This document shows, in pieces, positions 1 through 32,000 of a DNA stretch of 32,000 nt. Below the pieces are notes generated by a model. That model was not told where the DNA came from, searched no databases, and saw nothing but the letters and a program-made list of their open reading frames with translations. The position numbers and the translations under genes were made by a program. The stretch lies in assembly GCA_019056805.1 (NCBI GenBank), contig DXJG01000002.1, positions 343,103 through 375,102 of the forward strand. Reading direction: 5' to 3'. This DNA comes from Candidatus Baldrarchaeota archaeon. Lineage in GTDB: Archaea > Asgardarchaeota > Baldrarchaeia > Baldrarchaeales > DXJG01. How positions within the stretch are numbered: the first letter of the stretch is position 1; each line of letters opens with the position of its first letter.

Positions 1-211
1 AAAAGACGGTGTAACAGTTAGATATGGAGAATCGGAGAAAAAGATTCTGGCTGAGACGATTGTTTTGGCAGTTGGTATGGTGCCGAATGGAAGACTGTAC
101 GAAAAACTTAAAGACAAATTTGAAGACGTATATGCAGTGGGAGACTGTGTAAAACCTCAAAGAGTTAGACAAGCAATTGCAACAGCCTTTAAAACGGGCA
201 TAAGAGTATAA
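1..211 (+). CDS. 3' end of an FAD-dependent oxidoreductase, probably NADH:flavin oxidoreductase (OYE/2,4-dienoyl-CoA reductase-like); partial
   Basis: Hand translation from base 2: KDGVTVRYGESEKKILAETIVLAVGMVPNGRLYEKLKDKFEDVYAVGDCVKPQRVRQAIATAFKTGIRV, stop TAA 209-211. The TIVLAVG and VYAVGDC..P motifs are typical of the C-terminal FAD-binding part of this family. Not in the ORF track. Confidence 0.7.
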   Translation, partial: KDGVTVRYGESEKKILAETIVLAVGMVPNGRLYEKLKDKFEDVYAVGDCVKPQRVRQAIATAFKTGIRV

Positions 212-347
212 TTGAAGACTAAGATAATAATATTAAGTACATGCTTTGTTTAGGAATAAGGAGTCATCATCTACTAAAATTTTCATTTATCATGTTGGAG
301 AGTTGTATAAAGTGAGAACCTCAAATTCAAGTGTACGGTGATGCAAT

Positions 348-1490
348 TTGAGAGTATGCATGATTTCTACTTTCTATCCCATAGTGGGAGGAGTAACGAG
401 ATACACTCATGAATTAGCAAAAAGATTAATGGAAAAAGGATATGAAGTATGGGTTGTTACAGGACATGGAGAAATCAATGGAACTAGAAATTATGAACAG
501 GTTCCTGTCTTTGATGTTCAATGTATGAAAAGTATTTACGAGTCCGTCTTTATTAATCCTTTAGATTCTCACTGGATATTGCTAAAGTTTTTGAAAGAAA
601 AAAAGTTTGACTTAATCCATATTCAGCATTTCGGTTTCACTATGCTTTTATTTCTCCTAAAACATGTAAACATCCCAGTTGTATCTTCAACACACCTTGA
701 ACCTGAACGTTATTTACATGTTAATAGAATCGTTAACACATTATGGAAAAATGTCGCCATTAACATGTGGGCCAAATACATACTTGAAAAATCAAAGTAT
801 ATAATTGCGGTAGGTGAATTTTACCGGAAAACTCTAATGGAAATAGGACTTTATGATCCCGAGAAAGTAATTTATGTTCCCAACGGCGTAGACTCAAAAA
901 AGTTTTCTCCAGGAGATTCAGAATTTAGGTCAAAGCTCGGAACAAGATACATTTTATTTGTTGGGCGTCTTGATGTAGTCAAAGGACTAAAATATCTAAT
1001 TACTGCCTTTAAACTTGTTGAATCGAAATTTCCTAAAGTAAAATTAGTGATCGTAGGAGATGGTCCAGAAAAAGAACGATTAAAAAGAATGGCATCTACA
1101 AATGTTATTTTTACAGGTAAAGTTTTAGGAGATAGACTCGTAGATATCCTCAGAGGAGCTGAAATGTTTGTTCTCCCTTCCATAGCTGAGGGATCTCCTC
1201 TTGCTGTATTAGAAGCTATGTCTTGTGGAATTCCTGTAATCTCAACTACAGTTGGAGAAATTCCATACATTCTTTCCGATGGTAAGGGGCTTCTCGTAAA
1301 ACCATGTTCGGTAAACGAATTGGCAAATGCTATATTCTTTCTTCTAGAAAATGAAGATATAAGAAAGAAAATGAGCATTAAATCACGAGAGTATATTAGA
1401 AACCGTAGAGACTGGAAAAACATCATAGGAAGAATCGAAAAAGTATATCATAAAGTTCTTGAATGTCATGAAGACAATTTTCTTCGCTAA
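348..1490 (+). CDS. Glycosyltransferase family 4 (GT-B, RfaB-like)
   Basis: N-terminal FYPIVGGV, DLIHIQH, VPNGVD, LFVGRL..VKG, and FVLPSIAEGSPLAVLEAMSCG (EX7E motif). TTG start with GGTGA at 337-341. Confidence 0.92.
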   Translation: MRVCMISTFYPIVGGVTRYTHELAKRLMEKGYEVWVVTGHGEINGTRNYEQVPVFDVQCMKSIYESVFINPLDSHWILLKFLKEKKFDLIHIQHFGFTMLLFLLKHVNIPVVSSTHLEPERYLHVNRIVNTLWKNVAINMWAKYILEKSKYIIAVGEFYRKTLMEIGLYDPEKVIYVPNGVDSKKFSPGDSEFRSKLGTRYILFVGRLDVVKGLKYLITAFKLVESKFPKVKLVIVGDGPEKERLKRMASTNVIFTGKVLGDRLVDILRGAEMFVLPSIAEGSPLAVLEAMSCGIPVISTTVGEIPYILSDGKGLLVKPCSVNELANAIFFLLENEDIRKKMSIKSREYIRNRRDWKNIIGRIEKVYHKVLECHEDNFLR

Positions 1491-1620
1491 ACTCCGAAAA
1501 GTGCAAACCTTGCTTTTCCATAAATCATATAAAACCATTCTTCTGATTTAAATTTGGGAAATTCTAATTTGTTGTTGAAATTAAATTATTGTTTATATCT
1601 AATGTTATGGAGGATAATAT

Positions 1621-2160
1621 TTGAAAAATTTGAAAAAAGTTAATATCTTTGTAACAGGTCCCCCGAGAAGCGGTAAAAGTACACTTATTGAAAAAATTGT
1701 TACAAATCTTAGGGAGCAAGGCTTTACTATTGGGGGCATTTCCACTCCCGAAGTAAGAGAAAAAGGAAGAAGAATCGGTTTTAAAATAATTGATTTAGCT
1801 AGCGGTAAATGGGGCTGGATGGCACACATAAATATTTTCAGCCGATACAAAGTCTCTAAGTATGGTGTAGATATAAAAACCGTGGAAGACATTGGGGCAA
1901 ATGCTATACTCTCAGCTATTGAAAACGCTGACGTAATAGTAATAGATGAGATCGGTAAGATGGAACTTTTCTCAAGAAAATTTCAAGAAGCTGTTAAGGC
2001 AGCCCTCGATAGTGTTAAACCAGTTATAGGAACAATCGGGTTAAAGTTATACCATCCTTTTGCAAACGAAGTTAAAAAAAGAAAAGATGTAACAATAATA
2101 TTCCTTACAAGAGAAAAATGGGAAGAAGTTTATAAGCAAGTTAAAATGATGCTACTCTAA
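1621..2160 (+). CDS. Nucleoside triphosphatase, THEP1/NTPase_1 family
   Basis: Walker A GPPRSGKS, GGISTPEVREKGRRIGF, KVSKYGV, Walker B VIVIDEIGKMEL. TTG start with GGAGG at 1609-1613. Confidence 0.92.
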   Translation: MKNLKKVNIFVTGPPRSGKSTLIEKIVTNLREQGFTIGGISTPEVREKGRRIGFKIIDLASGKWGWMAHINIFSRYKVSKYGVDIKTVEDIGANAILSAIENADVIVIDEIGKMELFSRKFQEAVKAALDSVKPVIGTIGLKLYHPFANEVKKRKDVTIIFLTREKWEEVYKQVKMMLL

Positions 2161-5100
2161 TTCCTCATCTTCTCTAGTTTCAGTCGAGTCCTTAGTCTCC
2201 CCGGTTTTTACAATTTGTGCTCCACACATCGGGCAATATCTTGCCCCCGGTGGTAATCTAACACCACAGTAAGGACAATAGTTTATAACAACTGGATATC
2301 TTGGATAATATTCTGGTAACGGGGCAAATTCCTTCTTTTTCTTTCTTCTATAAACCAGATAAGCAACTATTAAGACTACAAGAAGAAGAGTAGATGTTGA
2401 AATAAAGATTGGAAGAATTGGTATTGTTATGATTCCTGCACTGACATACAAGAGTGTATATTGATACCCGATTTGTCCATCCTTGTCTCGAAGAATTAGA
2501 AAGAGTACTAAAACACCACTAAGCGAAACATAACCTAATGGAGTCTTTATAGTACCATTTTCTGGAATCTTTACTACACCTTGCCAACCATTTTCTGTCA
2601 GATTTCCTTTGAATGCCAAAAGCGGAAGACCGGAAATAACATATATATCGTAGTCAACTAACAGAGCAAATGCCTCTAATTCTTCGTTCAAATCCTCCAG
2701 ATCACTTCCATAAATCTTATATGATAAAGTATCACCTAAACTGACAGTTAATGCTTTTGTTGTTTCATTTATCTCTTCTAACGTCTGTCCTTCAACTATA
2801 CTGTCCATAGAAACCTCCGGCTCTATGTCAACTACAAGAAATATTCCCGTAGCATTTGTCATATCTAATATGGTGTTGTTTTGCGAATCTTTTACAACCA
2901 CATAATACACATACAGGTCTGAAAAAGTATCTAAACTTGGTTTAAATATTGCGACCCATACATTTCCACTCTTAATCATAGGTATGCTTTTGAAAGTTAA
3001 AGGTTGACGAGACATACCAGAAAACTGGAGATAAGGAGAAAGATATAGCGTAACATCAAGGTTGCTATCATTGCTAGGAATGTAAGCTGTAATCTTTATG
3101 TAATCATCTAAGCGACATATCATATCAATACCAGCAACATACTTTACCCAAGAGGGATATTCTATATCGGATGGATGTTCTATAACAACAGTATTTGAAA
3201 CTCTGGTAATTGTAGGGAAACTTGACGCTACTCTTACAAAACTTCTCTCAACAATTTTCGAACCAGCAATAACATCTATTGTATATACTCCCTCTTCTTC
3301 AAGAACGAAAGATGCCTTAAAAATAGTTTTACTAACATTACTTAAAGTTACATTAAATACAGTGCCATTAGGAATCGTTATCTTAACAGTCACATTCTCC
3401 CTTTCTAATATAGATGCATTTAGAACATATAGAGCTAAATTTAGCGTTGAATTCGTAGTATAGGCGTAATCATCAAGAAGTAACATGACATCCTTTTTCT
3501 TTTCTAAAAGCCAGTTGAAAACATTTTCTTCCAACTGAATATGAGAGGGGTTTTCTTGGAGAAGATCATCATAAAACATTCTTTCACTTCCAAAAACGAC
3601 GATTCTCCCACCACCAGTTACATCTTCATCAGCCACAGCTATGACCACATTATTTTCTAGGTAAGCTATATCGGTAACTCCAATTTTTTCTTCGGTTTTT
3701 AAAGCAACGCCCGTAACCCAGCTTATATTTTCTACGTTACTTGTGATGGGATGTTCTGCAAGATTATCTCGCGTTATATTTAAGATTTCTTTTAGAAAGT
3801 TAAGTATCACAAGGTCAGTTTGCTTAGCTATTGTTTTGTTTGTAAACGATATACCATAGGGCGATAATATGTCATTTAATGGTTCTGCAGCAAAAGCCTG
3901 ATAGAAACTTCCTAAAACAAGTAGTGATCCTCCATTTTCTACGAATTCCCAAATTGCATATTTTTCATCCGATGTAAACATTAGTTCTACATCAGGTAAA
4001 ATCAAAATATCGTAGTCTTCAAGCTTCTCTACAGTCAGAATCCCTTCATAAACATCTAAATCAATTGACATGCTGGCTAGATACCTAGCAAAAAGATAAT
4101 AATTGTGCCAAGGACTGTCTGTAAAATCGAAATTATGATACCAGTCGAATAATGCCTTAGCTTTGGGTATATCTACCTCCACTTCTAGCTCTATATTTGC
4201 TAAAACCTCTGAATCAACGCTTGAATGGTTAATGAAGTTGATTTGCCCAATATATCTGCCCGGGATTATAGCCAGAGGTATTTCCAATTCTATTTCTAAC
4301 GTAGCAACGCCAAAAATATTAGTAAAAGCAGTTTTATTCACACTTATGTTCAGATTGGTGATATTTCCAGAAATTTCAATATCTATATCACATTCAGCAC
4401 CACTCAGCAAAATGACGGTAGTAACTAAGTCATCACCAGGAAATCTGATTATTTGAGGTGGTGTCGGGATACTACTAGGCAACACCTTTACAACAGGTAG
4501 AAACGAGTCCCTTAAGTTTTGTTCAAGAAAACGATATGCTTCATAGACATCGACAATTCCCGCACCTTGGACATTGTCATCCAAACCAAGATTTTTTGCG
4601 GTCTCCATTAAAGCAAGTCGAATGGCATGGGGATTGCTCCTTCTAAGAGTTGGGAATGCTTGAAGAAGAAGAGCCGCTGCGCCAGCAACAGCAGGGGTAG
4701 ACATAGAAGTTCCGCTCAGAGAAATATAAGCATTGTCTATAATTGTACCTAATTTTTGCCCTGTTCCTTCTAAATACGAGTCTGGAGCTAACGGCGCGAC
4801 TACATCAACTCCCGGTGCCAGAACATCTGGATCTGGGCTCCAAGCTAATGTCGGTCCCCTACTACTGAATGATGCCACATTTCCTTCCCAGTCGCATGCA
4901 CCCACTGTGATAACACCGTAAGCAGCACCAGGAGAACTTATCGATGAATAATATGGTCCAGCGTTTCCAGCAGCAGCAACCACGACAATCCCTTCTTCAA
5001 CAGCTTTTTCAGCAGCTATGCTTATGATATCGTTTGGATCGCCGAGACTTGCACCGAGAGACATACTAATTATATCAACATCCATGGCAACTGCCCATTC

Positions 5101-5898
5101 AATCGCTTTTAAAATCGCTGCTGTTGTTCCCTGACCAAACATGTTAAGACATTTTATGTTGACAATTTGCGCTCCAGGAGCTACACCACTATACATTCCA
5201 TTTGAGGCTGCACCTGTTCCTGCTGCTATTCCGGCCACGTGTGTTCCATGACCATTAAAATCGGTAGAGTTCTCATCAAAATCAAAACCATATTTTTCTA
5301 GTACGAAAGATTTTTTCCAAAGAATTTTTCCTTTTAAATCTGGATGTGCTTCACTAACTCCTGTGTCGAGTATAGCGATCTTAATACCGCTTCCATTAAA
5401 GTTAGGCCATAACTTGTCAGCACTTATGAATTTTGGAACAGTTTCATTAGGTAAATCGTAACTTTTCATGAGGTTGAAGTGAGTTTCTATATCAGGTATG
5501 GCTTGAAATTTTTCGTTGAGATAAATAGTTTCTATAATTTGAAGAGATGCTAACTTTTTCACTTCACTAATTTGCACATAGTAAAGTGCAGCTGGAATTA
5601 TATTAAACACATCAACTTCTTTTAGGCTTTTTATGTTAATGTTGCTAAAATATTCTTGTCTCATACTTAAATGGGCATAATCTTTGAATAATATTATAAC
5701 TTGTATTTCCTTTTCAATATTAGAACTTTCTTCTAAAATCTTAAGAAGTTTAGGAGAAATTTTAGAATTCTCATTTTCATAGGAAATTGGAACTTTTGAG
5801 GAATAATGGTATGCAAAAAACGGAGTGATAAGCGTGGAAGTCACCAGAAAAAGCAATAACAAGCTAAGCATACATCTTAGGTGTTTCCTTATTTTCAT
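2152..5898 (-). CDS. Membrane-anchored S8 subtilase: signal peptide, propeptide, catalytic domain, beta-rich domain, GldG/IFT52-like domain, C-terminal TM helix and cytoplasmic zinc ribbon
   Basis: Triad IAILDTG (D near 5365), NGHGTHVAG (H near 5248), SGTSMSTP (S near 4705); oxyanion AAGNAG; TM IPILPIFISTSTLLLVVLIVAYLVY followed by RRKKKK; CPYC..CPMC. ORF track starts at GTG 5910, but ATG 5898 has GGTGA 5 nt upstream and is the likelier start. Confidence 0.92.
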   Translation of the reverse strand: MKIRKHLRCMLSLLLLFLVTSTLITPFFAYHYSSKVPISYENENSKISPKLLKILEESSNIEKEIQVIILFKDYAHLSMRQEYFSNINIKSLKEVDVFNIIPAALYYVQISEVKKLASLQIIETIYLNEKFQAIPDIETHFNLMKSYDLPNETVPKFISADKLWPNFNGSGIKIAILDTGVSEAHPDLKGKILWKKSFVLEKYGFDFDENSTDFNGHGTHVAGIAAGTGAASNGMYSGVAPGAQIVNIKCLNMFGQGTTAAILKAIEWAVAMDVDIISMSLGASLGDPNDIISIAAEKAVEEGIVVVAAAGNAGPYYSSISSPGAAYGVITVGACDWEGNVASFSSRGPTLAWSPDPDVLAPGVDVVAPLAPDSYLEGTGQKLGTIIDNAYISLSGTSMSTPAVAGAAALLLQAFPTLRRSNPHAIRLALMETAKNLGLDDNVQGAGIVDVYEAYRFLEQNLRDSFLPVVKVLPSSIPTPPQIIRFPGDDLVTTVILLSGAECDIDIEISGNITNLNISVNKTAFTNIFGVATLEIELEIPLAIIPGRYIGQINFINHSSVDSEVLANIELEVEVDIPKAKALFDWYHNFDFTDSPWHNYYLFARYLASMSIDLDVYEGILTVEKLEDYDILILPDVELMFTSDEKYAIWEFVENGGSLLVLGSFYQAFAAEPLNDILSPYGISFTNKTIAKQTDLVILNFLKEILNITRDNLAEHPITSNVENISWVTGVALKTEEKIGVTDIAYLENNVVIAVADEDVTGGGRIVVFGSERMFYDDLLQENPSHIQLEENVFNWLLEKKKDVMLLLDDYAYTTNSTLNLALYVLNASILERENVTVKITIPNGTVFNVTLSNVSKTIFKASFVLEEEGVYTIDVIAGSKIVERSFVRVASSFPTITRVSNTVVIEHPSDIEYPSWVKYVAGIDMICRLDDYIKITAYIPSNDSNLDVTLYLSPYLQFSGMSRQPLTFKSIPMIKSGNVWVAIFKPSLDTFSDLYVYYVVVKDSQNNTILDMTNATGIFLVVDIEPEVSMDSIVEGQTLEEINETTKALTVSLGDTLSYKIYGSDLEDLNEELEAFALLVDYDIYVISGLPLLAFKGNLTENGWQGVVKIPENGTIKTPLGYVSLSGVLVLFLILRDKDGQIGYQYTLLYVSAGIITIPILPIFISTSTLLLVVLIVAYLVYRRKKKKEFAPLPEYYPRYPVVINYCPYCGVRLPPGARYCPMCGAQIVKTGETKDSTETREDEELE

Positions 5899-6225
5899 TA
5901 ACTTCACCACTTTGTATCCGTAGATATCAAATAGATCTTATTTATAGAAACACTTGAAATCAACGTAATACGCATTAAAATAATTTATGCTTGTCGAAAT
6001 GGTTAGCCACAATAATTTAATAATTTTTTGAAGCAAGAATATTGTCGAGAATAGTTAGGATAATGACGCTTTTCAATTATCCAAAAATCCGTCTTCTTCT
6101 AAACATTTCTTACAAAACAAAGAGCATTAAAGAACCATAACATTTCACAAATTAAATCATATGATACAGATTTCGATTATTTTAGTGTTAGAAGCGAGTT
6201 AAAAATTAAGTGGAAATTAATAAAA

Positions 6226-6918
6226 CTAGCCACTACGTCTTACTAGTTTTCCATTCTTTATTTCGAATATCTTGTCTCCGCTCTTACTAAACTTCTTTAC
6301 TAATTCGTTTTTAGCTGTTATGAAAATTATTGCAGCCCTTTTTTCAGAGTTGTATTTCCTTAAAAGCTCTACTACCTTTTTCTCCCATTCCTCATCTAAA
6401 CCAGCGGTTGGTTCATCTGCAAAAACCATCTTAGGATCGTTTATTAAAGCTCTAGCTATTGCAACTGCACGCCGTTCACCATCGCTTAACTCTGTTGGAA
6501 AATGTTCAGCACGGTATTTCATGCCTAGTTTTTCGAGCAATTGCAAGCTTTTTTCACGAATTTCTTTATCTGAAAATTCTGACGGATACAAAGGAGCTTC
6601 TACATTTTCAACCGCCGTAAGTGATGGAATAAGATTTACATCCTGAAAAATAAGTCCCATTTTTTCTCTTCTAATTTTCGCTAAGTATTCCTCATCCTTG
6701 TCGGTGAGAGTATCGTTTTCAAATATTATAAGACCACTATCAGGCTTGTCTAAACCGCTTAGAACATTGACTAAGGTTGTTTTTCCTTGTCCACGCGGAC
6801 CAACAATAAATACAAAGTCACCTTCATCAATTGAAAAATTAACCTTATCTAAAACCGTTATAATCTCATCGTTCCTTTTGTAAGTTTTAACTATATTTCG
6901 AGCTTCCAATATAGCCAT
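6226..6918 (-). CDS. ABC ATPase, LolD/MacB-like, with non-canonical motifs
   Basis: GPRGQGKTT, IFQ Q-loop, LSDGE signature, VFADEPT Walker B. AGGTGAT SD overlaps the upstream permease stop. Confidence 0.9.
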   Translation of the reverse strand: MAILEARNIVKTYKRNDEIITVLDKVNFSIDEGDFVFIVGPRGQGKTTLVNVLSGLDKPDSGLIIFENDTLTDKDEEYLAKIRREKMGLIFQDVNLIPSLTAVENVEAPLYPSEFSDKEIREKSLQLLEKLGMKYRAEHFPTELSDGERRAVAIARALINDPKMVFADEPTAGLDEEWEKKVVELLRKYNSEKRAAIIFITAKNELVKKFSKSGDKIFEIKNGKLVRRSG

Positions 6919-6928
6919 TCATTATCAC

Positions 6929-8047
6929 CTACCTTTCAACTCTTCTTAAAGCTTCAATGGGCTTTACTTTTAGAACACCTGAAAACGCAATTTTCATCCC
7001 TGGGATTTGTGAAATTAATACAACAACTAGGGACAAAATAATTGTCAGAGGCCCTAACGGTATGAACACAAACCCTATTAATTTTCTGTACGATATTAAG
7101 ATGAGTAAAGCAACGACAAACCCCAGTATGAGAGATCCTAGATTCTCAGCTATTACTAAAGTTCCAAGATCACTACCACTCCAACCAATTGCTCTTAGAA
7201 TTGCTAAAGATCTTTTTCTCCACCTTACATTAAGAAATGCAAAAAGTACACCAACTATAATGCTACCAATTATTGCATAAATCAACATGAGAACTCTAGG
7301 TTGGAATTTTGCTGCATTCTGGCCATAAGTTCGATATTCTGGTGGTTTGAAATCTTCGCTGTATCTTTCTGCAAATTCAGAACCAAATTCCTCGACTTTT
7401 TTCCATGCATCCCAGAAAAATCCTTTAACTAAAACAACTATTGAATACACGTACTTTTCTAAGTTTTTCTGAGATGCTAGCGTATCTACGTCTTCCTCCC
7501 AACCAATAATCCACTCTTCTTCATCATAAGGAAGCACATCTCTATCGTAAAATCCTACTATGTTAAATTCTACTTCTCCGATTTCGATTTTGCTACCTAA
7601 ACCTAGACTTATAGTATCTCCAGTTCTTAGTCTAAGTTGATTTTCATCACTTATGATTGCCTCTCCTCTTCCCGCTATGTATCGCCCCTTTTCAATCGTG
7701 CTTGGGTTAACTTCTCTTAAACACCAAATCTTATCAGGAGATATTGCAAACATTTTTGCCCCAAGAGCATCTAATTTAACATACCATATAACTACGGCTC
7801 TACTTACTCCCTGCTTTTCGTTTAAAGTTCTTACAAGATCCGAAACTTCCTCAACAGTAAGTTCGGTTTTAGGTTTCAGTACTATGCCCTTAACATCTAA
7901 TAGTTCATTAGTTTGAAAAGCATCTACAAAATTTAAAGAATTAAGAGTTAAGGAAAAAACTACGAGATAAATTAAAGTGAAAATTAAAAACCGACGTTTT
8001 GCACGCAATAACAGAACAATTCCTTTCTCCAGAAGTCTTAGCTTCAA
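6929..8047 (-). CDS. ABC permease, FtsX/MacB-like (about 4 TM helices with an extracytoplasmic domain after TM1)
   Basis: N-terminal TM, a ~210-aa soluble segment, then RKRSLAILRAIGWS..L..LVIAE and a C-terminal KVKPIEALR, typical of FtsX-like permeases; adjacent to the ATPase. TTG start with GGTGA. Confidence 0.82.
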   Translation of the reverse strand: MKLRLLEKGIVLLLRAKRRFLIFTLIYLVVFSLTLNSLNFVDAFQTNELLDVKGIVLKPKTELTVEEVSDLVRTLNEKQGVSRAVVIWYVKLDALGAKMFAISPDKIWCLREVNPSTIEKGRYIAGRGEAIISDENQLRLRTGDTISLGLGSKIEIGEVEFNIVGFYDRDVLPYDEEEWIIGWEEDVDTLASQKNLEKYVYSIVVLVKGFFWDAWKKVEEFGSEFAERYSEDFKPPEYRTYGQNAAKFQPRVLMLIYAIIGSIIVGVLFAFLNVRWRKRSLAILRAIGWSGSDLGTLVIAENLGSLILGFVVALLILISYRKLIGFVFIPLGPLTIILSLVVVLISQIPGMKIAFSGVLKVKPIEALRRVER

Positions 8048-8155
8048 TTTAACTCACCAAACCCAGTCAAACAATTCATAATTATAACTACTACAATAAA
8101 TAATCGATCTAATAAAGGTTAGTTAATTAAATATACTTTCTTGTATTTTTCGATA

Positions 8156-9592
8156 TTAAATGCTATACAAGGATCCTCGAGCTAAAACTACAATGTCTTT
8201 AGCATATTTTCGATAATATCTCTTAAATTGCATAGGTTTTTCAGTATGAATCGGAATTATTCTTTTTGGGCATATATCTTTTAAGAATTTTCTTATCTCT
8301 AAAGGACCTGCATGTCCTGATGAGTGTACATGTATCATGGACAACCCGTAAAATTCCAGCCAATTTAAAAGTTTTTCGAAGCTTAATTCTTTTTCTTCAT
8401 TAAAAGGCTCACTTGTACTTAATATATATAAACTACCTTCGGGAGGTCTTAATTGCTTTACTTGGGTAATGGAGTCTACAGAAGTGCAGAAAATGAACTT
8501 TTCCCCTTTCATTCTTATCTCGTCATAGCTTATCACTCTTCCTCTCTGCCGCAAATTTTCTAATATTTTCTTTTCCCAATTGCTGTAACGTTTCTTTTGA
8601 GGGTCAAAAACTAAAATGTCTTCGCTTTTTTCCAAACATGGTGTCTCTAGTCCTTTACAATTATTCATAGCTGACAAAACAAAATAGTGTCTCGTACTTA
8701 ATACAATATTTCTCTTACTTTCTCTCGCTACTCTCAGAAATGTTCTAAAACGATCAAAGTCTGTCATATTAAAATCTGCAATTATTAAATCTTCATATGC
8801 TTCCACGATTCTAGAAACCTTTTCTCTAACCTCATTTTCATTAGAAACTGTCGATTTGTCAACATGAGTTCCTTCGCAAATCAATATTTCGGGTGACCCC
8901 TCATCTAATATTTTATCTTTAAATTCTTGAGTTAAATGACTGGCATGACCATGCATTCTAAAGTCGCCAGTATAAACTATAGTTCCCCCGCTGCTGTGTA
9001 TTAAGAATCCGTAAGCTCCCGGAACGCTATGATCCACATGCACTGGTTCTATTTCAAGGCTGTGAATTTTTATTTTATCACCCGAACGAAATGTTTTAAA
9101 ACTAAGATGGAAGTAGTTTGTTTCTAAATTCAAAGTCGAAGTTTCCATACGTGCTTTAACAATTTTTTCTGCACATTCACCAAGATATATTGGAATTTTT
9201 CTATTAAGTAAACTTATGTGACCATAATGGTCTAAATGAGAATGCGAAATAAAGACGGCATCCACAGGTGGTTCAGGTTCTTCTTCAGAATAATCTTCGT
9301 TCTTCCACTTTTTTCTTTTTTCACGTGAAGCTGTAGTAATATCGCATGCGATGGTGTAAAGATTAGCAATGTCGGGTATAGATCCCACAGAAATAAGTTC
9401 CTCTATTGAAGAAGGTCTTGTAAAAGGAAATTCATAGTATCGCCGCGATATTTCAAAACTTTTACCAAAATCCAAGAAAACTCTTACGTCATAACCTTTA
9501 TCATCGATTAAAATTTTGTTACCACCAATCTCTTCTACACCACCAAAAGCAGTAATAACAACTTTTTCTACGCCCAATAAGTGTTCCTCCAA
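8156..9592 (-). CDS. Metallo-beta-lactamase/beta-CASP nuclease, RNase J-like
   Basis: GGVEEIGGN, LDFG, SHSHLDHYG, VDHSVPG, YTGDFRMHG, CEGT, HSSGHA, PIHTE. Confidence 0.87.
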   Translation of the reverse strand: MEEHLLGVEKVVITAFGGVEEIGGNKILIDDKGYDVRVFLDFGKSFEISRRYYEFPFTRPSSIEELISVGSIPDIANLYTIACDITTASREKRKKWKNEDYSEEEPEPPVDAVFISHSHLDHYGHISLLNRKIPIYLGECAEKIVKARMETSTLNLETNYFHLSFKTFRSGDKIKIHSLEIEPVHVDHSVPGAYGFLIHSSGGTIVYTGDFRMHGHASHLTQEFKDKILDEGSPEILICEGTHVDKSTVSNENEVREKVSRIVEAYEDLIIADFNMTDFDRFRTFLRVARESKRNIVLSTRHYFVLSAMNNCKGLETPCLEKSEDILVFDPQKKRYSNWEKKILENLRQRGRVISYDEIRMKGEKFIFCTSVDSITQVKQLRPPEGSLYILSTSEPFNEEKELSFEKLLNWLEFYGLSMIHVHSSGHAGPLEIRKFLKDICPKRIIPIHTEKPMQFKRYYRKYAKDIVVLARGSLYSI

Positions 9593-9699
9593 GAATATAA
9601 GTCAATATTTTTATTTTCCTAGGATTTTAGTTAAAATGTTTTCTTTCAACCTAAACCTTTTTACGATGATAATTTATACATAACTCAACACTACAAGAG

Positions 9700-10167
9700 T
9701 TGGTTAGTTTGTCTGAAAAATATGTTGAAGTAAAAATATTTGAAGTTGTAAGCTTAGTAACGCCCTTTGGCCCAGTACCCGCACTACTTTTGGAAGATAA
9801 TCAAGAAAGAATTCTTCCTGTTGTTGTTGGCAGAGAAGTCGCAAATTCCATTAAAGCGTTTATCGAGGGCAGAGAAGAGGAACCAACTGATATATGGACG
9901 CTCGCATACAATATTCTTTCCAGGTATGAAGGGGAAGTAAAACAAGCAATGATATACGATCTAAAAGAAAAAAGATTTCTGGCAAAAATGATACTAAATA
10001 TCAAAGGAGAAGACGTAGAATTCAAAGGAAGACCAAGCGATACAATATCCTTTGCAATTAGAGCAAATAAACCCATATTAGTAGCTGAAAGAATAATGAA
10101 TGAAGTTTCTATCCCAAAGAGCCAATTAAAATCCGAGCCAGAACGTGAAGAACAACCTCAATCCTAA
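9700..10167 (+). CDS. Bifunctional nuclease domain protein (DUF151/BFN), copy 1
   Basis: PALLLED...LPVVVG, F.A..IL, RPSDTISFAIRANKPILV (compare the family consensus D.RPSDAIALA). Confidence 0.8.
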   Translation: MVSLSEKYVEVKIFEVVSLVTPFGPVPALLLEDNQERILPVVVGREVANSIKAFIEGREEEPTDIWTLAYNILSRYEGEVKQAMIYDLKEKRFLAKMILNIKGEDVEFKGRPSDTISFAIRANKPILVAERIMNEVSIPKSQLKSEPEREEQPQS

Positions 10168-10280
10168 TCTTTATCTTACCATCATTAGTAGTAATAATTG
10201 AAATAACATTAAATACCTAAAATACCCAGTATATCATGGAACTTTTCATAATATCATATTCCAAAATGTAGGTGAATTTA

Positions 10281-10859
10281 ATGGGACAAGAAGCTTCCAA
10301 AGAAAAAACGATTAGTGAAACGGGTAGTTCATCTATAGAAGAAATTAAGGCTAGCATAGAGGCATTAAAAATTGCTATAACAAGATTATCAAGTAGGGTT
10401 AAGGAACTAGAAAATACTTTATCAAATGTAGCAGCAGAGATCGGAAAAACTGTAGGAGATGCTGTAATAGGAGCGGTTCGTGAAGCAACCAAGGAACTCA
10501 GAGAAACTTCTGAAAAACTCCTTGAATCGTCGGAAGAAATTACAAAAGCAACAATAGATATGAATAAGAAACTCACTCAAAGCATAGATGAAATAGCTAA
10601 AAAAGATACACTTAACCGCCTCATGGAAGAGGTTCGTCAATTTGCAAATATTAAAGTCATGGAGCTCATTTTAGGATTAAATGCTATTAGAAGTTCTTCA
10701 CCCCAGTTAAGCCTTGAATCAAAAGAAACAGCCCCAGTAGCCGCACCGGTTAGGACAGCAACGACTTCAAAACAAACATCTAAAAGAGGAGAAAGAAAAA
10801 AGAGAGATGAAGAAGAGGAAGAAGGATTGATAAGACCATCTCAACTTTTCAGACGGTAA
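10281..10859 (+). CDS. Coiled-coil protein of unknown function with a low-complexity C-terminal tail
   Basis: Heptad-rich helical body, A/P/T/S linker, acidic run, terminal LIRPSQLFRR. ATG 10281 follows AGGTGA; the ORF track uses GTG 10272. Confidence 0.72.
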   Translation: MGQEASKEKTISETGSSSIEEIKASIEALKIAITRLSSRVKELENTLSNVAAEIGKTVGDAVIGAVREATKELRETSEKLLESSEEITKATIDMNKKLTQSIDEIAKKDTLNRLMEEVRQFANIKVMELILGLNAIRSSSPQLSLESKETAPVAAPVRTATTSKQTSKRGERKKRDEEEEEGLIRPSQLFRR

Positions 10860-10914
10860 TATTAATATCAACAATTTATATGCATAGCACCCGCGTAGTG
10901 CTGGGGGTAACTCG

Positions 10915-11679
10915 ATGCCTCTTGAGAATTACAAACATTTTATTACACGCGTAATTCAAAATAATATTAACGAGTATGTACATTTAATCTTTAACAGGTA
11001 TGGGAGAGGAACATTTCCAGGACCTACCTTAAAACTAGTATTTCAGAGAAACAGGACTACTATAAACTCCAGTTTCTTGTATGAAAATTTCACCGGAGCT
11101 TTTCTAGCATATTTTCTACCAGATGGTGATAAATTTAAAGTAACGGGAAACATAGTTTCTCACCAAGATTTAACATCTCAATTATCAGAAATTATTTCAT
11201 CACTTTCGATGAAGAAAAGTAAGAACCTATATAAAGCTACGATACAAATGGAGCTTCTTGCAGAGAACATAAAAGATCTATACTCATTACTGGGTGAAAA
11301 ATGTTACCTTTTGATTTCAATTAAGCCTTTAAAAGGCACAATTCCCAGACTCCAAACCAAAAAGAGTATTCCAAAATTAACTGAGCAGATAATTGAGCTT
11401 AAACCCGATTTTTGCAAAGCATATCTACAGAGTAACGAAGAAATTTTAGATGTTTTTGTTAAAGAAGCTCTACCAGACTTCCAAGATAAAATTGATATTC
11501 CGTTTAAAAACCTCAATTTAAAAAACGAATTCGTTATCACGGATATAATTTTGCCAGAAAACTGGAAATCCATGCCTTCTAAAGAAGTGAGGCTTAAAGC
11601 AAAGCGGAAAGGAAAAATAGTAAGAACTCTTATTGTTGATGGAAAAACTCTAAAAACAGAACATGAGTTCCTAGTTTAA
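10915..11679 (+). CDS. Conserved archaeal hypothetical protein
   Basis: 254-aa ORF with TATA-like TTTATA at 10875 and a G-rich SD. The ending AKRKGKIVRTLIVDGK looks like an uncharacterised archaeal family to me; function unknown. Confidence 0.68.
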   Translation: MPLENYKHFITRVIQNNINEYVHLIFNRYGRGTFPGPTLKLVFQRNRTTINSSFLYENFTGAFLAYFLPDGDKFKVTGNIVSHQDLTSQLSEIISSLSMKKSKNLYKATIQMELLAENIKDLYSLLGEKCYLLISIKPLKGTIPRLQTKKSIPKLTEQIIELKPDFCKAYLQSNEEILDVFVKEALPDFQDKIDIPFKNLNLKNEFVITDIILPENWKSMPSKEVRLKAKRKGKIVRTLIVDGKTLKTEHEFLV

Positions 11680-11754
11680 ATTTACATAAAATTTGTATTA
11701 TAAAAGTTTAAAAGAACATATTTAATATTTACTAACGCAAGAGGTGTAAAGTAT

Positions 11755-12204
11755 TTGGCTGAAATTAAAGTTGTTAAAGTTGAAATACGGTTACCTGCGT
11801 ATCCTTCTCTTCCTCCCGCATTAACTCTGCAACTTGAAGACGGCCGTATTTTTCCAATGTTTTCAATTCCTATTAACACAATAATTGCCATCGGAAATAT
11901 CATATATGGCAAAAGAATCGTTGACGATGAAAGAAAAAATTTTGGAGAAATTCTAGCAGAAATACCACTTTTAAGAGAGTATTTAAAGAAAATTGTTAGA
12001 AAAGTTGTAATAGATCGAATAGACAATAATGATAGATTTTATGCAACCGCTACTCTAACAGTAGATGGAGACGAAAAAATAATTACTATGGTACCTTCTT
12101 CAGCTATTCTTCTAGCATTGCTGGCAAATGCTGAAATATATGTTGATGAAATGCTTCTTGGACTTGTACAGCCAGAAGATGAGGAAAGAGAATTTTATGC
12201 ATAG
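11755..12204 (+). CDS. DUF151/BFN-like protein, divergent copy 2
   Basis: LTLQLEDGRIFPM, KVVID....FYATATL, MVPSSAILLALLANAEIYV. TTG start with GAGGTG at 11741-11746. Confidence 0.7.
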   Translation: MAEIKVVKVEIRLPAYPSLPPALTLQLEDGRIFPMFSIPINTIIAIGNIIYGKRIVDDERKNFGEILAEIPLLREYLKKIVRKVVIDRIDNNDRFYATATLTVDGDEKIITMVPSSAILLALLANAEIYVDEMLLGLVQPEDEEREFYA

Positions 12205-12465
12205 CAAAACTATCGATTTATTGTCAAGTCCTTGGTCTACACTACTTTTACCAAGTTAAATACGCTTACAAATTAAAGTTGCCTATCCATATTATCATTT
12301 CCTCTTTTTAGATTAAAAACATAAAGGAAATGCATTTTTATTAAAAAGATATTTATGTCCAATTATTTTACAATTTTGTTTTGTTATCATAAATTTTTGT
12401 TTTGTAATAATATTTATTACCACCAATAGATATATCAAATATAACAACTATGCGCGGGAATTTGA

Positions 12466-13077
12466 ATGAAATCACTTGACATCGAAGATAGCATACTAAG
12501 GGAAAAAAGGAAGAAAGAACTACATGTTAAAGAAGAAAAAAGAAAAGTAAGTATATCATATATTCGATCATTAGATGGCATATTTCAAGTCCTTGTTATT
12601 CATCGGAATGGAGAATGCCTCATTAGAAGATCATTCACTAAAGTAGACTTTAATGAAGATCTGTTCTCAGGATTCGTATCAGCTGCCTTCACGTTCACCA
12701 AAGATTTAGGTATTGGGGAACTTCAAACCTTAATTACTAAGAAAGTAAAAGTTTATTATCTTGAAGCTGACGAAATTATTTTTACTGTAATGGCTCATAA
12801 AGATGTAGATGCTGATTTAATTGAAAGTAGACTTAAACTCCTTAGAGACCACTTTCTCTCTAAATATAAGGAAGTTAGTGGTAGATGGGATGGAAATTTA
12901 AAAAACTTTAAGGATTTCGAAAGAATTATAGATGTTGTATTTGGAGATTGGCAACTAGATAAAAACGTGAGAAGAATCATAAGAAATCTCCGTGAGAGAA
13001 AAATAACAGCTATAGAAGCTGCCAATGCTATTATTGAGTTGTCTAGACAAATATCTAAGTTAAAATCAAAAAGTTAA
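12466..13077 (+). CDS. Longin-fold protein (AP sigma/mu-N-like) with helical extensions
   Basis: IFQVLVIHRNGECLIRRSF...DLFSGFVSAAFTF...ELQTL...YY....IIFTV...L..L...F...Y..W.G....F..F pattern characteristic of longin domains. Confidence 0.72.
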   Translation: MKSLDIEDSILREKRKKELHVKEEKRKVSISYIRSLDGIFQVLVIHRNGECLIRRSFTKVDFNEDLFSGFVSAAFTFTKDLGIGELQTLITKKVKVYYLEADEIIFTVMAHKDVDADLIESRLKLLRDHFLSKYKEVSGRWDGNLKNFKDFERIIDVVFGDWQLDKNVRRIIRNLRERKITAIEAANAIIELSRQISKLKSKS

Positions 13078-13083
13078 ATATTT

Positions 13084-15102
13084 TTACATTTTTTCTAGCG
13101 GCTTTATACCAGCAGTAATCAAAGCATTTCTCAAAGTTATTTGAAACGCCTTAACGAGGGCCAACCTTGCTTTTCTTAATTCTTCATTCTCAACTTTCAA
13201 AACTGGCCTTTTTTCATAAAATTTACTGAAAAGAATTGCTAAATTATTCATGTAATTTGTCAAAATTTCAAGCCGCATTTCATCAACAATATTAATAATT
13301 TTAATTGGGAACTCCCCTATACTTTTTATTAATTCCCATTCAGCTTCGCCGGTCAAAAAATCATAATTTATGCTATCTGGATTAATTTCTATATTTTTAA
13401 CTTTTCTTAATATGCTACAAGCCCTTGCATAATTGTATTGAATGAATGGGCCACTATTTTCTTTCATGTCAAGAATCTTTTTCATGTCAAAAATTACAGG
13501 TTTTAGAGGGGTCACGTTAAGAAGAGCATATTTTATTGCCCCTACGCCAACTTCCTCTGCTATCTTCTCTTTCTCCTCTTCACTATACGGGGACTTCTTT
13601 AGTATTTCTTTTACGTTTTTAATAGCTTCTTCTAATACTTCATCTGCTGTTACATATTGTGCTCTTCTTCCACTCATTTTTCTGCCTACAAGTTGCACTA
13701 ATTCGTATTTAAAGTGAATAAAATTGTCAGCCCATTTATCATATCCCATAATTCTTAAAGCAATGTTTATTTGAAGTTGTGGTAAGGTTTGTTCAGCTCC
13801 TATAACATTATAGACACGATCAAACCGTGCATCTTCAAACTTCCAAACTGCATATGCTATATCTCTCGTAGGATAGAGAGTAGTTCCATCAGATCTTGTA
13901 AGAACGAGAGGTGGTATCTCAAAATCCTCGCTTATACCTAATTTCTCTTTTAAATTATGCTCAGAAATGTAGCGTTCTAAGTCTAAGATTTTGACATTAC
14001 TACTTTCACTTTCTCTATATACGTAACCTGAACTTTCTAATGCTTTCAAAACTTTCTCAACCTTACCGGACCACACAAGATCTGATTCCCAGTCAAAAGA
14101 GTCAAAATGAATACCAAAGCGATTTAAAGTCTCTTTTATACCATTTAAAGTAATGTTGCACATTTCTCTAACAAGATCTTTAATTTCAGGGTCAGCTTTT
14201 TCATATTTCTTGGTCATTTCGTCACAGTAACCCTTTAAATCTCTTATTTTGGAAGTTTCTTCCAGTAATTGCTCCGTTAATTTAGGAAATCTTTCCTTAA
14301 GACTTTTTAGTACATTATTCCACTCAACGATCTCTTTTTTTAATTCTTTAAATTCTTCACTGGCATTTTCATATTTTAATATGAAATTTAATTCTTTTTC
14401 AGAAATATAATACTTGTTTTCAGAATATTTCATTGTCTCGGGAACTATCTTCCACAGTTTCTCTTTTAATTCTTGAACAGTTAAGAAAGCATTCATTAAA
14501 GCATATATGATTCCCATCCATAAGTCAGGTTTCATATCAGGTTTTATACCCCTATTTTTTAGAAGACTGTAACCTATTGCTGTCATCACCGACTGTCTAC
14601 CCACATCATCAACATAAAAATGTCTTTTAACAATTCCACCAGCCATTTCTAACACGTTAGCAAATACATCCCCTATACACGAATTTCTAAGATTTCCAAT
14701 GTGTATTGGAGCTATAGGGTTTACTGAAGTATGTTCAACCATGATTTTTAACTTTTTTAAATAATTACTTTTACCATAATTTTCTGGATCTGCTAAAACG
14801 GTTTTCAATATTTTTTCAGCTGCAATTTTTCTATTGAGGAAAAAGTTAACATAACCTCCAACAATCTTAATATCTTCTATAAGAGGTAGCTCTAAATTTT
14901 TCAGTTCATCAGCTATTGATTTTGCAAGTAAAGAAGGATCCTTCCTAAGTTCTTTTGCGATCATGAAAGTTGGAAAGGAGAAGTCCCCAAGCTCAGGTGA
15001 GGGGGTCTTTAAAATTCTTACCTCTGCCTTTATATTCCGATTCTCTAAAACATTTTTTACGGCGGACTGAAGATTTGAAAGCAGATCACCCAGAGGATTC
15101 AT
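13084..15102 (-). CDS. argS: Arginyl-tRNA synthetase
   Basis: PSPELGDFS, GGYVNF, EHTSVNPIAPIHIGNLRN (HIGH), DGTTLYPTRDIAY, KMSGR (KMSKS equivalent), GPFIQYNYARACSIL, LKPLEKM-type end. Likely start ATG 15102 (GAGGGG SD); the ORF track extends to 15180. Confidence 0.97.
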   Translation of the reverse strand: MNPLGDLLSNLQSAVKNVLENRNIKAEVRILKTPSPELGDFSFPTFMIAKELRKDPSLLAKSIADELKNLELPLIEDIKIVGGYVNFFLNRKIAAEKILKTVLADPENYGKSNYLKKLKIMVEHTSVNPIAPIHIGNLRNSCIGDVFANVLEMAGGIVKRHFYVDDVGRQSVMTAIGYSLLKNRGIKPDMKPDLWMGIIYALMNAFLTVQELKEKLWKIVPETMKYSENKYYISEKELNFILKYENASEEFKELKKEIVEWNNVLKSLKERFPKLTEQLLEETSKIRDLKGYCDEMTKKYEKADPEIKDLVREMCNITLNGIKETLNRFGIHFDSFDWESDLVWSGKVEKVLKALESSGYVYRESESSNVKILDLERYISEHNLKEKLGISEDFEIPPLVLTRSDGTTLYPTRDIAYAVWKFEDARFDRVYNVIGAEQTLPQLQINIALRIMGYDKWADNFIHFKYELVQLVGRKMSGRRAQYVTADEVLEEAIKNVKEILKKSPYSEEEKEKIAEEVGVGAIKYALLNVTPLKPVIFDMKKILDMKENSGPFIQYNYARACSILRKVKNIEINPDSINYDFLTGEAEWELIKSIGEFPIKIINIVDEMRLEILTNYMNNLAILFSKFYEKRPVLKVENEELRKARLALVKAFQITLRNALITAGIKPLEKM

Positions 15103-15463
15103 AAGAGCCCCTCGTAAACATATTCTAAAATCACATAATTTAATATTTAATAAGGGTTTTGCATTTATTGACATATGCATATCGCTAAGTAAGGAGTTTT
15201 CTCGACATACTTTGTAAATTGTCTCACCTTTGGAAAATTGCTTTTATAAATTTAAAATATCTAAGTTTTACTAGATGAGATCCAAAAGTTATGTCAGTAA
15301 TAACCTAAAAACACGGGTCCATATTCATTTTACTTTTAAGGACAGACGATAAATTAGTAAATAAACATTAATATCTAGATTCTTCTCTAAAGTATAGGAG
15401 GTTGTTAAAATTCCAAGGGAAGGGTCAAGTATTAGCATATTCGTAAATATACGTAAAAGGCTT

Positions 15464-15940
15464 TTGTCCTCCGAGAATTGGAAAAATACCTTGCCACTGA
15501 TTCCACTCCTATTTTTCGGGATCTTCCTAGATATTTATATGACCTTGCTTTGTCTTCAACTCCCTTGGATGAGCGAATTAAATCTTCTAGCCATTTATTT
15601 GATGTATAAATTCGGCAAACTAACGGGACTAATAGTAAGTGGTTTATTTGTACTAATGATTTACACCACACTGGTTTCTTTAACTCCTAAAGAAGGAAAA
15701 CTTATCCTTGCTGGTCTTCTAACAGCAGCAAATATCTCAGCTGCCTTAAATAATTACCTAATATATTACGCTTGGAAATCTAAAACAACTATAACTTTAG
15801 GTAGCCCTTCCTTACTAATTATTCAATACTTCTTTTTACTAATAGCATTTATATTCCTACTCAGAGTACTTTCCTTTGAAGTAAAGTTACAGGCGTATTT
15901 AGAGAGAAATAAAGACCACAGAAGCCAGGAAGAAGTGTAA
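15464..15940 (+). CDS. Multi-pass membrane protein, possibly DUF5658-like
   Basis: Four hydrophobic segments; LDIYMT...SELNLL resembles the D..TT...E.NP motif. Confidence 0.55.
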   Translation: MSSENWKNTLPLIPLLFFGIFLDIYMTLLCLQLPWMSELNLLAIYLMYKFGKLTGLIVSGLFVLMIYTTLVSLTPKEGKLILAGLLTAANISAALNNYLIYYAWKSKTTITLGSPSLLIIQYFFLLIAFIFLLRVLSFEVKLQAYLERNKDHRSQEEV

Positions 15941-16034
15941 AATATTACAATAGAAAAGAAACTTTTTAATTAACTTAATATTATCCTTATATAACGGATT
16001 TAATGTGAAATATTAGTAACAGAGGTACTTTACA

Positions 16035-16301
16035 ATGATATCTAGTAACATTCTGTTTATAATAGGATATTTTCTCATCTTTCTCGGAATCATAATTATT
16101 TTTGTTACAATGTTCATGTTCCTCTTTAAATCAATTAAAGGTAAAACCGAGACAAAAGCCGGCGGGATAATATTTATTGGCCCTTTTCCCGTGATCTTTG
16201 GAACAGATATTGATATAGCGAAGTGGTTGGTAGTCATTGCACTAATAATTACGCTAATACTTCTTACTATAACTTTAATCCCCTTTATTACAGGAGGATG
16301 A
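16035..16301 (+). CDS. DUF131 family membrane protein
   Basis: TM - charged linker - GGIIFIGPFPVIFGTD - TM. Confidence 0.82.
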   Translation: MISSNILFIIGYFLIFLGIIIIFVTMFMFLFKSIKGKTETKAGGIIFIGPFPVIFGTDIDIAKWLVVIALIITLILLTITLIPFITGG

Positions 16302-16732
16302 GTATTTTGTCTATACTTTGTGAACTTTGCGGAAAGAGGCCAGCCAAATATGTTTGTCAAGAATGTGGAAGGAGAGTTTGTCAACGTTGTTTTAATGTTT
16401 ATTATGAACTCTGTAAAGATTGTTTGAAACCTGTTTTGGAAGAAATGGAGCAATACCATGTAAAAGAAGTTTTTGATATAAACTGGATGCTTAAATTTAT
16501 GTTAATAGGATTTACTATGATATTCCTTGGCATTTTCTTTGTGATTCTAGCTTCTCTAGCAGCTATACCCGAGACAAGCGGTGTTTTCTTTTTCTTTATA
16601 GGTCCTTTTCCAATAGTTTTCGGATATGGGCCTTATGCTCCCTATCTAGCTATTTCAAGCTTTTTCCTATTTATATTTCTTCTATTCTTCATTTACTGGT
16701 GGTATAAGAGAAAAAATACCGAAAAAATCTAA
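16298..16732 (+). CDS. Cys-rich zinc finger fused to a second DUF131-like membrane domain
   Basis: CELC..CQEC..VCQRC..CKDC followed by a TM and FIGPFPIVFG. ATG 16298 overlaps the upstream TGA (ATGA); the ORF track start at 16223 is probably too early. Confidence 0.72.
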   Translation: MSILSILCELCGKRPAKYVCQECGRRVCQRCFNVYYELCKDCLKPVLEEMEQYHVKEVFDINWMLKFMLIGFTMIFLGIFFVILASLAAIPETSGVFFFFIGPFPIVFGYGPYAPYLAISSFFLFIFLLFFIYWWYKRKNTEKI

Positions 16733-16853
16733 ATCTGCATGAATTTTCTTCTCTATTAGCATTATTTGATTTTATCATAAAAAATTATTTTTATATTGCT
16801 GTTGTCGGTTAACTTATAAGGTAAATATGTGAAGTTAGTGGATGTGAAAATTA

Positions 16854-19800
16854 ATGCTTGAAACGTTTAGAGAAATTATATTTCTTTCTAATGAGTTAAT
16901 TCAACAATTACCTGATCCTCGGGAGATTCGTGATAAATTTGAGGAATTTAATGACTGGGTTAATAAAATAAATGAGATAGAAAGAGAGTTTGCTTCTACT
17001 TCTAGATTTAATTTCAAAAAGAAAAGAGAGCTTAAGGAACGTCTCGAAAAAGAGATTGAAAAAGCTAAAAAAATGGCTAATGAACTTTTAGAAGCTAGTG
17101 AAAGACTACTTTTATCGCAATCAAGTATTGTAAGAGAGTTTGCTTCTAAACATTCTAACATTTGTGACAGGACGTTACTAGTAATTGTCCAAAAATTACC
17201 GGAACAAACATCTCTTGGCGACATTACAGTAAAAACAACACATGTTAAAAATATTCTTTCAACTCTTCGAAAAGCTGTTGCACAAATCAAAAACGACGTC
17301 TTAAAATGGGTAAATAACTTAGAAGCTGAAATAACCGAATCGGTTTTTATTATTCAACAAATATCAGAAAAACTAGGAGTACCGATCTCCGTAGAGAAAG
17401 ATAGTTTTATTGAAGAAATAAAAGAAACAAAAATTTTTCTTGAGCAGTTTTGGAAAATTGACGTATCTACAGTAGACAGTTTAATAAGTAAAGTTAAGAG
17501 AAGCTACGAATCATTAAGAAACGATATGAATACAAGTCTTTCAACCCTGATAACTTCTTTTAAAAATCAAATTTTACAATTAAGAGAAGATATACGACTA
17601 GTTGAAGATATCGTGGTCCCACCTTTTCCAATCATTCACACGAATCTTTCCGAAACAACCATGGGAAGTATTTCTATCAATTTATTGAGAACTCTCGCTA
17701 AGGACGTGGAAACTGTAAAACTTTTTGAAGATGATGTTAAAAGGAGACTTCTCAACAAAATAATTGTTTTAATGCGTAGAAATAAATCAAAAATGGAAGT
17801 ATTTAAGAAATACGTAGAAATAGATTCCTCAAAATTATCTCTTACATTAAAAGAGGCTCCGACGATAGACGAACCTTTAAATTCGTTACTAATACATCTT
17901 AAAGATCTCAAGGAGGAGGAAGAATATCTTAATAAAATGGAAAAGGCGGCAATCAATGGGTTAAAAAGTGATTTAAGAAGCAAACTAATGGAACTTTCTT
18001 CTAAAACGGAGGTAATTGTTGAAGAAGGGGTAAAACTTTCTCCAGAAATCACCAGAAAAATAAATGTTCTTTTATCTCAAATTGAAAATATTAAAGACGT
18101 GGATAGTGCCTTAAGTCTTGAAACAGAATATGTGAGGTTATTGGAAGGAATCAAGGATTCTATTAAAAGAGAATTTTTAAGTGAAAGAGGTAGAATCTTA
18201 GAAGTTGTGAGTGAGTTTTTAAGAGATGTAGAAGCTCCTGTGTTAAAGGGTCAAACTATAGAAGAACTTTTGCAAAATCTTCAAGAATTAAAAAGATGGA
18301 AAACAAAAGTAAAAAATCTACTAAAGGAAGAAGTTGTCAAGGCTATCGAAGAACTTGAGAGGGGGAATACTCTTTTAAAGGATACTTCTTGGGAAAATCC
18401 TGAGCTTTTTAAAATCCTTACTCAGATGAGAAATGAAATTAGAGCAGCAAATAAAATCGGAGAAATAGTAGAGATATTAAATAAGATTAATGACTTGAAA
18501 ACTGATGAGGAACAGAGACTTAAAGCAGCTCTTGAAACTATTAAAAAAGAATATATGGAAGTTGTAAAGGTTATAGAAGATCTTGTTGTTGACGTTTCTC
18601 CTTCAATACGTGCACCAATTCACGTAGATGTAAAAAACAAAACATACATTGAACTTACCGAGATTTTACCAGAACTGGGAGAAAAAATAAAACAGAGAGA
18701 TAAACTTGTAAAAGAAACACTTGAAAACTTTCTTTTAAAAATCAAAAATGAAGTTGAACGTATTCCATCACCGTATCGTGAGATTTTCGACCAAGTAATC
18801 AAAGAAATAGATAATAGTATTATCAATTTGAGAAAGGTAAATACTGTCTATGAGGTAAAGGAAGCCTTCAATTTAGCTATAAAAGAAATTAATGGTATGA
18901 TAAAAGAAAAATTCGCAGCATTAAAATCAAACTTAATACTGAAAACCAGGATGGCTTTCATAAAAACGAGAAATCCACCTGATGTAAGTGATGCGGTAGA
19001 AAAACTCAATGGAATAATTATAGAGCAATGGGAAATCTCTAGGGCAATATACGAAGTAAATAAAATATTTCAAGAAGAAATTCTAGGGAAATTACGAGAA
19101 TTTATTGAAAACGAAGCAAGAGATTACATTAACCTCTTAAACAAATTAAAGATGTACAATATTGAAGTAGAAGAATTTATAATAAAACTGGAAGAGGTAT
19201 TAGCAAAATTTTCATCAAAGAAGGAACTTGATATACAGGAAATTGGAGAATTAGGAAAAACGGTTAATGATGTAATAACTAGTTCAGCACTGAGACAAAC
19301 CTTCGCCAAATGGCTTAATTTAACCGTCGAAGCCTTAGAGAAAACTATAAACTATGTGTCTAAGTGGGTCCAAGTTGAAGAAGACTTCTACGAAGTTATA
19401 CCTACCCTTAAAAAACAATCAGAACTGCTCGATTCTCTAGAAATCGAAACTATTACAAAAATGATAGAACACACACATAAACTATGGGAAATAGCTAGAA
19501 GTTACCTTGAAGAAATCGAAAAACGTCGCGACATGATTTTTGAAGAAGAATTAAAGAAAATTCCATATCACGATTCAATAATGAAAATTTGGGATAAAAA
19601 TCGTAAAGAATTTGACAAAACCATTTTTCCCCTATCCAAATTATTTGAACTTAAAGAAGAAATATCAAAAGAGCAAACACCAAAAATATTAAAATTAATA
19701 GAAGAAAAAGAGAAACTCGAACAAGAATGGTTAGAAAAAGAAAAACAAATCTCTATCTGGCATAAATCAATAAAAATATTTTTAACGGGCATTAGTCCGA

Positions 19801-19925
19801 TGGACAACGAAGAGATTAAGGAAAGAAAACTGAAAGATGTCAAAGAAAAGATAAAAAGAATCTATAAAAGGAAAGATGTTCAAACATATCTAATTCTTGC
19901 AGCTCAAACATTATTAGGTGATTGA
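16854..19925 (+). CDS. 1023-aa all-alpha-helical/coiled-coil protein of unknown function
   Basis: Long open frame, E/K/L/I-rich amphipathic helices broken by Pro-containing loops; no Walker motif, TM segment or signal peptide seen. Confidence 0.87.
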   Translation: MLETFREIIFLSNELIQQLPDPREIRDKFEEFNDWVNKINEIEREFASTSRFNFKKKRELKERLEKEIEKAKKMANELLEASERLLLSQSSIVREFASKHSNICDRTLLVIVQKLPEQTSLGDITVKTTHVKNILSTLRKAVAQIKNDVLKWVNNLEAEITESVFIIQQISEKLGVPISVEKDSFIEEIKETKIFLEQFWKIDVSTVDSLISKVKRSYESLRNDMNTSLSTLITSFKNQILQLREDIRLVEDIVVPPFPIIHTNLSETTMGSISINLLRTLAKDVETVKLFEDDVKRRLLNKIIVLMRRNKSKMEVFKKYVEIDSSKLSLTLKEAPTIDEPLNSLLIHLKDLKEEEEYLNKMEKAAINGLKSDLRSKLMELSSKTEVIVEEGVKLSPEITRKINVLLSQIENIKDVDSALSLETEYVRLLEGIKDSIKREFLSERGRILEVVSEFLRDVEAPVLKGQTIEELLQNLQELKRWKTKVKNLLKEEVVKAIEELERGNTLLKDTSWENPELFKILTQMRNEIRAANKIGEIVEILNKINDLKTDEEQRLKAALETIKKEYMEVVKVIEDLVVDVSPSIRAPIHVDVKNKTYIELTEILPELGEKIKQRDKLVKETLENFLLKIKNEVERIPSPYREIFDQVIKEIDNSIINLRKVNTVYEVKEAFNLAIKEINGMIKEKFAALKSNLILKTRMAFIKTRNPPDVSDAVEKLNGIIIEQWEISRAIYEVNKIFQEEILGKLREFIENEARDYINLLNKLKMYNIEVEEFIIKLEEVLAKFSSKKELDIQEIGELGKTVNDVITSSALRQTFAKWLNLTVEALEKTINYVSKWVQVEEDFYEVIPTLKKQSELLDSLEIETITKMIEHTHKLWEIARSYLEEIEKRRDMIFEEELKKIPYHDSIMKIWDKNRKEFDKTIFPLSKLFELKEEISKEQTPKILKLIEEKEKLEQEWLEKEKQISIWHKSIKIFLTGISPMDNEEIKERKLKDVKEKIKRIYKRKDVQTYLILAAQTLLGD

Positions 19926-19927
19926 AT

Positions 19928-21301
19928 TTGGAAAGAGAAAGTGAAACTCAAACTTACACATCAAATGTATTTTTAATAGGCTTAGGGGAATGCGGAGGAA
20001 ATTTAGTCGGAGAATACATCAATAAAGAAAGAGAAGAAGGAAAACTGGAAAGAGTCACAGGATATCTAATTTTAAACACAAATCGTTATGACCTTGTAAA
20101 AACGAAAGAAAAATACAAAGTACCTCCAGAAAACATGTTAATGTTCGGAGATACTCCAATGGGTGTTGGCGGACGATTTATGGAAGCATACAACCTTATT
20201 GAAATATGGTGGGATGCAATAGCGGAGCAAATAAGAAACCTTGGTGGCGATGTTGCTAGTACCTTCATTATTTTAACATCAACGGGCGGTGGCACTGGTT
20301 GTGGCGCAACCCCGGCCTTAATTCGAAAAATTAGAGAAACTTTCGGTAGAAGTGGCCGTGTGTACATATATGTAATGGGAGTACTCCCATTTGAGGATCA
20401 AACAAGTGAAGCTCTTAACACTATATGGCTTCTTCACAGGCTTCTTCAAGAACCTGAAAAGGGAGAATCCGCCGATCTTGCCATACTTTTGTCTAATAGA
20501 ACTATGCTAAGAAGACGATTACAACATGAAAGATCAATGATAATGGATATTCTTGGTAGTCGTCTTGGAGTAGATATCACAGATGTAACACAATTAAATT
20601 CGATTGTTTTAGGTTCTGAACTTCCATTTAGCGCAAAAGTACTGGAACAAACTTTTGTAGATATTGTTAATCCATTGATCATACAAACACTTGTTAAATT
20701 GTTACAGCTTTCCACGTTTATGCCTGGAAAGAATATTTTTCCTGTCACAGATATGGCCGACATAGCTAATAAACTGGATACTATTTCTATTCCAGCTATT
20801 TTCACCGAAATACCTTACCAAACAACTATGGATGAACAAGGCAACATAGATATGGAGGGACTTGCGATGTTTCTCCAAGAGGTAGTTCATGTGGCTATTA
20901 AGTATTACAGTCTTGTAGATATTCAAGAACATCCTCAAGCATCAAGCGTATTATATCTCCTAAGCGGGCCTCGACATATCGTTGATGTACATTTGGATAG
21001 ACCAATAAAGACAGCATTAAATGAGTATATAGCGGAAGGTGCAGCAGTTACTCCAACATTTATTCAATATGATTCATGGGAAGTACCAATGGATCTTCTA
21101 ATACTGTTAGGACTTCCCAAGCTAGAGGAAATCCGAGATCTTGTAAGCGAAGCCGAAAAACTGATAAATCTTCATAGTGGCAGCAAAATTAAGGAGAGAT
21201 GGTTCTTAAAAAGCAAAGGCGTTTCGAAGGAGACGTTAGTTGAAGCTTTGAATGAGATAAAAGATTTATTTGACATTGGAGGAACTGCGGGTGAAGAGTA
21301 A
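19928..21301 (+). CDS. Tubulin/FtsZ-superfamily GTPase, divergent CetZ-like
   Basis: T1 GLGECGGN, T2 LNTNRYDL, T3 GVGG, signature TGGGTGCGATP (20285-20305), T5 VLPF, T6 ALNT, T7 VTDMADIANKL. GGTGA at 19917-19921 favours TTG 19928 over TTG 19922. Confidence 0.9.
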   Translation: MERESETQTYTSNVFLIGLGECGGNLVGEYINKEREEGKLERVTGYLILNTNRYDLVKTKEKYKVPPENMLMFGDTPMGVGGRFMEAYNLIEIWWDAIAEQIRNLGGDVASTFIILTSTGGGTGCGATPALIRKIRETFGRSGRVYIYVMGVLPFEDQTSEALNTIWLLHRLLQEPEKGESADLAILLSNRTMLRRRLQHERSMIMDILGSRLGVDITDVTQLNSIVLGSELPFSAKVLEQTFVDIVNPLIIQTLVKLLQLSTFMPGKNIFPVTDMADIANKLDTISIPAIFTEIPYQTTMDEQGNIDMEGLAMFLQEVVHVAIKYYSLVDIQEHPQASSVLYLLSGPRHIVDVHLDRPIKTALNEYIAEGAAVTPTFIQYDSWEVPMDLLILLGLPKLEEIRDLVSEAEKLINLHSGSKIKERWFLKSKGVSKETLVEALNEIKDLFDIGGTAGEE

Positions 21302-22187
21302 CAACGAGGAAGCTTCTGTAAACGATCTAAAAAATGATATTCAAAAATTAAGGGAAGAACTAAAAATAATAATAGAACTTCAAAAAATCTTCTTACAAAT
21401 ATTAAAACAAATAATAGCAAACTACCATGCAAATTTAGATATAAATTTGACTGAAAATTTAAAATCTTTCCTTGAATTGAATAAAAATGGCGACAAACGT
21501 CTTAAATCACTATTTCAAGAGGTTCAAAACTTCCTGAACGAAATTACTATCTTACAACACTTAGAATACGAACAGATACCATTAGAAAAAGAGGTTGATA
21601 AATGGAGAATAATATCATCCACAGAAAGGCTAATTGAAAAATTCTCTCCCTCTCATGACACTTTAATTCCAAATCTACTTCTCGAAACAATTAAAATTAT
21701 ACATCAATGCGAAATACCTGAAAAATGGAGAGAAAAAATAGTTAAAAAATTATCATTGGAAATTAGAAGTCTAATTCAAGAAATGTTTACAAAAGACCCA
21801 TATATGGGGCTTCTTAAAAAAATTAAAGATGGACAAATTAAACTTAGTGAAAAAGAACTCAAATCTGTTGAGAAAATTGTTGAAGAGAGAATTAAAACAC
21901 TTATTAACTTACTAGAAAATGCTAATAAAAGTTGGAAAGATAGCATTCTGTCTGCGCAATTTTCTCTAGAGGCTTTTAATTGGGGGACGGCAAAAACCGA
22001 GAAAAGATTCTTACAATTATTTTATCAAAAAGCTAAGAAGCTTATAGAAAGCGTTGGCGAGGAATCAAAGTTTGAAAACAAAATATTAAATTCTGAGGTA
22101 GCTATATTAATTTGTGAACTCGCCGATCAAATTATAAAGATACCAAAAACTCGAATGAAAATAGAGGAGATGAAAAGAAAAATATAA
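21291..22187 (+). CDS. Alpha-helical protein of unknown function with an N-terminal coiled coil
   Basis: GTG 21291 with GGAGG at 21278-21282, overlapping the GTPase stop by 11 nt; the ORF track uses TTG 21270. Confidence 0.8.
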   Translation: MKSNNEEASVNDLKNDIQKLREELKIIIELQKIFLQILKQIIANYHANLDINLTENLKSFLELNKNGDKRLKSLFQEVQNFLNEITILQHLEYEQIPLEKEVDKWRIISSTERLIEKFSPSHDTLIPNLLLETIKIIHQCEIPEKWREKIVKKLSLEIRSLIQEMFTKDPYMGLLKKIKDGQIKLSEKELKSVEKIVEERIKTLINLLENANKSWKDSILSAQFSLEAFNWGTAKTEKRFLQLFYQKAKKLIESVGEESKFENKILNSEVAILICELADQIIKIPKTRMKIEEMKRKI

Positions 22188-22201
22188 GTTTTAACATAAA
22201 G

Positions 22202-22209
22202 TTTAAATA
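22202..22209 (+). promoter_or_regulatory. Probable TATA box for the 22265 gene
   Basis: TTTAAATA preceded by purine-rich CATAAAG, 55 nt before the ATG. Confidence 0.4.
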
Positions 22210-22264
22210 CGCTTGCCTTATCAAATTCGAATTCGTAATAGTAGCTGGGGGAGTTGGATGATTT

Positions 22265-22594
22265 ATGAGGTTGCCCGATTTCATAAAATTATGTAATTCA
22301 TTAGGACTCGAATTGTCTGAGAGAAGCTTGAGCTTAATAAAAGAACTTGAAAAAGCTAAGTATAGAACAAAAGTTCCCATAACATTCTATTCTAAGCCTA
22401 GGACTATGAAAAGTGGAGGACGTTGGCGACTTCTTCTTAAGGCTGAGGTTGCCAATGTAGCCCTTTCGGTCTCTCGTCCAGAAATAATAGTTGAGGTAGA
22501 TGGGTCTCCGGTAAAAATTAGAAAAATAGCGATAGAGGATGTGAGAAGAGAAGTAAGAAATGAAATAGAAAAATGGAAGCAGTTTATGGTTTAA
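22265..22594 (+). CDS. Hypothetical protein (109 aa)
   Basis: Fills the gap between the helical gene and the metG stop; G-rich SD and TATA-like element upstream. Confidence 0.62.
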   Translation: MRLPDFIKLCNSLGLELSERSLSLIKELEKAKYRTKVPITFYSKPRTMKSGGRWRLLLKAEVANVALSVSRPEIIVEVDGSPVKIRKIAIEDVRREVRNEIEKWKQFMV

Positions 22595-22610
22595 GCATAC
22601 TATAAGATTT

Positions 22611-24266
22611 TCAAGTCCATTTTTCATTAATAGAGATTTTTTTGAAGAGCGGACTTGGTTTCTTAATTAAATGTCCCGAAGGAATTAGTAGTTCTTTTGC
22701 TGTAGTCCAATTCTCCTTATCGTGTACTGAACCGTCAAGGTTTAACATTTCCCAGATTTTCTCAGAGCTAAAGGGTATAAATGGTTCCATTAATATGGCT
22801 AAGCAACGAGTTAATTGACAGCATAAGTTTAGTGTGGTTTCAGCAATTTCTTTTTCGCTTTTCATTTTGTGCCACGGGGCTTTATCGTTGAGGTACTTGT
22901 TTCCTTTCCTTGCTAAATTCATAGCTTCACTAAGTGCATCCTTAAATTTAAACTTCTCTAAAAGTTCAGCAACGGTATCTGGAGTTCTCTGAATACTTGC
23001 TATAAGTTCTTTGTCAAGCTCGTCAAGTTCATGTCTTTCAGGAACTTTTCCATCAAACTGTTTATAGATAAATACAAGGGTTCTATGCACAAAGTTACCT
23101 AAGATATCAACTAATTCGTTATTGATTCTCGCTTGGAAATCGTCCCAAGTAAAGCTTGAATCTTTTGTCTCCGGTCTTATAGATATCAGATAATATCTCC
23201 AATAATCAACTGGAAATTTTTCTAACGCTTCATCAGCCCAGACTCCCCATCTTCTACTCTTAGAAAACGGTTTTCCACAAAAGAGTAAGAATTCTGTGGA
23301 AGCAACGTTCCAAGGCAAAATATATTTTTCTTCACTTGCCATGAGTAGTGCTGGCAAAATTAATACGTGGAACGGTATGTTATCTTTGGCTATAAAGTAC
23401 ACACTCTTTGTCTGAGGATCAAACCAATATTTTTTCCACTTATCGGGTTTTCCTACATTTTTTGCCCATTCTATTGTTGCAGATATATACCCTAGAACAG
23501 CTTCCATCCAAACATAAATCGTCTTTTTCTCAGCACCTGGAAATGGTGCTGATATCCCCCACTCATTGTCCCTAGTAAGTGATCTAGGTTTTAACCCCTC
23601 ATTTAATAGGTTTAAGCTAAAGTTTCTAGCATTTTCTGGTAATTGCTTATTACTCTCTACATATTTCTTTAATTCCTCTTCAAATTTCGATAAGTCAAAA
23701 AACCAATGAGTAGTCTTTTTAATCTCTGGAGTAGAACCACATATCGCGCAACGCGGAGATTCTAATTCTATAGGATCTAAAAGTCTCCCGCAATTTTCAC
23801 ATTGGTCCCCTCTAGCATTTTCATAATTGCAATAAGGACAAACACCTTCAACAAACCTATCCGGTAAAAATCTTTGACATTTAGGGCAGTAGAGCATTTC
23901 AATTTCTTTTGAAAATATGTAGCCATTTTCATAGACTTTCCTATAAAAGTTTTGAACAAATTCCTTGTGAACAGGACTTTCTGTTCGTGTATAATTGTCA
24001 AAAGATATTCCCCATTCATCAAAAATCTTCTTAACTTTCTGATGCATCTCATCAGTGAGTTCACGTGGCGACATCCCTCTTTTTATCGCTTCAACTTCAA
24101 TTGGAGTACCATGTTCGTCAGAACCAGAGACAAACACTACTTCATCTCCTCTAAGCCTAAGATATCTTGCAAAAACGTCCGCAGATAATACTGAACCTAT
24201 CATGGTTCCTAAATGAGGTACATAGTTTATATATGGCCAAGCTGAACATACAAGCCATCTACGCAT
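22611..24266 (-). CDS. metG: Methionyl-tRNA synthetase, copy A (SAWPY/HLGT/AKDN type)
   Basis: SAWPYINYVPHLGT, SDEHG, four CxxC knuckle motifs, YVWMEA, AKDNIPFH, FSKS, GNFVHR, KAPW. ATG 24266 has GGAGGT 7 nt upstream; the ORF track uses GTG 24284. Confidence 0.96.
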   Translation of the reverse strand: MRRWLVCSAWPYINYVPHLGTMIGSVLSADVFARYLRLRGDEVVFVSGSDEHGTPIEVEAIKRGMSPRELTDEMHQKVKKIFDEWGISFDNYTRTESPVHKEFVQNFYRKVYENGYIFSKEIEMLYCPKCQRFLPDRFVEGVCPYCNYENARGDQCENCGRLLDPIELESPRCAICGSTPEIKKTTHWFFDLSKFEEELKKYVESNKQLPENARNFSLNLLNEGLKPRSLTRDNEWGISAPFPGAEKKTIYVWMEAVLGYISATIEWAKNVGKPDKWKKYWFDPQTKSVYFIAKDNIPFHVLILPALLMASEEKYILPWNVASTEFLLFCGKPFSKSRRWGVWADEALEKFPVDYWRYYLISIRPETKDSSFTWDDFQARINNELVDILGNFVHRTLVFIYKQFDGKVPERHELDELDKELIASIQRTPDTVAELLEKFKFKDALSEAMNLARKGNKYLNDKAPWHKMKSEKEIAETTLNLCCQLTRCLAILMEPFIPFSSEKIWEMLNLDGSVHDKENWTTAKELLIPSGHLIKKPSPLFKKISINEKWT

Positions 24267-24312
24267 CTTTCTTACCTCCGACACGTAAAAATCTATTTAT
24301 CAGCGTGTTATT

Positions 24313-25986
24313 TTACTTGTTTTCAGTTTTCATTGATTCTAATATTTCTTCTATTTTTTCATCCGCAATTTTCTGAAATATTGGTTCAGGTTTTTTAATT
24401 AAATGACCTGGTGGAATTTCAACTTCAGTTAAATAACTCCAGCTAAATTTTTCTATATTTAGATATTCCAAAACTTTTTTGGCTGAGGAGGGTATAAAGG
24501 GAACTAGCAATATAGCTATAGTTTTTACAAGTTGAGCAGCAACAAACAATGTTGTCTTAGCATCATTCACATTGCTTTTAACCGTTTTCCAAGGTTCTTT
24601 GAGATTTAAATATTTATTTCCTTCTCTAGCCAAATTTATAATGTTTTCAAGGGCTAATTTTAACCTATATGTTCCCATAAGTTTTTCTATCTTTTCTATA
24701 TCTCTCTTGATAAGTTCTATGATTCTTTTGTCTTCTTCTTTATATTCAGATGGTTCTGGAACTTTACCTTGAAAATATCTGTAAATAAAGGTTAAAACTC
24801 GATGTATAAAATTTCCAATGATCCCAACGAGATCGTTATTAATTCTATCTTTAAATTCTTTCCAACTCCAGTCGGTATCATCTAAAGACAGAGGAGAAGC
24901 AAGTATTAAATAAAATCTTGCGTAATCTGCAGGGAAATGTTTAAGGAAGTCTTCAACCGCAATATACCATCCTCTACTCTTTGAAAACTTCTTTTTTTCT
25001 AATGTGAGAAATCCTCGAGTTGGTATAGCTGAAGGAAGGTTAAAGCCTAGGTTTGTACCCTTAAGCATTGCAGGCCAAAACAGATAGTGGTGGTAAATGA
25101 TATCCTTTCCGATATGGTGAATAATTTTTGTTTCTGGATTCTTCCACCATCTTTCCCAATTATCGCCGTGATCTTTACACCATTTCATGGTGGAGGCAAT
25201 ATATCCAATTGGAGCATCAAACCACACATAAACCTTTTTTCCCTTAGAGTCTTCATAGGGAAGTTCAAATCCCCAGTAGTCTTTTTCTCTTGTGATGTCC
25301 CAGTCTTTTAGTCCCTCCTCTATCCATCTAAGTACGTAATTCACAACTTGGGATTGCATTTCCTTATTGTTTTTTAACCAGTTTTTAAGGAAATCTGAAA
25401 ACGCTGAAAGTTTAAAAATGAAATGAGAACTTTCTTTAGGAATAGGAGTAGAGCCGCACAATGCGCATTTAGGGTCTAAAATTTCTCCAAATTCAAACGT
25501 TGTACCACACTTCTCACAATAATCGCTATACTGATCTTGGGCTCCACATCTCGGACATGTACCCTTTACATAACGGTCTGGTAGATAACGTTGACAGTTG
25601 GGACAATAATGCAGTTTCACATAGTCTTTGTATATGTAGCCATTTTCTCTCAGCGATTTCAAAAATAAATGAGTTAACTCTTCATTTTCGGGGCTATGTG
25701 TTCTGTAAAAAACGTCGAATTCGATGTCTAGTGATTTGAAAATTTTCTTGTCAAGTTCATGGTAATTCTTTACGAATTCTTCTACGTTTTTTCCAGCTTT
25801 TTCGGCTGCGAGCTGAATTGGGGTACCATGTTCATCTGTAGCACAAATATAGAGAGTTTCAACACCTTTTAAACGGTAAAAACGAGCAAGAACATCAGCA
25901 GGCAAATAGGTACTTTTCATATGACCTAGATGAGGTATTCCATTAGCATAGGGTAAAGCTGCTGTTATTAACACCCTTTTGAACAT
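24313..25986 (-). CDS. metG: Methionyl-tRNA synthetase, copy B (ALPY/HLGH/GKDI type)
   Basis: AALPYANGIPHLGH, TDEHG, four CxxC, YVWFDAPIGY, GKDIIYHH, KFSKS, GNFIHR, KEPW; GGAGG SD. Confidence 0.96.
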   Translation of the reverse strand: MFKRVLITAALPYANGIPHLGHMKSTYLPADVLARFYRLKGVETLYICATDEHGTPIQLAAEKAGKNVEEFVKNYHELDKKIFKSLDIEFDVFYRTHSPENEELTHLFLKSLRENGYIYKDYVKLHYCPNCQRYLPDRYVKGTCPRCGAQDQYSDYCEKCGTTFEFGEILDPKCALCGSTPIPKESSHFIFKLSAFSDFLKNWLKNNKEMQSQVVNYVLRWIEEGLKDWDITREKDYWGFELPYEDSKGKKVYVWFDAPIGYIASTMKWCKDHGDNWERWWKNPETKIIHHIGKDIIYHHYLFWPAMLKGTNLGFNLPSAIPTRGFLTLEKKKFSKSRGWYIAVEDFLKHFPADYARFYLILASPLSLDDTDWSWKEFKDRINNDLVGIIGNFIHRVLTFIYRYFQGKVPEPSEYKEEDKRIIELIKRDIEKIEKLMGTYRLKLALENIINLAREGNKYLNLKEPWKTVKSNVNDAKTTLFVAAQLVKTIAILLVPFIPSSAKKVLEYLNIEKFSWSYLTEVEIPPGHLIKKPEPIFQKIADEKIEEILESMKTENK

Positions 25987-26059
25987 TATCCCTCCAAACG
26001 TAAATCCATTAGTAGAATTTGTTTCCTTCTTAAAAATTTAACTGTTAGTAGATGAAAGA

Positions 26060-26872
26060 TTAAACAGTTATCTCTGCTAAAGATTTAAGAATAAAGTTAG
26101 GCTTGATCTTACTCCTTTTGATGTCATTTAGGTTGGTAGCACCTGTGAGGACAAGAAGAGATTTACATCCTACTCTCTTAGCAGCTAAAATGTCTGTTTC
26201 TATTCTATCTCCGATAACCAAAACATTTTCAGGCTCAACGTTTAGTATCCTTAAAGCAAAATTCATGATTTCAACATTAGGTTTTCCAACAATTATCTCC
26301 GGTTTCGTGCCGGTTGCTGTTTCTAGAAAAGAAACAATAGCCCCTGCACCGGGCAACAGTCCTTTTTCTGTCGGAATATTAGGATCAGCATTTGTTGCGA
26401 TGAATTTCGCACCATTAAGAATTGCATACGCCCCTGCTGCCAGTTTATCATATGTTAATTGTCTATCAAGACCGACAACAACGGCATCTACTTTAGAACT
26501 CCAGGAATTGTCTTCAGAGATAATGGTAAATCCAAAGTTTCTCATTTCTTCTTTAAGACCATTTTCACCTATAATTAGAATTTTGAGGTTGATCCCGTAT
26601 TTCCTTTTAAGATATTGTCCTGTTGCGTAACCACTAGTTATGACCTCGTTTACATTGGTTTTTATTCCGAAGGCATTTAGCTTTCTGACGTAATCTTTCC
26701 TTGTTTTAGTAGAGTTGTTTGTAAGAAATATTATTTTTTTATTTTTCTTTCTGAGAATTTCTATAACTTTGTCTACTTCCTCTATTTTTGTTTCTCCTCT
26801 CCAAATTACTCCATCGCAATCAAAAATGAATCCGTCAAATTTTTGAAATTCTTTTTTAAGTTCCATGTCCAT
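26060..26872 (-). CDS. HAD-superfamily subfamily IIA phosphatase (NagD/PGP-like)
   Basis: FDCDGVIW (motif I), LTNNS (II), GKP (III), IGDRIETDI (IV). Confidence 0.93.
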   Translation of the reverse strand: MDMELKKEFQKFDGFIFDCDGVIWRGETKIEEVDKVIEILRKKNKKIIFLTNNSTKTRKDYVRKLNAFGIKTNVNEVITSGYATGQYLKRKYGINLKILIIGENGLKEEMRNFGFTIISEDNSWSSKVDAVVVGLDRQLTYDKLAAGAYAILNGAKFIATNADPNIPTEKGLLPGAGAIVSFLETATGTKPEIIVGKPNVEIMNFALRILNVEPENVLVIGDRIETDILAAKRVGCKSLLVLTGATNLNDIKRSKIKPNFILKSLAEITV

Positions 26873-27043
26873 CTCATCCTTCTTAAAAAATGTTTCTTAT
26901 TTTACACCGTAAACTTTACAAATTAAAGGTGGATTACAGTTACCGTGGTTCAACTTATCAGGTTTAACTTATCACAAAGTTTTCTTAATAATTTATACTT
27001 ATGCCAATGTGATTTAGATAAAGAAATTCTAGGGTGAACTAAT

Positions 27044-28150
27044 ATGACTGTTCTCATGGACATGGATCCCGAACTTGCAAGAAGAAAACTAAAGAGAATA
27101 ATTGAAAAACTTAAAAAAATTAAAGGTAGGCATTCTTCTCTTACAACTGTGTATATTCCCCCAGATAAGAGCTTAGTTGATGTAATAAATTTCCTAAGAC
27201 AGGAATACATGACCGCCAGCAACATTAAAGACAAAACAAACAGAAAGATGGTTCAAGATAACATTTTAACTATGATAAATGAAATTCAAAAACTTAAAAA
27301 AATACCCGAGAATGGTGTTGCCCTTTTTTACGGATATTATGAGACTTCCCCTGGAAAATTTGAACAAGTAAAAGAGATAGTTGTTCCTCCATTTCCAATT
27401 AAAAATTTCATTTATATTTGTGGTAAGGACTTTGACCTTAAACCACTAGAAGAAATGACTACTCCCAAAAACATCATTGTTGTTGTTTTAATGGAAGCAG
27501 GAAACTACGTTATAGGAATAATTAGAGGTAAAGATATAGAGGTTCTAAAGGAAGGAGAATATTATGTCATTGGAAAGACAAGGCGTGGAGGTCAAAGTGC
27601 AAGACGATATGAACGCATTAGAGAAGAACAAATTCATAACTTCTATAAACATCTTGCTAAAGAGGTAAACGACCTTCTTTTACCGGAGTTAGAAAATATC
27701 GACGCTATCGTATTTGGTGGAAACACAATTAGGGTACAGGAATTTTTGGAGGAAAACCTTTTAGATTACCGATTAAGAGACAAAATCGTGACAAATATAA
27801 TTAGTGTACCAATAATTGATGGCGATGGAATATTTTTAGCTGCAAAAGAAGTTGCAGAAATAGTAAAAGAGTCGGAAATACATCGAGAAAAAAGACTCTG
27901 GGAAGAATTCAAAACTAGACTTATGAAAGACGATCCACTCGTAACCTATGGTAAAAACGAAGTCATAGAATGTCTTAAGCAAGGTAGAGTAGAAACCATC
28001 CTTATATCAGAAGCATTAGAAGATATTTTAGACGAAGTTATAGATCTAGCTGAAAAATACGGTACGAAAGTAGAAATTTTTGGAAAAAACACAGAATCTG
28101 GAAAAGAACTACTTGGCTTCGGCGGCATAGCTGCCATACTAAGATGGTAA
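27044..28150 (+). CDS. prf1: Peptide chain release factor aRF1
   Basis: SLTTVYIPP, TASNIKD, PENGVALF, YICGKDF (YxCxxxF), RGGQSARRYER, LLGFGGIAAILRW; GGGTGA SD. Confidence 0.95.
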   Translation: MTVLMDMDPELARRKLKRIIEKLKKIKGRHSSLTTVYIPPDKSLVDVINFLRQEYMTASNIKDKTNRKMVQDNILTMINEIQKLKKIPENGVALFYGYYETSPGKFEQVKEIVVPPFPIKNFIYICGKDFDLKPLEEMTTPKNIIVVVLMEAGNYVIGIIRGKDIEVLKEGEYYVIGKTRRGGQSARRYERIREEQIHNFYKHLAKEVNDLLLPELENIDAIVFGGNTIRVQEFLEENLLDYRLRDKIVTNIISVPIIDGDGIFLAAKEVAEIVKESEIHREKRLWEEFKTRLMKDDPLVTYGKNEVIECLKQGRVETILISEALEDILDEVIDLAEKYGTKVEIFGKNTESGKELLGFGGIAAILRW

Positions 28151-28554
28151 TCTCCCTGAATATCTTCGAAGACTATCCACAATATGGAATCTTCTAACCA
28201 TATTTTTAATTCATATTTACCTGATAAACTAGGTGGAATAACCCGAATTTCGAAAGAAAAACTTTTTTGATAAGTTTTTACCGCCCCATTGTCATCATAG
28301 TATTTGATGTAAAGTGTATTGTTCTTGCTCCATATTTCAAATCCCTCTGGAACAGTTACGTTTGAAGAATACGTCTTTGACGTGGTTAATACATAGCTTA
28401 TCCCTCTTTCAATTTCGCTAACCAATTCTTCACCACTATCTTGTAAGGTTAAACTCATGATATCCAAAGTTATATTCAACAAAGGTATACACAATGCTGT
28501 AACAAAAGATAAACTAATAGCCATTAACAACATTTTCTCAACCGAGACATTCAA
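27946..28554 (-). CDS. Small membrane-anchored/secreted, pilin-like protein; the last ~68 codons run antisense into aRF1
   Basis: TTG start with GGTGG SD, N-terminal hydrophobic helix (SVEKMLLMAISLSFVTALCIPLL), then a beta-rich segment. Confidence 0.55.
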   Translation of the reverse strand: MNVSVEKMLLMAISLSFVTALCIPLLNITLDIMSLTLQDSGEELVSEIERGISYVLTTSKTYSSNVTVPEGFEIWSKNNTLYIKYYDDNGAVKTYQKSFSFEIRVIPPSLSGKYELKIWLEDSILWIVFEDIQGDYHLSMAAMPPKPSSSFPDSVFFPKISTFVPYFSARSITSSKISSNASDIRMVSTLPCLRHSMTSFLP

Positions 28555-28712
28555 AGAAAGCCACCATTAATTTTGCTCATTATAAATTTCTAAGCAAAAT
28601 ACTTAAACCTCTAACAATCACTAACAACAAAGTGTTTCATTTAACCACATGTAAGTTGAATCTACAGACACCGGCAATTCAAAAACTTATAACTTCTTAG
28701 TAGTGATGAAAA

Positions 28713-29192
28713 ATGAAGGTAGGAATGTTGGGAAAACCTAAAAAAGCCCTGATAAAAGCTGTTTCAGCAGAAGGAGAAACCCCTCTAAACGCCTTTGATA
28801 ACTGCCTAATAAAAGCCGGAGTAGGAGACGTATCACTAGTCAAACTCACAAGCATTCTACCACCAGACATAGAATTCATCGAAAACATACCACAACTTCA
28901 CCCAGGTTCCAACGTACCAGCAATATATACAAGTATAACCTCAGAGAAAAGTGGTCAAAAAATAGCAGCCGCCATAGCGGTAGCAAGAACAAAAAACGGG
29001 CCAACCCTCGTTGCAGAATACTCCAACATTAATATCTCAGCAAGCAAAGCCGGAGAAGAAGCTTTAAAAAGAGTCACAGAAATGGCAAAAAACAGAAAAA
29101 AAGAAATAGAAGGAAAAATAATAATAAAATCAACCGAACACACCGTCAAAAAGTGCGGATGTGCACTAGCAATCGTAATAGAAATCGAATAA
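28713..29192 (+). CDS. pdaD: Pyruvoyl-dependent arginine decarboxylase
   Basis: GETPLNAFD.CL.KAGVG, autocleavage-site region KLT/SILPP, IAAAIAVA, AEY, C-terminal CALAIV. Confidence 0.85.
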   Translation: MKVGMLGKPKKALIKAVSAEGETPLNAFDNCLIKAGVGDVSLVKLTSILPPDIEFIENIPQLHPGSNVPAIYTSITSEKSGQKIAAAIAVARTKNGPTLVAEYSNINISASKAGEEALKRVTEMAKNRKKEIEGKIIIKSTEHTVKKCGCALAIVIEIE

Positions 29193-29247
29193 ACAAAACC
29201 TAATTTTAAATTATTTATCGTACTTTATTAATTTGAGGAGCAAAAGA

Positions 29248-30018
29248 ATGGAAATCCTAAAAGATGTTGAGATAGTTGATGGATACCCCGCATTATATCT
29301 CAAAAAGTTAGAAACTCTAGTTATAGCTGATCTACATCTAGGATTTGAATGGGCAATCGCCCAAGAAGGTATATTCATACCAACAACACAATACCAAGAA
29401 ATATTCAAAGATCTCCAACATCTATTAGAAGAAAAACAACCAGAACTACTAATCATTAATGGAGATCTAAAACATGAATTTAGCAAAGCAACGAGCCAAG
29501 AATGGAGGGAGGTAATAGATCTTCTAACATATCTCGACAAAAATGTCAAAAAAACAATAGTAATAAGAGGTAATCACGACAATTTCATAAGAGGATTCTT
29601 CAAACGCTACAACAACGTTGAGTTCGTAGAACCCTACCTTCAATTGGAAAACTACCTTTTAACACATGGTCACAAAGAAATAGAAGAAGATATACTCACA
29701 AGAGAAAAATACGACCTACTAATCATCGCACACGAACATCCAGCAATACTCTTAATCGACGACCTAGGAGCAAAAATAAAAACAAGAGCATTCCTACACG
29801 GGAAAACAAAACAAGAAAAAGAAATAATAGTATTACCAGCATTCTCACCACTAGCAACAGGAGTAGAAATAAACCTAACACCACAAGAAGAACTATTATC
29901 ACCAATTCTCAGAGAATATGTAGACATAATGCAACTAGAAGTATACGCTATAAGTAAAAAAACAGAGACACTAAAATTCCCCAAACTAGCACTATGGCAC
30001 AGTCTTACACACCTATAA
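29248..30018 (+). CDS. Calcineurin-like metallophosphoesterase (Lhr-associated MPE type)
   Basis: IADLHLGFE, NGDLKHEF, RGNHDN, THGH, AHEHPA, LPAFSPL. ATG 29248 with GAGGAG at 29235-29240. Confidence 0.9.
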   Translation: MEILKDVEIVDGYPALYLKKLETLVIADLHLGFEWAIAQEGIFIPTTQYQEIFKDLQHLLEEKQPELLIINGDLKHEFSKATSQEWREVIDLLTYLDKNVKKTIVIRGNHDNFIRGFFKRYNNVEFVEPYLQLENYLLTHGHKEIEEDILTREKYDLLIIAHEHPAILLIDDLGAKIKTRAFLHGKTKQEKEIIVLPAFSPLATGVEINLTPQEELLSPILREYVDIMQLEVYAISKKTETLKFPKLALWHSLTHL

Positions 30019-30086
30019 CCTCGATAACCCACAATAACACTACACATATAGCTCCTCATCTACAATTATCCATAGAGGAGACGTAA

Positions 30087-32000
30087 ATGGGTATCAAATA
30101 CGCCGAAAACCCTTGGAACGATGAAGAAATACTAAAAACGTTAAAACCCTACGTAGCAAAATGGTTCAAACAAACATTCGAAACATTCACCCCACCACAA
30201 AAATACGCAATCCCACTAATCCAAAAAGGAGAAAACACGCTCGTATTCAGCCCCACTGGTAGCGGAAAATGTATAACACCAGACCAAAAAGTCTTAGTAA
30301 AAATAGACGGGCTTGTATACCTATTAAAAGGCGAAGAACTGATACAAATGGCTAAAACCGAGGGAAAAACACTACAAAAAATAGATAATGGAATTCTATA
30401 CGAAATCCCTTCCCTTAAGGTATTTTCGTTAAAAGAAAATAAGATAGTTGAATCTCCAGCTTATATATACATCGAAGACTATAATGGAGAAATTATCGAA
30501 ATAGAAACAGAAGCTGGGAGAAAGATTAAAGTCACACCAAATCATCCGCTGTTAAAAGAGGACATCGACGGAACCTGGAGATGGACTCCAGCTGAGAAAT
30601 TGAAAGTCGGTGATAGAATAGCTGTAGCTAGAGAGATAAACTATAAATCTTCTATTAAAAAGCTTAAACTAAAAGAATCACTAAAAGCGTTGAAAACGAA
30701 GTTTAAAGAAGTCCTTACATACAAAGACTTTCTTAAACTTAGGAAAAGAATAGATCATGTTGGTTTTAAAAAGCTAAGTTTAGAAGAATTAAATCAAGTC
30801 AGAATCTTCTGCAAGTTAAAGTATACTAAAATAGCTAAGGAAACCGGTATTGGGCTAACTACAGTATGGAACTTCTTTAGAGGAAAAACCATTTATAAAA
30901 AGGACTTGATTTTAAAAATCCTAAGAGAAAACTTCCCTAACTCTGTAGAAGAAAATAGAATCTTCATTCTAGGAAGAAACGGCGATATAATAAGTTTTAA
31001 ATATCCTAAAAAGATAGATGAAAAACTTGTCAAGTGGGTCGCTTTCGTCTTAAGTGAAGGTCACATTCAAGCAAGTTCCCGCGATAATTTTATAGACTTC
31101 ATGATGGTTGCTCAAGCAAAAAACAAAAAATTATTAAAGGAGTTTCTATCCATCACCAAAGAGCTTTTCGATGTAGAATTTAGAAAAAAAGATGAAATAA
31201 ACTGGGTTTTGAACTCTAGAGCTTTCCTCGAATTCATCTCAGTGTATCTAGATCTACAGCCAAATAGCCGAGAAAGAAGGAAAAAAATGCCAGAGTGGAT
31301 ATTGAGCCTCGATAAACCCTTAATGCGCATTTTCCTTAGATGGTTCTTCACACTAGATGCGGAAGTAAGAGACCAAATAGTCCTCTTTCAAGCAAGCGAA
31401 GATATCATCGACAAAATTGCATATATGCTACTTAGATTTGGAATTTTCCCTAGCCTAAATGTAAAATATAAATTTGCTTCAAACACTACCGAGAAGAAAA
31501 AAAGAAAATACTATAGTGTCAGCATATTTGGCATAAGAAACCTAAGAAAATTCGATCAAGAAATTGGTTTAGAAAGAGAACCACCTGCTTCCTACATTAA
31601 TCTATTAAAAGCCAAACCAAGCGGTGAACATGTAGGAAAATTCCACTTAAATTTCAAGGAAATATCTGAAATTAGAAAGATACTTGGGTGTTCTTGGCAC
31701 GACGAATTTGAAAAAAGATATGGAAACATATACGAGGTTGTAAGAAGAACAGGAATGATAACCTTAGGTGCAACACAAAAACTACAGGAACTATTAAAAC
31801 AAGATCTTCAAAAACTAAGCTTTAACGGAAATATTAAACTAATAGATTCCTTAAGAAAAATCCTAGGCTCAGAAATCTTTTTCCTAAAAATAAAGAAAAT
31901 TACCAAAATTCATTACGAAGGTAAATTGCTGGATTTCACCGTACCAAAGCTAAGAAACTTTATTGGCGGCAAGGGCGCTGTAGTTCTCCATAATACTCTT
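30087..32000 (+). CDS. lhr: Lhr-family SF2 helicase, intein-containing, partial (continues past the window end)
   Basis: Hand translation is open from ATG 30087 (GAGGAG SD at 30075-30080) to base 32000: MGIKYAENPWNDEEILKTLKPYVAKWFKQTFETFTPPQKYAIPLIQKGENTLVFSPTGSGK-[intein]-TL. Q motif plus Walker A typical of archaeal Lhr. Missing from the ORF track because no stop lies in the window. Confidence 0.9.
   Translation, partial: MGIKYAENPWNDEEILKTLKPYVAKWFKQTFETFTPPQKYAIPLIQKGENTLVFSPTGSGKCITPDQKVLVKIDGLVYLLKGEELIQMAKTEGKTLQKIDNGILYEIPSLKVFSLKENKIVESPAYIYIEDYNGEIIEIETEAGRKIKVTPNHPLLKEDIDGTWRWTPAEKLKVGDRIAVAREINYKSSIKKLKLKESLKALKTKFKEVLTYKDFLKLRKRIDHVGFKKLSLEELNQVRIFCKLKYTKIAKETGIGLTTVWNFFRGKTIYKKDLILKILRENFPNSVEENRIFILGRNGDIISFKYPKKIDEKLVKWVAFVLSEGHIQASSRDNFIDFMMVAQAKNKKLLKEFLSITKELFDVEFRKKDEINWVLNSRAFLEFISVYLDLQPNSRERRKKMPEWILSLDKPLMRIFLRWFFTLDAEVRDQIVLFQASEDIIDKIAYMLLRFGIFPSLNVKYKFASNTTEKKKRKYYSVSIFGIRNLRKFDQEIGLEREPPASYINLLKAKPSGEHVGKFHLNFKEISEIRKILGCSWHDEFEKRYGNIYEVVRRTGMITLGATQKLQELLKQDLQKLSFNGNIKLIDSLRKILGSEIFFLKIKKITKIHYEGKLLDFTVPKLRNFIGGKGAVVLHNTL
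30270..31994 (+). mobile_element. Intein (575 aa) with LAGLIDADG homing endonuclease, inserted in the Lhr Walker A motif
   Basis: Block A CITPDQKV after GSGK; block B IKVTPNHPLL; block C LVKWVAFVLSEGH; block D KKMPEWIL; block E FLRWFFTLDAEV; block H ASEDIIDKIAYMLLRFGI; block F LLDFTVPKLRNF; block G VVLHN followed by Thr as +1 nucleophile. Confidence 0.95.

Follow-up and report, generated by a model that had tools for sequence, protein, structure and literature searches.

What does a gene for a tubulin-superfamily GTPase do when it is lodged, almost without spacers, between two genes for predicted helical proteins of no recognised family? The question is raised by positions 16854-22187 of a 32,000-nucleotide stretch of the genome of a Candidatus Baldrarchaeota archaeon (hereafter the window, for the whole stretch analysed), where the list of open reading frames and the sequence itself reveal three co-oriented genes, here termed A, B and C, that abut or overlap. 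An earlier note, made from the sequence alone, had proposed an uncharacterised cytoskeletal system distinct from division FtsZ. We consider it somewhat more probable than not (roughly 0.55) that the operon specifies a filament system peculiar to Asgard archaea, chromosomally encoded and kept together as a unit in at least seven lineages; polymerisation, contacts between A, B and C and the cellular role are what we infer. The features concerned are as follows.

16733..16853, + strand: presumed promoter region (putative), AT-rich intergenic sequence upstream of A
16854..19925, + strand: gene A, 1023 aa, ATG start (open reading frame)
19515..19922, + strand: conserved module at the C-terminus of A (residues 888-1023, approximately), all that BLASTP aligns with the Heimdall/Hod versions
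19918..19922, + strand: putative SD-like GGTGA for B, just ahead of the A stop (sequence)
19928..21301, + strand: gene B, 457 aa, TTG start, tubulin-superfamily GTPase (Pfam, profiles, tree)
20285..20305, + strand: T4 signature GGGTGCG of B, residues 122-128 counted from 19922, invariant in alignments
20750..20761, + strand: candidate T7 motif D-M-A-D of B, with D277 and D280 invariant (alignment columns)
21278..21283, + strand: putative SD-like GGAGGA for C, within the 3′ end of B (sequence)
21291..22187, + strand: gene C, 298 aa, GTG start (open reading frame, public record)
21597..22184, + strand: C-terminal domain of C, compact and helical, residues 110-305 with numbering from 21270 (AF2, BLASTP)

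The open reading frames match the co-oriented triplet with essentially no spacers that had been described, and both junctions were read correctly. At the first, the stop codon of A (TGA, 19923-19925) lies between the GGTGA element at 19918-19922 and the TTG start of B at 19928; at the second, the GGAGGA element (21278-21283) and the GTG start of C (21291) both lie inside B, which ends with TAA at 21299-21301, and the two genes overlap by 11 nt. The reading frame of B opens at 19922, and that of C at 21270, ending at 22187. The chosen starts agree with public gene calls, in which a protein 98% identical to B has 457 aa and the window's own C product has 298 aa, and B and C are therefore placed at 19928-21301 and 21291-22187. 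Upstream of A, no + strand open reading frame of at least 80 aa begins within 16733..16853. The architecture of the A/B/C junctions, as read from the sequence, is consistent with coupled translation.

Protein B matches the Pfam Tubulin domain PF00091 over residues 16-196, scoring 58.1 bits where the cut-off is 33 (60.7 bits in the genome scan), and has no Pfam match to the Tubulin_C domain. Its best sequence and profile match is CetZ: a B profile searched against PDB sequences retrieves CetZ1 (4b46) at E 2.4e-13, and tubulins at E of about 1e-6 over residues 74-203 only. Similarly, hhalign aligns B with a CetZ profile at 99.6% probability over 352 columns covering both domains, and with a four-sequence tubulin profile over 149 N-terminal columns only. 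CetZ1 and CetZ2 of Haloferax volcanii (PDB 4b46 and 4b45) are cell-shape tubulin-like proteins of Euryarchaeota.

The nucleotide-binding signatures T1 (GxGECG) and T4 (GGGTGCG) are invariant in alignments of 13 and 24 members of the B family. The T7 of CetZ is placed by hhalign on residues 242-252 of B, whereas motif reading puts T7 at D277/D280, in a T7-like TD[LM]AD that is invariant among 24 family sequences of 38-88% identity. Residue 247 is D or E throughout the family alignment, and an acidic residue is kept at the candidate T7 under either register. By inspection, the D-M-A-D of B resembles the acidic T7 of FtsZ (DFAD) and of CetZ (D-x-S-E). A reading of N250-P-L as a T7 asparagine, with the Baldrarchaeal B lacking the catalytic acid, was dropped given the invariant TD[LM]AD. 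B also shares with CetZ a C-terminal helix that follows the final strand. It differs from CetZ in T1, which reads GQAGG in CetZ and GECG in B, where the cysteine recalls the GQCG of tubulin. It further differs in the T6-T7 interval, which holds a variable insertion of about 35-40 aa and is about 39 residues longer than in CetZ under the motif-based register, and by a conserved, family-specific C-terminal extension of its own (HSG..LK..WF.RSKG). Conservation of B is far above that of its partners, at 65% against 32% and 40% when two Baldrarchaeal lineages are compared. Judged by these motifs and alignments, B is an apparently intact, CetZ-related GTPase of the tubulin superfamily.

A quick maximum-likelihood search on 116 sequences, with SH-aLRT support only, places B outside canonical CetZ, tubulin and FtsZ. 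The window's B and its Asgard homologues, including a Heimdall LC_3 sequence, form one clade with 100% SH-aLRT. The canonical CetZ clade, recognised by its member P0078 (E 3e-113 to 4b46), comprises 47 rows and excludes the B family, which falls in a separate 18-row set on a branch of 95% support; B is thus distinct from canonical CetZ. The genome context of CetZ has, moreover, been reported in the literature as unrelated to that of CetZ-like groups.

The family already has a name. Asg.Tub, an Asgard-only 'CetZ-related Asgard archaeal clade', was named in 2023 from four sequences, OLS26264.1, KXH77455.1, OLS30664.1 and PWI48967.1, which came from Heimdall and Thor lineages and included no Baldrarchaeia (Santana-Molina et al., 2023, PMC9871819). 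OLS26264.1, present in the published C-terminal alignment of Asg.Tub, is the homologue P0048 of our set and 41% identical to B, and two Thor proteins in that alignment carry the same motifs as B; by these sequence criteria B belongs to Asg.Tub. The neighbours of Asg.Tub genes were already remarked upon as coiled-coil proteins of unknown kind, but no A-B-C trio was defined, the neighbours were not recognised as two conserved families and no function was assigned (PMC9871819). The clade has also served as an outgroup in AtubAB work (bioRxiv 10.64898/2026.02.15.705738, 2026). In the literature searched, Asg.Tub is mentioned only in passing, and is named but uncharacterised. No characterised locus matches the module, but its GTPase family is not new to the literature.

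Whether the three genes belong together was addressed by a synteny search of 88 loci, in which at least seven lineages of Asgard archaea are represented (Baldr, Thor, Hermod, Hod, Heimdall LC_3, Sif/Borr and Asgardarchaeum). A lies directly upstream of B in 83 of the 88 loci, the five misses being contig edges or assembly (N) gaps, and C directly downstream in 86, with both misses at contig ends; the triplet is thus a conserved unit. No further open reading frame family is common to the loci across lineages. Order, strand and near-zero spacing are kept even where identity to the copies in the window has dropped to 40-45% for B and to 16-24% for A and C, while the genes around the trio differ between lineages. 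Because the arrangement recurs in essentially every related locus, it is not due to chance, and the parallel fall in identity of A, B and C is as expected for co-inheritance. The A and C families are found only in Asgard archaea and, on alignment evidence, comprise true homologues across Asgard classes. The module was detected in 124 of 400 sampled Asgard genomes, and in none of the 135 and none of the 31 genomes of the two largest family-level groups; its absence from about two thirds of the sample marks it as dispensable.

Departures from the trio do occur. Hodarchaeales-type genomes carry a lineage-specific A′-B′ paralogue pair without an adjacent C, and in a sister clade the GTPase is accompanied by a membrane-anchored downstream protein, with a transmembrane (TM) segment, and lacks A. 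Both variants are new here. GTPase homologues without the flanking genes, which had been named as evidence against a three-component system, are therefore found in part, and point to a modular rather than an obligate three-part system. The sister-clade downstream protein aligns with C at an hhalign probability of 35% over 68 C-terminal columns, a likeness that we take as a lead, not as homology.

Neither partner has a family match in Pfam, NCBIfam or PDB sequences; when the last are searched with profiles of A and C, the only matches are designed helical bundles, none better than E 0.004. As had been stated for the flanking proteins, neither contains a transmembrane segment, no 19-residue window of A or C exceeding a mean Kyte-Doolittle hydropathy of 1.6; no membrane anchor or amphipathic tail was found in A, B or C. 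The AF2 model of A (mean pLDDT 79.7, pTM 0.37) is an elongated, all-helical rod in which about 33 helices are arranged in bundles and strands are absent. Internal repeats of about 130-140 aa are detected in it by hhalign (probability 87-89%), a signal graded as moderate. Against A proteins of Heimdall LC_3 and Hodarchaeales, BLASTP aligns only residues 888-1021 (E 3e-8 to 4e-10), and W969, H970, Y1012 and L1013 do not vary among 34 sequences. Searches with the fold of A gave nothing above helical background: the best Foldseek match in the PDB had E 0.026 with a TM score of about 0.1, VIA-align wide gave generic three-helix bundles at Z of at most 9.8, below the helical noise mark, and AFDB gave repeat-rod surface proteins (Ebh GA modules, spectrin) at TM scores of at most 0.2. 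The protein atlas returned only A's own Thor cluster (0.87). A new fold is not claimed.

C is predicted to be all-alpha, with a compact C-terminal domain (residues 110-305) that is very confidently modelled (AF2 pLDDT about 97). BLASTP matches to other lineages span residues 105-305, and D110, P134, P177, G239, E244, R246 and K302 are invariant in the family alignment. For C, the best Foldseek PDB match has E 0.26, the best VIA-align wide match (Z 8.1) concerns N-terminal helices only, ESM Atlas matches reach a TM score of at most 0.32 and the protein atlas held nothing usable; AFDB clusters returned its own family and weak C-terminal-domain matches to three uncharacterised entries.

How might such a module work? 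B would bind GTP and, like its relatives, most likely polymerise head-to-tail into protofilaments, in which each GTPase site would receive its acidic T7 residues from the next subunit. A and C would be produced together with B, by coupled translation of a shared transcript, and would act on the polymer. The conserved C-terminal module of A is most likely its docking site, which leaves the rod free for bundling, spacing or tethering filaments, and C is most likely an adaptor or regulator acting through its compact helical domain. A complex prediction for B and C (score 0.01 against a mark of 0.32) speaks neither for nor against binding. The module would more probably serve cell shape, protrusions or internal organisation. 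Tightly coupled operons of tubulin-superfamily GTPases are also found among the true tubulins of prokaryotes, for BtubA/B with BtubC, a helical stabilising partner of BtubA/B, and for Asgard AtubA/B and OdinTubulin. B differs from these GTPases in lacking Tubulin_C, only the 149 N-terminal columns being alignable; unlike BtubA/B-BtubC, the present module has one GTPase gene, with no A/B GTPase pair, and its partners are not TPR proteins.

Comparable, too, are FtsZ with EzrA and TubZ with TubR/TubY, in which a tubulin-superfamily polymer works with dedicated helical modulators. The operon could be imagined as an accessory system of division or chromosome organisation, with B as a third FtsZ-like ring or scaffold and A in the manner of EzrA, a TM-anchored rod of spectrin-like helical bundles that modulates FtsZ assembly. 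A is itself modelled as a rod of helical bundles, its AFDB matches are to repeat rods, and one distant relative of B, in the sister clade, lies directly downstream of SMC-ScpA genes. We regard this reading as unlikely. The SMC neighbourhood is not kept in a second member of that sister clade, A lacks the TM anchor of EzrA, and neither A nor C matches EzrA, TubY or TubR in sequence or, at a significant level, in fold. B scores only 23.3 bits against the FtsZ equivalog TIGR00065 (cut-off 295.2), and two strong FtsZ genes, with 166-169 bits to PF00091 and grouping with FtsZ-like rows, lie elsewhere in the genome, so that the module is not the division machinery; the distinction from division FtsZ drawn by the earlier note is upheld. 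To its observation that canonical ftsZ neighbours are missing can be added that no division genes lie near the trio in any lineage covered, and the patchy distribution (124/400 genomes) is a further argument against a division role.

Equally improbable, in our estimation, is that B serves as a GTPase switch or an assembly factor without polymerising, with A and C as its effectors or clients. Such roles have been reported for some very divergent members of the tubulin superfamily, and B is itself very divergent, with its T6-T7 insertion and conserved C-terminal extension. However, T1, T4 and an acidic T7, under either register, are invariant, and these are the elements for longitudinal contact and polymerisation-activated hydrolysis; both domains of B, moreover, align with filament-forming CetZ.

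A cassette for DNA partition of the TubZ-like (type III) kind, belonging to an integrated plasmid or virus, would also be three-part, since TubZ systems consist of a GTPase, an adaptor and a modulator, and TubY is helical. This is highly improbable here: around the operon neither a small TubR-like DNA-binding gene nor a centromere-like repeat array was found, as had been noted earlier, and the module accordingly lacks the DNA-binding adaptor and centromere of TubZ-TubR. The setting is chromosomal, on a contig that reaches at least about 375 kb, with housekeeping neighbours in the window (ArgRS, two MetRS and an eRF1-family protein of release factor/Pelota type) and a B-box zinc-finger protein. 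The B gene tree groups sequences by Asgard lineage label, with no mixing, and the module is single-copy in most genomes that carry it. Least probable of all is that A, B and C are mere neighbours with unrelated functions, for although interaction of their products is only something that we infer, their order, strand and spacing outlast both the similarity of their sequences and the identity of the surrounding genes.

The reading of the operon as an Asgard-specific filament system thus bears on a group of organisms, the closest archaeal relatives of eukaryotes, in which, to our knowledge, only Lokiactin, two FtsZs, OdinTubulin and AtubAB have been studied so far. The module is a further tubulin-superfamily system, present in several major Asgard lineages and 124 of 400 sampled genomes, and its two dedicated partner families have no known counterpart. 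More speculatively, and with less confidence than in the filament system itself, A and C may be the founders of two new classes of proteins that bind tubulin-superfamily filaments, and A-B-C may add to Lokiactin and the AtubAB mini-microtubules a third cytoskeletal system, one specific to Asgard archaea. The A rod would then set filament spacing or tether filaments to structures of the cell, as a prokaryotic analogue of MAP-type scaffolding, and the TM partner of the sister clade would represent a membrane-tethered variant. If this tentative extension were true, MAP-like scaffolding would have arisen in the lineage leading to eukaryotes. The module offers a clonable three-protein set for asking how tubulin-like polymers gained dedicated associated proteins, and the A′-B′ and B-plus-TM-partner variants provide natural experiments on the roles of the partners.

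Positions 16854-22187 of the window are filled by three co-oriented open reading frames, encoding a large helical protein (A), a tubulin-superfamily GTPase (B) and a smaller helical protein (C):

16854-19925, forward strand: gene A, 1023 aa
19928-21301, forward strand: gene B, 457 aa, TTG start
21291-22187, forward strand: gene C, 298 aa, GTG start

The coordinates were set in this way because public gene calls match these starts, a 98%-identical B being called at 457 aa and the public record for the window's own C at 298 aa. At the A/B junction, GGTGA (19918-19922) is followed by the TGA stop of A (19923-19925) and then by the TTG at 19928; at the B/C junction, GGAGGA (21278-21283) and the GTG at 21291 precede the stop of B (21299-21301). 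The account of both junctions in the earlier note is borne out by this reading, and the arrangement is consistent with translational coupling.

The source assembly is archaeal (18 contigs, 1.92 Mb), and the window has a G+C content of ~33%. Housekeeping genes adjoin the operon, encoding ArgRS, two MetRS, a HAD hydrolase and an eRF1-family (release factor/Pelota-type) protein. Repeat arrays were sought around the operon and none was found; in the earlier note, too, no centromere-like repeats were visible. The two methionyl-tRNA synthetase genes are full-length (557 aa each) and lie in tandem directly downstream (22611-25986, reverse strand), compared with a single one in the related Baldr-type locus L010. 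Directly upstream, a 169-aa protein (16223-16732, forward strand) gives weak, just sub-threshold B-box and HIT zinc-finger matches, and is not among the neighbour families common to many loci. Further away, an S8 subtilase of 1252 aa (2152-5910, reverse strand) carries an ABC_transp_aux/IFT52-GIFT-like domain and a C-terminal zinc ribbon.

The three-gene arrangement is conserved well beyond this genome. In seven loci from different lineages, a large protein, the GTPase and a smaller protein follow each other on a single strand, with intergenic gaps of -35 to +73 nt; the one exception is the B-C gap of 172 nt in the Asgardarchaeia locus, which contains a called 42-aa ORF. As judged by sequence comparison, the flanking genes in these lineages are true homologues of A and C. 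Window A matches Thor A at E 1e-25 to 1e-29 and Asgardarchaeia A at E 1e-68, and is alignable with Heimdall/Hod A over its last ~135 residues only (888-1021; E 1e-8 to 1e-10); for C, the values are ~1e-20 (Thor) and 1e-3 (Heimdall/Hod). Identities of all three proteins to those of the window drop in parallel, with B by far the most conserved. With iterated HMMs, A was found directly upstream of B in 83 of 88 loci and C directly downstream in 86 of 88. The synteny search for the triplet that the earlier note proposed thus shows a conserved unit. Every miss coincides with a contig edge (L026, L082, L077, L049, L088) or with N-gaps inside A (L032, L036).

No further family common across lineages emerged when all ORFs of the loci were clustered. 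WD40 propeller, CoA-binding and FMN-dehydrogenase genes recur in 43-57 loci, which are Thor-type where inspected, and none of these genes occurs in the Heimdall, Hod, Asgardarchaeia or Baldr loci that were examined. The WD40 beta-propeller (~650 aa, with IFT122/EML-like Pfam matches) is encoded in divergent orientation just upstream of A in 43 loci, and is not present in the window. Its positions in three inspected Thor-type loci are:

L004:3067-4986, reverse strand: WD40 gene
L006:3098-5047, reverse strand: WD40 gene
L007:3080-5050, reverse strand: WD40 gene

B scores above the cut-off for Pfam Tubulin (58 bits against 33) and far below that for the FtsZ equivalog (23 bits against 295); two strong FtsZ-type genes are present elsewhere in the genome. 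Its closest profile match is CetZ (PDB 4b46, E 2.4e-13). An hhalign comparison with a 20-sequence CetZ profile gave a probability of 99.6% over 352 columns, covering both domains, and matches to tubulin in profile comparisons were limited to the N-terminal domain. In a quick maximum-likelihood tree of 116 sequences, with clades labelled by further look-ups, the B family forms a clade with 100% support, shares a branch of 95% support with six orphan relatives, and is separate from canonical CetZ, a second non-canonical group, true tubulins and FtsZ.

Motifs invariant in 24 family members include GxGECG (T1), GGGTGCG (T4), SNR.ML (S6/T6), VNPL, TD[LM]AD (with D277 and D280; residues of B are counted from the frame opening at 19922) and a C-terminal block, HSG..LK..WF.RSKG; H418, W427, F428 and K432 are among the invariant residues of B. 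By its motif, TD[LM]AD[IY]A.KL is a candidate T7, as it resembles NxDFADV of FtsZ and D.SEI.NTL of CetZ; this register implies an insertion of ~39 residues separating T6 from T7, within the variable stretch 200-240. The hhalign register differs, placing the T7 of CetZ on residues 242-252. Since residue 247 is invariably acidic (D or E), an acidic T7 residue would be kept under either register.

Homologues of B at 40-48% identity were found exclusively in Asgard bins (Thor, Hermod, Hod, Heimdall LC_3, Sif/Borr, Asgardarchaeum and Baldr), and among named relatives the closest (88-89% identity) carry the label Baldrarchaeota. Among 400 Asgard genomes searched, B was found in 124. It occurs in 75 of the 89 genomes of the last three family-level groups pooled (nearly all from one of these, f31, among the matches listed), and in none of the 135 and 31 genomes of the two largest groups. 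Within 1.84 billion cluster representatives at 50% identity, the family proved isolated: two representatives reach 670 and 646 bits, followed by a single protein at 160, with all others at 82 or less. The 90%-identity cluster of hit P0005 (88% identical to B), to which locus L013 (JAGGSW010000041.1) relates, contains proteins deposited as Odinarchaeota, Thermofilum sp., Bathyarchaeota and Baldrarchaeota; those under the first three names probably come from Baldrarchaeia contigs that were mislabelled or mis-binned.

No match in Pfam, NCBIfam or PDB sequences was obtained for either A or C. Neither contains a transmembrane segment, as the earlier note had stated. The model of A (mean pLDDT 79.7, pTM 0.37) is all helical, and many of its ~33 helices span 40-50 residues; fold searches returned generic helical bundles and repeat rods only, under the helical noise level. 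Consecutive 140-aa windows of A match each other in hhalign (probability 87-89% over 107-115 columns), and a profile stretch of ~135 positions matches twice in 1140-aa Hod paralogues, which points to tandem repeats of ~130-140 aa. Differences in repeat number would explain the length range of the family, 870-1400 aa. Invariant residues of A include W969, H970 and Y1012.

C is modelled with a mean pLDDT of 86.5, comprising long helices of moderate confidence (residues 13-100, counted from the frame opening at 21270) and a compact all-helical domain (110-305, pLDDT ~97); D110, E244 and R246 are among the invariant residues. Comparison with PDB structures gave nothing significant, clear matches in AFDB were confined to its own family, and when 5.8 billion proteins were searched with a profile, the hits were Asgard members only. 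In a Foldseek search of AFDB clusters, the C-terminal domain (21597-22184) weakly matched three uncharacterised proteins over their last ~200 residues; one of them bears the annotation PKD-domain-containing. In Haloquadratum, a non-canonical CetZ-like protein has been tied to a locus where IG-like-domain and WD40 proteins abound (2024, PMC10936438). It is conceivable that an adaptor domain is shared.

Two variants depart from the full trio. A second match to B occurs in eight genomes of a single genus-level group (g19, Hodarchaeales-type); in the two copies fetched it forms a pair, A' (1140 aa) and B' (441-444 aa), followed by a convergent 740-aa gene in place of any C-like gene. In the tree, B' is nested in the Heimdall/Hod clade. 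The nearest outgroup of the family, P0064 and P0225 (27-28% identity to its members), lacks an A-like gene at its loci, and here the GTPase is followed by an overlapping protein of 262-268 aa with an N-terminal hydrophobic, TM-like helix. Over 68 C-terminal columns, this protein bears a weak likeness to the end of C (hhalign probability 35%).

L093:7420-12180, reverse strand: A'-B' paralogue pair
L094:3560-8331, forward strand: A'-B' paralogue pair
L091:7001-9149: outgroup GTPase and downstream protein
L095:8001-10180: outgroup GTPase and downstream protein

Homologues without the flanking genes, which according to the earlier note would speak against a three-component system, are found in part, as pairs without an adjacent C and as an outgroup without A.

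The GTPase family is already known. An Asgard-only CetZ-like group has been named Asg.Tub, with an unstable placement between CetZ and tubulin and with unknown neighbouring genes bearing coiled-coil regions (Santana-Molina et al., 2023, PMC9871819). B is a member, since OLS26264.1, one of four sequences in the published C-terminal alignment of Asg.Tub (Santana-Molina et al., 2023, PMC9871819), is hit P0048 of the B search. Full-text literature searches found no paper on Asg.Tub function or on the trio; the conserved A-B-C arrangement and both partner families are undescribed in the literature searched.

Filament formation by B, the partner binding sites and the cellular role of the trio are points on which we infer. 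In the reading that fits best, B would be a GTP-dependent filament former, distinct from division FtsZ, with A and C as its two dedicated binding proteins. The features taken together here are the intact nucleotide-binding motifs and candidate T7 motif of B, the homology of its two domains to CetZ, which forms filaments, the gene junctions consistent with translational coupling, the inheritance of B almost always together with two helical families of its own, and the chromosomal setting among housekeeping genes.

Follow-up and report, generated by a model that had tools for sequence, protein, structure and literature searches.

What kind of protein is encoded by a tubulin-like gene that lies between two genes for helical orphan proteins in the genome of a Baldrarchaeia archaeon, and do the three gene products work together? 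The gene was found in a 32,000-nucleotide stretch of DNA (the whole stretch analysed, referred to here as the window). The three genes are designated UP, TUB and DN in their order of transcription, TUB being the tubulin-like gene. An earlier note on the window had proposed that TUB is an active, polymerising GTPase of a separate subfamily, and that an insertion within it offers a surface for lateral contacts or for a partner. In this study, we examined the sequence, predicted structure, phylogeny and genomic neighbourhood of TUB. The features are collected in Table 1, and residue numbers in TUB count from the start at 19928.

Table 1. Positions of the operon, its genes and their functional segments within the window.
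Feature	Position	Strand	Remarks
TATA-like AT-rich element	16790..16797	+	read from sequence, in the 121-nt gap 5' of UP
UP, 1023-aa all-helical orphan, first operon gene	16854..19925	+	stop TGA 19923-19925
TUB, 457-aa tubulin-superfamily GTPase, Asg.Tub clade	19928..21301	+	alternative start TTG 19922
TUB T1 loop, G18-N25 GLGECGGN	19979..20002	+	G18, G20, E21, G23, N25 invariant, C22 nearly so (A1)
TUB H2, H2-S3 loop and H3, residues 53-105	20084..20242	+	face predicted to bind DN
TUB T3 loop, G79-F84 GVGGRF	20162..20179	+	G79, G81, G82, F84 invariant (A1)
TUB T4 signature, G120-G126 GGGTGCG	20285..20305	+	invariant except C125, nearly so (one Ser)
TUB H6 and family-specific insert, residues 191-246	20498..20665	+	from Asn-to-Asn spacing and AF2 helices
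TUB T7 loop, V273-D278 VTDMAD	20744..20761	+	D275, A277, D278 invariant (A1)
TUB three C-terminal helices, residues 400-447, tubulin H11-H12 equivalents	21125..21268	+	AF2 secondary structure
DN, helical orphan of about 298-305 aa, third operon gene	21291..22187	+	likely start GTG 21291, after GGAGG 21278-21282
DN loop, residues 236-246 (from 21270), consensus W-G-G-P-x-L-E-K-R	21975..22007	+	centre of predicted interface

Motifs, fold and clade of TUB

The TUB ORF encodes a genuine GTPase fold of the tubulin/FtsZ superfamily. Both candidate starts are TTG codons, and the one at 19928 is favoured by a Shine-Dalgarno-like motif, GGTGA, at 19917-19921. TUB matched the Pfam Tubulin profile PF00091 with an E value of 1.9e-15 (58.1 bits, cut-off 33). 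The AF2 model of TUB (pLDDT 86.6, pTM 0.89) contained the two-domain fold with the core helix H7 as joint. In VIA-align, the model superposed on CetZ 3zid with Z 35.6 (rmsd 2.8, 326 aligned residues) and on OdinTubulin 7evl with Z 35.1 (rmsd 2.8, 365 aligned residues). FtsZ was considered as an identity for TUB and rejected, with only 23 bits against the FtsZ equivalog TIGR00065 (cut-off 295), no Asn in T7 and ordered C-terminal helices. This sub-threshold FtsZ match was all that NCBIfam gave for TUB and its nearest relatives, and it allowed no CetZ labelling.

The motifs that had been read from the window, GECG in T1, GVGG in T3, GGGTGCG in T4 and VTDMAD in T7, were every one found in the ORF, at invariant or nearly invariant columns of an alignment of 24 sequences across several Asgard classes (A1). 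Because they occupy invariant columns of this multi-class alignment, their presence is not due to chance. T1 reads GECG(G/S)N across the TUB family, and P154, F155, Q158, S160 and E161 of T5, N190 of T6 and N248 of H7 were invariant across classes. In the tubulin/FtsZ superfamily, the T7 acidic pair acts solely on the nucleotide of the adjoining subunit. The invariance of the nucleotide-contacting loops and of D275 and D278 in T7 is the one line of support for the proposed activity, and it suggests that TUB may be an active, polymerising GTPase.

The C-terminal helices, which had been suggested to replace the linker and tail peptide of FtsZ, were confirmed by AF2 secondary structure at residues 400-415, 420-430 and 434-447, with no linker or tail peptide after them. 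The structural alignment to OdinTubulin 7evl covered model residues 12-456, whereas the CetZ alignments stopped at 414-422. The invariant columns of this region in A1 were L393, G395, P397, E401, H416, W425, F426, K430 and G431.

We then placed TUB among its relatives. A word-index search returned 64 homologues with informative names, every one of them from an Asgard archaeon; the full-length matches were 38-88% identical to TUB. One of them, OLS26264.1 (P0045 in our set), shared 41% identity with TUB at 96% coverage (E 7.5e-100) and is one of the four founding sequences in the Asg.Tub alignment (PMC9871819). TUB is a Baldrarchaeia member of Asg.Tub, the Asgard-restricted clade named by Santana-Molina et al. 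2023 (PMC9871819). That report described Asg.Tub only phylogenetically, with an unstable position and with 'unknown genes with coiled-coil regions' nearby. The published tree placed the clade on a stem of 2.0 substitutions, outside CetZ and tubulin alike. In our own tree, a quick IQ-TREE run in which P0080 was labelled CetZ1 and tubulin references were left out, the Thor, Hod and Heimdall members formed a clade with TUB (97% SH-aLRT) outside the CetZ clade (99%), and the sequences clustered by Asgard lineage. The 'CetZ-related Asgard archaeal clade' of a 2026 tubulin preprint (10.64898/2026.02.15.705738) is probably Asg.Tub as well, and so, probably, is the outgroup used there. The separate subfamily of the earlier note therefore holds in that the clade lies outside canonical CetZ in our own and the published tree, but it is not new, having been known as Asg.Tub since 2023. 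Judged by the test that the earlier note had set for its own proposal, family-level novelty falls, because TUB belongs to this named clade, whose members have the same motifs and insert.

A conserved operon with two helical partners

The genomic neighbourhood was compared at 24 loci, the window and 23 others from several Asgard lineages. At all 24 of them UP lay directly upstream of TUB on the same strand, and at 22 DN came directly after TUB. Across lineages, these three were the only gene families that the loci had in common. In the window the junctions overlap, in that the UP stop codon TGA overlaps the candidate TUB start at 19922, and DN, with its likely start at 21291, overlaps the TUB stop codon at 21299-21301. 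Among 400 Asgard genomes, TUB was present in 126, UP in 129 and DN in 123, in the same taxonomic families, and each was present in 32 of the 90 high-quality genomes. Asg.Tub is close to universal in lineages of the Thor, Hermod, Baldr, Borr/Sif and Hod types. The earlier note had put forward as a check whether the insert and the flanking helical genes occur together; the outcome was positive in both the 24 loci and the phyletic patterns. The TATA-like element upstream of UP is a possible archaeal promoter, judging from its letters.

The operon is chromosomal and lies amid housekeeping genes, for example those for aminoacyl-tRNA synthetases. Since no relatives were found in 2.9 million viral contigs and a PADLOC defence scan gave one negligible match, we do not regard it as a mobile element or a defence system. 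Fused, longer versions of the GTPase, which would show a physical link, were looked for without success; this is weak evidence. P0067, the closest outlier among the relatives, lacks a UP gene. The 262-aa protein encoded downstream of P0067 was considered as a DN homologue and rejected, since it has a predicted N-terminal transmembrane helix and its match to the DN profile, in the C-terminal part, scored only 9 bits.

UP homologues were 659-1400 aa long, and BLASTP matched UP to Thor (4e-29), Heimdall LC-3 (5e-9) and Hod (4e-10) proteins. UP had no Pfam, PDB or Atlas match; the one outcome of a protein-atlas feature search was a cluster of hypothetical proteins from archaea, which is probably UP's own family. 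The most conserved part was the C-terminal region of about 140 aa, in which W969, H970, Y1012 and L1013 were invariant. Residues 61-210 were missing in most of the other 23 homologues, and a weak signal for internal repeats was obtained (hhalign probability 86%). Judging from synteny, UP may act as a partner of TUB. For UP and DN alike, PDB profile and Pfam scans yielded only low-complexity helical noise (for example apolipoprotein A-I, designed helical proteins and single-member Pfam matches), and no DNA-binding domain was recognisable in either protein by these searches.

The longest DN ORF starts at TTG 21270. DN homologues were 293-392 aa long, with BLASTP E values of 2e-21 and 2e-4. The C-terminal domain of DN (residues 110-305, counted from 21270) was modelled by AF2 with block-mean pLDDT of 92-98, mostly 96-98. 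When the DN model was compared to known folds, Foldseek against the PDB had no match below E 0.3, a wide VIA-align search reached a best Z of 7.3, which covered the long N-terminal helices only, and TM scores in the ESM Atlas stayed below 0.5. A protein-atlas feature search for DN had no usable match. No new fold is claimed, because the fold searches used the DN model as a whole.

We next considered whether DN is predicted to bind TUB. In a controlled complex prediction for the pair, the median of three runs (0.63, 0.00 and 0.67) was 0.63, compared to 0.00 for the best control. The mark of 0.63 was met by 58 of 80 solved complexes and by 2 of 110 mismatched pairs, counts that apply here only roughly because the alignments were our own. 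One of the three runs scored 0.00; the runs had no contacts in common (agreement of at least 0%), and the partner pLDDT was at least 73. In the best run, the TUB interface consisted of residues 53, 56-57, 60, 67-77, 94, 96-97, 100-101 and 104-105. On the DN side, residues 238-243 and 245-246 of the loop in Table 1 were in the predicted interface, and G239, E244 and R246 of this loop were invariant. Four of the seven invariant columns fell in the predicted DN interface, and the mean column identity was 0.68 there and 0.50 in the rest of the domain. This enrichment is not independent evidence, because the predictor sees the alignment. Position 74 of TUB was Gly in all 19 sequences that do not belong to the Hod second-copy clade and Ser in all 5 that do, and both examined loci of this clade had no DN. 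The consensus of the Hod second copies differed from the rest at 50% of interface positions compared to 32% in the remainder of the N-domain. Given 22 positions, this amounts to a trend only, whereas the change of G74 to Ser is clear-cut. These predictions support binding of DN to the H2/H3 side face of the TUB GTPase domain.

The insert and the competing readings

The earlier note had counted 56 residues between LLSN and VN, compared to about 20 in FtsZ and tubulin. The count of 56 was exact: 56 residues separate N190 from V247-N248 in TUB. The distance from one conserved Asn to the other, taken from an L-INS-i alignment, was 57 residues in TUB and 49-59 in 14 family members, compared to 15-20 in 15 representatives of canonical CetZ and 16-45 in 21 further relatives of non-canonical type. 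The insert is real and clade-wide, about 32-42 residues long and common to all of the TUB family. AF2 modelled helices in this span at residues 190-200, 202-213 and 221-228, with H7 from 236. The first part of the span was conserved, M193, L194 and R196 being invariant and D216 nearly so, and the middle was variable in length and sequence with pLDDT of 57-73.

The proposal that the insert provides a lateral-contact or partner surface was not confirmed. The DN interface predicted for residues 53-105 does not include the insert. In tubulin, the H6/H6-H7 region belongs to the longitudinal, nucleotide-side face and not to the lateral one (PMC9171608). By this homology, the insert would lie beside the nucleotide at the longitudinal face, and it could block polymerisation.

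One alternative is a non-polymerising GTPase switch, in which TUB, its longitudinal face capped by the insert, would function in a stable complex together with DN and UP, perhaps as an adaptor under nucleotide control. The location of the insert by homology, the predicted placement of DN on the side of the GTPase domain and the missing FtsZ-type tail for membrane anchors all agree with such a switch. However, the invariance of the T7 acidic pair leads one to expect dimerisation, head to tail, at the least, and we regard the switch as unlikely, though the best of the alternatives.

It is also doubtful, to a slightly greater degree, that TUB is a divergent CetZ orthologue doing the work of CetZ in cell shape and motility control, with its neighbour genes incidental. 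The three best matches of the TUB sequence among solved structures were CetZ entries, 4b46 (1.4e-6) followed by 3zid and 4b45, and eukaryotic tubulin structures came behind them at about 1e-3. T3 and the Asn-less T7 with D-x-x-D/E are also as in CetZ, and the clade has been termed CetZ-like or CetZ-related in the literature. Against orthology, the clade lies outside canonical CetZ in our own and published trees; T1 is GECG and not GQAGGK; the Asn-to-Asn spacings of the two groups do not overlap (49-59 and 15-20); and TUB has extra tubulin-like C-terminal helices. Brown and Duggin 2023 reported that Thermococcales CetZs bound the canonical CetZ clade, and classed the Asgard sequences with tubulins and with non-canonical members of the tubulin superfamily. 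The operon is moreover conserved at 24 loci in several Asgard lineages, and Santana-Molina et al. found the genomic contexts of CetZ and of such CetZ-like sequences to be unrelated (PMC9871819).

An improbable reading is that TUB belongs with the bona fide tubulins and forms tubules like OdinTubulin or AtubA/B. OdinTubulin was ranked first when the TUB model was searched by Foldseek (E 8.4e-19), and in VIA-align it tied with CetZ while aligning more residues, the C-terminal helices included. The Cys of T1 is also that of tubulin GQCG. However, identity to tubulins was only 13-18% in structural alignments, and published trees and indels put Asg.Tub outside the artubulin-plus-tubulin group. The genome that carries the window has two FtsZ-like genes and TUB, and no further member, hence no A/B paralogue pair. 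The probable use of this clade as outgroup in the 2026 preprint also speaks against a place among tubulins. A system like TubZ or PhuZ, serving DNA segregation or a mobile element, is very improbable: the tubulin-like gene does lie inside a small dedicated operon, and TubZ is weakly matched by P0100, a distant relative of non-canonical type, but the viral contigs held no relatives, the operon is chromosomal among housekeeping genes, the gene tree follows Asgard lineages, and neither UP nor DN, as potential partners, has a recognisable DNA-binding domain.

A proposed cytoskeletal system and its known relatives

We consider it fairly probable that TUB is an Asg.Tub GTPase which forms head-to-tail protofilaments and works with UP and DN as an Asgard cytoskeletal system. 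From its conserved residues, TUB would bind GTP and polymerise head-to-tail, the T7 acidic pair completing the active site of the next subunit. By analogy with tubulin, the insert may reshape or gate the subunit-subunit contact, or bind UP; lateral contacts are a less likely role. The clade is marked by two features, this insert and a tubulin-like pair of C-terminal surface helices that stands in for an FtsZ-type linker and tail. In the predicted complex, DN would dock its W-G-G-P-x-L-E-K-R loop onto the H2/H2-S3/H3 side face of TUB. In microtubules, this face is the receiver of lateral contacts. The long N-terminal helices of DN may stay free for dimerising or for binding UP, and UP may be a filament-associated scaffold of repeated helical modules. 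UP, TUB and DN would then be a soluble, chromosomal and vertically inherited third tubulin-type cytoskeleton in some Asgard lineages. We put forward more tentatively a fuller version, in which UP, Asg.Tub and DN make up a cytoskeleton of three components that is complete in itself and specific to Asgard archaea, next to FtsZ and the true tubulins of these archaea, with UP as a giant repeat-built scaffold, DN as a side-face adaptor and the insert docking or gating UP.

If true, such a three-component cytoskeleton would be a prokaryotic set of dedicated filament-associated proteins, and UP and DN, if they bind filaments, would add new families to the accessory proteins of tubulin-type filaments. 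Until now, the Asg.Tub clade has served merely as a long branch or outgroup in trees. The near-universality of Asg.Tub in the lineages named above, its constant pair of orphan helical partners and a single predicted docking face make the system testable. What this study adds is a Baldrarchaeia member, the clade-wide insert, the UP-TUB-DN operon, the matching phyletic patterns and the predicted DN interface. In the searched parts of the text of PMC9871819 and of preprint 10.64898/2026.02.15.705738, there was no mention of the insert, a fixed three-gene operon, matching phyletic patterns or a partner interface.

Among known systems, Asg.Tub (PMC9871819) is the family of TUB itself, with motifs, insert and operon in common. 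The CetZ proteins (Haloferax volcanii CetZ1 and CetZ2 and Methanosaeta CetZ; 4b46, 4b45, 3zid) share its fold at Z 34-36, a T3 of the form GVGx (GVGA or GVGG) and a T7 with D-x-x-D/E and no Asn. They differ in T1, which is GxGQAGGK in CetZ and GECG in TUB, and the H6-H7 region of TUB exceeds theirs by about 35 residues. TUB also has two C-terminal helices more than CetZ and dedicated operon partners. OdinTubulin, Asgard AtubA/B, BtubA/B and eukaryotic tubulins (7evl, 9f6t, 5o09) align with TUB over 356-368 residues at Z 33-35, and they share the C-terminal helices equivalent to H11-H12 and the Cys in T1. In contrast to tubulins, TUB has T3 and T7 loops that are not of tubulin type, an insert where tubulin has a short H6-H7 loop, and no heterodimer partner. 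UP and DN have no detectable sequence or fold kinship to BtubC, TubR, TubY, EzrA, ZapA or SepF, and neither a membrane anchor nor a DNA-binding module could be detected in them. The proposed arrangement of a tubulin-type filament with dedicated helical accessory proteins is nevertheless likewise that of BtubA/B with BtubC, of TubZ with TubR and TubY, and of FtsZ with EzrA, ZapA or SepF.

The tubulin-superfamily gene and its relatives

TUB, the gene for a tubulin-superfamily GTPase, lies in a window of about 34% G+C and has two candidate starts, 19922 and 19928, both of them TTG. The stop codon (TGA, 19923-19925) of UP, the upstream gene for a giant helical protein, overlaps the earlier start. 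The start at 19928 was favoured because a GGTGA motif precedes it at 19917-19921. The translation matched Pfam Tubulin (PF00091) with 58 bits against a cut-off of 33. All the motifs quoted in the earlier note were found in it, and the 56 residues counted there correspond exactly to the gap from N190 to V247-N248.

Features of the locus and motifs of TUB (TUB residues numbered from 19928)
Feature	Window position	Strand	Residues	Remark
ArgRS	13084-15180	-
169-aa ORF	16223-16732	+		just upstream of operon
UP	16854-19925	+		1023 aa
UP segment	17034-17483		UP 61-210	~150 residues
TUB	19928-21301	+		457 aa
T1 GLGECGGN		+	TUB 18-25
T3 GVGGRF		+	TUB 79-84
T4 GGGTGCG		+	TUB 120-126
Gap with H6-H7 insert	20498-20665		N190 to V247-N248	56 residues
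T7 VTDMAD		+	TUB 273-278
C-terminal-domain addition	20822-20860		TUB ~299-311	~8 residues
DN, small helical protein	21291-22187	+		residues numbered from 21270
Two full-length methionyl-tRNA synthetase genes	22611-25986	-		tandem, directly downstream of operon

A word-index search gave 64 homologues, nearly all of about 440-480 aa, and those with informative source names were all Asgard (Baldr-, Thor-, Hod-, Heimdall- and 'Loki'-labelled MAGs). Identity to TUB was 88% for Baldr and 38-48% for most others. In an alignment of 24 family sequences (A1), the invariant columns comprised G18, G20, E21, G23 and N25 in T1; G79, G81, G82 and F84 in T3; G120-G124 and G126 in T4; P154, F155, Q158, S160 and E161 in the T5 region; N190 in T6; N248 and P249 at the start of H7; and D275, A277 and D278 in T7. 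The addition in the C-terminal domain was present in Baldrarchaeia members and missing in the other lineages of A1. When 1.84 billion cluster representatives were searched with a profile, just two full-length ones exceeded 600 bits; the score then fell to 167 bits, and only 279 proteins had E below 1e-3. This steep drop marks the family as compact and clearly set apart. In the genome that the window comes from (1.92 Mb, 91% complete), PF00091 occurs in three genes: TUB and two others whose matches are strong and FtsZ-like.

Asgard archaea are among the lineages with tubulins and 'non-canonical' tubulin-superfamily proteins (Brown and Duggin 2023). A previous report named an Asgard tubulin-like group, Asg.Tub, with CetZ-like indels, an unstable position between CetZ and tubulins, and a genome context of 'unknown genes', mostly with coiled-coil regions (Santana-Molina et al. 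2023, PMC9871819). Its alignment and search output include OLS26264.1, OLS30664.1, KXH77455.1 and PWI48967.1. In its Figure 6 tree, Asg.Tub has a stem of 2.0 substitutions per site, is weakly sister to Halo.Tub (support 62), and belongs neither to the CetZ clade nor to the one that unites artubulins and tubulins. We found that OLS26264.1 is the TUB homologue P0045 (41% identity, E 7.5e-100). In a quick IQ-TREE analysis of 86 rows (LG+C20, tubulin references left out), the TUB family formed a single clade (97% SH-aLRT) outside a 99%-supported clade whose members have the CetZ T1 GxGQAGGK; one of these, P0080, matches H. volcanii CetZ1 at 3e-113. The two trees thus agree in placing the family outside the CetZ clade. 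TUB is therefore a new Baldrarchaeia member of a clade already named and never studied. The earlier note was correct in its observations and partly right in its interpretation: the separate subfamily it proposed is a distinct clade outside CetZ, already known as Asg.Tub. By tested or published criteria, TUB belongs neither to canonical CetZ nor to true tubulins.

A three-gene operon with two helical proteins

At three homologue loci, a large protein without Pfam domains was encoded directly upstream of TUB on the same strand (3/3), and a 358-392-aa protein lay downstream in two of them. BLASTP supported homology of the upstream neighbours (4e-29, 5e-9 for the C-terminus only, and 4e-10) and of the downstream neighbours (2e-21 and 2e-4). 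The survey was extended by 20 further loci from diverse Asgard genomes, using iterated profile searches on six-frame ORFs. UP (659-1400 aa) was immediately 5' of TUB on the same strand in 24/24 loci, and DN (293-392 aa) immediately 3' in 22/24. Clustering of all ORFs at the loci gave no cross-lineage gene family beyond these three. In the window the junctions overlap, with DN starting 11 nt before the end of TUB, most likely at GTG 21291, which is preceded by GGAGG. These results, new to this study, show that the clade is firmly tied to an operon of three genes, two of which encode orphan helical proteins. The 169-aa ORF, with sub-threshold B-box and HIT zinc-finger matches and a weak DUF131 match, was not conserved beside the operon in other lineages.

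Both DN-less loci (L006:4569-9338 and L039:7992-12752) are second UP-TUB copies of Hod-type genomes, which also keep a full copy (L039 and L040 in genome G066, for example). Such Hodarchaeales-type genomes have two UP-TUB pairs, one with and one without DN, and a single DN gene. Among outlier relatives, the one nearest to the clade is P0067 (L057:8001-10149; 457 aa, T1 GEGG, H6-H7 spacing 28). Its gene is sited downstream of genes for SMC-ScpA and pyrimidine synthesis, at a locus without UP. The next gene overlaps it and encodes a 262-aa protein that has a predicted N-terminal transmembrane helix and resembles the C-terminal part of the DN profile only faintly (9 bits). The locus may represent a relative of the system that is anchored in the membrane.

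Among 400 Asgard genomes, TUB was found in 126, UP in 129 and DN in 123, in the same taxonomic families; the counts include related, non-independent genomes, and we attach no statistical claim to the identical pattern. TUB, UP and DN occurred respectively in 3, 3 and 3 of 3 genomes of family f1, 21, 22 and 20 of 22 of f9, 15, 16 and 16 of 19 of f12, 5, 5 and 5 of 5 of f28, and 76, 77 and 74 of 89 of the last three families combined. None was found in any other family of more than one genome in this set, including one with 135 genomes. Each was present in 32 of the 90 high-quality genomes. The holders are Baldrarchaeota, Thorarchaeota, Hermodarchaeota, Borrarchaeota/Sifarchaeum, Asgardarchaeum, Hodarchaeota and Heimdall LC-3. 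That the three genes share one phyletic pattern is also new here.

Neither UP nor DN matched a Pfam family, a PDB sequence or an informative Atlas cluster. UP and TUB are without a membrane segment, since the 19-residue Kyte-Doolittle hydropathy never exceeded 1.6 in any member; the DN maximum reached 2.1 in at least one. UP is best conserved in its C-terminal ~140 residues, with W969, H970, Y1012 and L1013 invariant. The segment 61-210 of Baldrarchaeial UP was missing from most of the other 23 homologues, and the Heimdall LC-3 and Hod copies were longer elsewhere (1140-1400 aa). UP, the putative scaffold, is therefore of lineage-specific length, with a fixed C-terminal domain. Segments 275-399 and 413-518 aligned with each other (hhalign probability 86%), a weak hint that UP may be built of repeated helical modules. 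DN gave a confident AF2 model, which has long N-terminal helices (3-100, block-mean pLDDT 55-81), a short low-confidence linker (~100-113) and a compact helical C-terminal domain (110-305, 92-98, mostly 96-98). No convincing structural neighbour was found for the whole DN model.

Predicted TUB-DN interface and proposed role

A controlled complex prediction was performed with TUB and DN, each supplied as a family alignment. The median score was 0.63 (runs 0.63, 0.00 and 0.67) against 0.00 for the best control. This mark is reached by 58/80 solved complexes and 2/110 mismatched pairs, counts that are only rough here because our own alignments were supplied. The runs agreed in at least 0% of contacts, with partner pLDDT of at least 73. 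The model supports binding of DN to TUB. The predicted TUB interface (residues 53, 56-57, 60, 67-77, 94, 96-97, 100-101 and 104-105) comprises H2, the H2-S3 loop and H3, with no residues from the insert between H6 and H7. In microtubules, the H2-S3 loop and H3 accept the M-loop of the neighbouring protofilament, so DN would take a lateral-type face of TUB. DN has seven invariant columns, of which its predicted interface (175-177, 238-243, 245-246, 248-249, 252, 302-303 and 305) contains P177, G239, R246 and K302; the mean column identity of this interface was 0.68 versus 0.50 for the rest of the domain. TUB G74 lies within the predicted interface. All 19 aligned sequences from outside the Hod second-copy clade have Gly there, and 5/5 members of that clade have Ser; the two loci of the clade that were examined (L006 and L039) lack DN. 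This contrast is a small independent hint in favour of the interface.

As the best reading of function, we infer, at somewhat better than even probability, that TUB would form a GTP-driven filament served by its own scaffold and its own adaptor. That TUB is instead a non-polymerising switch is less probable, as this sits poorly with its invariant T7 acidic pair. A mobile-element or defence origin of the operon is unlikely, as TUB relatives were absent from the viral contigs scanned, PADLOC gave no meaningful match, the operon is flanked by housekeeping genes (ArgRS and two MetRS genes in this window), and the gene tree sorts the sequences by Asgard lineage. For DN, one of the two partners, the present analysis also yields a specific predicted interface that can be mutated.

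The H6-H7 insert and the fold

In an L-INS-i alignment, 14 family members had 49-59 residues between the T6 Asn and the H7 Asn, against 15-20 for canonical CetZ (15 representatives) and 16-45 for a further 21 non-canonical relatives. The clade is therefore united by a shared derived insert of about 32-42 residues. In the AF2 model of TUB (pLDDT 86.6, pTM 0.89) the insert adds two helices, 202-213 and 221-228, which lie between H6 (190-200) and a long H7 (236-262), with lower confidence across it (block means 57-73). Within A1 the segment is conserved in its first half, where M193, L194 and R196 are invariant and D216 is nearly so, and variable in length and sequence in the middle. The corresponding elements of beta-tubulin (H6, the H6-H7 loop, T5 and H7) make up a pocket on the longitudinal tip surface that is targeted by vinca-site ligands and CPAP (PMC9171608). 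Because the homologous region lies on this tip, the insert would be expected next to the nucleotide, where subunits meet, and off any lateral face.

By sequence, the solved structures closest to TUB were the three CetZ entries, at 1.4e-6 to 7e-4; tubulins came next at about 1e-3. Foldseek with the TUB model placed OdinTubulin at the top (E 8.4e-19), narrowly ahead of gamma-tubulin and CetZ. In VIA-align, CetZ 3zid (Z 35.6, rmsd 2.8, 326 residues, model range to 422) and OdinTubulin 7evl (Z 35.1, rmsd 2.8, 365 residues, model range to 456) were tied, followed by BtubA/B, eukaryotic tubulins and AtubA/B (Z 33-34). The OdinTubulin alignment was longer because it included the C-terminal helices (400-447). 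These helices, claimed in the earlier note, were seen in both the translation and the model; they are highly conserved in A1, and the protein ends shortly past them. Together with the insert, these tubulin-like helices mark the whole clade, a further new result. Unlike FtsZ, TUB carries no FtsZ-type linker or tail, and its three C-terminal helices line up with H11-H12 of tubulin.

Follow-up and report, generated by a model that had tools for sequence, protein, structure and literature searches.

The 32,000-nt window of the Baldrarchaeota genome analysed here encodes two complete methionyl-tRNA synthetases (MetRS), copies A and B, which belong to two different, deeply separated archaeal clades of MetRS2. 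Comparison of their sequences and genomic contexts makes it likely that the two are a xenolog pair, that both enzymes are active and that the pair represents a stable intermediate of gene displacement.

Both genes lie on the minus strand in the same orientation, with copy B (24313–25986, 557 aa) upstream of copy A (22611–24266, 551 aa). They are separated by a 46-nt spacer (24267–24312, minus strand) that runs from the TAA stop codon of B (24315–24313) to the start of A. An alternative frame for A, 22611–24284 on the same strand, begins with GTG, but the ATG at 24266 agrees with alignment to the P. abyssi and human MetRS. The spacer contains a T5 run at 24291–24287 within an AT-rich stretch, followed by a Shine–Dalgarno-like GGAGGT (24279–24274) positioned 7 nt ahead of the ATG of A. 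Spacer length (46–50 nt), T-run and Shine–Dalgarno element are kept in all four species of the genus. The region upstream of B (25987–26059, minus strand) includes an AT-rich TATA-like stretch and a GGAGGG at 25995–25990, and is preceded by a co-oriented gene for a HAD-family hydrolase that ends at 26060. The B–A tandem is probably an operon, and an internal promoter for copy A may be present within this operon-like layout. Look-ups of RNA runs with the entire pair and with a 1.9-kb segment covering the junction listed none. On the other side of the pair, a 109-aa orphan ORF (22265–22594, plus strand) is convergent with copy A. It is conserved within the genus (85–86%), absent from the MetRS loci retrieved for the sister family and the nearest A-type relative, and without a match in the Atlas look-up or the Pfam search. 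This ORF may be part of the same insertion or rearrangement as copy A.

As part of the reading given above, both copies would be canonical, active MetRS2 enzymes (the two-knuckle form, with four CxxC motifs) of the short form. Pfam domain PF09334 is found in both (E-values of 7e-163 for A and 7e-150 for B), as is the helical anticodon-binding domain PF19303 (7e-20 and 2e-22), and the NCBIfam MetRS equivalog NF001100 scores 644.2 bits for A and 683.5 bits for B against a cut-off of 587 bits. The two proteins are 43% identical over 547 aa. Copy A contains HLGT, SDEHG, four CxxC, YVWMEAVLGY, KDNIPFH, PFSKS, GNFVHR and PW; the corresponding elements of copy B are HLGH, TDEHG, four CxxC, YVWFDAPIGY, GKDIIYHH, KFSKS, GNFIHR and PW. 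Two zinc knuckles are predicted in the connective-peptide insertion of each copy from the four CxxC motifs, and the N..R and PW elements that read the CAU anticodon are present in both as GNF.HR and PW. The original prediction of two intact MetRS genes 46 nt apart, each with its own Shine–Dalgarno element and the expected motifs, thus agrees with the ORFs, NF001100 and Pfam.

The residues that form the methionine pocket of the E. coli enzyme (Y15, D52, W253, A256, Y260 and H301) are all present in B when aligned to 1P7P. Copy A likewise keeps Y, D, W, A, Y and H, and P257 is replaced by Val throughout the A sub-lineage. Near-invariant columns of the whole family are kept at 67 of 67 positions in A and 65 of 67 in B, and those of the respective sub-lineages at 153 of 155 and 88 of 90. 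A decaying or non-translational MetRS-like paralog was considered for either gene and rejected, because the catalytic motifs, anticodon domain and invariant residues are nearly all kept. Some features of A deserve comment. Its HIGH motif reads HLGT, and the terminal Thr is the consensus residue throughout the A subtype (the human enzyme has HLGN). In its KMSKS-like motif, GKPFSKS, the first Lys is replaced by Pro in this genus only and the second, catalytic Lys is kept; the residue before KDN is Ala instead of Gly. Given the Pro and Ala substitutions, copy A may have reduced activity.

The best solved match of both copies is the P. abyssi MetRS (1RQG), which aligns with each end to end (582 bits for A, 500 bits for B) across the catalytic, connective-peptide and anticodon-binding parts. 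Like copy A, 1RQG has four CxxC motifs and KDNIPFH. Copy A shares HLG[T/N], KDN[I/V]PFH and FSKS with human cytosolic MetRS (5GL7) and has neither the GST nor the WHEP appendages, whereas copy B shares HLGH, YVW.DAPIGY and GKDI.Y.H with the E. coli enzyme (1QQT, 1P7P). Search scores against the PDB bear out part of the affinities first proposed for each copy. The eukaryotic-cytosolic leaning of A holds (5GL7: 450 bits versus 361 for B), but its actinobacterial label is not supported: the M. smegmatis enzyme (2X1L) gives 202 bits for B against 149 for A. Similarly, B is indeed E. coli-like (400 bits versus 282 for A), but its euryarchaeal label is not supported, given that the P. abyssi enzyme, the one euryarchaeal MetRS with a solved structure, carries KDNIPFH and scores higher with A. 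Because both copies are sub-lineages of MetRS2 in the MetRS1/MetRS2 classification (PMC8165550, PMC9071491), the description of A and B as different types is true at the sub-type level and not at the level of major type.

The P. abyssi MetRS has 722 residues, including a C-terminal Trbp111-like domain, and full-length E. coli MetRS has a C-terminal dimerisation domain. Copies A and B both stop at ~550 aa and have no such domain; PF01588 is absent from both, as anticipated. A C-terminal tRNA-binding domain is instead encoded apart, at 319622–319900 of the same contig (C9), ~23 kb before the start of the window. This stand-alone protein of 109 aa matches the C-terminal ends of long MetRS from the two sub-lineages at 47–57% identity. 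To judge from this similarity, it would act in trans, with the two MetRS cores sharing one stand-alone protein. In Crenarchaeota, MetRS is split into a core enzyme and a stand-alone Trbp111-like ‘beta’ protein. The genus resembles this arrangement in having a short core and a tRNA-binding OB domain encoded elsewhere, but differs in that two different cores would share the domain.

The source genome is a metagenome-assembled genome (MAG; 91% complete, 3.6% contamination), and A and B have different nearest relatives, so that a chimeric contig or mixed bin might have joined the MetRS genes of two organisms. The probability of such an artefact is negligible. The same tandem is found in 4/4 species of the genus (G000–G003), and A and B have consecutive NCBI accessions in at least five deposited MAGs. 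The flanks of the tandem are syntenic across genomes and GC content is even over the region. Furthermore, an 853-nt metagenome contig from an independent study spans positions 23791–24643 at 100% identity, with no mismatch, and so bridges the A/B junction, which answers the concern, raised with the original prediction, that this junction might be chimeric.

Such pairs are rare in the archaea surveyed. Of 400 Asgard genomes from 85 genera, four have two MetRS, and these four belong to a single genus; two whole MetRS were found in 0 of the 121 genomes of a second archaeal phylum, where two double matches proved to be halves of one gene. The survey comprised these two groups; both MetRS sub-lineages also occur in Thermoproteota and DPANN. 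A genome_contigs pattern scan with B returned one close archaeal locus, that of the G002 genome, and otherwise distant bacterial MetRS. Our literature search turned up no account of paired MetRS genes in an archaeon.

In the MetRS tree, copy B groups with the sole MetRS of the Baldrarchaeia sister family (G004; support 100/100). The sister group of copy A is Asgardarchaeia (95/82), within a different major clade that also takes in Thermoproteota sequences. The tree contains no eukaryotic sequences, and the relation to the human enzyme is given by PDB search scores only. Protein names of MAGs in the databases are often unreliable (members of this genus, for example, appear as ‘Odinarchaeota’), which makes clade labels such as ‘Thermoprotei’ soft. 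A recent tandem duplication was considered and rejected, since the copies are only distantly similar, each has closer relatives in other lineages (64–70% identity), and the two are placed in separate major clades. The separate clades and the low mutual identity are in keeping with the old pair of different lineages that had been proposed.

The sister-family MetRS is also the positional orthologue of B: it lies between the same HAD and eRF1-like genes, next to the same tubulin module. Where the genus has the small ORF and copy A, G004 has XPB and Bax1-like genes, and no remnant of copy A was found in that genome. The MetRS sub-lineages are patchy over the Asgard classes, which implies repeated replacements. 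Under the xenolog reading, A and B would descend from two archaeal MetRS branches that parted long ago and of which a genome normally has only one, and lateral transfer would have added one branch to the other in Baldrarchaeia. The usual outcome, loss of one copy, would not have occurred in this genus, and the sister family would have retained B only. The genus would have retained B and A as a tight tandem through a radiation of at least four species.

The direction of transfer is judged from non-rejection in the approximately unbiased (AU) test and from rough distance ratios. Copy A is 64–66% identical to the Asgardarchaeia enzymes and B is 70% identical within the class, compared with 76% and 78% for RpoB in the same two comparisons. 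Because the MetRS identity pair resembles the RpoB pair, vertical descent of A fits. The AU test does not reject a monophyletic group of all Asgard A-type sequences (p-AU 0.37); a single Asgard B-type clade is strongly rejected (p ~1e-71), although that group was named post hoc and depends on unreliable database labels such as ‘Thermoprotei archaeon’, and this second result is given no weight here. The chances are about even that A is the older Asgard copy and that B arrived in the ancestor of the class. Addition of A in the ancestor of the genus is plausible but falls below an even chance, and the view that both copies are ancient has a small probability.

Both copies are under strong purifying selection. 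Pairwise dN/dS among the four species is 0.023–0.080 for A and 0.043–0.075 for B, a range that includes the unsaturated species pair G001–G003 (dS ~0.3); synonymous sites are otherwise saturated, with dS of 1.5–2.5. On the G000 branch, B has evolved ~1.5 times faster than A (dN 0.11–0.125 versus 0.05–0.08). Together with the tandem in all four species, these values uphold the proposal that the genes have been kept together. Such long co-retention under purifying selection implies that the two enzymes are no longer interchangeable. It also makes it quite unlikely that the enzymes are equivalent and their displacement neutral, slow and not yet complete. The single copy in the sister family and the patchy distribution of sub-lineages would suit that explanation, but both copies persist in four species at these synonymous distances with dN/dS below 0.1, and a redundant gene would be expected to decay in at least one of them.

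One enzyme might prefer the initiator tRNA-Met and the other the elongator; a variant holds that one copy must discriminate against unmodified tRNA-Ile2(CAU). In either form, both genes would be essential. The close spacing and shared orientation of the genes, with a conserved spacer and Shine–Dalgarno element, suggest simultaneous production of both enzymes. Both anticodon-binding domains are intact and differ in sequence, and a motif scan of the genome found three CAU tRNAs: one of initiator type (A1:U72, GGG/CCC anticodon stem) and two of elongator type. The initiator-type gene is at C1:6778–6879, and the other two are at C1:14701–14775 and C17:67335–67445. This is the normal set, and the scan revealed no extra CAU tRNA beyond it, although a fourth may exist because the genome is 91% complete. 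Infernal predicted 27 tRNAs; ARAGORN was incomplete, giving 11–31 predictions depending on settings, as most tRNA genes here have introns. Hundreds of archaea make do with just one sub-lineage or the other, so that each is able to charge both tRNAs. The MetRS identity elements (the CAU anticodon and A73) are common to initiator and elongator, and we know of no organism that splits their charging. Taken with the standard tRNA set, these points make a division of tRNAs, in either form, unlikely. That the methionine task as a whole is divided, either between initiator and elongator or by the two enzymes forming a single unit together with the stand-alone tRNA-binding protein that they would share, is improbable. 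If such a division were true, initiation and elongation would each have a dedicated MetRS here, a first for any organism, and this in a lineage that lies near the eukaryotic root.

Another explanation is that the enzymes are insurance isozymes resembling bacterial second synthetases, with one copy able to withstand a natural inhibitor of MetRS or a stress, for instance temperature, oxidation or a shortage of zinc. Gram-positive MetRS pairs are of different major types, unlinked and strain-variable, and are explained by inhibitors. The combination of MetRS1 with an acquired MetRS2 in these bacteria is like the present case in that two complete synthetases of different origin reside in one genome; here, in contrast, both are MetRS2, adjacent, genus-fixed and archaeal, and nothing points to an inhibitor. 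The insurance kind accounts for most of the dissimilar synthetase pairs that have been studied. Such aminoacyl-tRNA synthetase pairs usually arise by horizontal gene transfer and not by duplication, and for MetRS there are documented examples of inhibitor resistance conferred by paralogs acquired in this way (PMC5388404). The methionine pockets of A (WMEAVLGY, KDNIPFH) and B (WFDAPIGY, KDIIYHH) also differ. Genes for a HAD hydrolase, an eRF1-like factor, a tubulin module and the orphan ORF surround the pair, with no biosynthetic or transporter cluster among them. The pair is also fixed in the genus where strain variation would be expected, and the operon-like layout speaks against separate regulation, unless an internal promoter is used. 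On balance, the insurance explanation is possible but on the unlikely side. A resistance gene inside a biosynthetic cluster was rejected, as no cluster or mobile element is linked to the pair and it occurs in 4/4 species.

Archaeal precedents exist for other amino acids. Two SerRS are present in Methanosarcina barkeri and two LeuRS in Sulfolobus. Class I and class II LysRS occur together in Methanosarcinaceae (PMC7373986). These pairs are similarly lineage-restricted, stable co-residences of non-identical enzymes, but their genes are not in tandem.

With A and B read as a xenolog pair, several reasons for their retention can be ranked. The most probable, though short of an even chance, is that they are isozymes differing in robustness to a condition or natural inhibitor. 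A quantitative split of tRNA substrates between initiator and elongator is rather unlikely, as is dosage or a slow neutral transition, and any other reason, for instance heteromer formation or a role outside translation, has a low probability. For the functions first suggested for the pair (an initiator/elongator split, a heterodimer, mis-methionylation or inhibitor resistance), the pertinent observations are the normal complement of three CAU tRNAs and a neighbourhood free of biosynthetic clusters.

The pair is a further case of a known pattern, gene replacement stopped half-way, and reveals no new kind of system. Lateral replacement of synthetases is very frequent, yet cells caught with both genes are seldom observed, and this genus offers that intermediate in a fixed, tandem and selected form. 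Asgard MetRS emerges as a mosaic of at least two deep branches, which matters where MetRS is used to trace the eukaryotic cytosolic enzyme back to its archaeal ancestry. With two natural enzymes, 43% identical, sharing one cytoplasm and one set of three CAU tRNAs, the pair is a clean system for asking what maintains two synthetases for one amino acid.

The two methionyl-tRNA synthetase (MetRS) genes form a co-oriented tandem on the reverse strand. MetRS B (24313–25986, 557 aa) lies upstream, and the MetRS A ORF (22611–24284 from a GTG; 551 aa from ATG 24266) lies downstream. Alignments of A with the N-termini of the Pyrococcus abyssi and human enzymes agree with a start at ATG 24266, which leaves a 46-nt spacer between the genes. 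GGAGGT is positioned 7 nt 5′ of this ATG and GGAGGG precedes the ATG of B, so that the predicted tandem, with a Shine–Dalgarno (SD) sequence for each gene, is confirmed. In a second species of the genus (G001, locus L123, about 10000–10020), the codon aligned to the ATG of A is ACG, with an in-frame GTG 9 nt upstream within an SD-like stretch; the ACG is either a sequencing error or a sign that another start codon is used. A and B are 43% identical across 547 residues, each contains the Pfam catalytic (PF09334) and anticodon-binding (PF19303) MetRS domains along with every MetRS motif originally listed for it, and both pass the NCBI equivalog threshold for methionine--tRNA ligase. As also predicted, neither has a Pfam C-terminal tRNA_bind domain.

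The best solved-structure match of both proteins is P. abyssi MetRS (582 bits for A, 500 bits for B). One-knuckle MetRS1 enzymes score 130–215 bits against A and B, and based on this large distance both copies are assigned to the two-knuckle, four-CxxC MetRS2 type. The strings on which the original prediction based two ‘different types’ are real, but they mark sub-lineages within MetRS2: about 115 A-type sequences have HLGT, YVW.EAVLGY and KDNIPFH as their consensus, and about 120 B-type sequences have HLGH, YVWFDAPIGY and GKDI.YHH. The proposed resemblances of A to eukaryotic cytosolic MetRS and of B to the Escherichia coli enzyme hold, with the human enzyme scoring 450 bits against A versus 361 against B and the E. 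coli enzyme 400 bits against B versus 282 against A. A euryarchaeal affinity for B is not supported, since P. abyssi carries the A-like KDNIPFH.

The source genome, a MAG of 1.92 Mb in 18 contigs (91% complete), has no MetRS genes other than A and B. Each of the four species-level genomes in the genus has the tandem between the same flanking genes, and in at least five deposited MAGs labelled Candidatus Baldrarchaeia or Baldrarchaeota the members of the A and B clusters bear NCBI protein accessions that follow one another. An 853-nt contig from another study's metagenome matches 23791–24643 with zero mismatches, extending >300 nt to each side of the junction. Together, these three observations rule out a chimeric assembly join.

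Both genes are under strong constraint. Pairwise dN/dS is 0.023–0.080 for A and 0.043–0.075 for B, including the unsaturated comparison between species G001 and G003 (dS about 0.3). MetRS A keeps 153 of the 155 columns that are ≥95% invariant in its own sub-lineage and all 67 that are invariant across both; the corresponding counts for B are 88/90 and 65/67. Only two notable genus-specific changes occur in A, KFSKS to PFSKS (with the second Lys retained) and GKDN to AKDN, and amino-acid change on the source-genome branch is about 1.5-fold greater in B than in A. The low dN/dS and retained columns argue against either copy being a decaying or re-purposed paralog.

Possession of two MetRS genes is rare. 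Among 400 Asgard genomes (85 genera), only the four of this genus have two, and none of 121 genomes from another archaeal phylum, the one to which a Thalassarchaeaceae genome belongs, does; two double matches in the latter are halves of one broken MetRS gene. The survey covered these two groups.

Labels on near-identical proteins assign the genus to the Asgard class Baldrarchaeia, which is represented in the collection by five species, the four of the genus and one sister-family genome (G004). Trees computed with FastTree (296 sequences) and with IQ-TREE under LG+C20 PMSF (106 sequences) concur on the following groupings. The B copies of the genus cluster with the single MetRS of G004 (support 100/100), and the sister of this group (93/95) includes sequences labelled Thermofilum or Thermoprotei, together with the MetRS of Jord-, Frey- and Atabeyarchaeia-like genomes. 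Asgardarchaeia MetRS is instead the sister of the A copies (95/82); their clade also includes Thermoprotei and Bathyarchaeia sequences and adjoins one containing Asgard enzymes of the Loki and Hel types. Further Asgard families (Odin-like f3, f7, f14 and f17) are placed elsewhere, and this scatter indicates that Asgard MetRS is a mosaic, usually with one sub-lineage per genome. The separate branches, the four-species tandem and the low dN/dS bear out the earlier view of an old pair kept together.

The position of B is common to the genus and G004, where the same HAD hydrolase and eRF1-like genes border MetRS on one flank and the same genes of the tubulin module border it on the opposite flank. 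In G004 (L122, 6181–9076; contig C84), two genes, one for an XPB-like helicase of 539 aa and one for a 427-aa Bax1-like protein, fill the slot occupied in the genus by A and an orphan ORF. No remnant of A is found in G004 (96% complete), and tblastn detects no close XPB or Bax1 homologue in the source genome, only a 23% helicase match on contig C6. This arrangement fits two histories: the ancestor of the genus acquired A, or the G004 line lost it. The AU test does not reject a tree in which every Asgard A-type sequence falls in one clade (p-AU 0.37). Between A and Asgardarchaeia, identity is 64–66%, just under the roughly 70% seen for B inside the class, and the comparable RpoB figures are similarly close (76% and 78%); identity of B to every other lineage is 46–53%. 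From these values we lean towards loss of A in the G004 line. On the same values, we give roughly even chances to A being the older Asgard copy, in which case B was acquired by the ancestor of the class and took the place of A in the sister family. Addition of A in the genus is a more doubtful reading, and it seems improbable that both copies are ancient. The AU test also rejects a single Asgard B clade, a post hoc grouping with soft labels to which we gave no weight. Separately, RpoB of two Atabeyarchaeia-like genomes (G015:C1:520385–524878 and G035:C34:1582–6075) gives a two-piece match with a gap of about 1.6 kb in a single frame of about 1650 aa, suggesting an intein.

All four species conserve the spacer length, its SD and a T5 run within an AT-rich stretch, which is compatible with co-transcription of B and A; transcripts may also end after B, or A may have a promoter of its own. 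A stand-alone 109-aa Trbp111/EMAP-like tRNA-binding protein is encoded on the same contig, about 23 kb before the window start (G000:C9:319622–319900, reverse strand). Its 47–57% identity to the C-terminal parts of long MetRS from both sub-lineages identifies it, at the sequence level, as the domain missing from A and B and fused to MetRS in many relatives. For CAU, the source genome has the usual set of three tRNAs, an initiator-type and a pair of elongator-type, with no additional one seen in the 91% recovered. Most of its tRNA genes (e.g. C17:67335–67445) contain introns, some at two positions, and ARAGORN without an intron search reports just 11 tRNAs; its ‘tRNA-SeC(tca)’ (C9:448264–448366) and ‘tRNA-Stop(tta)’ (C9:551–662) calls may be intron-induced errors.

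The neighbourhood of the pair contains no biosynthetic, transporter or mobile-element genes. Convergent with A is the orphan ORF (22265–22594, forward strand, 109 aa), which is 85–86% conserved in the genus, has no Pfam or Atlas matches, and is missing from the corresponding loci in the sister family and in the nearest A-type relative. A 368-aa protein with eRF1 domains 1–3 (27044–28150, forward strand), either aRF1 or Pelota, adjoins the MetRS locus in both Baldrarchaeia families. Two EF-2-like genes are also present in the source genome (C9:309269–311500, a 744-aa open frame, and C9:41555–43762, 736 aa).

Synthetase paralogs within one prokaryotic genome were common, and mostly HGT-derived, in a survey of >2,500 genomes, and resistance to natural inhibitors is a documented role of such paralogs, MetRS included (PMC5388404). 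Archaeal double LysRS and other synthetase pairs have been reviewed (PMC7373986); our search found nothing relevant on paired MetRS in archaea, Asgard included, or on Baldrarchaeia synthetases. The A/B pair is real, old, selected and rare, and its most fitting interpretation is a synthetase displacement that has been stabilised at an intermediate stage. On this reading, two canonical enzymes from distinct archaeal branches occupy one probable operon, and both would use the cell's three CAU tRNAs and a single tRNA-binding domain encoded in trans. Candidate reasons for their retention are, in descending order, robustness to conditions or inhibitors, a quantitative division of the tRNAs, and dosage or neutrality.
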